NCBI GenBank assembly: GCA_010909165.1
Contig: MU008161.1
Coordinates: 124,001-188,000, forward strand
Direction of reading: 5' to 3'
DNA from: Anthoceros angustus
Lineage: Eukaryota > Plantae > Anthocerotophyta
DNA: 64,000 nucleotides
Notes under the pieces: model-generated
The model's database searches: none
What the model saw: the letters and a program-made list of their open reading frames with translations, nothing else
Told to the model about the DNA's origin: nothing
Part shown: positions 1 through 64,000 of the stretch, piece after piece
How positions within the stretch are numbered: the first letter of the stretch is position 1
How the letters are laid out: every line of letters starts with the position of its first letter
Made by a program: the position numbers and the translations under genes

Positions 1-625
1 AGAAATGATCCACCAGCAGCGGCTCTCCTGCTGCCTGCCATTCTGGCAAGCTTCCCCCCAACAGCCAGCTTCCTCAGCCCACCGTCCAGGTTCTTCTTCC
101 TCCAGGAATCTGGAATCAGCAGGACGCTATGGAGTACCGAATGATCAGTTGTGAAATCAAAATCTCTCTAGACATACCGTCCCACCGTGAACTTTGTTTC
201 GGAGTGCCAAGGGAGTATCAAAACGAACCAATGCAGCATTTGCAAAATCGGAAGCTTGGATGCAGCCAAGGTGGCTGGGACAATACCTAGTGATCTGTTT
301 TCTGGCCTCGAGCGCGGATGCTGAAAGCGAGGCGCTTCGAGTAAACGCGTCGGGCCTCATCCTCGTCGGCGGACCGCTCGGGTCCCGACAGTTCAGCCTG
401 CCTGCAACAGTCGTCACCCAGAAGTCCGCGTCCCAACTGCAGAGCGTTCGGTAAGCGTCATGCTAATCCGCAGCTTCCAACTGACCCGAGGTAGATGTGT
501 AATGAGGGCCGTTCTTGCAGGAAACCAGTGGGCACGATCCCACCCACGTAAACTGTGTACAGGAATAAACCTGCACCTCTTGTTGCCGCATTCTCTTCCG
601 AAAGCCCCAATACCGTACCTTGAGG

Positions 626-3600
626 GGTGGTTCAACAGGATAATGCCGAAATAATTATTTTTTGAAAAATAAGGTTCAACATAAATATTTATATTTTTAA
701 ATTTTCAATATTTATGAAAAATAATCTTCTCAAATTTTAATATCTATTAAAATACATAGGTATTTATATAGAACTAATGGATATGTATAGACCTCCCTAA
801 ACAGCCCTTTTTCCATTTTAAATAAAAGAATTTAGCCTTGCATGAGAAGCATGCACTGGATCTAGTTAGTAAGTTGTAAGTAGTGGTGGTAAGACTTAGC
901 TTAGGGCTTAAGGAAGAAAGTCTGCTTTTAGCATTACTTTGAAATGATGTAAGCCTCCTATATAAGGAGATGAGGCTAGCCCTAGAGATATATCTTGTGA
1001 TCCTAGCATGGGAGCTACACTCTTGAGGATAGGACTTTGGAGCCTAAAGGCCTTGGGAGCCGGAGTGTGAGCATGTCTAGAAGGATCCTAGCACTTGGGA
1101 GCTACACTCTTGTGAGGATAGGACTTTGGTGCCTAGAGGCTTTGGAGCCTAGAGTGAGCGTGCTAGAGGAGAGCTGAGGAGGAGATCGAGGGAGAGCTAA
1201 GCTCCTAGCTTAGGCAAAGATGGGAGCTCTCTCGATCTCTCATGTATTCTTGTTGACTCTTCTGGAATAAATAGCAGCGCAGATGCCGTGCGAGTCGTCC
1301 GTGGAAGGACGGCGGGCTACTTGGAGGCCTAGTGGTGTCTGGTGATGTTTTTGTCGCTAATCGCGTGATCGCCCCACCTCGAAAAGGGGTGTTACTTGTG
1401 GTATCGAGCTCAAGGTTGAAGCATCTTTTAGCTAGGACGCTAGCCGGAGATGGCCGATCTCAAGAGCCAGGAGGCGAGAGAATACGGCGAAGAAAGAGAA
1501 GGCTCCTATGGTGGAGACCCAGTGGATGAGCCTCGGATGGAGCCACTAATCGGAACGGCAGAGGCATACCTGGGTCAAGACCGTCACCATGCCGCAAGAG
1601 GAGCTTCAAAATCTTTTGAGGAGAATGGAAGCTCTAGAGCAACAAGTACAAGGAAAAAGAAAGCTCGATGAAGCATAGAAGGATGATGAACAGGACGAAT
1701 TGGAGCCTGGCCCAGAAAAGAGTAGAGCAAGGAGACCCAAGAAGTTGAGGCTAAGCGTTCAGCCCCCAGATAGGTATAAGGGTGAACGAGATGTGGAGAA
1801 AATCAATTCGTGGTTTTTCTCATTGGAAGGATACTTTCTGTCGCAAAGGATTCCGCAGGAAGAGTATCTAGATCACATCGTTAACTTCTTAGAAGGGTAC
1901 GCTCTTACTTGGTGGAGAACTTATGTTCAGAGTATTGAACAGGGTAATAGAGTGGAAACTATTTCCACCTGGGCAGAATTCAAAGATGCACTGCAACTTC
2001 AATTCCAGCCAACTAATGCATCTATCTTGGCAAGAAGGATGCTAGAGAATGTGAAGCACAGGAATGTTGCGTATGTGAGTGAATTTAGCATTGTGTTACA
2101 ATGCCCGATATGCGTGGAGGTGGATAAGCTCCATGGTTTTATAGTGGACTCAAAGGTGGGCTCGGATAGAATTCGATGACAAACCTCAAACTCGCGAGAG
2201 GCTATTATGGCGCAGATGCGATACGACACAAGTCGCCGAGGAAGCACCGGTGTCTTTCGGAGGAAGGTATCCAAGATCTTTTCAAGGAAGATCACGAGGT
2301 AGAGGAAGAGCCACCAACACCGGGCATATTGGAACAAATGATAATGTTGGCGGAGAGGAAGAGGAAGAGGAGCCAATAGAGGTCGTGGCCGTGGAAGCCA
2401 AAGGACGACAGCCCTCAATTTGCGCGTGCTTGTGGAGAGCAAGGACACTTTGCGAAAGATTGTCCGCATCGGGAATTCCCAACGAATGTGATAGCCGCCA
2501 ATCCTCAAGCTCCGGACTTAGGATTCGTGAGCTTCTGCAGAGCCCAAATGACGCGGGCCACATGTTGTGGTGACGATGTGGTGAGTCATCTAGTGTCAAG
2601 GATGACACTATTTTGAGGGAAGGTGGAGCCCTTATGTACATATGTGGAAAGATGAATGGCTTAGAAGTAGAGTTATTGTTGGACTCGCCACCCACAATTT
2701 TATAACTCGCAAGGCGAAAGAGCTTGGGCTAGAATGGGCTAGTACTTCCGCGCCATATGGAATCAAGCAAGCTAAAGGAACTCTGCTTTTCTTGGGTGAA
2801 TTGCATGGAGTAAAGCTGCAAATAGAAGCGTGGGAAGGATACATGAGTTTCACGATTGTAGACATGGATGACCATGATGTTATCTTGGGTCTAGAGTGGA
2901 TGAAATCCAATGAAGTGCGTGTAGATGTGAAGTCCCGCACCATTGAGATATTGAAGAATGGAAAGCACAAGGTGGTTTGTGCTAATCTTAGTCAAGCTTG
3001 AGATGTGCTCGACAGTTGATTTCAAAAGAGAGCTCAAGCGGGACATAAGAAGAAGGAGCTTTATCTAGTTATGCTCCGTGGATTAGAGGATGGTCTTGAG
3101 GAAGAATCCTCAAGAGAAAGACATCCCAAGGAATTACAGTGTCTTGGATGACTTTAAGGATTTGATGCGATGAATTGCCACCTTTACCGTCTCATAGAGT
3201 AGTAGATCATGAGATTGAATTGAGGCTGTGAGTACGCCTCGTTGAGAGCACCATATAGATTGTCGTAGGATGAGCTACGGGAACTCAAGCGACAACTATC
3301 CAACCGGCAAAGGGATATATCAGAGTCTCTAAGTCTCCTTTTGGTGCGCCGGTATTGTTTACGCGCAAGAAGAATGGAGGACTAAGGATGTGTTTAGATT
3401 ACAGAGCTCTGAATCAAATTACAGTGAAGAATGCATATCCTTTGCCAAGAATGGATGATATGTTTGACAGGTTGAAGGGTGCCAAGTATTTCACCAAGCT
3501 AGATCTGATGGCGGGGTACTATCAGATCAGAATCGCAGAGGGACATGAGTACAAAACAGCTTGTAGGACCAGGTATGGGGCTTTTGAATTTCTGGTCATG

Positions 3601-6588
3601 CCATTTGGACTTACTAATGCACTGCCACATTTCGACACTTATGAATACTATATTCATAGATCCGGTGGACAAGTGTGTTGTAATCTATCCGGATGACATT
3701 TTGATCTTTAGCCATACCTTGGAGGAACATGAACACTTAAGAGAAGTGTTACAGCTAAGAGAGAATTCTTTGTTCTTGGCAATTAAGAAGTGTGACTTTG
3801 TCAAGAGAGGTAGCTTTCTTAGGCTTTATTGTCTCTGATGGCATCGAATGGATCCGATAAGGTGAGGGCCATTCAAGATTGGCAACCTCCTAGGAACATT
3901 CATGAGGTTCGCAGCTTTTATGGGTTTGGCTTCGTAGGAGATTTGTACATGTTTGCTAAGATAGCAGCCCCATAACGACCTCTTAAAGATGACGAAGCTT
4001 GGAAGTGGGATCTGAATGTCAAGCGACATTTTGAATACTTGAAGATGAAATTGAGTACAACTCGGTTTTAGGAATGTATGATCCCAAGAAGGATGTGGAA
4101 GTGTCTGATGCCTCGACGTGGCCATAGGTGGAGTGTTGATGCAAGACCATAAGCGATAGCTTTTGAGTCAAGGAAATTGCATCCTTATGAGTTGAAGTAT
4201 CCCACCTATGAGAAGGAAATGACCGCCATTCATTGTCAAGGTATGGAGACACTATCTCTTGGGCGATCTTTTGTGCTCTATATCGATAATATCGACAACA
4301 TACTTCTCTAACCAGTTGAAGTTGAATGCAAGACAAGCTAGATGGCAAGATTTCCTAGCTATGTATGATGTGACTCTCAAGTATAAACCTGGAAAAGAGA
4401 ATAAGGTTGCGGATGCGCTGAGTCGCAAAAAGAGTCAGGAAGTAAAGGCAATGGCAATGCTGGTTGAACCTATGGACACTCACAAACAGATCAAGGAAGC
4501 ATATCTGCAGGATCCAGATGTTCAGGACTGGATTAATGGAATAGAGCAGAAAGGAAGCAAGTTCAAATTGAGGGATGGTTTGTTGATATACAAACAGAGG
4601 AGGATTGTGATCCCAAATTCTTCAGAGTTGAAGAGCAAATTGCTTGAATGTCATGATGTGCCAAGTGCAGTCACCGTGGAATTGACCCCACTTATGAGAA
4701 GCTAATTGCTATCGCCGGAATGTATCAAGATACATGGATTATGTCAAGGCATGTCTGTTTGTCGAAGATAAGGTGGAGCAAGCTAAACCAAGAGGTTTGC
4801 TACTACCTATTCCAAGTGGACCTTGGAAGAGTATCTCTATGGATTTTATCATGCCTTTGCCACCCAAAGAATGGTTGTACAGCTATCATGATGGTGGTGG
4901 ATAGATTCACCAAACAAGCACATTTCATCCCTACAAAGAAGCGAGTGGCCCGAGGTAGCCACTTGTTTAAGAAGTATATATACAAGTACCATGGCTTACC
5001 TATGCATTGTGAGTGAGGATCCAAGGTTCACGGAGAATTTTGGCAGCATTTGATGAAATGCTTGAATGTGGAATTATGTATGAGCACGACTTTCCATCCG
5101 GACATCGATGGCTCAACGAGCGAGTCAACCGAATCCAAGAAGAATACTTAAGGCATTATGTGCATTGATCGGAGGATTGGGTGATCATCTAGACGATGCG
5201 AATTTTGTTATAACAACACGCACTCTCTTGGATGTAGTCCTTTTGAGATGGGAGGAAATTGACCGGATGTGGTATCCATGCTAAATGCTGAAGTTTTCGA
5301 TACTACCACTAGAGATCCACGCCGATTCATTGAGCAGTTGAAGGCTAGGCATGAGATTGCCAAAGGAATTTTAGCCAAGGCTCAAGCACGTCAGAAGAAA
5401 TATGCTGATAGGCACAGGAGAGAAACTGTCTTCAACGTTGGGGATAAAGTATGGGTGAAATTGAAGCATTTCCCATTACCTCAAGGATTAACTCTTAAGT
5501 TAAGGCCAAGATATGGTGGTCCATTTGTAGTCTTGAAGCGCATTGGAGAAGTGGCTTACAAGTTACTACTGGATTTTTGCACACAATGTGTTTCATGTAT
5601 CACTCGAAACCATTTGTGCTGTGCAAAGAGAAAGAAGACATGGACAAGAAGAAGCAGTGTTCTCGTGCAAAGATAATCAAGGATGGGAAATTGAGGAATT
5701 CCTTGCGAGAGTAGCGTGCCTACAAAGCGTGGAATCGTACCACGATATGGTAAAGTTGCGTGGGATCTCGATCCGCTTTGGGTAACGTTAGAGGATATTC
5801 GAGAAAGGATCCTGGATGATCTCTCGTCGTTGGCTATCATCGAGGATGTGATTCTTTTCGATGGGGAGAAAGTAACAGCCTTGCATGAGAAGCATGCACG
5901 GATCTAGTTAGTAAGTTGTAAGTAGTGGTGGTAAGACTTAGCTTAGGGCTTAAGGAAGAAAGTGCTTTTAGCGTTACTTTGGAAATGATGTAAGCCTCCT
6001 ATATAAGGAGATGAGGCTAGCCCTAGAGATATATCTTGTGATCCTAGCATGGGAGCTACACTCTTGAGGATAGGACTTTGGAGCCTAAAGGCCTTGGGAG
6101 CCTAGGTGAGCATGTCAGAAGGATCCTAGCACTTGGGAGCTACACTCTTGTGAGGATAGGACTTTGGTGCCTAGAGGCCTTGGGAGCCTAGAGTGTGAGC
6201 GTGCTAGAGGAGAGCTGGAGGAGGAGATCGAGGGAGAGAGCTAAGCTCCTAGCTTAGGCAAAGATGGGGAGCTCTCGATCTCTCATGTATTCTTGTTGAC
6301 TCTTGCTGGAATAAATAGCAGCAGATGTGCCGACTGAGTCGTCCGTGGAAGGACGGCGGGCTACTTGGAGGCCTAGTCTTTGGTGTCCGGTGATGTTTTA
6401 TCGCTAATCGCGGATCGCCCCACCTCATAAAGGGGTGTTACTCAAACCCTAGTTTCCTCATTCTCGGCATCTTAAACTCATAAATTTTTACATATTCAAT
6501 ATTATAAGTATAATAATTTCTGGATTTTCAAATTTCACTAATTTTAATTAATTAATACCGATCATCCCTGGCGGCATGGTATTCGGAA
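626..6588. mobile_element. AT-rich unclassified insertion (probable DNA transposon remnant) hosting the gypsy element
   Basis: AT-rich non-coding DNA at 626-830 and 6442-6588 separates consecutive subtilase codons (PNTV | PNIIK); only weak terminal inverted similarity. Confidence 0.45.
830..6441 (+). mobile_element. Ty3/gypsy LTR retrotransposon, chromovirus-like, full length but frameshifted
   Basis: LTRs ~830-1395 and ~5872-6441 (each with an ~85-bp internal tandem duplication); PBS TGGTATCGAGC ~1399; PPT GATGGGGAGAAA ~5860; gag (WFFSLEGYF..LEGYALTWW, 1700-2100); CCHC knuckle CRACGEQGHFAKDCP (~2420-2465); protease (~2670-2950); RT ([25 protein letters not shown][10 protein letters not shown], YPDDIL; 3355-3800); RNase H (~4090-4420); integrase (IMMVVDRFTKQAHFIP; 4650-5570); chromodomain-like tail (EIEEFL..VKLRG..WVTLED; 5685-5800). 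Confidence 0.93.
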
Positions 6589-6671
6589 CCCAAACATCAT
6601 CAAGGTGACTCCTAACGTGCTCCTGTTTTCTATGCACAGCCGGACATTACAGCTCTAGGAGCCGACATTCT

Positions 6672-7220
6672 CACCAATAGAAATCATAGGTATGTTTGAA
6701 ATGTATTTCGACAAAAAATGTTGAAAAAGCATGTCGAATGAAAGAAAAGGACGTTGTTTCGACATTTCATGTTGGAATAGATATTAAAACGGAGATGTCA
6801 AAAGAGCAAAGCGTGAATTCGACATTCGGAAGTTGTTAAATAAATTACCAAATATAAGTTATTAAATAAACCATTGAAATAAAATATCTAATGTAAAGTA
6901 TCAAACAAGCTATCGAATGGAAACTGTCAATTGAATTAGTAATTATATAGACCAAATTGAATTATGCATTAGATTAACAAAAAAAAACTCCAATTACCCT
7001 CTTCCTGACAACGTGGGAGCCACGTCATCAATCCGTTGTTGTAAATGAGCACCCAAAAGAGTGCCACATCATCCAACTAGAAACCCCCGTTGTAAACCGA
7101 GTCTTAAAACTTGCCACATCAGCGAAACTCAAACCAATTTACAACGGAGGTGTTTAGACGTTGTAAAGATTGGGGGATTTGCAAAAGGGGTTTTGTAAAA
7201 CACCCCTCTCCCTAGTAGTG
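6672..7220. mobile_element. Short non-autonomous CACTA (En/Spm)-like element or remnant
   Basis: Right end ...CTCCCTAGTAGTG (= CACTACTAG reversed) at 7220; left end CACCAATAGAAAT (degenerate CACTA) at 6672; subterminal repeats TTTCGAC/GTCGAA on the left and (CCG)TTGTAAA/TTTACAACGG on the right; AT-rich core. Confidence 0.62.
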
Positions 7221-9140
7221 TCTTCTGCTGTCATTGGTGGATCTGGGACAAGGAAGGTGTCCTGGATAAACTGAGTCGAGTAAATGCTGCAGTTTCTCTC
7301 ATGACTTCAATATTGTTCTCATCGAACACGATATCGTAACTTTCATGCATCTACTAGCGACGGATCCCACAATCTGTAAGCCTTTCGCTCATTCGCATAA
7401 CCAATGAAGTCGCACTTGATGCTTCGCTGTCCAACTTCTTCCGCAGCTTGCTTAGGAACATGCACATATGCTACACAGCCAAACACTCTCAAGTGTGAGA
7501 CATTTGGTTTCTCACCAAACCAAGCTTCATGGGGTGTCATAGAGCCACCTAGCGCCATGGTAATTGACATATTCTCAGACGTGTACTACCGCATCGTGAC
7601 CGCCTAAAATATTTTGGCATCCTACTTTCCGCTAGCATACTCCTAGCGCCATTACAGATGGTGCGATTCTTCCGCTCGGCGATCCCTACCTGTTGCGGCG
7701 TGTACCTTGTCGCCAATCGCCTCACCCGCCGCATGCATTCATCCTTGAAGAGTTTACTCAAATACTCTCCTCCCCCATCAGTTCGAAGTTTCTTCAACTT
7801 CTTTCCTGTTTGTTTCTCCGCAGTCGCCCTGAACATCTGAAATGCTTGGAGAGCGTCACTCTTCTTCCGCAGGAAGTACACCGCTGTTCTCCTGCTGTAG
7901 TCGTCGATAAACGAAATATAGTATCTCGCCTGTATCATCCTTGCTTCCACTTGCATTGGTCCGCAAAGATCAGAGTGGACAAGTTCCAAGACTTCTTTTG
8001 CTCTTCGTGGATCAACATAAGACCTTCGAGGATGCTTGCCTTTCATACAAGCGCCAGGCTGTACTCAAGTTCTCCGCTCGAGCCGGCCCGCCACGAGCTT
8101 CTTCCGCCCATCTCCGTGAGAAACTTCAAGTTGGTATGCCAAACCGTCTATGCCACAAGAAGGCATTTCCACCTTTCTCCGATAATCGCCGAACCTCTTG
8201 GTCGTCGGGAACCTCCATCCGCATGTTCGTGACGGTGGCCTTTTGCCACCACATCGCCGCATCCGACCATTCTTCGAAACAAAACTTCCTTCTTCGTAAA
8301 AGGACCCGCACTGCGGCCGGTCAATGGTGCCACCGGACATGAGATTTCTACGAGGTGCGGTACAAACAGCCCCTTCCATTCCGGCATAGAGCGATATAGA
8401 AACATCTTCAGATGTCCTCCTCGATAGCAAATCGCCGTTAGTCGATGAAGCCGTGCCGGAAAGGTGTCGATGTGCCGCAAATCGCCTCCGCTCAATACTT
8501 CAATGTCGTCACATGACAAAACAAGTGAAATTTCACCGCCCTTGACCATATTTCATCGAGAAGATTCCAATGTACTGTGTCTTTGTCTCGCTCTCCAACC
8601 TTCACCGGATCGCCGCAGAGATTCATATATAGGAGAGTCAGACCCTTGTGGTCTCTCCGCATCCATTCTTTCTACTTTCTTCCCTCATCTTGGTTTCGCT
8701 CTTTGCCCTGCAATGCCGGCCTCCGCCATCGCCAGTAACCTTCATGGACCTTTTTCCATACATGGAACTCCGTTCCATCAAACACCTGCGTCCTTAAGGC
8801 CGCGGTGGTAACTGAGCCCATCGCCATCACAACTCCGCCCTCTTATCAAGTCTAGCCATTAGTGTTCTGCTCGATACCATGTAAGAACCAATTCGAAACA
8901 ACACGGCTGGCAACGCACGTGATCAACATAGTTAGTACACAAGCAGAGGCAATGGATGGCACACGCAATAGCACCACTGGCTTAGATAGGCTCCACAGTA
9001 CACCGATGGTGCAGGGGGTGCTACATATATAGCCCTTAGGCGGGGCAACTATCGAGGAGGTAAGCCCTAGTCTCGAGAGTGCAATATCCTAGTATATCCT
9101 AATAGACTGGAGTAAGTAGCAGAGGATTGAATCTCTAACA
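7221..9140 (-). mobile_element. Ty1/copia element, 5' portion only (LTR, PBS, deleted gag, GAG-pre, integrase)
   Basis: LTR 8880-9140 is the reverse complement of the LTR at 9900 (TGTTAGAGATTCAATCC...); PBS at ~8869-8879; LWHRRFG, LELVHSDLCGPM, YYISFIDDYSRRT, LRTDGGGEY, AERKNRTI, HLRVFGCVAYVHVP on the minus strand. Confidence 0.92.
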
Positions 9141-11997
9141 GCAACCCCTCATATTACAGGCATCGCTGCGCTGATTAAAGCCGTTCATCCTGATTGAATC
9201 TCTAATAGCAACCCCTCATATTATGTGCATCGCAGTCATGACAGCCGCTCATCCCGATCGAGCTCACGCCATCACCCGCCATCATGACCACGGTATCTTT
9301 GAAATCATCCGGGCAAAACTTGCCACTCCGAGCGCCGGGCCAAGAACGTTGTTGGTGTGCAAGCTTAGGATCTTGCCCCGTTCAACCCGGCAGCGCTCTT
9401 GACCCAGGCCTCGTCTACGACACCGATCCCAACGACTACATCGACTTCTTCTGCAACTTCAACCCCTCAGACCTGCTGCTGCAGAACTTCACAGGTATAT
9501 ATATACAGATCGCCACATGTTTTTATTTGTGCAGGTTTCACGAATGCGGTGGGTCTCGTTACATTACTATATTATATTTATAGCCCGCTAAGATACCGGG
9601 TCTCAAGATCGATGCATACAGCCCCCAAGATAACTCGAACTATTCGTCCATTGGAGTGGCCCAGCTGAATGGATCACAGACCATTGTCCGGACCCTCACC
9701 AACGTGGGTCCAGCCGGACACCTCAGCTACAATGTCTCCATGGATTGGAAGGAAGCCTCCGCAGTGTCCGTGGCTGTACACCCTCAAGGGCTGGAGTTCC
9801 AGTCTGTGGGGAAGAGGCTCTCGTACAATGTCACCTTTCAGGTACTGAAGCCCAGTTCTAGCGCGAGGACTGTCTGGGGCTCTCTGACGTGGTCCGACGT
9901 GTTAGAGATTCAATCCTCTGCTACTTACTCTAGTATATTAGGATATACTAGGATATTGCACTATCGAGTCTAGGGCTTACCTCCTCGATAGTTGCCTAGC
10001 CTAAGGGCTATATATGTAGCACCGTGCACCATCGATCGTGTACCGTGGAGCCTATCTAAGCCGGGCAGCGGTGCGCAGCCATCCATTGCCTCCGCCAGTT
10101 CGCTAACCGTGTTGATCTCGTGCGCGGCTCTGACCGTGTTGTGTCGAGCTAGTTCTTTCATGGTATCGAGCGGAACACTAATGGCGAGACTTGATAAGAG
10201 GACGGAGTTGTGATGGCGATGGCATGGGCTAACCACCGCGCCTTGAGGACGCGGGTGTTTGATGGAACGGAGTTCCATGTATGGAAAAGGTCCATGAAGG
10301 TTCTGCTGATGGCAGAGGACGCGTATGGCATTGCCAAGGGCAAAGAGCCGAAACCCGAAGATGAGGGGAGAGAGCAGAGAGAATGGATGCGGAGAGACCA
10401 CAAGGATACAGCTCTCCTATATATGAATCTCTCTACGGCAGTCCAGCTGAAGGTCGGAGAACCAGACAAGGGCACGGAGTACATTTGGAATCTTCTCAAT
10501 GAGAAATATGGCCAGAAGGGAGCAAGTGAAGTATTTCACTTGTTTTGTCGTGTGACGACATTGAAGTATTCGACGGAGACGACGTAAAGCACATCGACAC
10601 CTTTCACGAATCGCTTGGCTAGCATCGCCTAACGAGCGCTTTGCTATCCGAGGACATGTAAGATGTTTCTATATCGTTCTATGCGAAGCTTGGTCGGTTC
10701 ATAGATTTCTAATAGCCCAAGACACTCTCACATGGGAGGAGGTCACCTCTAAGATGTTGGCGAAGGAGACTCGCCATTGGACGCAATGGCGGGATCTTCA
10801 ACAGTCCGGAGCATGCGATGTTCATCAAGGGAAGGGACGGAACAACCGAACAAGGACAAGGTGGGGAGTCCCCAGGGACAAGGACAAGAGAATAGTGAAG
10901 AGGGATGGTCAAATGCTTCAAGTATGGTCATTATGAGAAGGATTGCAAGGATCGAAGACCGCACATCTCACTGAGGGTGAGAGTAAAGGTGAGGTTGGAG
11001 GCAACGCCGCAGAAGAAGTATCGCACGCGTGCTACAATACAGAAGCGAAATGATACCTGACGATAGATTCTGCATGTACATCCTTTATGGTGAAGGATAA
11101 GGAGCCCTTCAAGACTACAGAGGGAGAAGACACAGCGCCTAGGGAACGACGAGATAGGCCGAGGGTGTGGGGAGTACAGCTCGATTGCTCGACGGCGAGG
11201 TCAAGGCAATGGAAGGAGCGCTTGTACCGCACCTACGAGAAATCTCATGTCCGTGGCACCATTGACCGACGCAGTCCGTGTCCTTTTACGAAGAAGGAAG
11301 TTTTGTTTCAAGAATGGTCGATGCACGCGATGTGGTGGCAAAAGGCCACCGTGACAGGAACTTGTACCGATGGAGGTTCCCGACGACCAAGAGGTTACGG
11401 CGGTGTCGGAGAAAGGTGGAAATGCCTTCTTGTGGCATAGGCGGTTTGGGCATACCAACTTGAAGTTTCTCACGGAGATGGAGCGGAAGAAGCTCGTGAT
11501 GCATGGAGCTCCGTAGGCGTAACTTGGTCTATGACGCTTGTATGAAAGGCAAGCATCCTCAAGGTCTTATGTTTTTGATCACGAAGAGAGCAAAAGAAGT
11601 CTTGGAACTTGTCCACTCGATCTTTGCGGACCAATGCAAGTGGAAGCAAGGATGATACAAAGTAGATACTATATTTCGTTTATCGGCGACTGACAGAGAA
11701 TACGTGTACTTCCTGCGGAAGAAGAGTGACGCCTCCAAGCATTTCGATGTTGAGGCGATTGCGGAGAAACAAACAGAAGAAGTTGAAGAAACTTGATGAT
11801 GGGGAGGAGAGTATTTGAGTAAACTCTTCAAGGATGAATGCACTGACGGCGGAATTGAGAGGCGCTTGACGACAAGGTACACGCCCAGCGAGGGATCGTG
11901 GCGGAAGAATCGTACCATCGTAATGGCGCTAGGAGTATGCTAGCGGAAAGTAGGATGCCAAAATATTTTAGGCGGATCTCAATGTGGCGTACGCATG

Positions 11998-14292
11998 TAC
12001 GATAATAATTTTTGAAGGGGTTAATAATCTCAAGGGGTTTTCCATAAATAATCTACGAAGGGGTTTTGATGGGCCCTAAAGCAGCGTTTTGAAGGCATTC
12101 GGAAAACACTCGAAAAAAGGTGTCACCGGAAAAATTACTACTTTCCATCTAGCAATGTTTGTGGCCAATGGTGGTATGAAACTCGAACCTAGGGAAATAA
12201 TGCAAAGTAGGAGCGGTGAGGAAGGCCGTTCTGCCGGGCAAACATTATAAACTCGATTTTGGGATGGAAATGTGGTTTTGTTATGACACCACAAAAGCCA
12301 CAGACGGTATTTCCTAACACGAAACATCGACAAGGACTTACAACATTAACTCGGGACCCGGGAAAAAGCGAGATTTCGATTTCACTCATCCCGAGTTCAA
12401 TCCATCGTCATCACTTGGTCCGACTTCTCCTCCATTGTCATCACTATCTTGACACTTTCACTCGCAGTTGTATGAAAACGCAACTCATGAGCTTATCCCT
12501 TATCGCTTTTTGTCCACCGCATACAGATGTTTAGTCGTTCAACACAAACCCATGTCTGATGATATGTTTCATTCACAAATACCTCTGTATGTTTTTAGGT
12601 AATGGATCTTATTCCCTTTTTCCTCGGCATTGGACGGATGGGTTACCACTCGCGGACTATGTGTTCTGCACATATCTCCTTCATACGCATCTATGTGCTC
12701 GGTCCGATACTAGTGGATAAGAAAGTGAGGTCGTGGTGCGTTTAGCTTCACGTCAATGACCTCCCAATCCGAATGGCCTGTTATGCATGTCCGTATTGCG
12801 GCACTGCCGAAACATCCCTCTCGGTTCCGTTATGTCCCCATTCATCCGTGCCATTTCCCATGATTGCCTTCCGCATTTTGATATGCCCCAAATACATATC
12901 ACGCGTGGAGGTCCCTCAATAATGCCTCATCTAGCAAAGCTTCATCCGCACTTGAAGTGGTCGGTGTATGATCCACTTCGCACGTGAAAACCACTTCCAA
13001 GGACGTGTAGCACTAGCCCAATGTTATTCTCCACAACGATAGCAATCTCCTTCCGGTCCAAGGCTTCCCACCACTTATACTCTTCAATACCTATGGATGC
13101 AAATCTTTTAACCCTTCACGCAAATGGGCCACACCTTCCATCGGTGATAGGATACCGTTCCTTCTTGTCCCCCTAGCTTCACCCGTATGCACCGTAGGAT
13201 GGTGCTAAGGGAGGCGCCGGCCGCGCCCCGCCCATGGGCCGGCCGGCCGGCCACGCCTCCCCTAGCACACCATGGCGCCGGCCGCGCCCCGCCCAACACG
13301 CCCCGCCCGGGCCGGCCGCCTCCCCTAGCACACCTCGCCCATGGGCGCGGCCGGCCCTCCCCTAGCACACCGCCATGGCGCCGCCGGCCGGCGCCCCCCC
13401 AGCACACCCTGCCCATGGGCGCCGGCCGGCGCCCCCACCAACACGCCATGCGCGCCCTCCTCCTAGGCTGTCTTCAAAAATAAATATTTAGCGCCTCAAG
13501 TTCAACCATGGACTGTTGGTCTAGTGTTTGGGAAATAAGTGTAGTAACGAATAGGTTTCGTGTTCAAACCTCGTGCCTCCTCAATTCAATTTTGTTGATT
13601 TTAAGGATGCTTGCATGGGCGCATGGGCAACTAACTTTGTTCATTTTAAGGACGTTGGCATTGCCTTAAAGCCCAAGTGGTTGCATTGAGTGCGGAAGGT
13701 TGAAGACCACGATGGCGACCTTTTGGATGAGGGTCAGAGACCTAGATGTGGTGGCGACACCGCCGGACGCCGGGCCCAAGAATGATACTATTGAAGACGA
13801 GCAAGCAATGGAGGAGAACGACAACTTCGAGGCGGAGGATATGGACCGCCTCCGAATATGGCGGTGGTACTTGACTCGCCAAGGCATGGATGAGTCGCCA
13901 GCCGCACTCTTGAATGGCTATTGTCGATGCCGATGACCACTTCCTCCTTGATTGTTTGTTGCAATGTTCTCACGACCACTTAAATGAGACTCCGCTAGTA
14001 CAGATTGTTTTCATTGTGTTCCACCACTTGAAAGTAAAAGTTTTCGATTGTAATAAACATATGAAAATGGCAGCCCTCTATGCATTCTACTAAACGCAAC
14101 GGGCCCACACCCCATTGTGCTCCGGTTCTCGGGTGTAGACTTGAAAGTGCATCTTTTATCAAAGATATGACCTCGTAAAGGGTGTGTGCATTATCAAAGT
14201 AGGGCACATATGTCGCTCTAGGTAAGGTGTTCTTCGTGACAAGGGGTCTTTGTCTCGAGAAGGGGTGATATCCCCCTTCAAAAATTATCGTG
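11998..14292. mobile_element. Non-autonomous TIR DNA transposon (CAC...GTG ends, CMC-superfamily-like) nested in the copia integrase
   Basis: Left (T)ACGATAATAATTTTTGAAGGGG versus right CCCCTTCAAAAATTATCGTG (~20-bp TIR); subterminal AAGGGG repeats at both ends; copia sequence is continuous across it when compared with the 7221-9140 copy. Confidence 0.8.
13207..13465. repeat. GC-rich degenerate tandem repeat (CTAGCACAC / CCATGG(G)CGC(C)GGCC units) inside the TIR element
   Basis: CCCTAGCACAC occurs three times; CCATGG(G)CGC(C)GGCC motif occurs about five times. Confidence 0.75.
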
Positions 14293-15799
14293 TTACGTAC
14301 AGAATATGTCAATTACCATGGCGCTAGGTGGCTCTATGACACCCCATGAAGCTTGGTTTGGTGAAAAACCAAATGTCTCACACTTGAGAGTGTTTGGCTG
14401 TGTAGCATATGTGCATGTTCCTAAGCAACTGCGGAAGAAGTTGGACGACAGAAGCATCAAGTGCGCTTCATTGGTTATGCGAATGAGCGAAAGGCTTACA
14501 TGATTGTGGGATCCCGCCGCCAAGTAGATGCATGAAAGTTCGACATCGTGTTCGATGAGAACAATATTGGAAGTCATGCGAGAGCACGGTCATACGCACT
14601 CGACTCGAAGTTTATCCAGACACCTTCCTTGTCCCAGATCCACCAATGACAGCAGAAGAGGATCACCACACACCGGAGGGTGATGGTGAGGACATCCCAG
14701 CAGGTGAGGTCGTACCACCTATTGTTCTCGCAGGAATTCTCGGAGGAGGAAACTCGGAAGGAGCACAACAGCAGCAGCAAGTTGAGGAGTTAGTTCCAGC
14801 ATTGGAGGATGTAGAGGACGAACCAACAGCAGCTATTCCGAGATGGTCGACAAGGGTCCGACAGCCTTCGCGGAAGGTCCTCGAGAATGCCCAGCTCAAC
14901 ATGGTGAGCGGACCCGAATGGTGTTTTCTTCTCGAAGATGATATCCCGCTCACAATTGAGGAAGCACGAAACGGACCTGAAGGTGAGTTCTGGATTGAAG
15001 CTATTCTATAATTCGATGCTCGAAAACAACGTTTGGACGTTGGTTGATTTGCCACCCGGGAGAAAAGCCGTCGACTGCAAGTGGACTTTCAAGAAGAAGT
15101 ACAATGCTGACGGATCTCTGGAAAGGCATAAGGCGAGACTAGTGGCTCGCGGTTTTCACTCAGGTGAAAGGGCTGGACTACGAGGAGACCTACTCCCTGG
15201 TAGTTCGCATGAACAGATCTCAAAGGCGTGATTCAGATCTCATACCTCCGCACCGAGGAGATGGTGGCGGATATCTTCACCAAGGCGCTCAGCGGCGCAA
15301 AGTTTGCACATTTTCGTTCGGATCTTGGCGTCAATAAGTAGCTTAAGCTTGAAGGGGGAGTGTTAGAGATTCAATCCTCTGCTACTTACTCTAGTATATT
15401 AGGATATACTAGGATATTGCACTATCGAGTCTAGGGCTTACCTCCTCGATAGTTGCCTAGCCTAAGGGCTATATATGTAGCACCGTGCACCATCGATCGC
15501 GGTAATCGTGGAGCCTATCTAAGCCGTGGTGCTATTGCGTGTGCCATCCATTGCCTCTACTTGTGTCTGCTAACTGTGTTGATCCTGTGCGTTGCCCAGA
15601 CTGTGTTGTGTCTGAGCTAGTTCTTTCACGACGGTGTTCACAGCATGAGGAGCCCCATGGTTGTTACAACTGTACCTACTGTAGTGTACCCTTCTTCTTC
15701 GTATACCACAAATTCTCTGAGCGCGGAGCTGTGACGAATTCAGTCCACTGTCCATTGATAAGAGGGCAATTGAGAAAAAGAAAGTCAAGGAACTTTGTC

Positions 15800-16010
15800 G
15801 ATTCGCGGCGACAAATGAGAATGGCATTTGTGGATCATTTGGAGTTCTGCACACCTACATCAATATCCTGCGAGAATGCGTCTGTCGGAGGATTTGCTTC
15901 GCGCGTTGCGTAATTGTTTTTCTGAGTTCGCCCTTCTCACATGTTCTCTGCAAATATGTGCTCAAGCTCCAGGAGCTTGTCTTCTACCATGGACGGCACA
16001 TCGACGTAGC
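15800..16010 (-). pseudogene. Internally deleted partial duplicate of RAB3GAP1
   Basis: Minus strand VPSMVEDKLLELEHIF (cf. VPSMTEDMLLEREHMI at ~18130-18185) followed closely by QRAKQILRQTHSRR..VCRTPNDPQMPFSFVAAN (cf. the last exon QRAKQILRQMHSHRMYVCGTPNDLQVAFSVVAND). Confidence 0.8.
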
Positions 16011-16284
16011 CACCGTTCCCCGGGCGTTTCAAGGAACTCAAAGAAATGAGTCTTGACACGCAGCCCGACGACTCCATCAGCAGAGCTTCACAGCGAAACG
16101 TATATTGCCGTATACAAGTTTCAGGAATCTGGTGCGTTTGGTATACATGTAGAGTAGCCTCCTAAGATACATCGTGGCGTGCAGGAATAGCGGCAGGTCA
16201 CCTGTCCTGCGAACCTTGCTGGTCAGTACTATTCCTTTTGTAGTAGTGGCTCAGCTGGAGGGCCCAGCCAGCGGGCCCGGACCC

Positions 16285-16550
16285 CTGTTCGGACCCTCAC
16301 CCTCACCAACGTGGGGGCGCCGGACACCTTGAGCTACAGACTCCCCTCGGTGGCCGTAGAAGCCTCTGGTGTGTCCGTGGCGGCAGAGCCTCAGGTGTTA
16401 GAGTTCCAACCTGGCGGCCAGAAGCTCTCGTACAAATTTACCTTCCAGCTGCAAACGCCCAGTTCCAGCAAGGCTAGAGTCTGGGGTTCTCTGCCTAGGT
16501 CCGACGGTGTTCACAGAGTGTGAGAAGCCCCATGGTTGTCGACTTCAGCA
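16285..16550 (+). pseudogene. Second subtilase C-terminal (Fn3-like) fragment
   Basis: TLTNVGAPDTLSY..VSVAAEPQVLEF..QKLSYKFTF..WGSLPRSDGVHRV-RSPMVV; paralogous to 9685-9899 + 15630-15670. Confidence 0.85.
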
Positions 16551-16669
16551 CTGTCGTCTAGCCAGACTCCGTGTAGCATCCCTTCGGACCTGTTATGAGC
16601 TTACTGTCCATATTATTACTTGCAAGGGGGCAGTTGATTTACACGCTTCAAGAACTTAATTGATCGGCA

Positions 16670-19600
16670 TCAGTCGTTGGCGACGACGGAGAACGCAACT
16701 TGTAGATCATTCGGTGTCCCACAGACGTACATCCTGTGAGAATGCATCTGCCGGAGTATTTGTTTCGCCCTTTGCATGTTCTTCTCCCTTCGGACCCTTT
16801 CCAGGTGCCAGTCCAAGTAGTCCTCGTAGCAGCTGAAAATGACCTCTCGGAAGAGAGGTTCGTGCCCGTTCAAATAGTTCCCCATTCTTAAGCTTTTCTT
16901 CCACAGCTGGGTAGAGCTCAGGGGAGGAAATAGATCTCCGACAGCATCTCTTTCGTCCTCCTTCACCAGGGCTCCACTTACTATACCGTTCTGCAAGTGT
17001 GAAAACATGGTTACAGCACTTTCCCTTGCACCCTGAAAACGTGAGCTGGCAGTGTCATACCTTCAATTGGCTGTTTGTTGCACCAGTCCAGTAGTGAGTA
17101 TCTGGACCCAGATACTTGCTTATTAGGCCAGCTAAAAGTTGCTGACTCGCATGTAATTTTTTTACAAATGACGCTCCTAAGGCAATCCTGGCCTCAATGC
17201 TTTCGAAATCTGCACATAACTGGAGAAGATCCTTCAACCATTGCTCGAGATACTGGGAACTCTGCTCTGCAGGATATGCCCCGTAACATGATCGTTAGAT
17301 CTGGACAATTCCCATCCCAGGTGGTAACTACACCCTCGGGAGATTATTACCTGGACTGTTCACCATTTCAAGAGGCAATAGGACGGCTGCCATTGATGAA
17401 TAGAGATCTTCAAGCTCCGCAGACAAAGGTTGCAACTCTTTTGTAAAACTCTGATGCAATATATCAGCAGCAGCCACAAAGACAGTGGAGAGCATCTGGG
17501 CTAACAACTGCTGCGGTCTTACTGTGTCCAGATAATGCATTACCTGCCAAAGGTTCAGCAACTGATGAGATATTGTGTTGTCAGTTCACAATGCAGTAGT
17601 GCTGTCAAGAACGGAAAGGGTGCCTGCCTACCTTTTCTGCCTCACGAGTGTGATCGAATAAGGGTCTTTGCTGAGAGGTAGGCACAGCCCGAACACTATC
17701 CCAGATCTGAATCCATGTATTCCCTGGCTCAGCCATGCGTGGTGATAAGGTCCCACGTGGGGGCCATTCACCTTTCATGTTGTTATTCTGAGCTGACATT
17801 GTACTGCTCTCATCTTGTAACCAGTCTCGTGGAGAATTCCAGCGCACAAAATCTTCTAAGACAGCCCCAGGGTTGGCTGCTTTGAAAGCAGACATGTCTG
17901 CGAGAAATGAAATCACAATGCTGATATCACAAGACACCATATCATGCTCAGAAGATCTGGGAACCTGCTGGGAAATGAGGACAGACCTGAAGCAAGTATA
18001 TCGCTTTGCAGTTTCACTCTTGCATCTTTTTCCTGATAGGTGTTATCACATGTTAAAAGCTACTGTCTGCTGTCAGTCAATGAAGGAAAAGAAAAGTGCA
18101 CCTCACCGATGATGTGTGACTCAGGGCTGCTATCATGTGCTCACGCTCCAGGAGCATGTCCTCTGTCATGGACGGCACATTCTACAACATACAGAAGAAG
18201 AAATTTAACTAAAGTTCCTCTGTTTGCACGCCGGCCCCAAACAAGCAATAGCAGTCTGAAGGAGACGATCTCCTCTCCCACGGTCAACTGTACCTGAGTA
18301 ACTGGGGCATGCAGTCTACGATTTGTCTTCAGAAGCATCAGAGTTCCCACAGGACCTGCCGAGCCCTTTCTCCCAACTCCAAGGTAGGGCCCATTCATCT
18401 CATTCCCCGGTTCATTTCTAGGTAAGAGGTAAAGTCATCCACTGCTTCAGGACATATGTACACTGAAGGGAGTTTGGGTTCAATCTGAGCAGACCCAGAG
18501 CAGTCCTCGACAGCTTTATCCATCAAAAGAATGCAACACAGAGCAGTGCAGGGAGAGATGTACACACAATTCTGATTGCAATAAGCTGTTTTTGTATATA
18601 CTATGATAACTCTGTACTTCATTCACCATGTCACCGGGGCTGGATGTCACACTACTGAAACTGCTCTTCTCAGAAACTGCAAAATCCTGCAACTTATCAT
18701 AAACAGTGAACTCTACTATGAAACAACTCATCCCAAAATCAATGTCAACACTCAACTGTAACCAGCTAGAAATGAGAACAAAAGGAACTTACCCCGCTTT
18801 CATCCCCAACTTCAGCTTCTCCTATTTTCTCCGCAACCTCGCCATCAAAGGAGGATGTTCCAGCTCGATCACGCTCTGCTCTCTTTCGCTTAATACTAAG
18901 TGCAAGCTGCCCCGACAGACAGACAAAAAGCACATATTGTACATAAAGGCATATAATTATACAGAAAGGCCAAAAAAACTCAAGTATGCCTGAGAGCCAA
19001 GGACCCAAAACCCATTCCTGGTTCCATACCAGCTGGAGCTTCTGCTGCAGAAGACAGGTTGATAAATCAGGGGGTTCATCAGGTGCGACACCTGGTAAGG
19101 GTTCAGCCTCATCCCAGCAATATCGCACCTCCCGCACAAATGCCATCCACAAAACAGCAATTGCTGCCAGAACATCACCATGTTTAAGCACTTTGAACTG
19201 ACCATGAATATGCAATCACCACTCTCATGCAATGCAACGCCCATATTACCCAGTTGGATGTGAATTACCTCGAATATTACACTTGCCGAAATGTAAGGCA
19301 TGTAGGCAAAAACGAGTGAACAGAGAATTTGTGGGTGCTCCCTTGATGTTATATGCATGACCCCTGGAGTTTGATCTATATGTAACAGGCGGTGGTGCTG
19401 TGAGACACAAAGCACCCACGTGAGTCACAAAGCATCAGAAGAAAAGTGTTCTGGTCGAGAAAACTCTTTATCTCAAAGGGAAAGCACTAGACCTTGGAAA
19501 AGTAAATCTTTGATGGTCCGATCAAGAGCACTTTGTGGAGGGACTTTTGCGTATTGCATGGTTTCTTTCATCCCAGGCTCATCTCCTGGAAAAGAACAAG

Positions 19601-22090
19601 ACGTTAGCTGGAAGTGTAAAAAAGCCAGAGGTGATCCTTAAGTTTGCAACAGGGATCCCTGAACTTGAGATTATCCAGACCAGCTGCCAGGTTCTCCATA
19701 TATTGTGATCCTTTCGATATATAAAAGGCCTTCACCATAGCTCGTAGTGGCCCTGCGAAACCAACATCCTCCTCATTTTGCAACTCCTCCCTGCACAGGT
19801 GGAATACTAACACAATTTTCAGACAACCAATGGCACTCCCACATCTCGTGGCTCGGAGTAAACTTGTAGTACTCACGTTGCTTTTGCTAAAATTGGCCGT
19901 AGCAACCATTTGTCAGCTTCATAAGTCGACATATTTTCAAATTCCGCCATCTCAGTGGAGGTTGTCACATGTCTGTTTGAAAAGGTTGCAATCAGCTCAA
20001 ATCCTGTGCCCAACAGCAACCGATCAAGACCATGACACCTCAAAGTTCCTTGTAGCACTTACAGTAGTGCTGCGAAAATTTCAATTACCGGGGCAAGAAT
20101 GCAGGCAGGAAAAGACCTCGAAAAACGGAAGACCAATTTAGCTTATGGACCTACCCTTAACAGGATCGTCCAAAGAATGCCACACAGCCCACGGGGACTC
20201 TGTATCCCATGGCACTTCATACACACGTTCATAGTTTGCGATAGGCTCTGCAGTTGGTACGTTCTCACTGATATTATATTCGAAACCCTTCATTGGTGTT
20301 CGATAAGTAAGCTTCATGGTGAAACCAACCCTCAGTGCACGTCCAGCTGCAAAGTCTGGAGATGAAAATCCCTTCATTTGAAAAACCACCATTCAGACAC
20401 CGTACTGTAGAAACCTTGGTCCTCAAGTGATAGACTGCGAACAAGGTCACAAAGTTACCACTTTTGACACAAAGAGTTCATAGAGGCCCTCCAAGTGCAT
20501 ATAGCTGACTGGAACACGGGACCCAATACGATCAGCTTCAAATCGTGTTGAATATGAAGATTTTGTTGCTTCGATGCCCCTGTAAGCCTTTCGTGTGGGA
20601 TCATGCACAGGGACGAACACTGGCCATTCACTGTACCCATTTGACAAAAAAAACAAAAAGTACCAGGGTTGGACTTTATCTCTCTGAAGACAGCTCAAGT
20701 CTCAACCTAAATTAGCAAAGCAATAAGTACACAGGCAGGTTCCTAGCATCCCATTGGAAATGACATTCATTTGATGAATCAGCACGAACCTATTACAATT
20801 AGAAAGTGCAACTGCCGCTGCGCTTAGGAGCATTGTTACATCAGGGGCATCGAGGACCACACCACTCATACTGACAGGAGATATCAACTGCCAACACACG
20901 CGAGTACTGTGTCAGCACTGGAGCAAAAAACTCATGCGCACAGTAATGCACTGCCTCTTGAATTTCACAACATATTTCACAAAACCACCATAGTGTGGAA
21001 CGTTCTCTGCCTGAGCACTAGGACACCCAACCTACCAAGAAATCTCTTACTCCAAACCATACTTGCAGACGATGTAACCCCTCTCTCCACTCATCCCTGG
21101 TGTCTGTGAAGGCACAAGTTCCAGCACTCAGTTTCTCTGGGATATTATCACAGAGAATCTCGCTCTTGGTTGACATCAAAAGCAGCAGCATTTCCACGTA
21201 CAGTAAGGAGAAGTCATGGTAAGTTAAAGGGGTCATTTCACCTTCCTCTCTGGAAGCACGAAAGTACAAAGCTACACTGTAAGCTTTTGAACCATAGGAA
21301 AGCTCCTTGTGCACGTGATATAGGTTCACTGTACCAGAAACAGCTTCAGCACCTGCAGTCTGCAACAAGCTCTCAAATTATGATACGTAATCGGTGTGCT
21401 GTAAACATGAAGCGGATAATGCAATCCGTGCCCTGAGACTCACTCGAAGTTTTGAAGGCCCAGCTGCCTGCCACTCCCTGCACATTGCCTCAATTCCTGC
21501 AATGACCCTGAGAATACCGAGGTTCACAGCTCAGTAACAGAGCAACGCCCCAATACTCGACCTTACGCGCGAAGGAGGACTTCAGAAATTTTTGCAACCT
21601 TTCCCATGTCGACGCAATGGTGAAATCATCAAACCCGTCTAACTGCAACAACATGAGCAGAATTAGTCCAGACGAATCATGGAAGGTCCAATCGCGTTTC
21701 ATTTCCACAAAAAATCACAACAGGTTAGATCTAACCGATAATTAAATTTGCAGTACGGACTGAACCACAATTGCAGACACCTACGGGAGTGAAAGTTAGT
21801 GCTAACAGCTTGGCTGTTTCTTCTGTGGCTTTGCGGATTTCAATTCACTCCCTACACAAGATGAGATGGCCTTCGGTTCTACTGTGCATGAGGGAGAATC
21901 TCCAGTGTGACACTCTGTACTATACTGCATCACCAAAACTCGGGTTCCCTTGTGCCCGACCCCTCACAACCAGCATGATTACGAGGAGCCAGCAACCCAC
22001 AGCAAGGACCCAAGGCACAGAGCAAAGAAAACGCACCTCTTCATTTTCAGAGGGAAGCTTGGTGAGCTTCGGCCGGGAAGAGCTCGCCAT
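16670..22090 (-). CDS. RAB3GAP1: Rab3 GTPase-activating protein catalytic subunit (multi-exon)
   Basis: Exon 1 MASSSRPKLTKLPSENEE (22090-22037, GT donor); LDGFDDFTIASTWER; LWMAFVREVRYCWDE..DLSTCLLQQKLQ; DMSAFKAANPGAVLEDFVRW-x-SPRDW; C-terminus GNYLNGHEP..HRMYVCGTPNDLQVAFSV; many short GT-AG introns. Internal exon boundaries were not all resolved. Confidence 0.9.
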
Positions 22091-22441
22091 GCTCCGCTGC
22101 CTCTACCCCAGCTCGGTCATACGCATCCTTAGGTGAATCACCCCCCCTTCATGACAAGTGGCCAAACCTGTCATCCAGCGGGAATCCCACTGGTTTCCCG
22201 CTTCAATGTTTGGTCTGGTGGTGCCTGCTAAGCCCTAGGCGGAAATGGTGTCATTCCCACTGCCTCCGCGTTTTCTGTCTGCACCGCTGTCCGCGCTCTG
22301 TTTATAGCCGGCCTGCCAATAGCTTACAGTCATCCAACTGTGCCTCGGTGCAAGGTCGCTTTGATCTGTGGGCCAGCGGGTCTTTCCGTGTTTCGCTCCG
22401 CAGGGTTCAGGTCCCGCCTTCAAGAGCAAGAGGAGTTCGAC

Positions 22442-22810
22442 ATGGAGGAGATCCCGGAGGAGCACACTGAAAGGCATCAGCCGGAGGCGGAGAAGAAATC
22501 GAGCAAGGACCAACCGGCGGCCGAGGAGCCGCGATCGACCAAACCCCTGGGGCAGCGGGCTCGCAGGCTCCTCAACCGGTGGATGCGGGTGGATGTAGAA
22601 GACGGGCGCATTTTCCTCGGGAAATTCCACTGCCTGGACAAGCAGGGAAACATCATACTTGCTGATACTGTGGATCAGAGCGACTTGTCCGCGTCTGGTG
22701 AGCTCCCGAGACGCTTGGGCCTGGTGCTCATCCCTGCTCGCCACCGAACCTCCTGCCAATTCGCCTCTTCTCTAGACGAGCTTACGTCTCTGCTCACCAT
22801 CAACAGCTAG
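22442..22810 (+). CDS. NAA38: Sm-like NatC auxiliary subunit (LSMD1/Mak31 family), single exon
   Basis: LLNRWMRVDVEDGRIFLGKFHCLDKQGNIILADTV..RRLGLVLIPARHRTSC (Sm1/Sm2 motifs of the NAA38 type); ATG at 22442, stop at 22810. Confidence 0.8.
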   Translation: MEEIPEEHTERHQPEAEKKSSKDQPAAEEPRSTKPLGQRARRLLNRWMRVDVEDGRIFLGKFHCLDKQGNIILADTVDQSDLSASGELPRRLGLVLIPARHRTSCQFASSLDELTSLLTINS

Positions 22811-23377
22811 AGTTTGTGACAAGGTCTGGATGGCCTCCCTCCCTATTGAGAACACGAGTCATGGTTCTGCAGGCCCTTGGAGTTGACAGCAGGGAGTCTG
22901 GCTTGGATGTGGTGCACAACGTCCAGTGCTGGAGTTGCAATTTTGTAGTGAATCAGTTGATGCTATTCCATCCCTATTTTTTTGGTTGAGTTGGATACAC
23001 TTACGGATCTGCCTGGTCTTTAGCATCGATCAGGAGGTTTGAGAAGCTCAACAGGTGGCGAACATGCCAATAGGAAGCTATGTGTTACTTTCTTTCCAAA
23101 CTGGAAGACAACAATTGTTGCTGGAATGCCTGGCCCGAACAAAGCCCAGAGAAGACCGGACTGATGTATCTCACTTCCATGAGACTAGGTACAAATCTGT
23201 GAAGTGTTGCATACACTGTGACCTCTCTGTGCAGTGCACGATCATCAGCTAGTAGGTACTGGCTGAGCTTCTCAGAACCTCAAAGTTATTGTTCAAAAAT
23301 CATGTGATGTTCCCCGGTTCCGGAGGCTGGAGAGGAAAAAGAAAACACGTGTGATGGCGAGCGAGGAAAAGTGCTCC

Positions 23378-24487
23378 CTAAACGCTGATGCTCTCGAGAG
23401 CCGGAGCCTTGCGGTCGATTCTCTTGACGATGCCAGCAATGACCTTCCCGGGGCCCAGCTCGTAGCCGCTCTGCAGTCCTTTAGCCAGCAGGGTCTGGAG
23501 AGTGGATTCCCATTGCACTGGCGAGGTCACCTGCTGCGCCAGGATTTTCCGGATGACATCCGGGTCCGAGTGCGGCAGCGCGTCCACATTAGAGATGACG
23601 GGGATGCGCGGCGGCCTGAGCTGCGTGGCGCTCAAGGCGGCCTCCAGCTTGCTCACCGCGGGCTGCATGAAGCGGGTGTGGAACGCCCCGGCCACAGCGA
23701 GCCGCACGGTCATCCTGGCCTTGAACTCCTTGGCCCGGGCCTCCACGGCCTCCACGCCCTTGACGCCCCCGGACACGGCGTAGTTCCCGTTGCAGAGGAA
23801 GTTGGCGATCTGCACGCGCTCCGCCTCCTCCACCTCCTGGTTGGCGGCGTCGCAGAGCTTGGCCACGGTGCTCGCGTCCAGCCCGATGACGCTCACCATA
23901 GCGCTGCGGGAGGCGTCGGCGGCGGCCTGCATGGCCTCGCCGCGGGTCTGCACCAGCTTCACCCCGTCCTCGAAGGAGAAGACCCCGGCGAAGGCCAGCG
24001 CCGTGTACTCCCCGAGGCTGAGCCCGCAGGTCACGTCCACGGCGTGGATCACGGCCTGCCCGCCCTCCCGCGCCCGGAGCGCCTCCACGGCCGCCAGGCT
24101 GCTCACGTAGATGGCCGGCTGGCTCACCACCGTGGAGTCCAGCTTCTCCTTGGGCCCGTTCACGCACACTTCAAGCAGATCGTAGCCCAGGATCTCGCTG
24201 GCCCGGGTGAAGAGCGCGGCCGCGGCCGGCACCGCGTGCGCGTCCTTGCCCATGCCCACTGCCTGCGCCCCCTGGCCCGGGAACAGGAACGCGCTGGTGG
24301 CCTTGTAGTCCGCGAACAGGGAGTCCGAGGACCCCGACGCCGGCGCCTCAACCCCGACCGTCGCGCTCATCCGGACGAGCGGGCCGAATTTTGCCCTCCC
24401 CACCCCGCCGAGCACGGGGCTCCTGCCCACGACCGAGGCCGACGAAGCCGCGCCCAGCTTGCTCCCCATCGCCACAGCGCCTGCCAT
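23378..24487 (-). CDS. MCAT: Plastid malonyl-CoA:ACP transacylase (FabD), intronless, with transit-peptide-like N-terminus
   Basis: 369 aa; AFLFPGQGAQ, SQPAIY, GLSLGEY (active-site Ser), RGEAMQ, IANFLC, VAGAFHT, QVTSPVQW, YELGPGKV. Confidence 0.96.
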   Translation of the reverse strand: MAGAVAMGSKLGAASSASVVGRSPVLGGVGRAKFGPLVRMSATVGVEAPASGSSDSLFADYKATSAFLFPGQGAQAVGMGKDAHAVPAAAALFTRASEILGYDLLEVCVNGPKEKLDSTVVSQPAIYVSSLAAVEALRAREGGQAVIHAVDVTCGLSLGEYTALAFAGVFSFEDGVKLVQTRGEAMQAAADASRSAMVSVIGLDASTVAKLCDAANQEVEEAERVQIANFLCNGNYAVSGGVKGVEAVEARAKEFKARMTVRLAVAGAFHTRFMQPAVSKLEAALSATQLRPPRIPVISNVDALPHSDPDVIRKILAQQVTSPVQWESTLQTLLAKGLQSGYELGPGKVIAGIVKRIDRKAPALESISV

Positions 24488-25632
24488 CGCTGCAAATTCC
24501 TCTTGCGCAAAATGTCACCCCGATTCCAGTGAGACGTCCCGCTCGGCAACGGGAGCAGGAAGCTATGCTGCCCCTTTCCTTTTGCACACCCCGGTGGTTG
24601 GTAGGCTCGCAATGCCGAAGAACCCGAGGCTCCTGACGGGACCTTCTAGTTCTAGCACGCCCGCTCTCTTGTTCGGATTTCATTTCGCTTCCTTTCCTAA
24701 CACAAAATGAGATTGCGCCCACCCTTTCCTTAACCAAATGGAGCTAAATACAACGGGTACCGTAGCTCACCCGCGGGTACGTATTTGGCGTATGTGCAGA
24801 CAGGGGGACGGAGAGTGTTGGAGAATGCTCCAACTGCAAATTGAACTCCGTCTGGACCGGATGCTTCTAAGGGTGCCTAGCCATTCGAGCTATATTACCA
24901 TAACATATTCAAGTGGCAATATGTAACAAGTTTGCCTTTTTTTCCAAGTGGCAATGGATAGGTAATATGTTTGCCTTTTTCCAACCGGTAGGTAATGGTA
25001 ACCATATGTTCCTTCTAGGTAATAAATAATATATTGAAAAGATTTTTAATATTCATTTTTATACATAGTATATCACGTTATATGTTATCTTTATAGATAA
25101 CACGCTGTCGATAACATATATCGAGGGCAAGACTGCTCGTTTGCGAGCAACCTGCACTCGCAAGTCTTGTGCGCTTGGCATATCCGGCCGGACGCTCTTT
25201 ACGGACATCACCGGGGAAATGATCTGTTGCCCTGCAGTAACCCTAACACATGCTGCGCCTGAACTCTGAACTCATGTAAAATTTAGACGACTCCACACCC
25301 TCCTACAAGACACTCCGTGAAAAGCTTCACGACACTCGCAAAACTTGCCAGAAAATCAACGTATGTATTCTACCGACATGCGAGATTTGTCATACCGGTG
25401 AAGGAACCCGCCCATGCGTGCTGGTTGATCACAGAACCCTAGGTTCTACAATACGTCGCCCGCGTCCGTTCCAGGGATCTCGTCTCTCTCGCCCTCGCTC
25501 CGCTGCTCGCCCAAACTTCACGCTTCACAGCCACAGATTGCGCTCGGTTCTTGCCGAGGAAACCTAGCGTCCTGCAAGTGAAGTGTTTCGCGGGTGTGTC
25601 GGGTTGGTGCCTGCGCTTGGAGGTCGGCAACC

Positions 25633-26385
25633 ATGTCAAGACGCTATGATTCCAGGACAACCATCTTCTCCCCCGAGGGGAGACTATATCAGGTGGAGTA
25701 TGCTATGCAGGCCATCAGCAATGCTGGCGCGACCATAGGGATTTTGGCCAAGGACGGGGTGGTTCTGGCTGCGGAGAAGATGGTAACTTCCAAGCTGCTG
25801 GCCACGGCCAAGTCTACCGAGAAGATGTACAAGATCGATGACCATGTAGCCTGCGCAGTGGCCGGGATTATGGCGGACGCTAACATTCTCATCAACACGG
25901 CTAGGTTGCAAGCTCAGCGGTTTACTTACCAGTACCAGGAGCCTATGCCGGTGGAGCAGCTGGTGCAAGCTCTGTGCGACACCAAGCAAGGGTACACACA
26001 GTTTGGGGGTCTGCGGCCCTTCGGTGTCTCGTTTTTGTTTGCAGGTTACGACAAGAATTTCGGCTTCCAGCTGTACATGAGTGATCCGAGTGGCAATTAT
26101 GGAGGCTGGAAGGCTGGTGCAATTGGTGCCAACAACCAGGCTGCACAGTCCATGTTGAAGCAGGACTACAAGGATGACATCACCAGAGAGGAAGCTGTGC
26201 AGCTGGCTTTGAAGATCTTGAGTAAGACCATGGATAGTACCAGTCTGTCGTCCGACAAGCTTGAGGTAGCGGAAGTGAGCTTAAGTCCCGATGGCAGTGT
26301 CAAGTACCAGGTCACCTCAGCTCAGGATTTGAACCAGCTGTTGCTCAAGTATGGCATCACACAGCCACCGTCCGACGACCAGTAG
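25633..26385 (+). CDS. PAC1: 20S proteasome subunit alpha type-4 (alpha3), intronless
   Basis: [50 protein letters not shown]; 250 aa from ATG 25633. Confidence 0.97.
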
Positions 26386-26699
26386 GGTTCGGGCAGCTTC
26401 TCAGCAGTGCCATATGCAGTATGTTTTCGCAATTGCTAGTAAAATTTTGCCACTCCTTGTGTCTTCACTGGCTACCGCAACGTTGATGGACCAGTCTTGG
26501 TAACTTACCACACGAACGTCCTGTGCAGCTTTCTTCGAGGGATCCGTGCCTTGATCTAGTCCGGAACTAAGTTGCAGCCAATTGCACCCCACAGTCTCAA
26601 TAAGTAACCCTAAACCGTAAAGAGTCGGGGGAAGACACTACTCATCCATCACGTCACGCCCCTCAGGATGAATACCCTGCTCAAGCTTCAGCCTCCTCC

Positions 26700-27330
26700 A
26701 GCACGTCTTGCGCATATCACGTGTGAAGCCAGATAGTCATGGTTTTGTAGCAGCTCTGCAAGAATTTGCAAGGGGAGCAGACTTGACGGACGGGAAGCAG
26801 GTGCATGCTCATGCGGTTGCCACTGGTGTTGTCGGCTCTTGTTTGCAATGGTCTGGTGGATATATACGCAAGTGTGGCAGCTTGGAAGATGCTTATAGAG
26901 AGTCTCGCAGACTTGGTCAAAAAGATGTAGTAACGTGGGATGCGATGATGGCAGGGTACTCTCAGCAGGCGATGGGTTAAGGAGCCCTGCAGCTTTACAG
27001 TGTTATGCAAGACCAAAGCATCATTGCACCTAATTCCATGACATTTGCTGGCCTTCTGCAGGCATGTGATGTAAAGTGTGGCACTCTTCAGGATGCTCAG
27101 AGTGTGTTGCCTTAGTCAGAAAAATGTGGCCCCTTGAAATGGCAAGATATTCCCAGCAGGGAATAGGTCAGGAAGCACTGCATGCTTTGACAGTGTTATC
27201 CAAGAAGAAAACGTTGCACCTGATACTCTGACATTTGCATGCATGTTGCAGGCCCGTGCAAGCGTGAGGACCCCCGGGTTGGAAAGGGGTAAGCAGCTTC
27301 ACGCAGAGACCGGCGATCAAAGGCTTCAGG
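26700..27330 (+). pseudogene. PLS-class pentatricopeptide repeat gene fragment
   Basis: VKPDSHGFVAAL..GKQVHAH, KCGSLEDA, KDVVTWDAMMAGYSQ, PNSMTFAGLLQAC, KCGTLQDAQSV, GQEAL, GKQLHA; frameshifted. Confidence 0.85.
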
Positions 27331-27337
27331 TCAAACT

Positions 27338-27818
27338 CCTGCCCACGGCCGAGGCCGCGCCCAGCTTGCTCCCTATCGCCACAGCGGCCGCCAACGCTGA
27401 AGACTCCCTTGGGCAAAATGTCACTCCGATTCGCTCCCGATTCGAGTGAGACAATTCGCTCAGCGACGGGAGCAGGAAGCGACTACCTTACACCAGCTGC
27501 TCTTTCTCAGTTTCTCCCCAGCCCAGTGGTTAGAGGCTCGCAATGCCGAAGAACCAGAGACTGCAAAAAAGTCCCATCGGCAGCCTCGGATTGCCGTTAG
27601 TTGTGAAGTACCAAGTCCCATGACGGAAATCCGTCCTTAGTGGACTTCAATAAAATTCTACTTCTTCTTCTGCCCGATCCCGTTCGTTCGGATTTCATCG
27701 TTCTTAGAGAAATAAAGAACTTTATAAAGAAGAAGTCAAACAAGAGTGGATGATTTACACAAGAGTGTATAATTTACACAAGGACCCACTCGTTCGGGTT
27801 TCATTTCGCTTCCTTTCT
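27338..27818 (-). pseudogene. Duplicated 5' end/promoter of MCAT (start codon mutated), with small insertions
   Basis: High similarity to 24421-24700 (CCTGCCCACG..CCCAGCTTGCTCCC(C/T)ATCGCCACAGCG..GGCTCGCAATGCCGAAGAACC..TTTCATTTCGCTTCCTTTC); GCCATC changed to GCCAAC removes the ATG. Confidence 0.85.
27606..27671. repeat. ~65-bp hairpin-forming dispersed repeat, copy 1
   Basis: AAGTACCAAGTCCCATGACGGAAATCCGTCCTTAGTGGACTT..AATAAAATTCT..TTCTTCTTCT; near-identical copy at 30143-30207; nested stems AAGTCC/GGACTT and GACGGA/TCCGTC. Confidence 0.85.
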
Positions 27819-28622
27819 GAAGAATGCGAGGGAATGTGGCTCAGAACAACGTCCAGCTCATTCGACGGTTTATGGCGTACTGTGAAAAGACTGTTTTGAA
27901 AAGGAGGCCTGGCCACAACTCCTCAGGCCCTCTAGCAGATAAAGTGTTTCAACTCCTCTCCTGGTACCGTTGAGGACCCAGATACTTCAGACAACGGCTT
28001 GCGACATCGACACGGCTCTCGTGGCTTAATGAACACACTCTTGAGGCAACTAAGTGGACACAATGGCAGACCACTGATCACACACTTGTCTTTGAAAAAC
28101 GGGGGATCTCCAAATGCTCGGCCTGCAGATAAGATTCTCGATCACTGTCAGCACAACTCTTCAGCTTACACGTACATGATACACAATTCAGATGAGGGCA
28201 TTTTCCATACACACACAAGTGAAGACAAGCATACAACTACAGGCTCATGGACAGATGTTGTAGAAGGCCTGCTCTAAGCAGCAGGACTTGACAACCTCAG
28301 AAAGAAAGTCTGTAGAGACGAAGGAGGAATCAAACAATGCTTCCCGCTTAGACTTGGCAGGGGACCCCCTACTCTTACACATCTTCCAGCTAACCTTGGC
28401 TGATCTTCCAGCTAGGCGGAGGCATACCTCTTACACACTCCGGGCCTAGGATGACAAGGTGGATCTGGGAAAAAGTGTCCACTTCTCTAGGAAACAGATT
28501 GGATACACGGCATGTCTGGCCGACAAACTCTGCCAGGAAGGACAGCTTTTAGTGAAGCCTTACGTTGCAAGCCCTAGATCTCCTGGGTGCTCCGGGGATC
28601 GTATAATGCGATCGTGGCTTCC

Positions 28623-29298
28623 TTGGAGTATGGCTTCCTTGGGCTGGGGATTATGGGCGTCCCCATGGCTCGAACTTTGCTCAGGGCTGGACTCAACGTG
28701 GTGGTCGGTAGTGTGGCCTCTGCTTGGTGCAATTTTGGGTGGAGCAGGCTCGCATTGAGTGTACCCACCACGTCTCCAAACTCACTGAGATTTGGACTTA
28801 TCGTGCAGTGTGAGGAGCTTGCGAGCGAGGGCGCGTCAATAGCCTCCAGCGCTCCAGCTGAAGTTATGACAAGGGCCACTGTCACTTTCGCTATGCTCGC
28901 AGACCCTGCTGCTGCTCTCTCTGTAAGCATTCGGCTTGCTGACTTATGCTATTTGACCATGCACGGTCTGAAGGTTCCCATTGATTGAGTCCGTCATGAG
29001 ACAGCATTTGTACCATCCAGATTGATCGAATGTTGCAGGAGAGGAAGTGTTCAGAGCAGTGACTTTAACTTGTGGAACCTTCTGCTTCAACCCATTCCCT
29101 ATCCACACTAGGTTCGCGTTTGTGCTCGTCTGGACATGTGCAGCAGAATAAATCCGGTCTTGTGTGTTGACTGGATCGCAGCACCTGTTATGTCCAGGCC
29201 ATCGTCGAAAAGGGTGGACGGTTTCTTGAAGCACCTGTCCAGGCAGTAAAAATCCGCGGAGGATGGCACTCGTATCAGACTTGCTGCAAAAGACAAGG
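28623..29298 (+). pseudogene. GLYR: Glyoxylate/succinic semialdehyde reductase (GLYR, beta-hydroxyacid dehydrogenase family) 5' fragment
   Basis: EYGFLGLGIMGVPMARTLLRAG, CEELASEGASIA..PAEV..TFAMLADPAAALS|GT, AIVEKGGRFLEAPV-GSK-PAEDG..LAA-DK; begins with TTG instead of ATG; truncated with frameshifts. Confidence 0.82.
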
Positions 29299-30142
29299 AA
29301 GACCATGGCTATCGCGATTAAGACCTATGCTATCCCCCTTCCCCTCATCTCCCTCTCCGCCACATCCTCCCTGGCCCCCGTCCCCGCCGTTATCGTCGCT
29401 CCCGCCTCCCCGACCTTGGCCTGCTCCGCCGCAGCGGCATTCGGCAGCCACAGCGGCTCCCGCTCCGCGCCCTCCCAGCCGCCCGCCCCGTTCCAGGAGC
29501 TCCCGAAGGCGCAGCTTCCCAGTCCCGAGCAGGGCCATGGCGCGCCGGCCCTGCTGCTCGCCTGCCAGGAGAGAACCGCACCGGGCCGCGGGGGCAGGGG
29601 CCGCGCCTGCGCGCAGACGCGGCCCTGGCTGCTCTTAACGCTCACAGACAGCCAGGGGACCGGGGTAGGCGTGGTCACAGCTCGCACCGCCGCCGCCATC
29701 GTCCAAGCCTGGAATTCCAACATACACAGGTGCGGAGCGAGAAAGGCGAGGGAGGTCAGCAGCTCCGAGCAGCAACAATGCAGCTTGGGGAAAGCAATCT
29801 TGTCGCCTGTGACCCTGTTCCCGTCATCGCCACTCACTTCACTGCGAGGATTCCCGGGCTGCAGGCAGATGTTTCCGCTGCAGTGCTCCAGGCGCTGCTG
29901 GCCGGGAACTACCTCGATCCCGATGGCTTCCCCACCGTGCCTGCTCCCGTGGGCTGGGACACTAACAGCGTTTGGGAGTGGGATCTTTTCGCGGATTCGC
30001 TGCCTGTTGCCCAGGACAACTACTGGCGGTTGGCGAGGAGTTTACCCATGAATACTAGTAGATCTTCACGTTTTGAGTTTTCACCAGCGTGAAGACAACT
30101 CAAAAGGTGAAGGTCTACTAGTATTAGTAAGGTGAAGTTGTT

Positions 30143-30207
30143 AAGTACCAAGTCCCATGACGGAAATCCGTCCTTAGTGGACTTAAATAAAATTCTTCTT
30201 CTTCTTC
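30143..30207. repeat. ~65-bp hairpin-forming dispersed repeat, copy 2
   Basis: Same sequence as 27606-27671, direct orientation. Confidence 0.85.
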
Positions 30208-30371
30208 TACTAGTATTCCCAACTCCCATTCTTTAGAGGGTTACAAAATCTCTCCACTCTCTTTTGTAAATGGGGAGGAGGTATGGCATACTAAAGCGGA
30301 CGGGACACTTTTTTTCACACGAAACTCGTACAATATGCCACAATACGTAGGCATCTGTACAATATACTATT

Positions 30372-30460
30372 GAATCTAGTATAGAGGTGCTACCTCACCA
30401 CACACGCTCATGTATCGAATCTAGTACAGAGGTGCTACCTCACCACACATGCTCATATGT
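30372..30460 (+). repeat. 45-bp tandem duplication
   Basis: GAATCTAGTA(T/C)AGAGGTGCTACCTCACCACACA(C/T)GCTCAT twice (starts 30372, 30417). Confidence 0.9.
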
Positions 30461-31289
30461 CCGCTTTGGCGCCCTCACCAACAGCGGCCAAGCACAAAGA
30501 ACCGGTTTCTTCCTACCCTGTCAGACATGGTTTACGCTCTCAGAGTTAGTGTCTGAGTACATAGCACCTACGCCCAATGCGAAAAGCTCCTGCTCCAATC
30601 CCCATCTGTTCCTTCTTGGCGATAGGCCCTTTCAGATCATCTCTGTCGTCACGATTCGTGGTTTGGAATGGCACGATGAGATGAGGGCAAGCTTGGCAAT
30701 CGAAGGCATGAATTGCAGCGTCGCCGCCCATGACGGAGATGGGGATGAGCCGCTCGCCGATCTGCCCAACCTTGCTCCTGCGTCCGTGGCATCTGGGGGA
30801 GGTTCACCGCAGTCTGGAGGGCGTTCTGTCACCGAAGAAACACCTGTACATTTGGAAGTGGCGAGACCTGTGGCACGAAGAGGAAGCTTCGATGTTGCGC
30901 GGCATGGACCAGAGCCTATCTGGAGCTGGGAGCATTCACCAGACCTCCCTTGCGGGGACTATGTGTGTGCCAAAGCATATTGGTCTGGACAGGTGGACAC
31001 CCCTGCAATTTGGACCCCGGGGCATGGTCATTGGGTGCTCCAGGTGGCAGAGGCGACTATGTTGAGTGGCCTAGAACGGGAGTTTGTAATTGCCCGCCTG
31101 GCGGTGGACGACGCTGGCCCTCTGCCCCTTCGTCGTGAGATGCATCACTGGGACGTTCGGAATTGGTGGGTGGCATGTGCTGCACGCCTGGGCTATGCAA
31201 TGTTGGCCCGCGCGCAAGAGCTGGGTGCTTACATCGTCGATATCATTGAAGAAATGCGGACTGACTTCCCCGCTGTCGGGCCAGGTTGA
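30387..31289 (+). CDS. Hypothetical ~300-codon ORF, probably TE-associated; start uncertain
   Basis: Long open frame with non-repetitive, Trp-rich protein-like composition; no family recognised; lies upstream of a CACTA terminus. Confidence 0.35.
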   Translation: MLPHHTRSCIESSTEVLPHHTCSYVRFGALTNSGQAQRTGFFLPCQTWFTLSELVSEYIAPTPNAKSSCSNPHLFLLGDRPFQIISVVTIRGLEWHDEMRASLAIEGMNCSVAAHDGDGDEPLADLPNLAPASVASGGGSPQSGGRSVTEETPVHLEVARPVARRGSFDVARHGPEPIWSWEHSPDLPCGDYVCAKAYWSGQVDTPAIWTPGHGHWVLQVAEATMLSGLEREFVIARLAVDDAGPLPLRREMHHWDVRNWWVACAARLGYAMLARAQELGAYIVDIIEEMRTDFPAVGPG

Positions 31290-32499
31290 GGTAGGCACAC
31301 CGGCAACTCGTCTTTTCTTTGTCCCTTACCTGCTTGGGAGCAAGTTTGACATTCTCTGTGTAGAGCGGGAACCGGCTTTTGGGCCGGACACTGGGACCAC
31401 CCTCCCTCGGGCACCCAGAGGTGATGATCCTGCACTGAGAGTTGAAATCGATATGCAATCCGAGGAGATTCGCGACTCATACATGGGCGAGCAAGTTCAT
31501 GCATAAAGTGGGGCCTCCTTGGGATAGACGCTACCGAGCCTCGTGGATGTGACTGTGAGAGTGATGACAGATGTTCTATATGCAACTTGCCGCAAGTTGG
31601 GGACATTTCAATTTTGAAGAAGGACCTCGACAATCATGTATCATATTACAATGCGCCCGCCTTTGTTTACAATGATACGAGCATATGGTGTGCTACTCAG
31701 TCCGATTCAACGAAGGAGCTGCTCAAGTGCTTGGGCGTGCAATTTTGATCGTCGCGCTTGCCATTGCATTGGAGGGAGGTCAGCCATTGTGGCGGGCAAG
31801 TCGATAAGCCAAATTTCAGCCTCGGTTTACGGGCGGGTTGTGCAAGTCATTGTCATGGCCCCTTGATTGAGTTGGATTAGTAATCGCGTAACCTGACCTC
31901 GCAGAATCGCGAACTCACAAACTTGTTTACCGCCGCCCGAATCAGAAGCGGATTGTTTTTGCCCGTAGATCGATGCGGGCTGCCCAACCTGCGGACTGTT
32001 CGCCTCGAAGGACTTCCGATTTGTCATTCCGGCTCCGGGCATTTTGTTGCCGCAATGCAGCCTGTGTGAGTCCAGGCTGATTGAGACTCAATTGGCGTCG
32101 CGCCTATTGAGGGGGAAGTGCAATAAAGTGTTGCCACTTCACCTGTCCGCGAGACCCGAGACTATGTCTATGGTCCAATCGTTTCTCACGCTTGAGAATG
32201 CACGGACAACAAGTGAACCCGGTTCATCGCGACTGGCAGGGTCCCTCACGTCCGTACATCGCCCAAGCTGGGTTCATGCTGCCTGATCGAGATCCAGGGC
32301 CTCGCTTGGGCCGGAAATGACATTTGGGAAAACCTGTGTCGCCTCATGTCCGGTGCATGTCCGGAGCAAGCAGTGAGGTTGCCTCGCCGCACTAGCCGCA
32401 ATAAGGAAGGTGGCGGCAAACCACCCATAAAGTGGACATGTGCCGCACTGTGTCGAAATGACGGGACTGCGTCATTTACTCATCCCATTACCAAGCATC

Positions 32500-32599
32500 C
32501 TGCTCGCCTGACTCGCCAGGTTCAGATATGTCGGATTTATGGCGAAAATTCGTTGGCGTTATTTCTAGCTCACATAAATCCCAATGCATTGTAGTAGTG
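32500..32599. mobile_element. CACTA-type terminus (right end of an element extending leftward, left end not identified)
   Basis: ...GCATTGTAGTAGTG at 32599 (= CACTACTACAA reversed), with inverted subterminal motifs GGATTTAT/ATAAATCC. Confidence 0.55.
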
Positions 32600-32779
32600 T
32601 TGGTTGGTTGACTGTGTACCCAATGTGGATTAGTGGAGTGCCAAACCGGCGTCCAGTACTCTTGGCGGCTTGTTTTGCTTTTTTTTTTGGGTCACATAAG
32701 AGGGATAGGGAGGATCAATAAGGCCATTGGGCAGATTGCACTTACGCAATCCCTAGACCCTCGGTCCGTTGGAGGACGG

Positions 32780-33085
32780 AGGTCGATCCGGCGAGGTCCG
32801 ACGGAGTGGTCCGGGCGAGGTCCGACGGAGTGGTCCGTCCGGCGAGGTCCGACGGAGTGGTCCGTCCGGCGAGGTCCGACGAGTGGTCCGTCCGGCGAGG
32901 TCCGACGAGTGGTCCGTCCGGGCGAGGTCCGACGGAGTGGTCCGTCGGCGAGGTCCGACGGAGTGGTCCGTCGGCGAGGTCCGGCGAGTGGTCTGCCCGG
33001 CGAGGTCCGACGGAGTGGTCTGCCCGGCGAGGTCCGGCGAGGTCCGACGGAGTGGTCTGCCCGGCGAGGTCCGACGGAGTGGTCG
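32780..33085 (+). repeat. 27-bp-based GC-rich minisatellite in each array LTR (also ~34675-35015, 36620-37055, 38675-39010, 40625-41010)
   Basis: Units GGCGAGGTCCGACGGAGTGGTC(C/T)G(T/C)CC with variable subunit shuffling; roughly a dozen per LTR. Confidence 0.92.
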
Positions 33086-33524
33086 CCGGTGGTTTAGTTT
33101 GGTGGGCATCGCTGGCATGGATCACTGCTAAGCGCCTGGTGCAAGAAGTCCGCAAGGATGAGCTACGCCCATGGTTACCACGACCTGTTAGGGTACATAC
33201 ATAGGGTTAGGATACATACATAGGCGGGTTAGGTTAGGGTATGGGAGTATAGGAAGGCCTCAGCGCCAAGACGGCATTATCCTGTACCATCTTCGGCCTC
33301 CGTGTTTCCTTCCGTGCTCGAGGAGTGAGTGAGTTCGCCACTGCAGGTGATTAATGCAGAGGGATGTGTTTAGAGCTCAGTGACGAGCTCCGCCAACACG
33401 CTTGATGGGTGCGCACGATCGGACCGAGCCTGTGAGGTGCTCGGGTGATTTCTGTGTAGACTAACCTTGGAGGCTGAACGAGGCCGGGGATGCAGTCAGT
33501 GGGGCCATCGGTAACTGGGCAGCC

Positions 33525-33745
33525 CGAGGGATTAGGAGGCGCTTGGGGTGACTGTGGGCGGAAGCCATCCTTGGAGGCTGGAGCGGAGGTGGGGATGCAG
33601 TGAAGCCACTTCTCCATGAGCGTGAAGCGGTAGGAGGGATTAGGAGGCGCTTGGGGTGACTCTCAAGGAAGCCATCCTTGGAGGCTGCTGGAGCGGAGGT
33701 GGGGATGCAGTGAAGCCACTTCTCCATGAGCGTGAAGCGGTAGGA
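33525..33745 (+). repeat. ~85-90-bp subrepeat (2-3 copies) in each array LTR
   Basis: GGATTAGGAGGCGCTTGGGGTGACT..GGAAGCCATCCTTGGAGGCT..GAAGCCACTTCTCCATGAGCGTGAAGCGGTAGGA repeated in every LTR (e.g. also 35463-35680, 37510-37720, 39470-39700). Confidence 0.88.
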
Positions 33746-36700
33746 AGGGCAAAGGCGGCCCGGTGTGAATACATCGGCGTGTTGGTGTTGTGACTACTAG
33801 CCGGAATGGATAAGGAGAAGGGTCGGGCACGGCTGCGTGTGTTGAGGTGGAGTTGTGGCGGACGAGTTGAGGAGCGCTGGGCGCTTAGAGTAGACCGGCG
33901 AGGAACGCGCTGCTAAACCTGCTCCGTGTAATCGAGAAATCCCGAGGTTGTGGGAAGGTCCGGTCGCGCTACCGTCCGACGAGTTGTGGAGGGGCACACA
34001 CTTAGGGTTGTGGAGCCACGGACCCAACATGATGAAGTCCGCTCAAAGCGATAGGTCAGAGCTCGTGCGTATTAAGCAGACCATTCCCTTGGGAACGACT
34101 CCTTCCTACAACGACACGGGATTGTGCGCGCCGCCGCTATCAAGAAAGTCGCGCCACATTTTGGCGCTGCGGAATGGTATTGTTGTGGACCGCCTGAGTT
34201 AGTAGGTAGGCCGCCGATTAAGTGCGATGGGTGTAACGGCAGCCCAGGAGTATATGTAGGTAGGAGGATGCATAGGACCCATGAGGGTGCGAATCTAGCG
34301 GAGGCCCAAAGATGCTCAAAGGGAGAAAGAAGATGGGCACGGGCGCTGGAGGACGGCACATCAACCTCGAGGAGGAGGGCGACTCATCCTCAACGGAGGA
34401 TGAATCTTGGTAAAAAGGTTCCCAATGTTGCGGACTTGACACCGAGGAGGTAGTAAAGATGAGAAGGAGAGTCCACTGAAAGAGCGGAGTATTGCCTGGG
34501 TGTTACAGGCCGCCAACAGATGAGAAGGGAGTATGTGGAGTGCCAAATCCATGTCCGCATTTTGGCGGCTTGTTTTGCTTTTTTCGGTCACATCGCTAAG
34601 AGGGATAGGGAGGAGTTAGTCAATACACATTTTCGGCCGATTGCACTAGCAATCCCTAGACCGGTCCGCTGAGCCCGAGTGGTCCGTCGGCGAGGTCCGA
34701 CGGAGTGGTCCGTCCGGGCGAGGTCCGACGGAGTGGTCCGTCCGGCGAGGTCCGGCGAGTGGTCCGTCGGCGAGGTCCGACGGAGTGGTCTGCCCGGCGA
34801 GGTCCGACGGAGTGGTCTGTCGGCGAGGTCCGACGGAGTGGTCCGTCGGCGAGGTCCGGAGTGGTCTGCCCGGCGAGGTCCGACGGAGTGGTCTGCCCGG
34901 CGAGGTCCGACGAGTGGTCTGCCCGGCGAGGTCCGGCGAGGGTCTGCCCGGCGAGGTCCGGCGAGTGGTCTGCCTTGAGAGGTCCGGCGGGTGGTCCGTC
35001 CGGCGAGTGGTCTCCGGTGGTTTAGTTTGGTGGGCATCGCTGGCATGGATCTACCTGCGGGGAAGTACCGAAGTCCGCGCAGTTGATGAGTTACGCCCGC
35101 GCTACAATGTACCAGGTTAGGGTACATACATAGGCGGGTTAGGTTAGGGTACATACATAGGCGGGTTAGGTTAGGGTATGGGAGTATATAGGAAGGCTGG
35201 CGTCCAAGGCAGACTATCCGGGTACCATCTTCGGCCCGTGCTCGCCTTCCGTGCTCGAGGAGGCGGAGTGAGTTCTGCGTCACCGTGCGAGGATTAATTG
35301 GTGGTAGAGGATGTGTTTAGAGCTCGGACGAGCTCCGCCAACACGCTTGATGGGTGCATCGGTCGGACTGAGCTCGGGAGGTGCTCGGGTGATTTCGGCG
35401 AGACTAACCTTGGAGGCTGAACGGAGGTCGGATGCAGTCATGCTTCTCCGCAACGTGCATGAGGGATTAGGAGGCGCTTGGGGTGACTCACGGGCGGAAG
35501 CCATCCTTGGAGGCTGGAACGGGAGGTCAGGGATGTGGGCCACTTCTCCATGAGCGTGAAGCGCCCGGAGGGATTAGGAGGCGCTTGGGGTGACTCGGGC
35601 GGAAGCCATCCTTGGAGGTCATTGAACGGAGGTCAGGTTGCAGGTAAAGCTACTTCTCCATGAGCGTGAAGCGGTAGGAAGGGCAAAGGCGGCTGGTGTG
35701 AATACATCGGCGTGTTGGTGTTGTGACTACTAGCCGGAATGGATAAGGGAGAAGGGTCGTTAATGGTGTGTTGAGGTGGAGTTGTGGCTTTATTGTGAGT
35801 TGAGGAGCGCTGGGCGCTAGAGTAGATCGACGGAACGCTGGCTGCTAAACCTGCTCCGTAGTACCGAGAAACCGGGTTGTGGGAAGGTCCGGCATGCGCT
35901 ACCGTCCGACGAGTTGTGGAGGGGCACACACTTAGGGTTGTGGAGCCGGACCCAACTGATGAAGTCCCGCGATAGGTCAGAGCCTGTGCAGTAAGCACGA
36001 GACCATTCCCTTGGGAACGGACTCCTTCCTACAACGACACGGATTGTGCGCACCGTCCAAGAAAGTCGCGCCACATTTTGGCGCCTGGGGAATGGTATTG
36101 TTGGACTCACGCCCGAGTTAGTAGGTAGGAGTAGGACGGCCGCCGATGTGCTGTGGATGGGTGTTAGTCGGGCCAGGAGTATATAGTAGGGAGGATGCAC
36201 AGGACCGGACGAGGGTGCGACCCTAGCGGGAGGCCCAAAGATGCTCAAAGGGAGAAAGAAGATGGGCACGGGCTACTGGGAGGACACATCAACCTCGGAG
36301 GAGGAGGCGACTCATCCTCAGCGGAGGATGAATCTTGGTAAAAAGGTTCCCAATGTTGCTTGGACACGACACCGAGGAGGTAGTAAAAGATGAGAAGGGA
36401 GAGTCCACGAAAGAGCGGAGTGCAGGGTGTTGGCGAGGCCGCCAATGTATGAGAAGGGAGTATGTGGAGTGCCAAATCCGATGTCCGTACTCTTGGCGGC
36501 TTGTTTTGCTTTTTTTTCGGTCACATCAAGTAAGAGGATAGGGAGGAGTTAGCCAATAAGGCCATTTTGGCCGATTGCACTTACGGTGCAATCCCTAGAC
36601 CCTCGTCCGTTGGAGGCGGAGTGGTCCGTCGGCGAGGTCCGACGGAGTGGTCTGAGGTCCGACGGAGTGGTCCGTCCGGCGAGGTCTCAGAGTGGTCCGT

Positions 36701-39700
36701 GGCGAGGTCTGACGGAGTGGTCCGTGGCGAGGTCCGGAGTGGTCTGCCCGGCGAGGTCCGACGAGTGGTCTGCCCGGCGAGGTCCGACGGAGGGTCTGCC
36801 CGGCGAGGTCCGGCGAGTGGTCCGTCCGGCGAGGGTCTGCCCGGCGAGGGTCTGCCCGGCGAGGTCTGGAGGTCTGCCCGGCGAGGTCCGGCGGGTGGTC
36901 GTCCGGCGAGGTCCGGCCGGAGGGTCTGCCCGGCGAGGTCACGGAGTGGTCTGCCCGGCGAGGTCCGACGAGTGGTCTGCCCGGGCGAGGTCCGGCGGGT
37001 GGTCGTCGGCGAGGTCCGGCGAGGTCCGGCGAGGTCCGACGAGTGGTCCGTCCGGCGGGTGGTTTAGTTTGGTGGGCATCGCTGGCATGGATCTACCGCT
37101 TAAGGGAAGTACGGTGCAAGAAGTCCGTGCAGTGATGAGCTACGCCGCCCCGTTACTACGACCTGTGGTTAGGGCGTGGTTGGATACATACATAGGCGGG
37201 TTAGGTTAGGGTATGGGAGTATATAGGAAGGCTGGCGTCCAAGGCGGACTATCCGGTACCATCTTGGCTCCGTGTGCTCTTGCCTTGGTGCTCGAGGCGG
37301 AGTGAGTTCTGCGTCACCGTGCGGGATTAATTGGTGGTAGAGGATGTGTTTAGAGCTCGGTGACGAGCCCGCCAACACGCTTGATGGGTGCATCGGTCGG
37401 ACTGAGCTCGGGAGGTGCTGCGGGTGATTTCTCGGGTGCGAGACTAACCTTGGAGGCTGGAGCGGAGGCTGTGGGGATGCAGTGAAGCCACTTCTCCGCA
37501 GAACGCAGGGGATTAGGAGGCGCTTGGGGTGACTGCTGGGCGGAAGCCATCCTTGGAGGCTGGAGCGGAGGCTGTGGGGATGCAGTGAAGCCACTTCTCC
37601 ATGAGCGTGAAGCGGTAGGAGGATTAGGAGGCGCTTGGGGTGACTGCTGGGCGGAAGCCATCCTTGGAGGCTGGAGCGGAGGCTGTGGGGATGCAGTGAA
37701 GCCACTTCTCCGCAACGTGAAGCAAGGGCAAAGGCGGCCCGTGAATACATCGCGTGTTGGTGTTGTGACTACTAGCCGGAATGGATAAGGGAGAAGGGTC
37801 GTGTTACTGCGTGTTGAGGTGGAGTTGTGGCGGACGAGTTGAGGAGCGCCGGGCGCTAGAGTACGACCGATCAAGGAACGCTAAACCTGCTCCGTAGTAC
37901 CGAGAAACCCGGTGGTTTGTGGGAAGGTCCGGTCGCGCGCGCCCGTCCGACGAGTTGTGGAGGGCACACACTTAGGGTTGTGGAGCCGGACCCAACCCGA
38001 TGAAGTCCGCTCAGCGATAGGTCAGAGCTCAGCATTGCACGAGACCATTCCCTTGGGAACGGACTCCTTCCTACAACGACACGGATTGTGCGCTCACGGC
38101 GCTAAGAAAGTCGCGCCACATTTTGGCGCCCGCTGTGGGAATGGTATTGTTGTGGACCGCCCGAGTTAGTAGGTAGAGCAGGACCGCCGATCAAGGCTGT
38201 GGATGGGTGTAATGGTCGGGCGGTTTGTGGAGTATCTGATAGGGAGGATGCAGGGACGGCCGGGGGTCTGAATCTAGCGGGAGGCCCAAAGATGCTCAAA
38301 GGGAGAAAGAAGATGGGCACGGGCCGGGAGGTTTCAAGACATCAACCTCGGAGGAGGAGGCGACTCATCCTCAGCGGAGGATGAATCTTGCAAAAAGGTT
38401 CCCAATGTTGCGGACTTGCGACACGAGGAGGTAGTAAAAGATGAGAAGGGAGAGTCCACGGAAGAGCGGAGTATTGCACAGGGTGTTGGCGAGGCCGCCA
38501 ATGATGAGAAGGGAGTATGTGGAGTGCCAAATCCGATGTCCGTACTCTTGGCGGCTTGTTTTGCTTTTTTTGGGTCACATCTAAGAGGGATAGGGAGGAG
38601 TTAGGCAATAAGGCCATTTTCGGCGGATTGCACTCGGTGCAATCCCTAGACCCTCGGTCCGTTGGAGGACGGAGGGTCTGCCCGGCGAGGTCCGACGAGT
38701 GGTCTGCCCGGCGAGGTCCGGAGTGGTCTGCCCGGCGAGGTCCGACGGAGTGGTCTGCCCGGCGAGGTCCGACGGAGGGTCTGCCCGGCGAGGTCCGACG
38801 GAGGGTCTGCTCGGGCGAGGTCCGACGGTGGTCGTCCGGGCGGTCCGGTGGTCCGTCCGGGCGGTCCGTGAGTGGTCGTCCGGGCGGTCGGCGGGTGGTC
38901 CGTCGACGGAGTGGTCCGTCCGGGCGGTCAGCCAGGTCCGAGGTCAGTGGTCCGTCCGGGCGAGGTCAGTGGTCCGTCCGTGAGTGGTCCGTGAGGCGGT
39001 GAGTGGTCCGGTGGTTTAGTTTGGTGGGCATCGCTGGCATGGATCTCTTGTTTGGCGAGGCGGTGGTGCAAGAAGTCCCAGAATGATGAGCTACGCCGTT
39101 ACCACGACCTGTGGTTAGGTACATACATAGCGAGTTAGGATACATACATAGGCGGGGTTAGGTTGGGGTATGGGAGTATATAGGAAGGCTGGCGTCCAAG
39201 GCGGACTATCCGGGTACCATCTTGGCGCTCCGTGTGCTCTTGCCTTAGTGCTCGAGGCGGAGTGAGTTCTGCGTCACCGTGCGGGATTAATTGGTGGTAG
39301 AGGGATGTGTTTAGAGCTCGTGACGAGCTCCGCCAACACGCTTGATGGGTGCACTGGCCGGACTCGAGCTCGTGGAGGTGCTCGCGGGTGATTTCTCGGG
39401 TGCGAGACTAACCTTGGAGGCTGGGGATGCAGTGCGAAGCCACTTCTCCATGAGCGTGAAGCGGTAGGAGGATTAGGAGGCGCTTGGGGTGACTCACGGG
39501 CGGAAGCCATCCTTGGAGGCTGGAGCGGAGGCTGGGGATGCAGTGCGAAGCCACTTCTCCATGAGCGTGAAGCGGTAGGAGGATTAGGAGGCGCTTGGGG
39601 TGACTGCTGGGCGGAAGCCATCCTTGAGGTCCGACGGAGTGGTCGTCGGCGAGGTCAGGTTGCAGTGCAAGCTACTTCTCCATGAGCGTGAAGCGGTAGG

Positions 39701-42344
39701 AAGGGCAAAGGCGGCTGGTGTGAATACATCGGCGTGTTGGTGTTGTGACTACTAGCCGGAATGGATAAGGGAGAAGGGTCGTGTTACGGCGTGTGTGTTG
39801 AGGTGGAGTTGTGGCGGACGAGTTGAGGAGCGGCGCTTAGAGTACGACCCGACGCAAGGAACGCTAAACCTGCTCCGTAGTAACGGAGAACCGGTTGTGG
39901 GAAGGTCCGGCATCGCGCCTCCGGTCCGACGAGTTGTGGAGGGCACACACTTAGGGTTGTGGAGCCGGACCCAACATGATGAAGTCCGCTCAGCGATTGT
40001 AGAGCTCAAAGTGCATTGCACGAGACCATTCCCTTGGGAACGGACTCCTTCCTACAACGACACGGGATTGTGCGCGCCTTACCGCTATCAAAAGTCGCGC
40101 CACATTTTGGCGCCTGCTGCCGGGAATGGTATTGTTGTGGATCGCCGCCGAGTTAGTAGGTAGGAGTAGGACCGCCGATCATGGCTGGAGGGTGTAATGG
40201 CTGGGCTGTGGAGTATATAGGGAGGATGCATAGACCGACGCCGAGGGTGCGAATCTAGCGGAGGCCCAAAGATGCTCAAAGGGAGAAAGAAGATGGGCAC
40301 GGGGGAGGACTGCAAGACATCAACCTCGGAGGAGGAGGCGACTCATCCTCACCCGAGGATGAATCTTGGTAAAAGGTTCCCAATGTTGCCGGACTGGACA
40401 CCGAGGAGGTAGTAAAGATGAGAAGGGAGAGTCCACTAAAGAGCGGAGTATTGCTGGGTGTTGGCAGGCCGCCAACAGATGTATGGGGAAGTATGTGGAG
40501 TGCCAACCACGTCCGCATTTTGGCGGCTTGTTTTGCTTTTTTTTTTGGTCAGCATCATAAGAGGGATAGGAGGAGTTAGCATTGGCCATTTTCGGCACTG
40601 GCAATCCTAGACTGGTCCGTTGGAGGACGGAGTGGTCTGCCCGGCAGGTCCTAAGTCTGCCCGGGCGAGGTCCGATGAGTGGTCCGGGCCGGCGGAGGTC
40701 CGGAGGTCGGAGAGTGGTCTGCCCGGGAGGTCGACGGAGGTCTGCCCGGCAGTCCGATGGGTCCCGCCCGGCGAGGTCTGATGCGGGTCTGCCCGCGGTA
40801 GGTCCGCGGAGGGTCTGCCGGGTGAGGTTCCGGAGGGTCCTCGGCAGGTTCACGAGGTCTGCTCGGCGAGGTTCGACGAGGTCTGCTCGGCTAGGTCACG
40901 AGTGGTCTGTCGGCGAGGTCGGCGGAGGGTCTGGTCGGGTGGTAGGTCTGACGAGGGTCTGCCCTGAGGTCGCGGAGTGGTCTGCCCGGCGAAGTCCCGA
41001 GTGGTCGCCGGTGTGGTTTAGTTTGGTGGGCATCGCCTGCATGGATCTACCGTTTAAGGGCGTGCAAGAAGTCCGGCGCAGTGATGAGCTCGTCTGTTAC
41101 CACGACCTGTGTTAGGTACATACATAGTGGTAGGTTAGGATACATAGGCGTGTTAGGTTAGGTATGGGAGTATATAAGGCCCGGCGCCACAGACGGTGCA
41201 TTATCCCGGTACCATCTTCGCGGCCGTGTTTGCCTTCCGTGTTCGAGGAGCGAGTGAGTTCTCGGCCACCGCGGTGATTAATTGGTAGAGGGATGTGTTT
41301 AGAGCTCGTGACGAGCTCCGCCAACACGCCTGATGGGTGCATCGGATCGGACTCGAGCTCGGGAGGTGCTCGCGGGTGATTTCTGTGCGAGACTAACCTT
41401 GAGGCCTGAACGGAGCCAGTCAGCCGCGAAGCCACTTCTCCGCAACGTGAAGTGCACCGGAGGGATTAGGAGGCGCTTGGGGTGACTGCTGGAAGCCATC
41501 CTTGAGGCCGCACTGGAACGGAGGTCAGGGGATGCAGGCCACTTCTCCGTAAGCGTGCACCGAGGGATTAGGCGCTTGGGGTGACCTTGGCGGAAGCCAT
41601 CCTGAGGCCGCTGAACGGAGGTCCGGGGTAGTCGCAGTTCTCCAACGGTGCGCCCGGAAGGGGCAAAGGCGGCTGGTAATACATCGGCGTGTTGGTGTTA
41701 GACCGGGGAATGGATAAGGGAGAAGGGTGCGCATTCTGGCGTGTGTTGAGGTGGAGTTGTGGCTTGGAGTTGAGGAGCGCCGGGCGCTTAGAGTACGAGA
41801 TCGACGGGAACGCGTGAAACCTGCTCCTAGTAATCGAGAAATCCCGCGGGTTTGTGGGAAGGTCCTGCGCTACCGGGTCCCACGAGTTGTGGAGGGCACA
41901 GGGTTGTGGAGCCGCCGGACCCAACCGATGAAGTCCGCTCAGCGAAGGGTGTCAGAGCTCCAGAATAAGCACGAGACCATTCCCTTGGGAACGGACTCTT
42001 CCTACTAACGACACGGGATTGTATACGCCGTCAAAGAAAAGTCACTAATAATTAGTCAAACTAGACTCACGGTTGGTGGTTAGTTAACCAAGCGTGCTAG
42101 TGAAAGGACAAACCCTCTCGTAACCATCCTTTATAAGCCCACCTATGAACCGAACATTTTCATTGTTAATAAAGCATCTGCTTGATGCAAGATGCTTCCG
42201 CATATGCATCTCTAACTATGCGTAGGTCACCAACATACCTCGGCGGTCTTCCTTGTCGCCCTCTACTTCCATGGCGACAAGTCCATCCTCTCCTCCTTTG
42301 GTAGGAGCTTGCTCTCCTACCGTAGGCCTCTCTTCTGTCATAGC

Positions 42345-42640
42345 TCCTCCCGTAGGAGCAACTTAAAGGCCATGCTACCCTCTACATAGGTAGATTGCAA
42401 TTTGTCCCACATTTCTTTGGATATTTTTAGTATTTTGATTATAGGGATTAATCTATCTCCTACATGCAAGAGTATGTCGGAACGGGCTTGTGCATCTTTG
42501 AGAAGCCATGCAGGTAAGTCAACATGACCTGCTACTAGCTCTGCTTCAGAGCCTGTTACTACAGGCCATAAAGGACTTCTTAATAAAAGCATTTCTATAC
42601 GGGCTGCCCATGTGTGATAATTGACGCTAGTTAACTTATA
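42345..42640 (-). mobile_element. Ty1/copia gag N-terminal fragment
   Basis: KLTSVNYHTWAARIEMLL..LWPVVTG..KDAQARSDILLHV..KEMWDKLQSTY. Confidence 0.85.
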
Positions 42641-42642
42641 CC

Positions 42643-43322
42643 CGACAGGCACGCTGTGGGCAGTCTCATATTTGTTGCTAATTGGACCAGGCCAGATATC
42701 CAATACGCCGCAAGACTGCCTCACAATTCTTGAGCGACTGAAAGGCACATTGGGTTGTCATTGCCGTTTCAGTATCTCGAAAGGACAAATGACAGCCTAT
42801 TCTCTACAGGGCGGTGGGAAGAAACTTACCCTAGAAGGCTTTACGGATGCAGACTGGGCATCCGACAGCGACTCTAGGAAGAGTCTCTCAACCTATTGTT
42901 TCCTCCTCTCATCTGCCGTTGTCAACTTGTCTTGTAAGAAGCAATCGTCCATAGCACTCTCTTCCACGGAGGCAGAGTACAAGTCTCTCACAGACGCCTC
43001 CAAGGAAGCTGAGTGGGAGCGTAGTTTCCTCAAGGACCTTGACCAGGAACAAATGGCATCTACAAAGCTGCATTGTGACAATATGTCAGCCCTAGCATTG
43101 GTGGCTAATCCTAGATTTCATGCACGTACTAAGCACATCGAAATTCAGCACCACTATGTTAGAGATGTAGTCGAGAGAGGTGTGGTCAAAGTAGACTACG
43201 TGCATACAGATGAAAACGTAGCAGACATCCTCAAAAAGGGCCTGCCAAAACATAAGCACTATAAGCACCTTGAGGGACTTGGGTTATCAGATTACTCTGC
43301 CTACTTCAAGGATGGGTCTTAG
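42643..43322 (+). mobile_element. Ty1/copia RT C-terminus and RNase H fragment
   Basis: AVGSL..RPDI, LEGFTDADWA..RKS, KKQSSIALSSTEAEY, HCDNMSA, HARTKHIEIQHHYVRD, ENVADILKKGL. Confidence 0.92.
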
Positions 43323-43879
43323 GACTTATCTGGTAGGAGGGGGCGGGAACGCTGACGTTCCCTGGGTGTGGTGTGGTGTGGTGTGCCAGCAATCCAATTG
43401 CCTGCACAAATAACTGCACATAGCAGGCTCGTCAGAGGGAGAGTCCACAACACATGTTAGGTCAGTCAGACATTTGACAGCACAATAGCAAGGACAGACG
43501 GGATGGATGAAGCTCACCTTAGGATGAAATCATCCCGTGCTGCCCTGATTCTCACAAGACAGGTTTCACATCCTGCGGCTCATCTGAAGGCAGTGGGACT
43601 CCACCAGCAGCTAGCAGCAGTTCCAACTCCGCAATCCTGTTCTTGGCCGCCCTGAGCTTGGCCGCAAGGATGGGAGCAGCGTACTCCGAATAGCGAAAGT
43701 CTGGCAATTGCTGTTGGGGCCCCTCCTCCTGCGGAGCTCTGGCAGTCCCTGGGTATGGTCCTGAGCTCACCGGCATACTGTTCACTCTCCTTACCAGTTC
43801 CTCTAGTGAGTTGGAAGGAAGGTCTGCCTTCAAATGCCAAGACAAAGTGGGACTTGGCTCTCCCTTACTCGTCATGGGC

Positions 43880-44530
43880 TACCGTATGAGTCGACATGCC
43901 TCCTTGGCACATTTCAGTCCCTACTCTTGCTATTTGGGAGGGACCCCATGCCGCCTAGCTCCATTGCCAAGCAACTATATGGGGTAGTGGATCTGGATGA
44001 TCCGGCAACTTGGGCGATGGTCATCAGTCAGCGTGCCGCGCTGTTTCGGCAAGCCATGCCAATGGCCATGGCTAATTTGAGGATTGCCCAACTTCGGGAC
44101 ACCCTTAGATATGCCCACACTCGCAGTGGCAGTTTCAGACCGAAGCTCAAGAAATTCCAGGTGGGGCACTTTGTTTACTTGCTGAAGCAAGTGAGAGACA
44201 CCCTTGACACCACTACTAGTCGACATGTGCTGCGAGTTCAGGAGGTCAAGGACAATGGAGTGCTAGTGCTACAAGGATCAGATGGACGTACCACCAAGGA
44301 TCACATGAAAAATTGTGTGCCTTGCCATTTGCCCAACTTGGATCCAACCATTGTCACCAGTGATTGGGTACCTCCGGTTGATTAACCATGCAGTTGCGGG
44401 AGGACGGAGACAACCACGAGCTTATCTCTTTGTCGACCACTGCAAGGGCGGGTACCACCTATTTTGCTTGTACGCCTCTCCAGGTGCAGCGGTATGGTAT
44501 TGTCCACTATGTCTGCCTCTCCGCGTATAG
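43880..44530 (+). mobile_element. Ty3/gypsy integrase C-terminal fragment ending in a PHD finger, followed by a purine tract
   Basis: SPY-x-LLFGRDP..AMANLRIAQLRDTLRY..FQVGHFVYL; then PCSCGRT..LC/DHCKGGYHLFCL..WYCPLC (C4HC3, one stop and one frameshift); GGAGGGGCGGGGGGGG ~44561-44577. Confidence 0.8.
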
Positions 44531-44919
44531 CACTTCACACAAGCTTCAATGGTTGGAGGCGGAGGGGCGGGGGGGGTAGGAGGCAGTTGCAGGGGACCCT
44601 TTGGCGGACTCATACTGAGTAGAAACTTTGGCCCAATTCAGCTATCGGTCCCAAATACTAGGCGCGATAAGTGGGCGGTATGAGGAGAGCAAGGAGTTGC
44701 AGCAAAACTGTCCCAGCCATGGGATGATCCACCGGGCGGTAGCCATGGGACATGGCTATCCCACCAGGGGTCCCGGCCTTGGGACATGGTCCACTGTCGG
44801 GACGGACTCTCCGGCTATGGGACAAGGCAGTCCCATAGCCCTCACGGCTAAGATCGGTGGAGTTGCCCCGGGACCAGCTCATACTCGGGACACCGAAAGT
44901 CCCAAACTTTTCACGCTTC

Positions 44920-46100
44920 ACGACAGTCTTGCAAGATCATTGCCCATCTGGCCAGCTTCCCACTTAGCTTGGTGTTAGTCATCAATCACTTGAGGGGCTG
45001 ATGGTCAGTGACCAGCGTGAATGGCTTGCCATAAAGATACGGCCTGAAGTGGCAAACTGCCCACACTGCTGTCAAGCATTCTCCTTGATAGCTACTGTAG
45101 TTTGCCTTTAATAGCCCGGTTGTTGCTCCGTGATGCATATGCAATCATTCTGTCATACGAGTCAAGCCGAGCCCTGACAGTCTCGGGGCCGCTCGGTCGG
45201 TGTGGACTACGAAGGGCTTCTCGAAGTCAGGCCTTGCCATGACGGGGGCCTCCATGAGTCGCTCCTTCAAAGAGGAAAAGGCCTGCTGCGTCGCCTCTAT
45301 CCAGCTCCAGCTGACATCCTCGCGTAGAGGTCATTGAGAGGCTTGGCAATCCGGCTAAAGTTCTAAATGTACACTCGGTAGTAATTACACGAACCGAGAA
45401 AGGCTCGCAGTGAGGATACATTGGTGGGCTCCTTGACCTGCATTATGGCTTGTACCTTGGCTGAATGGGGCATTTGGCACATTTAGCTCGTCGATGTCAA
45501 GATCTGTGACAATATCCATGGTCGCACTTTTCTTGGGATGACAAGTCATTTGCCTTCAGCAGCGCTGGCAGGTCCTCGAGATGTACTAGGTGGGCTTCGA
45601 AATCCATGGCGCACATCATCAATGTAGCACATCAAGTTTGCTGAACCTGCCAAGACCGAGTCCATGACTTGCTGAAACGTCACCGGCGCATTCTTGAAGC
45701 CTAAGGGCATTACCAGCCACTCCCACAATTGCTGGGAGCCATGAAAGGCCGTCTTCTTGATGTCCTCCTCGGCCACTGGCACTTGATTGAACCCTTGGCG
45801 CAGGTCCAATATAGAAAAGTAGGTGGAGCTGCCAATGTTGTCAAAGATTTCCTCCGGCATCGGCATTGGATACCGGTCCTGTGAGGTGACAACATTGATG
45901 GAACGGTAGTCCCCACACATGCGCTTTTCCGTCCACAACCCATTGTTGTCCTTCTTAGGAGGCATCACGATGCAGGCGCCAGTCAGTAGGGCCTAATGAG
46001 TCCGCTTCGACTCGACACCTAGCATCCACCATGTCCACCCAATCTTGAGCCTTTATACCACTGGCCTCCGGCATGATGGGCTCCTTGCTGGTCAGATTGA
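44920..46100 (-). mobile_element. Ty3/gypsy RT and RNase H fragment (seed-free-plant non-chromovirus type)
   Basis: KKDNNGLWTEKRMCGDYRSIN..YPMP..LDLRQGFNQV..VMPLGFKNAP..CYIDDV; RNase H NYSSYQGECLTAVWAVCHFRPYLYGKPFTLVTDHQPLK..KLARWAMILQD. Confidence 0.9.
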
Positions 46101-48454
46101 TGTAGAAGCTATTGACATTGCAATGCCTTCAACTCTGCGCATGGAGAATGCTAAGTAATCCTTGCATCTTTGAGTAGCATCAGCTGGTAGGGCCTGCCTA
46201 CCACTACCGTGGCTTGAGGCTGAAAAACAGTCTTGATACCTGTGCGAGGCCCATGCGCCCCCTCACCCCTTCCTCCCCACCATCAAGCTTCAATGGCGAC
46301 TGTCAGGTGTAATCTGCTTGTAGGGAAAGTGGACAAAGACGGCAGTAGCAGTTTCTAAGAGGCGAAGTTGGGAGCAAACAACAGGTCTGGATAAGCCATG
46401 AGCTGAAATGCTAGGCAAACACTGACAAGCCAGGTAAGAGCATGAAGGTCCATAGCCCGGCCCAATGCAGCAGACCGTTGTCGCACTGTGACATGTGGTG
46501 CAGCTGTTGCATGAGTGGAAAGCCCATGAGGCATTCCCGTTCCTCTACACTGGGTTCCTCTCATTGTTGGGTCCTGGTGTTGAGGAGCAAGCCGACACCA
46601 TCTCCCCGGTAAGCATAGGAGCTAGGGAAACTCACCAACATGAGTAAAGTCTGGCGGGGCTGGCCTGGGGTGTTGGTGCGGTACCATGGAGGAGGTTTCT
46701 CAGTGGTGCGCACAAGTCGGGCTTGATGATGCCCATCCAGAACTGTGGACAAGCTGAGAGTGGGGTCCCGAGAGGTAGATGCAAGAACCAGTTATAGGAG
46801 AGGTTGCGGGGCCAAGTTAGTCCACCAGTTGCAAAGCTGGTGGGCATAGCTTCCCACTTGGGTAGCATCCAGCAGCAAGGGAGTCCCAACATGTAGCTCT
46901 ACGACAGCCATGTCCTGGCGCACTGGAAGCCGAGTATCCAACTGTGCTGGTGTATTCTCCAGCACATGGCATAACCCAGCTGTGGATCGTGATGTTGAAT
47001 ACACACTAGCATGTAATCTTGCCGTCCCGTAAAAGCCTTGTCAGGGCGCCCCGCAAAACTCCCTATCTGACTGAGAGAAGCCTTGACACTCCTAGCTGGC
47101 CACCACAATGTCGATTGGAGACAACAGCTGAGAAGAGGAGGAGACGGCTCGTGCTTTCTGGAGCGAAGACAACAGGGGCGCGAGGCGGTGCTCTAACTTT
47201 TCTTTAGGAGAGGATTGAGAAGAGGAGGCGCGCGGAGAGTTGGTGAGGAGCTAGAAGGAGAGCATCGACGTGGTGAGGGTGAGCGATTGCTGGAGTTGAG
47301 GAGCTGCCCCTAACACACTGTTGGAGAGGAGTCTGAGGGGACAAGATCGAGTCTGCAGAGGAGAAACCTCGCAACTATCGGCTGTAGCGCCTCTCCCTTT
47401 GCTTACTCTCCTCCCTAGCCTGATAGGTTGCTCTCCCTTACCCTCCAAATTCTACCCTTGCGTGTGCTCCTTTTGTGCAGATGGTGAGAATTGTGAGGAC
47501 GGGTGGTGGCACCCGAACTCAAGGGGATGGGAGAAGTGCACATGCCACATTCCCCAAGTCGAGAGCAAAGGCAAAAGCATCCCATGCTCGAAATTCGACA
47601 CACAGCATTCAAATATCACCATGAGACCTAGACGCTTTCGAACGCTATGCTAAGGAATTGAAGATGGAGTGGTTATATTTGGTGCCTGGATGACACATTT
47701 CAAGCCCAGCGTTGGTTCAAGAGTCTTGTGGCTTGCAAGCCACAAGAGGGAAGCCGTGGTGCCCGCGAGGATGTGGTACAATCAAGTCACCCTTAACGTG
47801 GAAGGTGCGCCATTTCCAGCAAATGTACGTGATACCCGAGGCGCACAAAGGAGGAATCATCCCTAGTTTTCCAAGAATCAAATTCCGAAAGCGGCCATGG
47901 AAATGTTCCTACGACCCAAGGAGGAAAATTGGTCCCCTGGCAACGGCTGGCAAGTATCTATGTTCAAGGAGCGAGAGAAAGTGGAATCTCTTCGCGAAGA
48001 TTTGGTTGGGTCTGATCTGTGCAGCCAGGAAGACCTACAGAGGCAATTCCCACCTTATGATGATCTATGAGATGTCCAAGGGGAAGTTAAATCAGTTTTG
48101 TCTCCACCTTCCTAATGCACTTGTACCATAGGAAGGAAGTTCTGAAGGAGGAGGAACTGGAAGAAGCTAAGATAGAAGCTTCTTTGGTCTGAGTAGTGGA
48201 AGGAGAGCCATCCATGGCAGCAGAGACGAGAGGAGGCAGATGACGCACTTGTGGAAGAGATTCCTCCAACCTCAAGCCCATCAAGATGAAGCTATCGTGC
48301 TCGTCAGAACCAAAATGACAAAGAGAAGGAGAAAGAGCTCTCGGCACCTTCTCCCATGTAGAAGGTAGGAAATATGTCTCCACCACCTACCTCGGGAGGG
48401 CTTCACATTGGTAGGCAGCCACCACCAGCAGGAGAAGGCCCGGTAGGGACCTAC

Positions 48455-50330
48455 GCCCAGGAACAACTACAATCCCTGAAATTGACTGAAGGAAATTCAG
48501 TTCTAGATTTTCTAGAGTCATGGCAAGGCTCCTTAGATTCAGTAATCTCCTCAGGTCTAACAGTGGACAATGAAACACAGGTTATGCACCTCAAAGAGGA
48601 AAAGGCCTGCACCAATCCCTGAGAGCCTTACCTCCCTCTTGGGGCAACTTTATTACTGCACAGACTAGTAGTATGTCAGCTAGTAATCCTTTAAATCTAA
48701 CTACACTAATAAGCAGAATCATGCATGAAGCTAGATTGAGACAAGGTAACAACTCTTCCAGCACCCTTGGAAATACCTCTGCTCTCTTTGTTGGTAGTAA
48801 GAAACGCTGGAATCAAACTAGCAAACCCTCTACTTCCGCTTCTGGAGGAACTCACCGTCCTCCTCCCAATAATCCTGCACATAAGGATAAGACATGTCAC
48901 TATCAAAAAAACTGTCCTCAAAAGACCACCAGTAGAAAAAGCAGGACAAAAGCTGCAGGGACTCACAACCCTCATTTAGCACCAGGTTCAGTTAACACTG
49001 CACAAGCTGGACAAGGCCCTTCCTACGTCTTCACTTCTCTGCCTGGCAACTTGAATTTTGATCAGCCTTTCCAAGATCTGTGGCTCCTTGACAGTGGAGC
49101 AACAGAGCACATGTCACCTAGGAGGGATTGGTTCTTCCAGTATACCTCTTTGCCGGCTCCTCAACCTGTCTACATGAGAGATAGCTCTCCACATATGGCT
49201 GTTGGTAAGGGAGTGGTCAAAGTGCAGCTTCAAATTCATGTAGCTTTCATCAAAGACGTCTTGTACATTCCTGCACAGACACACAAATTGTTGCCAGTTA
49301 CGCACGCCACTAGATCTCCAAACAGCAAGATTACCTTCACACATAAAGGTTGTCAGATCTCCTTTAGACTCGCCTCCAGGAAGTTAGTGCAATTGTTTTA
49401 TCCTTAAAGTGGCAAGTTATTTTATGTGGCTTCAGGCATCCTGCCCGAGTCCCTAAGTACAACGCACACCACACACAGTTTAGTAGCTACAGATGCTACA
49501 ACTACTTTATGGCACTTACGCTTAGCCCACTTACATTTGCAGGGCATGCAGTGGATGTCCACCAAAAATATGGTTTTAGGGTTACCTCCTAAGTTAGGAG
49601 CTTTACCTCGATGTCCTGGCTTTGTCGTAGGCAAGCATGCTAGCCAGCCTTACCCTAGATCACATACCAAAACATCCCGTGTCCTTGAGTTGGTGCATGC
49701 TGACCTTTGTGGACCTATGCAGACAGCAACGTTGTCAGGCAAATTATACATGTTTGTCCTGCTAGATGATTTCAATCACTGGACACACCTTTATTTCCTC
49801 AAACACAAACCCGAGGTTTTCCCTGCTTTCAAAGGCACGTTCCAAGCTTGTCGCAGCAGAACCACTACGGGCGATGTAAGATCAAGATTTTTACTTGACA
49901 ATGCGGAGAGAACCTACAACACCACCTTTTTGAGGACATCTCCTCTACTTGCAGGATCCAACACCAAAAGACAGTCTCATATTCCCACCAACAATTGGGC
50001 AAGGCTGAACGCCGCCATCACTCCATTATAGGTGTTCGCATGCTCTCTTCACCTTGCCGACTCCCCAGTGCCCGTGAGGCGAGGAGAACAGCTGCTTATG
50101 TTTACTATGCCGAGTGTAATTGTTGTTAGCCTTCCACATTTCTTGAGACAAAGCACCTTATGGCGTAAATCGGAAGGGGCAAGGGAAACCAAACGCGTCG
50201 ATAGAACTGGATCTTTGGTACTGACTTATAAGTATGTCCCGCTGGAGATTTGCAAGAAACTAGACCCTTGCTCAATCCCACTTACCTTCATCGGATATGG
50301 GAAGATCTTGCTGCCATAAGTTCAATGCGC
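48455..50330 (+). mobile_element. Ty1/copia fragment: gag C-terminus, protease, GAG-pre, integrase
   Basis: QEQLQSLKLTEGNSV, WLLDSGATEHM, LWHLRLAH, LELVHADLCGPM, YMFVLLDDF, KKLDPCSIPLTFIGY; truncated before RT. Confidence 0.92.
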
Positions 50331-51779
50331 TCTCTGACGGCTAACACAACCGCGCGTTTACATTGGCCAAGAATGGAATCTTTGATGAAACACAATTTCT
50401 TCACCGCTTCCTCCCAAGATCCTCCCACGTGACCAGTACACTTAATCGGCCTCTGCCTTCTTGTTGCGATACGACCCTTTCAGCCGACTCCTATTCGTGT
50501 GTTTCCTAACCTGTAATCCTCAATGACACCCTAGCATCACTCCGGCCGCTTCTTTACCACCAATTTCTGGAGCTAACCCTCCCGATCCTTTCAACACTGA
50601 TTGGCTCTTCGACTTAGACTCGGATTCTGATGGCCCATCGACAGGTGGGGTTGTTGCCCCACTACCCGCGGATGACGACGATGGCCCCTTACCACTCTTT
50701 GATCCTGCCTAGCCACAAAGGGGAATAGGACCCACGATGTTCGCGAGCATGATGGACTTCAACTCTTCTTAAACATTTACCACTAGCGATCTACCGAGGT
50801 CGTAAGCAGAGGGATCCCAAGTGTGGAAATTGCACCATGGTGGATTGGAACAACCACAGTACCTAGATACGTCCGAATGTAACAGAACTTGGGGGCCCGG
50901 ATACTCAACATGGAGCACATTCCAACAGCCTCCACATACAGCCTTTTCCTCCTCCATATGATGGGCATGCATGACTTTGGGCATCTTGCATGATGGTTCT
51001 TGGCCTGGTTTCGCAACCTTGGGCTCATCTTTTCTTATTCACGCACTTTGGGTTGTGACACTATCTTCGGTCCTTCTTCAGCAGCATAATATTTGAAGTA
51101 CGAATATACAAAGCCGCTTAAAAAAAAGCTGGAAAACATGGTGAATCGAATTCCACGATTTCGATTTTTAATTTTCTTGGTGATGGTTCATTCCTCCTTC
51201 CCTACGCAGACGCTACTTTTCACATCGAGTGCACCAAGTTATGGTCGTAGTATGCGAAGGCCCCAATGGTCTTCGCGGTGATATTGAGGCGGGCGCCGTG
51301 ATTTCACACCTACTTGAAAAGCAATACATAGCACTAAAAGCAATAAAAGATTAAAGGAATGTTTTGCCGCGGCATGCGGCGCCTGTAAAGGTTTCGTCGA
51401 CACGCAATGTAACGTAAATTTCCAATAACCTAACTACCAAAATCTTCGACTTGAGTCTCGGTGGGCATTGCCCGACACGCTCGAACACAACACGCTTCGA
51501 GGAGGCGTTGTCGGTCCTCAAGTTGTCGTTCTCCGCATGGCATTCTCCACATCCAAGAGACGAGGAGGACCGCTTTGGGTGTTGTAGTCTGATGGCACAC
51601 CGAGAGTTCTCTGCCGTCACGGATTTGCCCGTTTTCTTTCATCTGCTGAACCCCAAAGTCGCGACTGCAGCTTGCAGTGACCCTTCTCGACAAGCTTAAT
51701 TCCTTTGCCAATTGAGGTGTCCTCGTCGGTGTGGCTCATGATTCAATTCCTCCTCGTCTGGAAGTACCTCATATCCATG

Positions 51780-52400
51780 TATCCTTTGGGGAATGAATTC
51801 ACATCGTTGTCCAAGTCCACAGCGATGCAATTGCGGCCACATAGCAGCTAGGTCATTCCGCCTCGCACACGCATCTAATATCCAATCTCCTTCTTTGGAG
51901 AAGTTGTTGATCATCTTACGCATCAACCCTAATGGCCTCGATAAGCACATACACAGCTTGTCCAATGACATATAAAGAAGCTTCGACAGTTGTGCCAATG
52001 CGCGACCATTGTTGAACGAGCCAAGGGCGGTGTTAGGTAACATTGAAACCTTGTTCTTCTTCTGTAGTTACCCCCACCCTACCGTGATGTACTCGACGGT
52101 ATCATATCCACCTTGATCATTATGCATGTTAGTTTTGTCCCATACTGAAGGAGACCATTCCTCCACGATTGCACCAGCAGCCGCATAGCCTCCCTCACGG
52201 TGTGCGGCTCCTCCACCCCATGCATAACTATCATGCGGATTTCCTCACAACTCGTCATGTCATGGAAAGAGTGAAATCATGCCCATCGTGTTTGGTCCAT
52301 CTTTACATCATGCTTTCCTTGTTGAATCACAGGCACATCCATAACCAATAAAGTGTAATTCCTCTTCCGTAAAACCCTCGGATGTCCAACACATCTCTCG
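51780..52400 (-). pseudogene. Beta-class DNA amino-methyltransferase (N4-cytosine/N6-adenine) domain, frameshifted
   Basis: Motifs in beta-class order on the minus strand: YTLLVMDVP (motif IV-like, ~52331-52355; final aromatic residue not readable); VWDKTNMHNDQGGYDTVEYITVGW (52145-52074); RPLGLMRKMINNFSKEGDWILDACA (motif X/I, 51940-51864); LAA..CGRNCIAVDLD (motif II, ~51850-51808). Confidence 0.78.
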
Positions 52401-53339
52401 CTACCACTTGGTATTTCACGATACACTCCGTGGTTGGAGCGATGAGCATTGCAGGCCTTCTTCCATGTCCATGTCGCTAGGGTCCTTTGTTCGTTCTCCG
52501 GACCCTTCCATGTGTGCACTTCCGGTGTGAAAGCACGGAAGTCCTCGTAGTTTTTCAAATCCGCACATCTTTCACTTCTTTGCACCACCGTCGGTCGGTC
52601 GAAAACCGGTGAAGTGACAATAGGTAGGGTGGGCGGCGCGGCATGCCCTTCCCACCCTACATTATTAACAAAATGGTGGGGAGGCGGGCATGCGCCTCAC
52701 TCAATGAGTCTTAAAACAAATGACACGTACCTTTCCATCGAGCTGTTTGAAGCGGTGCAATAACATCATCCGAAGAGTGCGGGTATTCACGCTAACCATC
52801 TCGAAGGAGTCACATCCTAAGTGTTTCGCCATCGCCACTTGGATGACATGAAGTTTCTTCCAGCATATCACCTCCTTGGACATACCATTCGGTCTAGTAA
52901 ACACAAAACCTTTTCTCACACTAATCAGCATTTTCGACCGTCTCTCGGTGGAATTCCTTGGAAGCTGCCATGGTTTCCTTGCATCTCTTTGGGCTTAACA
53001 AAACGCTTTCCACAGTCTTCACCTCTTCTCCAACTGCGTTTGCCCTTGCTCTTCTTGCTAGTACTGCAACATGTTTGGCCCTTTCGGGAAGTTCCATCGC
53101 CTCCCACTTGGTGAAGATCATCACGTTTTCCCACACCTTTCCCTCCGGTTTGCTATGCATAGTATATGTGTCCGGTTGTCCACTTTGTTTTGCTTGTATT
53201 GCTCATCTTCCCGACCTTCGTCATCCTCTATCAAGCACCTTGTATAAATTGAACTTCCAGTTCATGCTCATTGTCACACCATCCGCTTTGCAATCAAGTT
53301 CATCCACAGATCGACCTTTCGATAAAGTTCATCTTTTTC

Positions 53340-53700
53340 CTCTTGTCCCATTGTGTGTTGTGGTCGATTAACTCGCATCTCCCGTAGAGTTAGCCCGATA
53401 GACATGGGCCTCCATCCATTGGAACCTTGCCTTCCCCGTGATATATCAAGGCTTCATGGCGGCGTAAGTATGATTGCCTCCCCATTACCCCATAATATAC
53501 TTCTTTGCGGAACTTTTCCGGTCTAATGTTTTGATATCCTGCATCGGATGGGTCAATCATACAAAGCAAAGGCGGCACACCTTCTTCAATCGACCCTTGA
53601 GATGGCCGAGCGGTAGTTCGCCCAAGCCTCATCCACTTGACGAACGAGCATACGGGTTAGAAAGCAGGCCCTCAAATTCTCCACTTCAGTCTTTACGGCA
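53340..53700 (-). pseudogene. ParB/Sulfiredoxin-like domain upstream of the methyltransferase (same strand)
   Basis: LVRQVDEAWA; VPPLLCMIDP; YY-x-VMG/GNHTYAAMK; FQWMEAHVY-x-GL..HN. This matches the ParB-N pattern R-x-xD..V..L / Y-x-I-x-GGNH..A; frameshifts are needed. Confidence 0.6.
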
Positions 53701-53899
53701 CCACCTTCTTCGCATGCGAGACTCACGACTTTCTGCAAATAATCCTCATGCATCATAGACGCTTCAGTCTTTCTCCATCTGTTGAGACATGCAATGTTGG
53801 AATCTCATTGTTGTCGGTTTCCCTTGGGGCTTGAACTTTTTCCTGCGTTCCTAAAGGCGTTCCGCACTCCGGGACTGTGCCCACCACCTTCCTCATCAT

Positions 53900-54265
53900 G
53901 CATGCTTTTCCGCTTCTCATGGCCCCGCCTTCCTCCAGCGCAAGCCACAGGTTTTCGTGGGCGCCGGCATCTTGGCGCCCTACCTCCTCACTCGCGTCAG
54001 GCGGCATGCCGGCGCCTCCTCTACATGCAGAGGGCGGCATGCCGGCGCCTCCACCCCTCTCGGGGGCGGGGCGCCTCTCCTCACTCCGGGCGCCGGCATG
54101 CGCCCCCTCTTCCGCCTCCTCATAGGGCGCGGCCAGCGCCCCCTCTCCGCTCAGTATGGGCGCGGCATGCGGCGCCTCCTCGCATCACGTGGCGCGGCAT
54201 GCCGCGCGCCCCCTCTTCCTCCTCCAGTCGGGCGCCGGCATGCGGCGTCCCCGCGCCTCCCCTCT
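53900..54265. repeat. GC-rich degenerate repeat (GCGGCATGC(C)GGCGCC(T)CC units)
   Basis: GCATGC-centred motif repeated about eight times between the chromo-like and ParB-like segments; related motifs at 51368-51382 and 52635-52696. Confidence 0.7.
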
Positions 54266-54659
54266 TCCATGTAGCAGGGACTCCTCCCATGGTGCTTGGA
54301 TGGCGACTTGGAAGGAATCGTAGCAGCTGACCTCCCTCCATCACCCTCGGCCTCCCCATCATCCTCTTCAAATGCCTCCGCATCCCGAATGACCCAGAAC
54401 TCGGAATAGGCCCATCCTCCTCATCGGAAGGTCCGAACTACGCCTCATTGTCTTCTACTTCCGGTCGAAGTTTGGAAGTCCCTGTCTTGTCCTCCTCGGT
54501 GACATCTCTCGATGACGGATAATGGAGCTCGTAATCACCTCACACAAGCACACCAAAATGTTCTCTCACTCATCGTCACAGGCGGCAATGCGTTCGCATC
54601 AATGCAATCAACGCGGTGGCGAATGCTGAATTAAGAAGTGTACTCACATTCTCAGCTCT

Positions 54660-54780
54660 GGCGCTCGAAAAGTCTTGGACAACTCCTTTGGCTCACATTT
54701 CTTCCTGTGCAAACATGCCACTTTCAGAGATACGTGTAATCATCGGCGATGCCGGCAATGCGTCCACTTCATAAGGCCTT
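54660..54780 (-). pseudogene. Chromodomain-like segment upstream of ParB/MTase
   Basis: Composite reading YEVD/RIAGIADDYTYL-x-KW/..EPKELS resembles the chromodomain consensus YEVE-x-I..YLVKW..WEP-x-E; needs about three frame changes. Confidence 0.45.
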
Positions 54781-55594
54781 GAAGTGCAAAGAATCCATGA
54801 TTAGGTCTCGCCCTCCATCCAAAGTTGCCCACAGGACCCATCCTGCCCTTGCCCTCTGGTTTGCCAGTGCACCGTTGAACCCAAAAACCCAAAGCTTCAG
54901 CATCGGCGTCCATAGCACAGTTTCTTCATCCGGCTCCTCCGTTTGTGTCAACAACCATTCCTGCTGCAGAAGCATAGTGTCCTCAAGCTGGTTCATGTGC
55001 CTCTGCAGCTGCACAGTCTCCTCATACGAGTATGGGGAGGGAATTGGATCTGGATTTCCCACCCTCAATCCTTTGGACAAGCCAGACTTCTCTCCACCAC
55101 CAACCGCTGTCTTTGTGGTGCTTGCCTTCGCAGAATTGAGTGACCCGGACTTTGTCCGCCCTTCCTTCCACCTCCACCTTGCTCAATTGGTTGGAAAGCA
55201 TGTCCACCGAGGCGGTAGATGTCGCGGAGGATCAGTTCTCGATTTCGCCTCCTTCTTGCTTTTAGATTTCTTACGCCTCCGGCTTCTCCAACAAGTCTCG
55301 AGTTAGGCCACGCATCGGGGAGGTCCTTCTTACTGCGGCGTCCGCTCGCCATCGTCTGCAGCACCCGCATAAGCATCAAACACGCTCAATCCGGATTAGG
55401 CAAGCACCAATTCTATTTCGGACAAGGAATTTCTCACTGTCGTCCTCGGAAAGGATGGAGAAATGGTGGCGAGTCGGGCAAATTGTTGGGAAAACCACGC
55501 GGCCTCGCTTGAATCGCAGACGCTCCGCGTTGGAAGAGCTCGTTACGCCCGCTTGCGGCTCGGACTGTAGAAGAAGGACTCCAATTAGTTCGGG

Positions 55595-55620
55595 TTTATA
55601 AGGAGGCGGCAAACCCTAAT
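55595..55620 (-). promoter_or_regulatory. Putative promoter: telo-box plus TATA box oriented toward the chromo-ParB-MTase gene
   Basis: AAACCCTAAT at 55611-55620; TTATAAA on the minus strand at 55601-55595. Confidence 0.45.
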
Positions 55621-56849
55621 TTCGCGATCAACAGCGCCCGTGAGGTCCGAGTTATTGTCCTTATCGACTATGTATGGAGGAACAAGTGGAAATATGTGGT
55701 CATGCGTTTCGATGTTCTTTTAACCCATACCCAACATACAGTTCCACACACCCGCGCGTTCGCGATGTCCTTCGCATTATCGATTGCACATCAGTTTGCA
55801 AGGTAGTGTGACTCAACTTCGTGTTTGTTTATCTACGCTGCATGCGGGCAAGCCCAATATGCAATTGGGTAAGTAAGAAAGCGTTTTTCATAACGTTCCA
55901 GATACCCTTTTTTCCCCCGCTATTGATGGCTACCGCCGTTCATTTTAACTCTTTATGGTAGGTGGCATATGCTGGCATATAGTAACATAATAGCACGGGC
56001 CCCTCCATTACTTGAAATCTATTTAGGATTTGGCAATCAAGTGATTTGTCTCTCCACGGCTTCCCCTCTCTGCGGTCAAGTCATGTACCACACACCACCA
56101 CCTTTTATCACACTTGTCGCGGTAGCCGTCGTAACCTTGAGCTACGAGTCCAACACAATGCTCCAGTTCACACACTCAAGACGCGATGTGGGTTTCCGTG
56201 TTATGTGCCCTTTCATTCCTTGACCGATACCACGATTGCTATGTCATTGACAATGTAGATGTGTCAAGAAGCGGAAGATTTGGGCAAAATCAAGATGTTT
56301 CACAGTTCAAAGAGTACACGATCCCTAAGCAGTGAAAAAGCTGGCCTCCGTCTCGCCAGCAAATGCAAAGTCCTTGCCACTCTCCACGCCACAAAGTATG
56401 TATTCTTTGGCCGATAGCTGAGTCGTCGGAGCTGTCGTCTTCGCCCGTCATACTCATTGGCATAGGTTTGTGTTAGTGGCTCGATCCCGGGATGTGCGTG
56501 TTGCAGTCCAGGTGGAGAAGAACTCACTCACGGTCTCGTATAGCTATGTTCCCCGACTTCCGGGAACACGAACCTCTACTCGCCATAGATAGAAGCCCGT
56601 CGGAAGGAGGAAAGTTGGTGTCGGTGCGGGTGGAGGCGTGCGGCGGCGATTGTTCACTACTATTTCCAGCAAGATGCGGGGCCTTGCAGATGAGGACAAT
56701 GTCTTCCAGACACCCCAACCATTGAGAAGTTTGGACCGGGCGATCTGCGTCACTTTCCATCCAAGCCTTTGGCCGATACCTTTCGACCTAGCGATGTGGG
56801 CTTCCGTGTGCGAGCGCCGGCGGTGGTGTGTCTTTGAGGAAAAGTGAAG

Positions 56850-57400
56850 GCGATTCCGTGGGAGAGGATTTCAAAGCCTTGTTGCAACAAATTGTGCATC
56901 CATAAGTTCACAAAAGAAGCTTTTCATGAGCAGCAGTGCAGTTTTACGAGAATGGGCGGGACGAGCAAGAGACATTTACGCAATCGGGCGATTTGCGAGC
57001 CACAACAAGGGACAGTTTTCACTCACCTCATGGGTGATTCCTATGCAATGTTGTTTGAAAGCCTTAGGCGTGTATCTGCATAGGGTCCATGAGTGAGGAG
57101 TTGAGCGGAGGTTATTCGACGCACCATGGGGCTAATAAGGCCAGCCCTCGTGTACAATCCTCCCATGCTTTGGCTGCAATTGCACGGATGGATCGACTTT
57201 CCTTCACTTGGCGGCGCCGAATGTGGAGGTACAATCTACGACACTTTCACGAAGCATGAGGTTTGGATACAATCTGAGTGGAATGGAGTCAAAAGGTGAG
57301 AGCTTTGTGTCGTATGCATATTTCTTGCGGTACGTGGGGTAATTTCAAGCGGGTGAAGATACCCAAGTCAAGCAGTTCTCGACTTGTTCCATATCGTGAG
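56850..57400 (+). mobile_element. N-terminal Cys-rich region of a Sola/CMC-like DNA transposase, frameshifted; catalytic core not seen
   Basis: PCCNKLCIHKF; CLKALGV; HHGANK; FTKHEVWIQ; VSYAYFLR/TWGNFKRVKIPKS/QFSTCSI(C). This is the S..F..W..F..V.IPK..F..C..C pattern that precedes the DDE core in these transposases. Confidence 0.55.
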
Positions 57401-57830
57401 GTTCAAGTTCAACATCAGACACCGATCTTGGAGTTGACCAAGGTAGGCCTCCTCCCGACTATTGTGGTCATGCATGCATGGCATAAAAGCATGTGGAGTA
57501 ATGGAGGAGTTAGCGGCGGATGTCACAGGGCCGCTGCGAATGCTGGTCGGCGGTGATGTCTCGAGTCGCCGGCGCCCGGCACGTTGCTTTATGCGGTAGT
57601 GCGAGACCCTCCACCGCCGCAGAAAAAGGACATGGCGGCACCATATGTCTGTGGTGAAGGGTACTAGCATGGCGCCTCCTCCAAGTGACAAAGGGATGTC
57701 GTAGTGCGGCTTTTGTGCGTGGAGGCTGCAGGATGGTGTGGGTGATTTTAAACCAAGTGGTCACAAAGAGGCCACATTTACCCTCTTTATCGTTGTAGAC
57801 TTGAGATTCGTACCCAAGGGGTGATTTACG

Positions 57831-60800
57831 TGTCAAGACAACCAAAACATAGCCAATCAACCAAACACGAGACTCACCAAACATCTAGCGATTCTGAGAC
57901 CAGGCTACTATCCTAACACACTCGGACACATGGCTATCTTACGCGACCTGTTGCTACCTTAGCAGGCGGACCGGTTGCTATCTTAGCAACCACCCTCTAT
58001 TTTAGCAGTGGGGTCCACCTTGGGATCAGTCTGGCTATTAATAGAAGGTGGGACCCACTTGGGGATCCAAGTGGATAAGGTTGGACACCTCTCTCTTATC
58101 TATCCACAAAGTTAGATCCACCAATCGAGTTAGCCACGTGTCACCTTTTCCACACACTATTTATGGACAACCTAAGCAGCCGGCCCTAACCCTAATCTCT
58201 AAACCTAAACCTAGGACAACTCACGATAAAGGGTTGCACTCACACAAACTACCCCTTTCTCTTGCGGCACTTCTTGAGACTTCCTTGTCTCTCCTCGGCC
58301 TTTCAGCTCACCTTCCAAGCTCCATAGACCTCTCAGGCTCTCACAGCCCCTTGAGGTGCCTCAGCCTCCCCACACTCTCCAAGTCTCCCGAACTCTCTTC
58401 AACTCTCCTTGTTCTCACACCTCACGCCCCATTCAATCTCCACTTTTCCACGACTCCAGCCTCTCCAGTCCTTACAAGGTTCTCATCCAGGCCCTTACAG
58501 CACTTCACCAACTCTCAAAATACTTGTTCACCTCTCCGCAATCATTCCGCCTCATCCACTCACGGATCTTCAACCTCCACTCACGGCTCTCTTCTTCAGA
58601 ACACAAACATCACTTACAGACTTCTCCAGTCCTTCTTACTCCTCTCAAACAGCCAATCAGCAACTCTCCATGTCCGATTCTCCACTTCTCTCACAGTTCA
58701 CTTTTCCTCTCATTTTCCAAACACACAAGCCCACGGGCCTCCAACTCACTTGACTTCCTTGACTTCTCCTCCACACACAGGCTCCCGCCTTGTCTTCTCC
58801 TCACACGGGCTCCCGCCCTCTCTTCTCCCAAACACCCGACCTCCAACACACGAAACTCAAAACACAAGGTGAGTACTAGACTAGTGAAGGGAATGAGGAA
58901 GAGTGGACAGCCTCCCGGCTTCACAACCCCTTCCTCTTGACCTTGGAAACTCCCTCCAAGGAGACCTCAAGGCTCCCTCCCTTGCTTTCCACCACCCTTG
59001 CGGATCGCCACATGGATCTAGGCAACTTGGTGGTCTTCTTGGCTTCTCTGACAAAGAAACAGTGTCTAGACTTACGACTGGATGCACCCCCAAACCCCGT
59101 GCTCACCCAAACACCAAGACCTTAAACCAACATTGCTTACATTTCATCAAGAGGTGCCTCTTATACCCAAGATCGCCCACAAAAGTAGCTTTGCTTGCCA
59201 AAAATACCAATCAGTCTTAGCCTACGTCCTAGAGGCCTATCTCTTAATTCCCCACTAAGAGAAGATAAGATTCTGATCTATACATGGGTCCTTTCTAGTG
59301 GTCACTTACCCTATTATCTCTCCTAGGCCTCCTAGGCCTCCCCATGCTTTCCTCTTGCTCTCCTCCCTCTTGGCTGGTTGGGCAAACTCTCCCACAAAAT
59401 CTCCACCTCCTCGAGTGGACTCCTCCCTCTCTTGTGCTCGCAGATAGTACTCCTCCTCGGTGAGCTCTTGAACCTTGGATGGGTCAGCTGAAAGTCTCCT
59501 CCATAAGAATCCAACCCATAGGTAGGATCCAGTGCCCGTCAAGGCATGGATCAAGTACCTCCATGTTCCCCCCGTTACTTCCCGTTCGGGTATTTCCTGT
59601 GATTTCGCCCAAATAGGTTTTCCGAATTTATCGGAAAATAACTCCGACTTGGTTGCTACCATAGCAACAGGCTCCCGAGTCGGTTGCTGTCATAGCAACA
59701 GGTCCTGTTAGCAACGGCCCTAGCAACCGCGTTAGCAACCGGTCGAGCAGCCAACCCTCCGAGGTTCTGTCCAGGATCAGGACTAGACTCTCTTCCTCCT
59801 ACTAGGCTCTAGTAGACTTTTCTTATTTCCTAACCTACTTCACATTCCAACTCCACACGATTCTCACAACTTAAACACAAAACAAAAAAACACTCCTTTC
59901 AGGGGTCGAGTACCCATGTGGTCACCACATACTCCCTTCTCATTTGTTGGCGTCCCGCCAACTTATTAATACTTCTTCAGCGCCAACCATTGACCTGTTG
60001 GCTAGGGTCCATCAAGTTCGCTTGTATGGATCCATTGTCGAACACTTGCAGCAGGGACCCATCCATCTAAGATGCGCTTCGGGAAGTGCATGTACTTGTC
60101 ATGAACGCCAAGTCCCGAACAACGTACTCTTGTTTTTGCAACTTCGGTCATGCCATTCCTTCCTCTTCTCTTGGGCGTTCATCAGAGGGCTTGTTCCCCT
60201 TCTCCATGTCTGAACAAAGCCTATGAGCCTCTCCAAGCGGCTCTCCTCCACCGTCATCCTCTATGCTCTGGACTCTCAGCGTTGGCACTTCAAACTCAAT
60301 GGGCATGATGGTGAGTGCCCATAGGTGAGGTAGTAGGGGTATTGTGTGGTCACCTTCTCCGCTATCACGCCCACAACGCCGAGTGAAGCTTCCGGTCCCA
60401 ATCGTAGGTGTAGGTGATGATCAACTTGTTGAGGATCCCAAAGCAACCCATTAGCTTTCTCCGTGAGTCCATTCGCCTTGGGGTTGTAGGGGTGGTCTTC
60501 ATGGCTGTTGAAGTACTCCACCATGTGTGAGATCACCTCGTTGATGAAATGGGTACTCACTAACCCGGTTCAGGCACCGTACCTTGTGATGATGTGCTCA
60601 AGCAGAACAGCCACCACATTTGTGTCCACGGGCAAGGCTTGAGCTTCCAACATGCGGGTACAGAGTCCGTTACCGAATATATTGATTGGCTCCCCTTGGT
60701 CTTGGTGAATCGAAGTCAATCCCCACTTCTCAAAGGCGCCAAGGCTAGGATAGGGACCAATGGCCCTTTGTGTGGTCCTGGTTGGCTTCCCAACCCTTTG

Positions 60801-63800
60801 ACATGCACAACGCTTGATGAACTCCCTAGCATCGTGCAAGGTTGGCCACCAATACCACCTCCAAGATCTTCTTACAGTCACGTTGGCGGCATAGTGACCT
60901 CCGGCCTCCTCCTCATGCAAGGCGCGAGAACCCGGTCCTTGACCATCCTTGACCCACAACCTCTCAACTCCATCGGCCCTACCTGCATCCTTGTCTTAAC
61001 AACAGTCGGAGAAGTATAGGAACAACCTCATTCTTGTTGTGAGTCATTGGTATCGACTGTTGCTAAAAATGAAAGACCTCCTCATAGGCACCGCAAAACT
61101 TCTCCCTCCTTCTCATTTGGTGATGTACCTCCGTTTCCAGTCAACTTGGCATTGGGCCTAGCACTCTCCTCATCCTCCTCCAAAAGCTTCATCCGGAAAA
61201 TGATCTTCTTGATCACACTCCACCTTCTCCGTTGAATACACCATCCCAAGGGCTTCCCTTTGCTGTTCTTGTCCTCGATCCCTTCCTTAGCAACCGTAAT
61301 CCGCGCCTTAGCAACCGCTTTTCAGCCATGTTGCCTTAGCAACGGCGGTTGCTCCCTTAGCAACCGGTTGCTGCCGCCTCCACAGTCCCTCCATGAAACC
61401 AAAGCGGTCCACTAGATTGAGGGAGTAAGGATGTCCCTCCTATACTCCTCCTCCTCATCCGACCATGCGATATGTGCAAAAGGAAACTTGTCCAATTTCT
61501 CTCCTTCTTCCTCCAGTCGGATGTTTCTCCGGTGATGTGTATCCTTCCGTTCTTTGTAGGAGTCTCCCACAGAGGTATCCCCGCTCCAACTCAAACACAT
61601 TCGGCCTCCTTTGTCTTGGGGTCCCAATCCATTGGCTTAAAAGCCACTTCTTCCTCCCCAAGTCATCTTGCATCTTGAGCCATACCAGTCCTTCCCAATA
61701 GGATGTCACCGGCGCCTTGTGGATAACCACATAGTCCATGAGATAGGGAATGGTCCCTATGATGGTGGTTACTCCTCGCCTCCCACAGTGCATTTTTGAC
61801 ATGTCACCAATCTCGACCTGGTGGTATGCTCAATGTCCAACCCAAGCTTCCTCGCTATCCTTCCGTCATGATGTTCACCCCGGATCCGATCCAAGGGAAC
61901 CCGCTTGATGACCGCCGATCTCCACTTGCACCGGCCTTGGTCTATCATGGACACTAGGTTGTTGTAGAGTCAGCACCCTTGGTCCCGGCTTGGGCAATCG
62001 CCTCTTCCTCTTGGGTTGCGCTTCTTGCAAGGCCCTCGAACTTGTTGCCCGATTGGTTGTCCTTCAATAGTTGACCAAACGTGATGGCAAATTGCTGATC
62101 CATGATGGCTTGCAAGGTTAAATGGTCCTCGATCGGTCCCTCCTTCTTCCCAACGATCGCGGTTGCTCCCTTAGCAACAACGCGTTGCTTGCTTAGCAAC
62201 GGCGGTTGCTAAGCGAGAGGACTTTCTCCGTGATCTGTGATCAGTTTGTCTTGGTCAATTCCTCCTCTATCATCTCCATGACTTCCGGCGTCCGGTGGAA
62301 ACTCGGGTTTCCTCTCCCTTTTCTTTGGAACTTCTTTTCTCCAAAGATGGCCCCTGTGCGATTCACTCCTTGATTCTTCCTTCTCGGGGTTCTCCTTCTC
62401 AAGTGTCTCCTCCAGATCCGCTCCGGGCTTGGAGTGCTCTCTTGACTTTGTGGTGATTCCACCTCCGTCTCTTTCTTCTTCCGACTTCCTCCTAGCTTTT
62501 CACTCCTAGTGCGCCTGACCATGGCTGCAGCCTCCGTAGTAGTCTCCTGCACCCCCGGTCCATCTAGCTCCCAACACCATGGCTTCCGCATCCTCCCCAA
62601 GCCATAAGGGCATCCTCCACGTGCATGGCGTGCTCCTTGAGGTGCCTGAACCCCCGCCACAGGTGGTTGAGCAATTGAGCGACTTCCTTGGGTTTGGGCA
62701 AGTGACACTCCCGCCACATGACCATGTTGTTTGCCTTGGCAGCCGTCGTAGTCACCATTGGCTGTCTTGGCGATGAGCTATTGCATAATGACCAAAGCCT
62801 CTAGGTAATCGAACCACACCGTTGCTTGGTTAGCAACCACAGGCACTTGGTTGTTACGAATGCCCCATGGAATTTCGCAGCATCGATGGATGGGCGGTCT
62901 TGGGATCTTGTTGTCCTGGAAACCTCCGGATCCGTTCCCTCCGGGCTTGGAGTGCTCTCTTGAGACTTGGTGATTCCACCTCGTCTCTTTCTTCTTCCAT
63001 GACTTCCTCCTAGCTTTTCACTCCTAGTGCGCCTGACCATGGCTGCACTCTCGTAATAGTCTCCCTGCACCCCCGGTCCATCTAGCTCCCGCAACACCAT
63101 GGCTTCCGCATCCTCCCAATAAGGGCATCCTCCACGTGCATGGCCAGCTCCTTGTCTTGCTTGAACTCACATCACATGGTTGAGCAATTGAAACGATCTT
63201 CCGGTTTGGGCAAGTGACACTCCCATGACCATGTTGTTGTTTGCGGTCTTGGCACGGTAGTTCGTAGTCACCATTGGCTCTTGTCGTGGGCGATGGGCTA
63301 TTGCATAATGACCAAAGCCTCTGATTGTAGCCCACACCGTTGCTTGGTTGCAACCACAGGCACTTAGTTTATTCAATGACCCCATGGAATTTAGCAGATG
63401 GATGGGCGGTCTTGAAATCTTGTCCCCAGGAAACCTCCACGGATCGGTAGGTATCCTCCGCCATCCTCTTCCTCCTCCTCGTGGCGAGCATGTGCACCTT
63501 GGCCACATGACAGTTGGACTTGTGTGGCTGGCTGGCCACAAGTGGAACAAAAGCAGGTTAGCCCGAGCCTTTGGATGCGCTCTCCTCTTCTCATGCTCCT
63601 TCACGCGTGAGGTGAAACTTCTCGAATTTGCTCATCATTTCCTCCATCTTCATTTCTTCTTTGTTGCACCTTCTTGACTTCAGCCTCCTTCTTGACTTGT
63701 TCCACTTCCTTCTTGGCACTAGCAACCTCTTGTTTAGCCCTGGCCAGCTCCCTTGATCCTCGAGCCTCTGGTTTCTTCTTAGCGATGTCAACCTTCTTCT

Positions 63801-64000
63801 TCTTCTTGCGTCTCTTGGCTGACTCGTCTTCCGAGGATTCTTCCTCCATGGTGCCATCCTCCGAGGAAGAGTCCTCCGAGTCTGAGTCTTGAGAGGAGTC
63901 ACTCTCCTCCGAAGATTCTTCCTCCGACGACGAAGATCCCTTGTTCTTCTTCCCTCGCTTGGACTTCTTCTTCTTGCTCTTTTCCTTCTTGTGCTTCTTC
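57831..64000 (-). mobile_element. Ty3/gypsy element (Athila/Tat-like), extends beyond the window; RT/RNase H absent
   Basis: 3' LTR ~57831-59929 (TGTGGTGAC...CTTGACA); PPT TGAGAAGGGAGTA 59942-59930; integrase (GGHYAANVT..YWWPTL..FEKWG..IITRYG..NPKANGLTE; ~59950-61000); protease-like IARKLGL..DYVVI (61640-61900); CCHC knuckle CSTCGQP-x-HTSP-x-C (~63500-63545); K/E/S-rich gag region to 64000. Confidence 0.88.
62425..63450. repeat. ~518-bp tandem duplication within the gypsy internal region
   Basis: GGGCTTGGAGTGCTCTC...CTAGCTTTTCACTCCTAGTGCGCCTGACCATGGCTGCA... starts at 62425 and 62943. Confidence 0.88.

Follow-up and report, generated by a model that had tools for sequence, protein, structure and literature searches.

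A Sola1 transposon of the brown alga Ectocarpus has been described in which the strand opposite to that of the transposase encodes a ParB-methyltransferase, and similar algal cases are cited in the same work (Genome Biol 2025, PMC12477816). The reference element, Sola1-1_Ec32, is complete at 21.5 kb, has 282-bp TIRs (AACCG...CGGTT) and a 4-bp TSD, and encodes as its second gene an intact ParB-plus-methylase protein of 1104 aa (PMC12477816). Two host enzymes are relevant as well. N4CMT of bdelloid rotifers is a PF01555 protein of bacterial origin linked to transposon silencing; it is encoded by a conserved, intron-bearing host gene, has a C-terminal chromodomain and has been shown to possess 4mC activity (PMC8885841). 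The Marchantia proteins DN4MT1a and DN4MT1b are products of host genes, contain a TSPPY motif, are expressed in late spermiogenesis and have been shown to write 4mC (bioRxiv 10.1101/2021.02.12.428880).

The window analyzed here, a 64,000-nucleotide stretch of the hornwort Anthoceros angustus, contains at ~51.0 to 58.0 kb what we consider, with a probability of about 0.6, a cut-and-paste DNA element present in multiple copies, here dead and truncated and most likely belonging to the Sola1 type (Table 1). The preliminary description had announced this region as a candidate novel system, a plant transposon with a chromodomain-ParB-methyltransferase gene divergent from its transposase. The combination of Sola1 with an opposite-strand ParB-methyltransferase had, however, already been published for Ectocarpus in 2025.

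Table 1. Features of the region and of its flanks (positions in the window)
Feature	Position	Strand	Basis or remark
Truncated Ty1/copia fragment (gag, protease, integrase; no reverse transcriptase)	48362..50430	+	Translations: DSGATEHM protease motif, integrase core
Decayed multi-copy element fragment, approximate extent	51000..58000		Logan contigs, CpG profile
Stop-free piece, 123 aa, containing the methylase remnant	51699..52067	-	
Probable beta-class N6A/N4C DNA methyltransferase remnant, C-terminal motif block	51861..51953	-	Pfam, PHROG, Atlas, tblastn, HMM
LLVMDVPV, candidate motif IV (DPPY) of the preliminary description	52328..52351	-	By eye
Proposed ParB-like segment (SIEEG...RRHEAL) of the preliminary description	53447..53593	-	Unsupported
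67% GC block, degenerate 32- to 41-nt repeats around palindrome GCGGCATGCCG	53960..54260		
Short acidic run, after the GC block	54334..54384	-	
TATA-like TTTATAAGG (55594..55602) and telo-box AAACCCTAA (55611..55619)	55594..55619	+	Between the two divergent remnants
Probable Sola1-type transposase N-terminus remnant	56838..57553	+	Motif comparison with Sola1-1_Ec32 (PMC12477816 supplement)
Ty3/gypsy integrase fragment	60573..60995	-	Pfam Integrase_H2C2, E 4e-7

The minus strand carries a weak but specific trace of a beta-class amino-methyltransferase. Residues 44 to 66 of the 123-aa piece align with positions 166 to 188 of the 221 in the Pfam profile PF01555 at E 0.02 and 15.3 bits, short of the curated whole-domain cut-off of 26.7 bits; about one match at this level is expected by chance per thousand windows, and approximately that many windows of this genome were read. 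Three DNA-methyltransferase families of the PHROG collection match the same stretch (E 0.03 to 0.15). When the features of a protein language model are compared (ESM-Atlas), PF01555 accounts for 94 of the 100 nearest clusters, with a best score of 0.93 and 172 features in common. At E<=10, tblastn retrieved weak matches to plasmids (21 records, 17 of them annotated DNA methylases) and to phages (37 records, at least 21 of them annotated DNA methylases), several unrelated methylases predominating; in the five references with checked gene coordinates, it is the C-terminal third of the methylase gene that is matched. A local methylase HMM singles out this piece alone when all 2,025 pieces from the six frames of the window are compared, aligning with its residues 39 to 69, with a score that is inflated because the HMM references were chosen via the piece itself. 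A phmmer search against 1.84 billion representatives returned nothing but translated CRISPR repeats and no significant single-sequence relative, and word-index searches found no relative.

The remnant displays the layout hPTxKP ... GDxxLD, followed by DACARRN where an FxGxG has been destroyed. Specifically, SRPLGLMRKMINNFSKEGDWILDACARRN aligns with the C-terminal AdoMet-binding block (hPTxKP ... GDxVLDPFxGSG), CARRN standing in place of FxGxG, and both conserved blocks (KP..L...I and EGD.(I/V)LD) are matched colinearly. Judged from these residues, the block appears recognizable as a remnant and not as a working site. The candidate DVPV lies ~145 aa upstream of motif I and by eye resembles the DLPY of methylases of the phage S102/Bcep43 type; no profile matched a catalytic motif IV, (D/S)PPY, N-terminal to motif I, either in the single piece or in an X-joined read-through. 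Of the amino-methyltransferase domain that had been proposed, a short C-terminal remnant is recognized by sub-threshold matches; motif IV is undetected.

The other domains assigned to the minus strand fare less well. The proposed ParB-like segment has no match in Pfam, PHROGs, NCBIfam or Atlas, nor by tblastn against plasmids and phages, and an unfiltered search with an HMM of the N-domains of five plasmid ParB proteins did not list it among its matches. The arginine patch GxRRxxA of ParBc (PF02195) is not found in it, PEKF occupying the corresponding place. Profile searches returned a sub-threshold N6_N4_Mtase match but no ParB. No piece of the minus strand from 54.7 to 55.6 kb matches a chromodomain profile in Pfam at E values up to 1 to 5. 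The acidic linker of the preliminary description does exist as a short acidic run, and the neighboring GC block translates in all frames as low-complexity sequence rich in Gly, Ala and Arg. Both strings of the putative promoter near 55600 are present, but AAACCCTA occurs twice in the window against 1.64 expected, so that the telo-box is at chance frequency.

The plus strand contains two motifs, CCNKLCIHKF (56880) and ALCx8W (57302), that resemble, in this order, CCRLNCIELF and ALCTREYFNRIW in the N terminus of the Sola1-1_Ec32 transposase; they were picked post hoc. The pattern CCxxxC[ILV]xxF, chosen after both sequences had been viewed, occurs once in the window with 0.01 expected, and on that strand ALCx8W follows 140 codons further downstream. 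The putative transposase remnant is interrupted by stops and one frameshift. No plus-strand piece matches Pfam, and none of the six frames of the window contains the Ec32 core motifs DGANQ, DN..ENKN or GHTH..ID; the DDD catalytic core is missing, and the copy stops before it. The earlier assignment to a Sola/CMC-like transposase N terminus is consistent with the two ordered motifs, but finds no counterpart in Pfam or in a core.

The region is a multi-copy repeat, as DNA contigs show directly. In the Logan contigs of one DNA run, 100 short contigs (160 to 265 nt) lie patchily on 51.4 to 57.4 kb and cover both the methylase and the transposase sides. Their likeness to the region spans 80 to 99% overall (36 at 99% or more, 28 at 95 to 99%, 26 at 90 to 95% and 10 below 90%), and they differ from it by substitutions and many indels. 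The CpG o/e ratio is uniform at ~0.9 over both halves, against 0.1 to 0.6 in the retroelements on either side; it falls at 58.0 kb, which marks the right edge, and the left edge can be placed only loosely, between 50.0 and 51.4 kb. Recent amplification of a derivative that was dead already explains the retention of CpG at this level just as well as the escape from CpG decay considered below. A spacer of 0.5 kb separates the two remnants, which point away from each other, an arrangement read at this copy alone. The outline of a methylase divergent from a putative transposase survives as head-to-head remnants in a multi-copy element, but the TIR and TSD by which the transposon was to be defined were not found: the region is not flanked by any credible inverted repeat, and both sides of the copy appear to be truncated.

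Decay, too, is directly visible. Over the 1,305 codons of the minus strand from 51699 to 55615, each frame contains 42 to 54 stops, compared with ~65 expected from composition; the longest open stretch there is 143 aa, and stops are abundant on both strands of the region. No RNA contigs were seen on it in one RNA run. A single open reading frame of three domains is not supportable at this near-random stop density, and a working reader-plus-writer is not supported, given the same stops, the DACARRN in the AdoMet motif, the undetectable motif IV and the lack of RNA in that run. The region is a dead, truncated fragment between retroelement remains and not such a gene. It is hardly conceivable that it represents a live or recently live spliced chromodomain-acidic linker-ParB-methyltransferase gene, with the stops due to sequencing errors or introns. 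The domain order read by eye and the TATA-like string and telo-box upstream would fit such a gene; the number of stops, however, is far above that of polishing errors, many indels separate the diverged contigs too, the AdoMet-binding glycines are gone, and the chromodomain and ParB signals are absent. The live-gene reading of the preliminary description is effectively refuted.

Two other explanations deserve more weight. The methylase remnant might be real but of other origin, lying merely beside an unrelated Sola-like fragment in a transposon graveyard; it could derive from another transposon with accessory genes (for example CMC/EnSpm or a KDZ giant element), from an endogenous fragment of a large DNA virus or from a DN4MT1-like host pseudogene. 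The neighborhood is indeed pieced together from truncated elements, the two halves are not joined by any TIR or TSD, giant viruses have N6_N4 methylases (an Atlas structure match), and small stand-alone methylases of phages and plasmids, lacking ParB, give the closest weak matches. Nevertheless, both repeated halves have similar contig depths, they share a CpG ratio unlike that of either flank, their head-to-head layout is the published Sola1 design, and many diverged contigs are not expected from a single-copy host pseudogene. We regard this origin as unlikely, though a serious candidate. Somewhat more doubtful is the possibility that there is no methylase ancestry at all, only a chance resemblance of 25 to 30 residues in an unclassified repeat, selected from very much sequence. 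This would agree with the Pfam score below its cut-off, the single-sequence searches without a significant match, a disordered AlphaFold model (pLDDT 43), the undetectable remainder of the supposed methylase domain and the near-random stop density. It is harder to reconcile with four methods on different bases that concur on the family and on the correct C-terminal position, and with a match that is colinear over two conserved methylase blocks.

The truncated Sola1-type copy is our preferred reading, and the two-gene layout supports it because the published Sola1 element also has a methylase gene opposite its transposase. In intact relatives, a second gene divergent from the transposase encodes a ParB-like domain fused to a bacterial-type, beta-class PF01555 DNA amino-methyltransferase; for the present copy, the assignment to Sola1, the former ParB domain and the linkage of both genes in one element are what we infer. 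The present copy would have kept ~30 to 50 residues of the AdoMet-binding end of the methylase, its FxGxG glycines mutated, and ~240 codons' worth of the transposase N terminus, with nothing further recognizable. Lacking the transposase core and both ends, and placed between remnants of copia and gypsy elements, the fragment has no function as a gene; at most, it might be a copy carried along passively, or part of a non-autonomous derivative mobilized in trans.

With a design already known from algae, the Anthoceros copy is ordinary and, as a fossil, matters little by itself. It would add one more, poor, record of a bacterial-type DNA methylase gene carried by Sola1-type transposons in a land plant, and such elements could bear on the movement of non-5mC DNA methyltransferases among eukaryotes. 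That land-plant Sola1 elements once marked, or as intact copies still mark, their own DNA with 4mC or 6mA by means of the ParB-methyltransferase, thereby escaping 5mC-driven CpG decay, and may be the source of host enzymes such as DN4MT1, is very improbable.

Among the known systems, Sola1-1_Ec32 resembles this locus in having a prokaryote-type N4C/N6A methyltransferase domain opposite the transposase (here a putative one), in the post hoc motifs CCxxxCIxxF and ALCx8W, and in a multi-copy state in which most Ectocarpus copies are not intact. In contrast, the Anthoceros angustus fragment, found in a land plant, measures only ~7 kb and lacks ends, transposase core and detectable ParB. The best, albeit weak, matches of the methylase remnant are small beta-class methylases from phages and from leading regions of plasmids (orf7 of Salmonella phage S102, gp10 of Burkholderia phage Bcep43 and DNA methyltransferases of Aeromonas and Burkholderia plasmids), with 25 to 48% identity over 30 to 60 residues at E 1 to 9. 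These prokaryotic proteins of 213 to 262 aa stand alone, without a ParB fusion, and have the same permuted order as the remnant, motif IV being N-terminal (placed by eye in the remnant) and motif I C-terminal. Unlike the rotifer N4CMT, the Anthoceros remnant has no detectable chromodomain, is probably transposon-borne and is dead. With Marchantia DN4MT1a and DN4MT1b it shares the presence of a prokaryote-like amino-methyltransferase in a land plant, which in Marchantia belongs to the host.

A stop-free, 123-aa piece of the minus strand provides the sole family signal of the element fragment at ~51.0 to 58.0 kb, among ~40 stop-free pieces from both strands compared with Pfam, PHROGs, and NCBIfam. 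Residues 44 to 66 of this piece align with positions 166 to 188 of the 221-position Pfam N6_N4_Mtase profile with an E value of 0.02 and a score of 15.3 bits, under the curated cut-off of 26.7 bits. The same stretch is matched by three PHROG DNA-methyltransferase families (E values of 0.03 to 0.15), and a comparison of ESM-Atlas language-model features assigns 94 of the 100 nearest clusters to PF01555 (best score, 0.93, with 172 shared features). The tblastn matches (E up to 10) are mainly annotated DNA methylases from several unrelated lineages, encoded by Aeromonas and Burkholderia plasmids, Salmonella S102-type phages, Burkholderia phage Bcep43 (gp10), a Vibrio phage, and a Halorubrum virus. 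The matched proteins show the permuted beta-class order, with DPPY or DLPY near the N terminus and hPTxKP...GDxVLDxxxGSG near the C terminus; in the five references with checked gene coordinates (213 to 262 aa), the match falls in the C-terminal third. An HMM built from five matched methylases and run without filters against all of the window's 2,025 six-frame pieces singles out the 123-aa piece (E value of 2e-6; runner-up, 3), a score inflated because the references were found via the piece itself; the Pfam figure, obtained independently, is the one to trust.

This remnant, whose HMM-aligned text is CMCLSRPLGLMRKMINNFSKEGDWILDACAR, is all that stands of the methyltransferase domain announced in the preliminary description. 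The FxGxG glycines have been replaced by ARRN, and the cofactor site is therefore destroyed. A candidate motif IV, LLVMDVPV, resembles by eye the CDLPY of the S102/Bcep43 type and lies at a plausible spacing of ~145 residues, but goes undetected by every profile, including when the pieces are X-joined at the breaks into a read-through, and on such a read-through the local HMM match does not extend into the N-terminal half of the methylase. AlphaFold returns an unusable model of the 123-aa piece (pLDDT of 43).

Single-sequence searches find nothing real in phages (E≤1) and only a chance match to Cdc45 in the PDB; two metagenome scans give no match. Word-index protein searches with 139-aa and 123-aa pieces give no match in a collection without the Anthoceros genome's own proteins and under a length filter that leaves out full-length relatives. 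A phmmer search with the 123-aa piece against 1.84 billion representatives gave six matches, all rejected as artefacts; the four inspected are translated CRISPR-repeat arrays (ASMGPQLYRCGN). These arrays are drawn by residues 65 to 98 of the piece, AAMWPQLHRCGLG, with E values down to 6e-7 in a metagenome library, and constitute a trap for automated annotation.

The other parts of the gene proposed for the minus strand fare less well. The ParB-like segment (SIEEG...RRHEAL) has no match in Pfam, PHROGs, NCBIfam, or Atlas and none by tblastn (E≤10) in 72,556 plasmids; its single tblastn match in phages is a hypothetical Erwinia-phage protein, and it is not among the matches of an unfiltered HMM derived from five plasmid ParB N-terminal domains. 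Likewise, no piece within 54.7 to 55.6 kb matches a chromodomain in Pfam. The “linker” is a block of 67% GC whose degenerate repeats center on the palindrome GCGGCATGCCG, and a short acidic run comes after it. Allowing one mismatch, this palindrome occurs seven times between 51.37 and 54.25 kb, five of them in the repeat block; a weaker copy lies at 55837, and the rest of the window has two matches with one mismatch. In total, 16 strand-matches are seen versus 1.6 expected. The palindrome may be either a protein-binding motif particular to the family or no more than the unit of the repeat. As for the suggested promoter, the telo-box and TATA-like strings do exist, but AAACCCTA occurs twice in the window, with 1.64 occurrences expected.

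On the plus strand, where a Sola/CMC-like transposase N terminus had been proposed, the pieces within 55.9 to 58.1 kb have no Pfam match, and Atlas gives no match for the transposase region. The N terminus of the transposase of Sola1-1_Ec32, a published Ectocarpus transposon, contains CCRLNCIELF and, further on, ALCTREYFNRIW (PMC12477816 supplement). The window has their counterparts, CCNKLCIHKF and ALCRMHISCGTW, in unchanged order on one strand. Its six-frame translation contains a single match to the pattern CCxxxC[ILV]xxF (0.01 expected) and two to ALCx8W (0.29 expected). This comparison involves only short patterns picked after viewing both sequences and is thus suggestive rather than a test. 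The window lacks all of the catalytic-core motifs of Sola1-1_Ec32; only the first ~240 codons of a transposase are left.

With a probability of about 0.6, we consider the stretch to be a copy, now dead and truncated, of a Sola1-type element from the group that would carry a ParB-methyltransferase gene divergent from the transposase. Its repeated nature and decay are seen directly. In one DNA run of the organism, 100 short contigs, which carry substitutions and numerous indels, align with 51.4 to 57.4 kb at 80 to 99+% likeness; their coverage extends over 51.8 to 53.4, 54.2 to 54.8, 56.0 to 56.2, and 56.8 to 57.4 kb at assembler depths of ~20 to 120. The stretch therefore belongs to a multicopy family in which both halves are repeated, although contigs of 160 to 265 nt are too short to show the halves linked in other copies. 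No second fragment of the element is found within the 64-kb window. A real methylase remnant of other origin, lying by chance beside a Sola-like fragment, is an unlikely alternative; the linkage of the two genes, like the Sola1 assignment and the former ParB domain, is what we infer.

Somewhat less likely still is a chance motif in place of a methylase. For any one named family, chance alone should give a Pfam match this good about once per thousand windows, and about that many windows were read in the genome. The methylase claim therefore does not depend on any single score but on the concordance of several methods and the context; on these grounds, the remnant is present, its signal weak but specific. 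The live, spliced gene of the preliminary description is highly improbable: between the flanking copia and gypsy fragments no open frame on either strand exceeds 143 codons, and the three minus frames of 51699 to 55615 contain 42, 43, and 54 stops, with ~65 predicted from composition. An RNA run of the same sample yields no contig from the region, which is weak evidence.

The fragment is surrounded by a transposable-element graveyard, and no inverted repeats were found bracketing it. The CpG observed/expected ratio is ~0.9 over 50.0 to 58.0 kb, versus 0.1 to 0.5 on the left (copia fragment) and 0.3 to 0.6 on the right, and it changes abruptly at 58.0 kb. This contrast is odd, given how broken the sequence is, and may indicate either that a derivative was amplified recently, when it was already dead, or that methylation differs. 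The palindrome GTTGCT-N4-TAGCAAC occurs seven times in the window (0.05 expected), always within a segment whose first TAGCAAC cluster falls precisely on the fragment's right edge. This segment holds 18 of the 22 TAGCAAC half-sites of the window, partly in tandem runs of 12 to 28 nt. Many of them read CGGTTGCT or AGCAACCG, containing the AACCG/CGGTT reported as Ectocarpus Sola1-1 termini; the clusters may represent terminal or subterminal repeats belonging to elements of the Sola1 or another type. Elsewhere in the window, the malonyl-CoA:ACP transacylase is equally close (75 to 78% identity) to the named proteins of bryophytes, lycophytes, and seed plants, and an antisense ORF of 393 aa within its GC-rich gene is probably a composition artefact.

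Features of the element fragment and its surroundings (window positions)
Feature	Position	Strand	Remarks
Malonyl-CoA:ACP transacylase	23378-24487	minus	One uninterrupted ORF, single-exon, 369 aa, 70% GC
Proteasome alpha subunit	25594-26385	plus	One uninterrupted ORF; housekeeping gene, as is the transacylase
Ty1/copia fragment	48.4-50.4 kb	plus	gag, protease, integrase; without reverse transcriptase
GCGGCATGCCG palindromes	51369-54246		Seven copies
123-aa piece	51699-52067	minus	Methylase remnant
LLVMDVPV	52328-52351	minus	Candidate motif IV
ParB-like segment	53447-53593		
Repeat block	53.96-54.26 kb		Repeats of 32-41 nt
Telo-box and TATA-like strings	55594-55619		
GCGGCATGCCG, weaker copy	55837		
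CCNKLCIHKF	56880	plus	
ALCRMHISCGTW	57302	plus	
GTTGCT-N4-TAGCAAC palindromes	57.95-62.85 kb		
Gypsy integrase fragment	60.57-61.0 kb	minus	
Tandem duplication, ~518 bp	62420-63425		Blocks 83-100% identical; within degenerate retroelement region

The preliminary observation is thus partly confirmed and its interpretation partly supported, but the design is not novel. A Sola1 element with a ParB-methyltransferase gene on the opposite strand has already been published (PMC12477816, 2025): Sola1-1_Ec32 is 21.5 kb long, and its transcribed opposite-strand gene encodes a 1104-aa protein with ParB-like and methyltransferase domains, predicted to produce 4mC or 6mA. That element has AACCG...CGGTT termini, 282-bp TIRs, and a 4-bp TSD, and the best match of its transposase is the Repbase entry Sola1-1_PPa (PMC12477816 supplement). 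ParB-HTH-fused adenine methyltransferases had been noted earlier in chlorophytes and chytrids (PMC4738411). The Anthoceros copy is a fossil. In contrast to the element-borne ParB-methyltransferase design, both N4CMT of bdelloid rotifers and DN4MT1 of Marchantia are host genes and differ from it in architecture.
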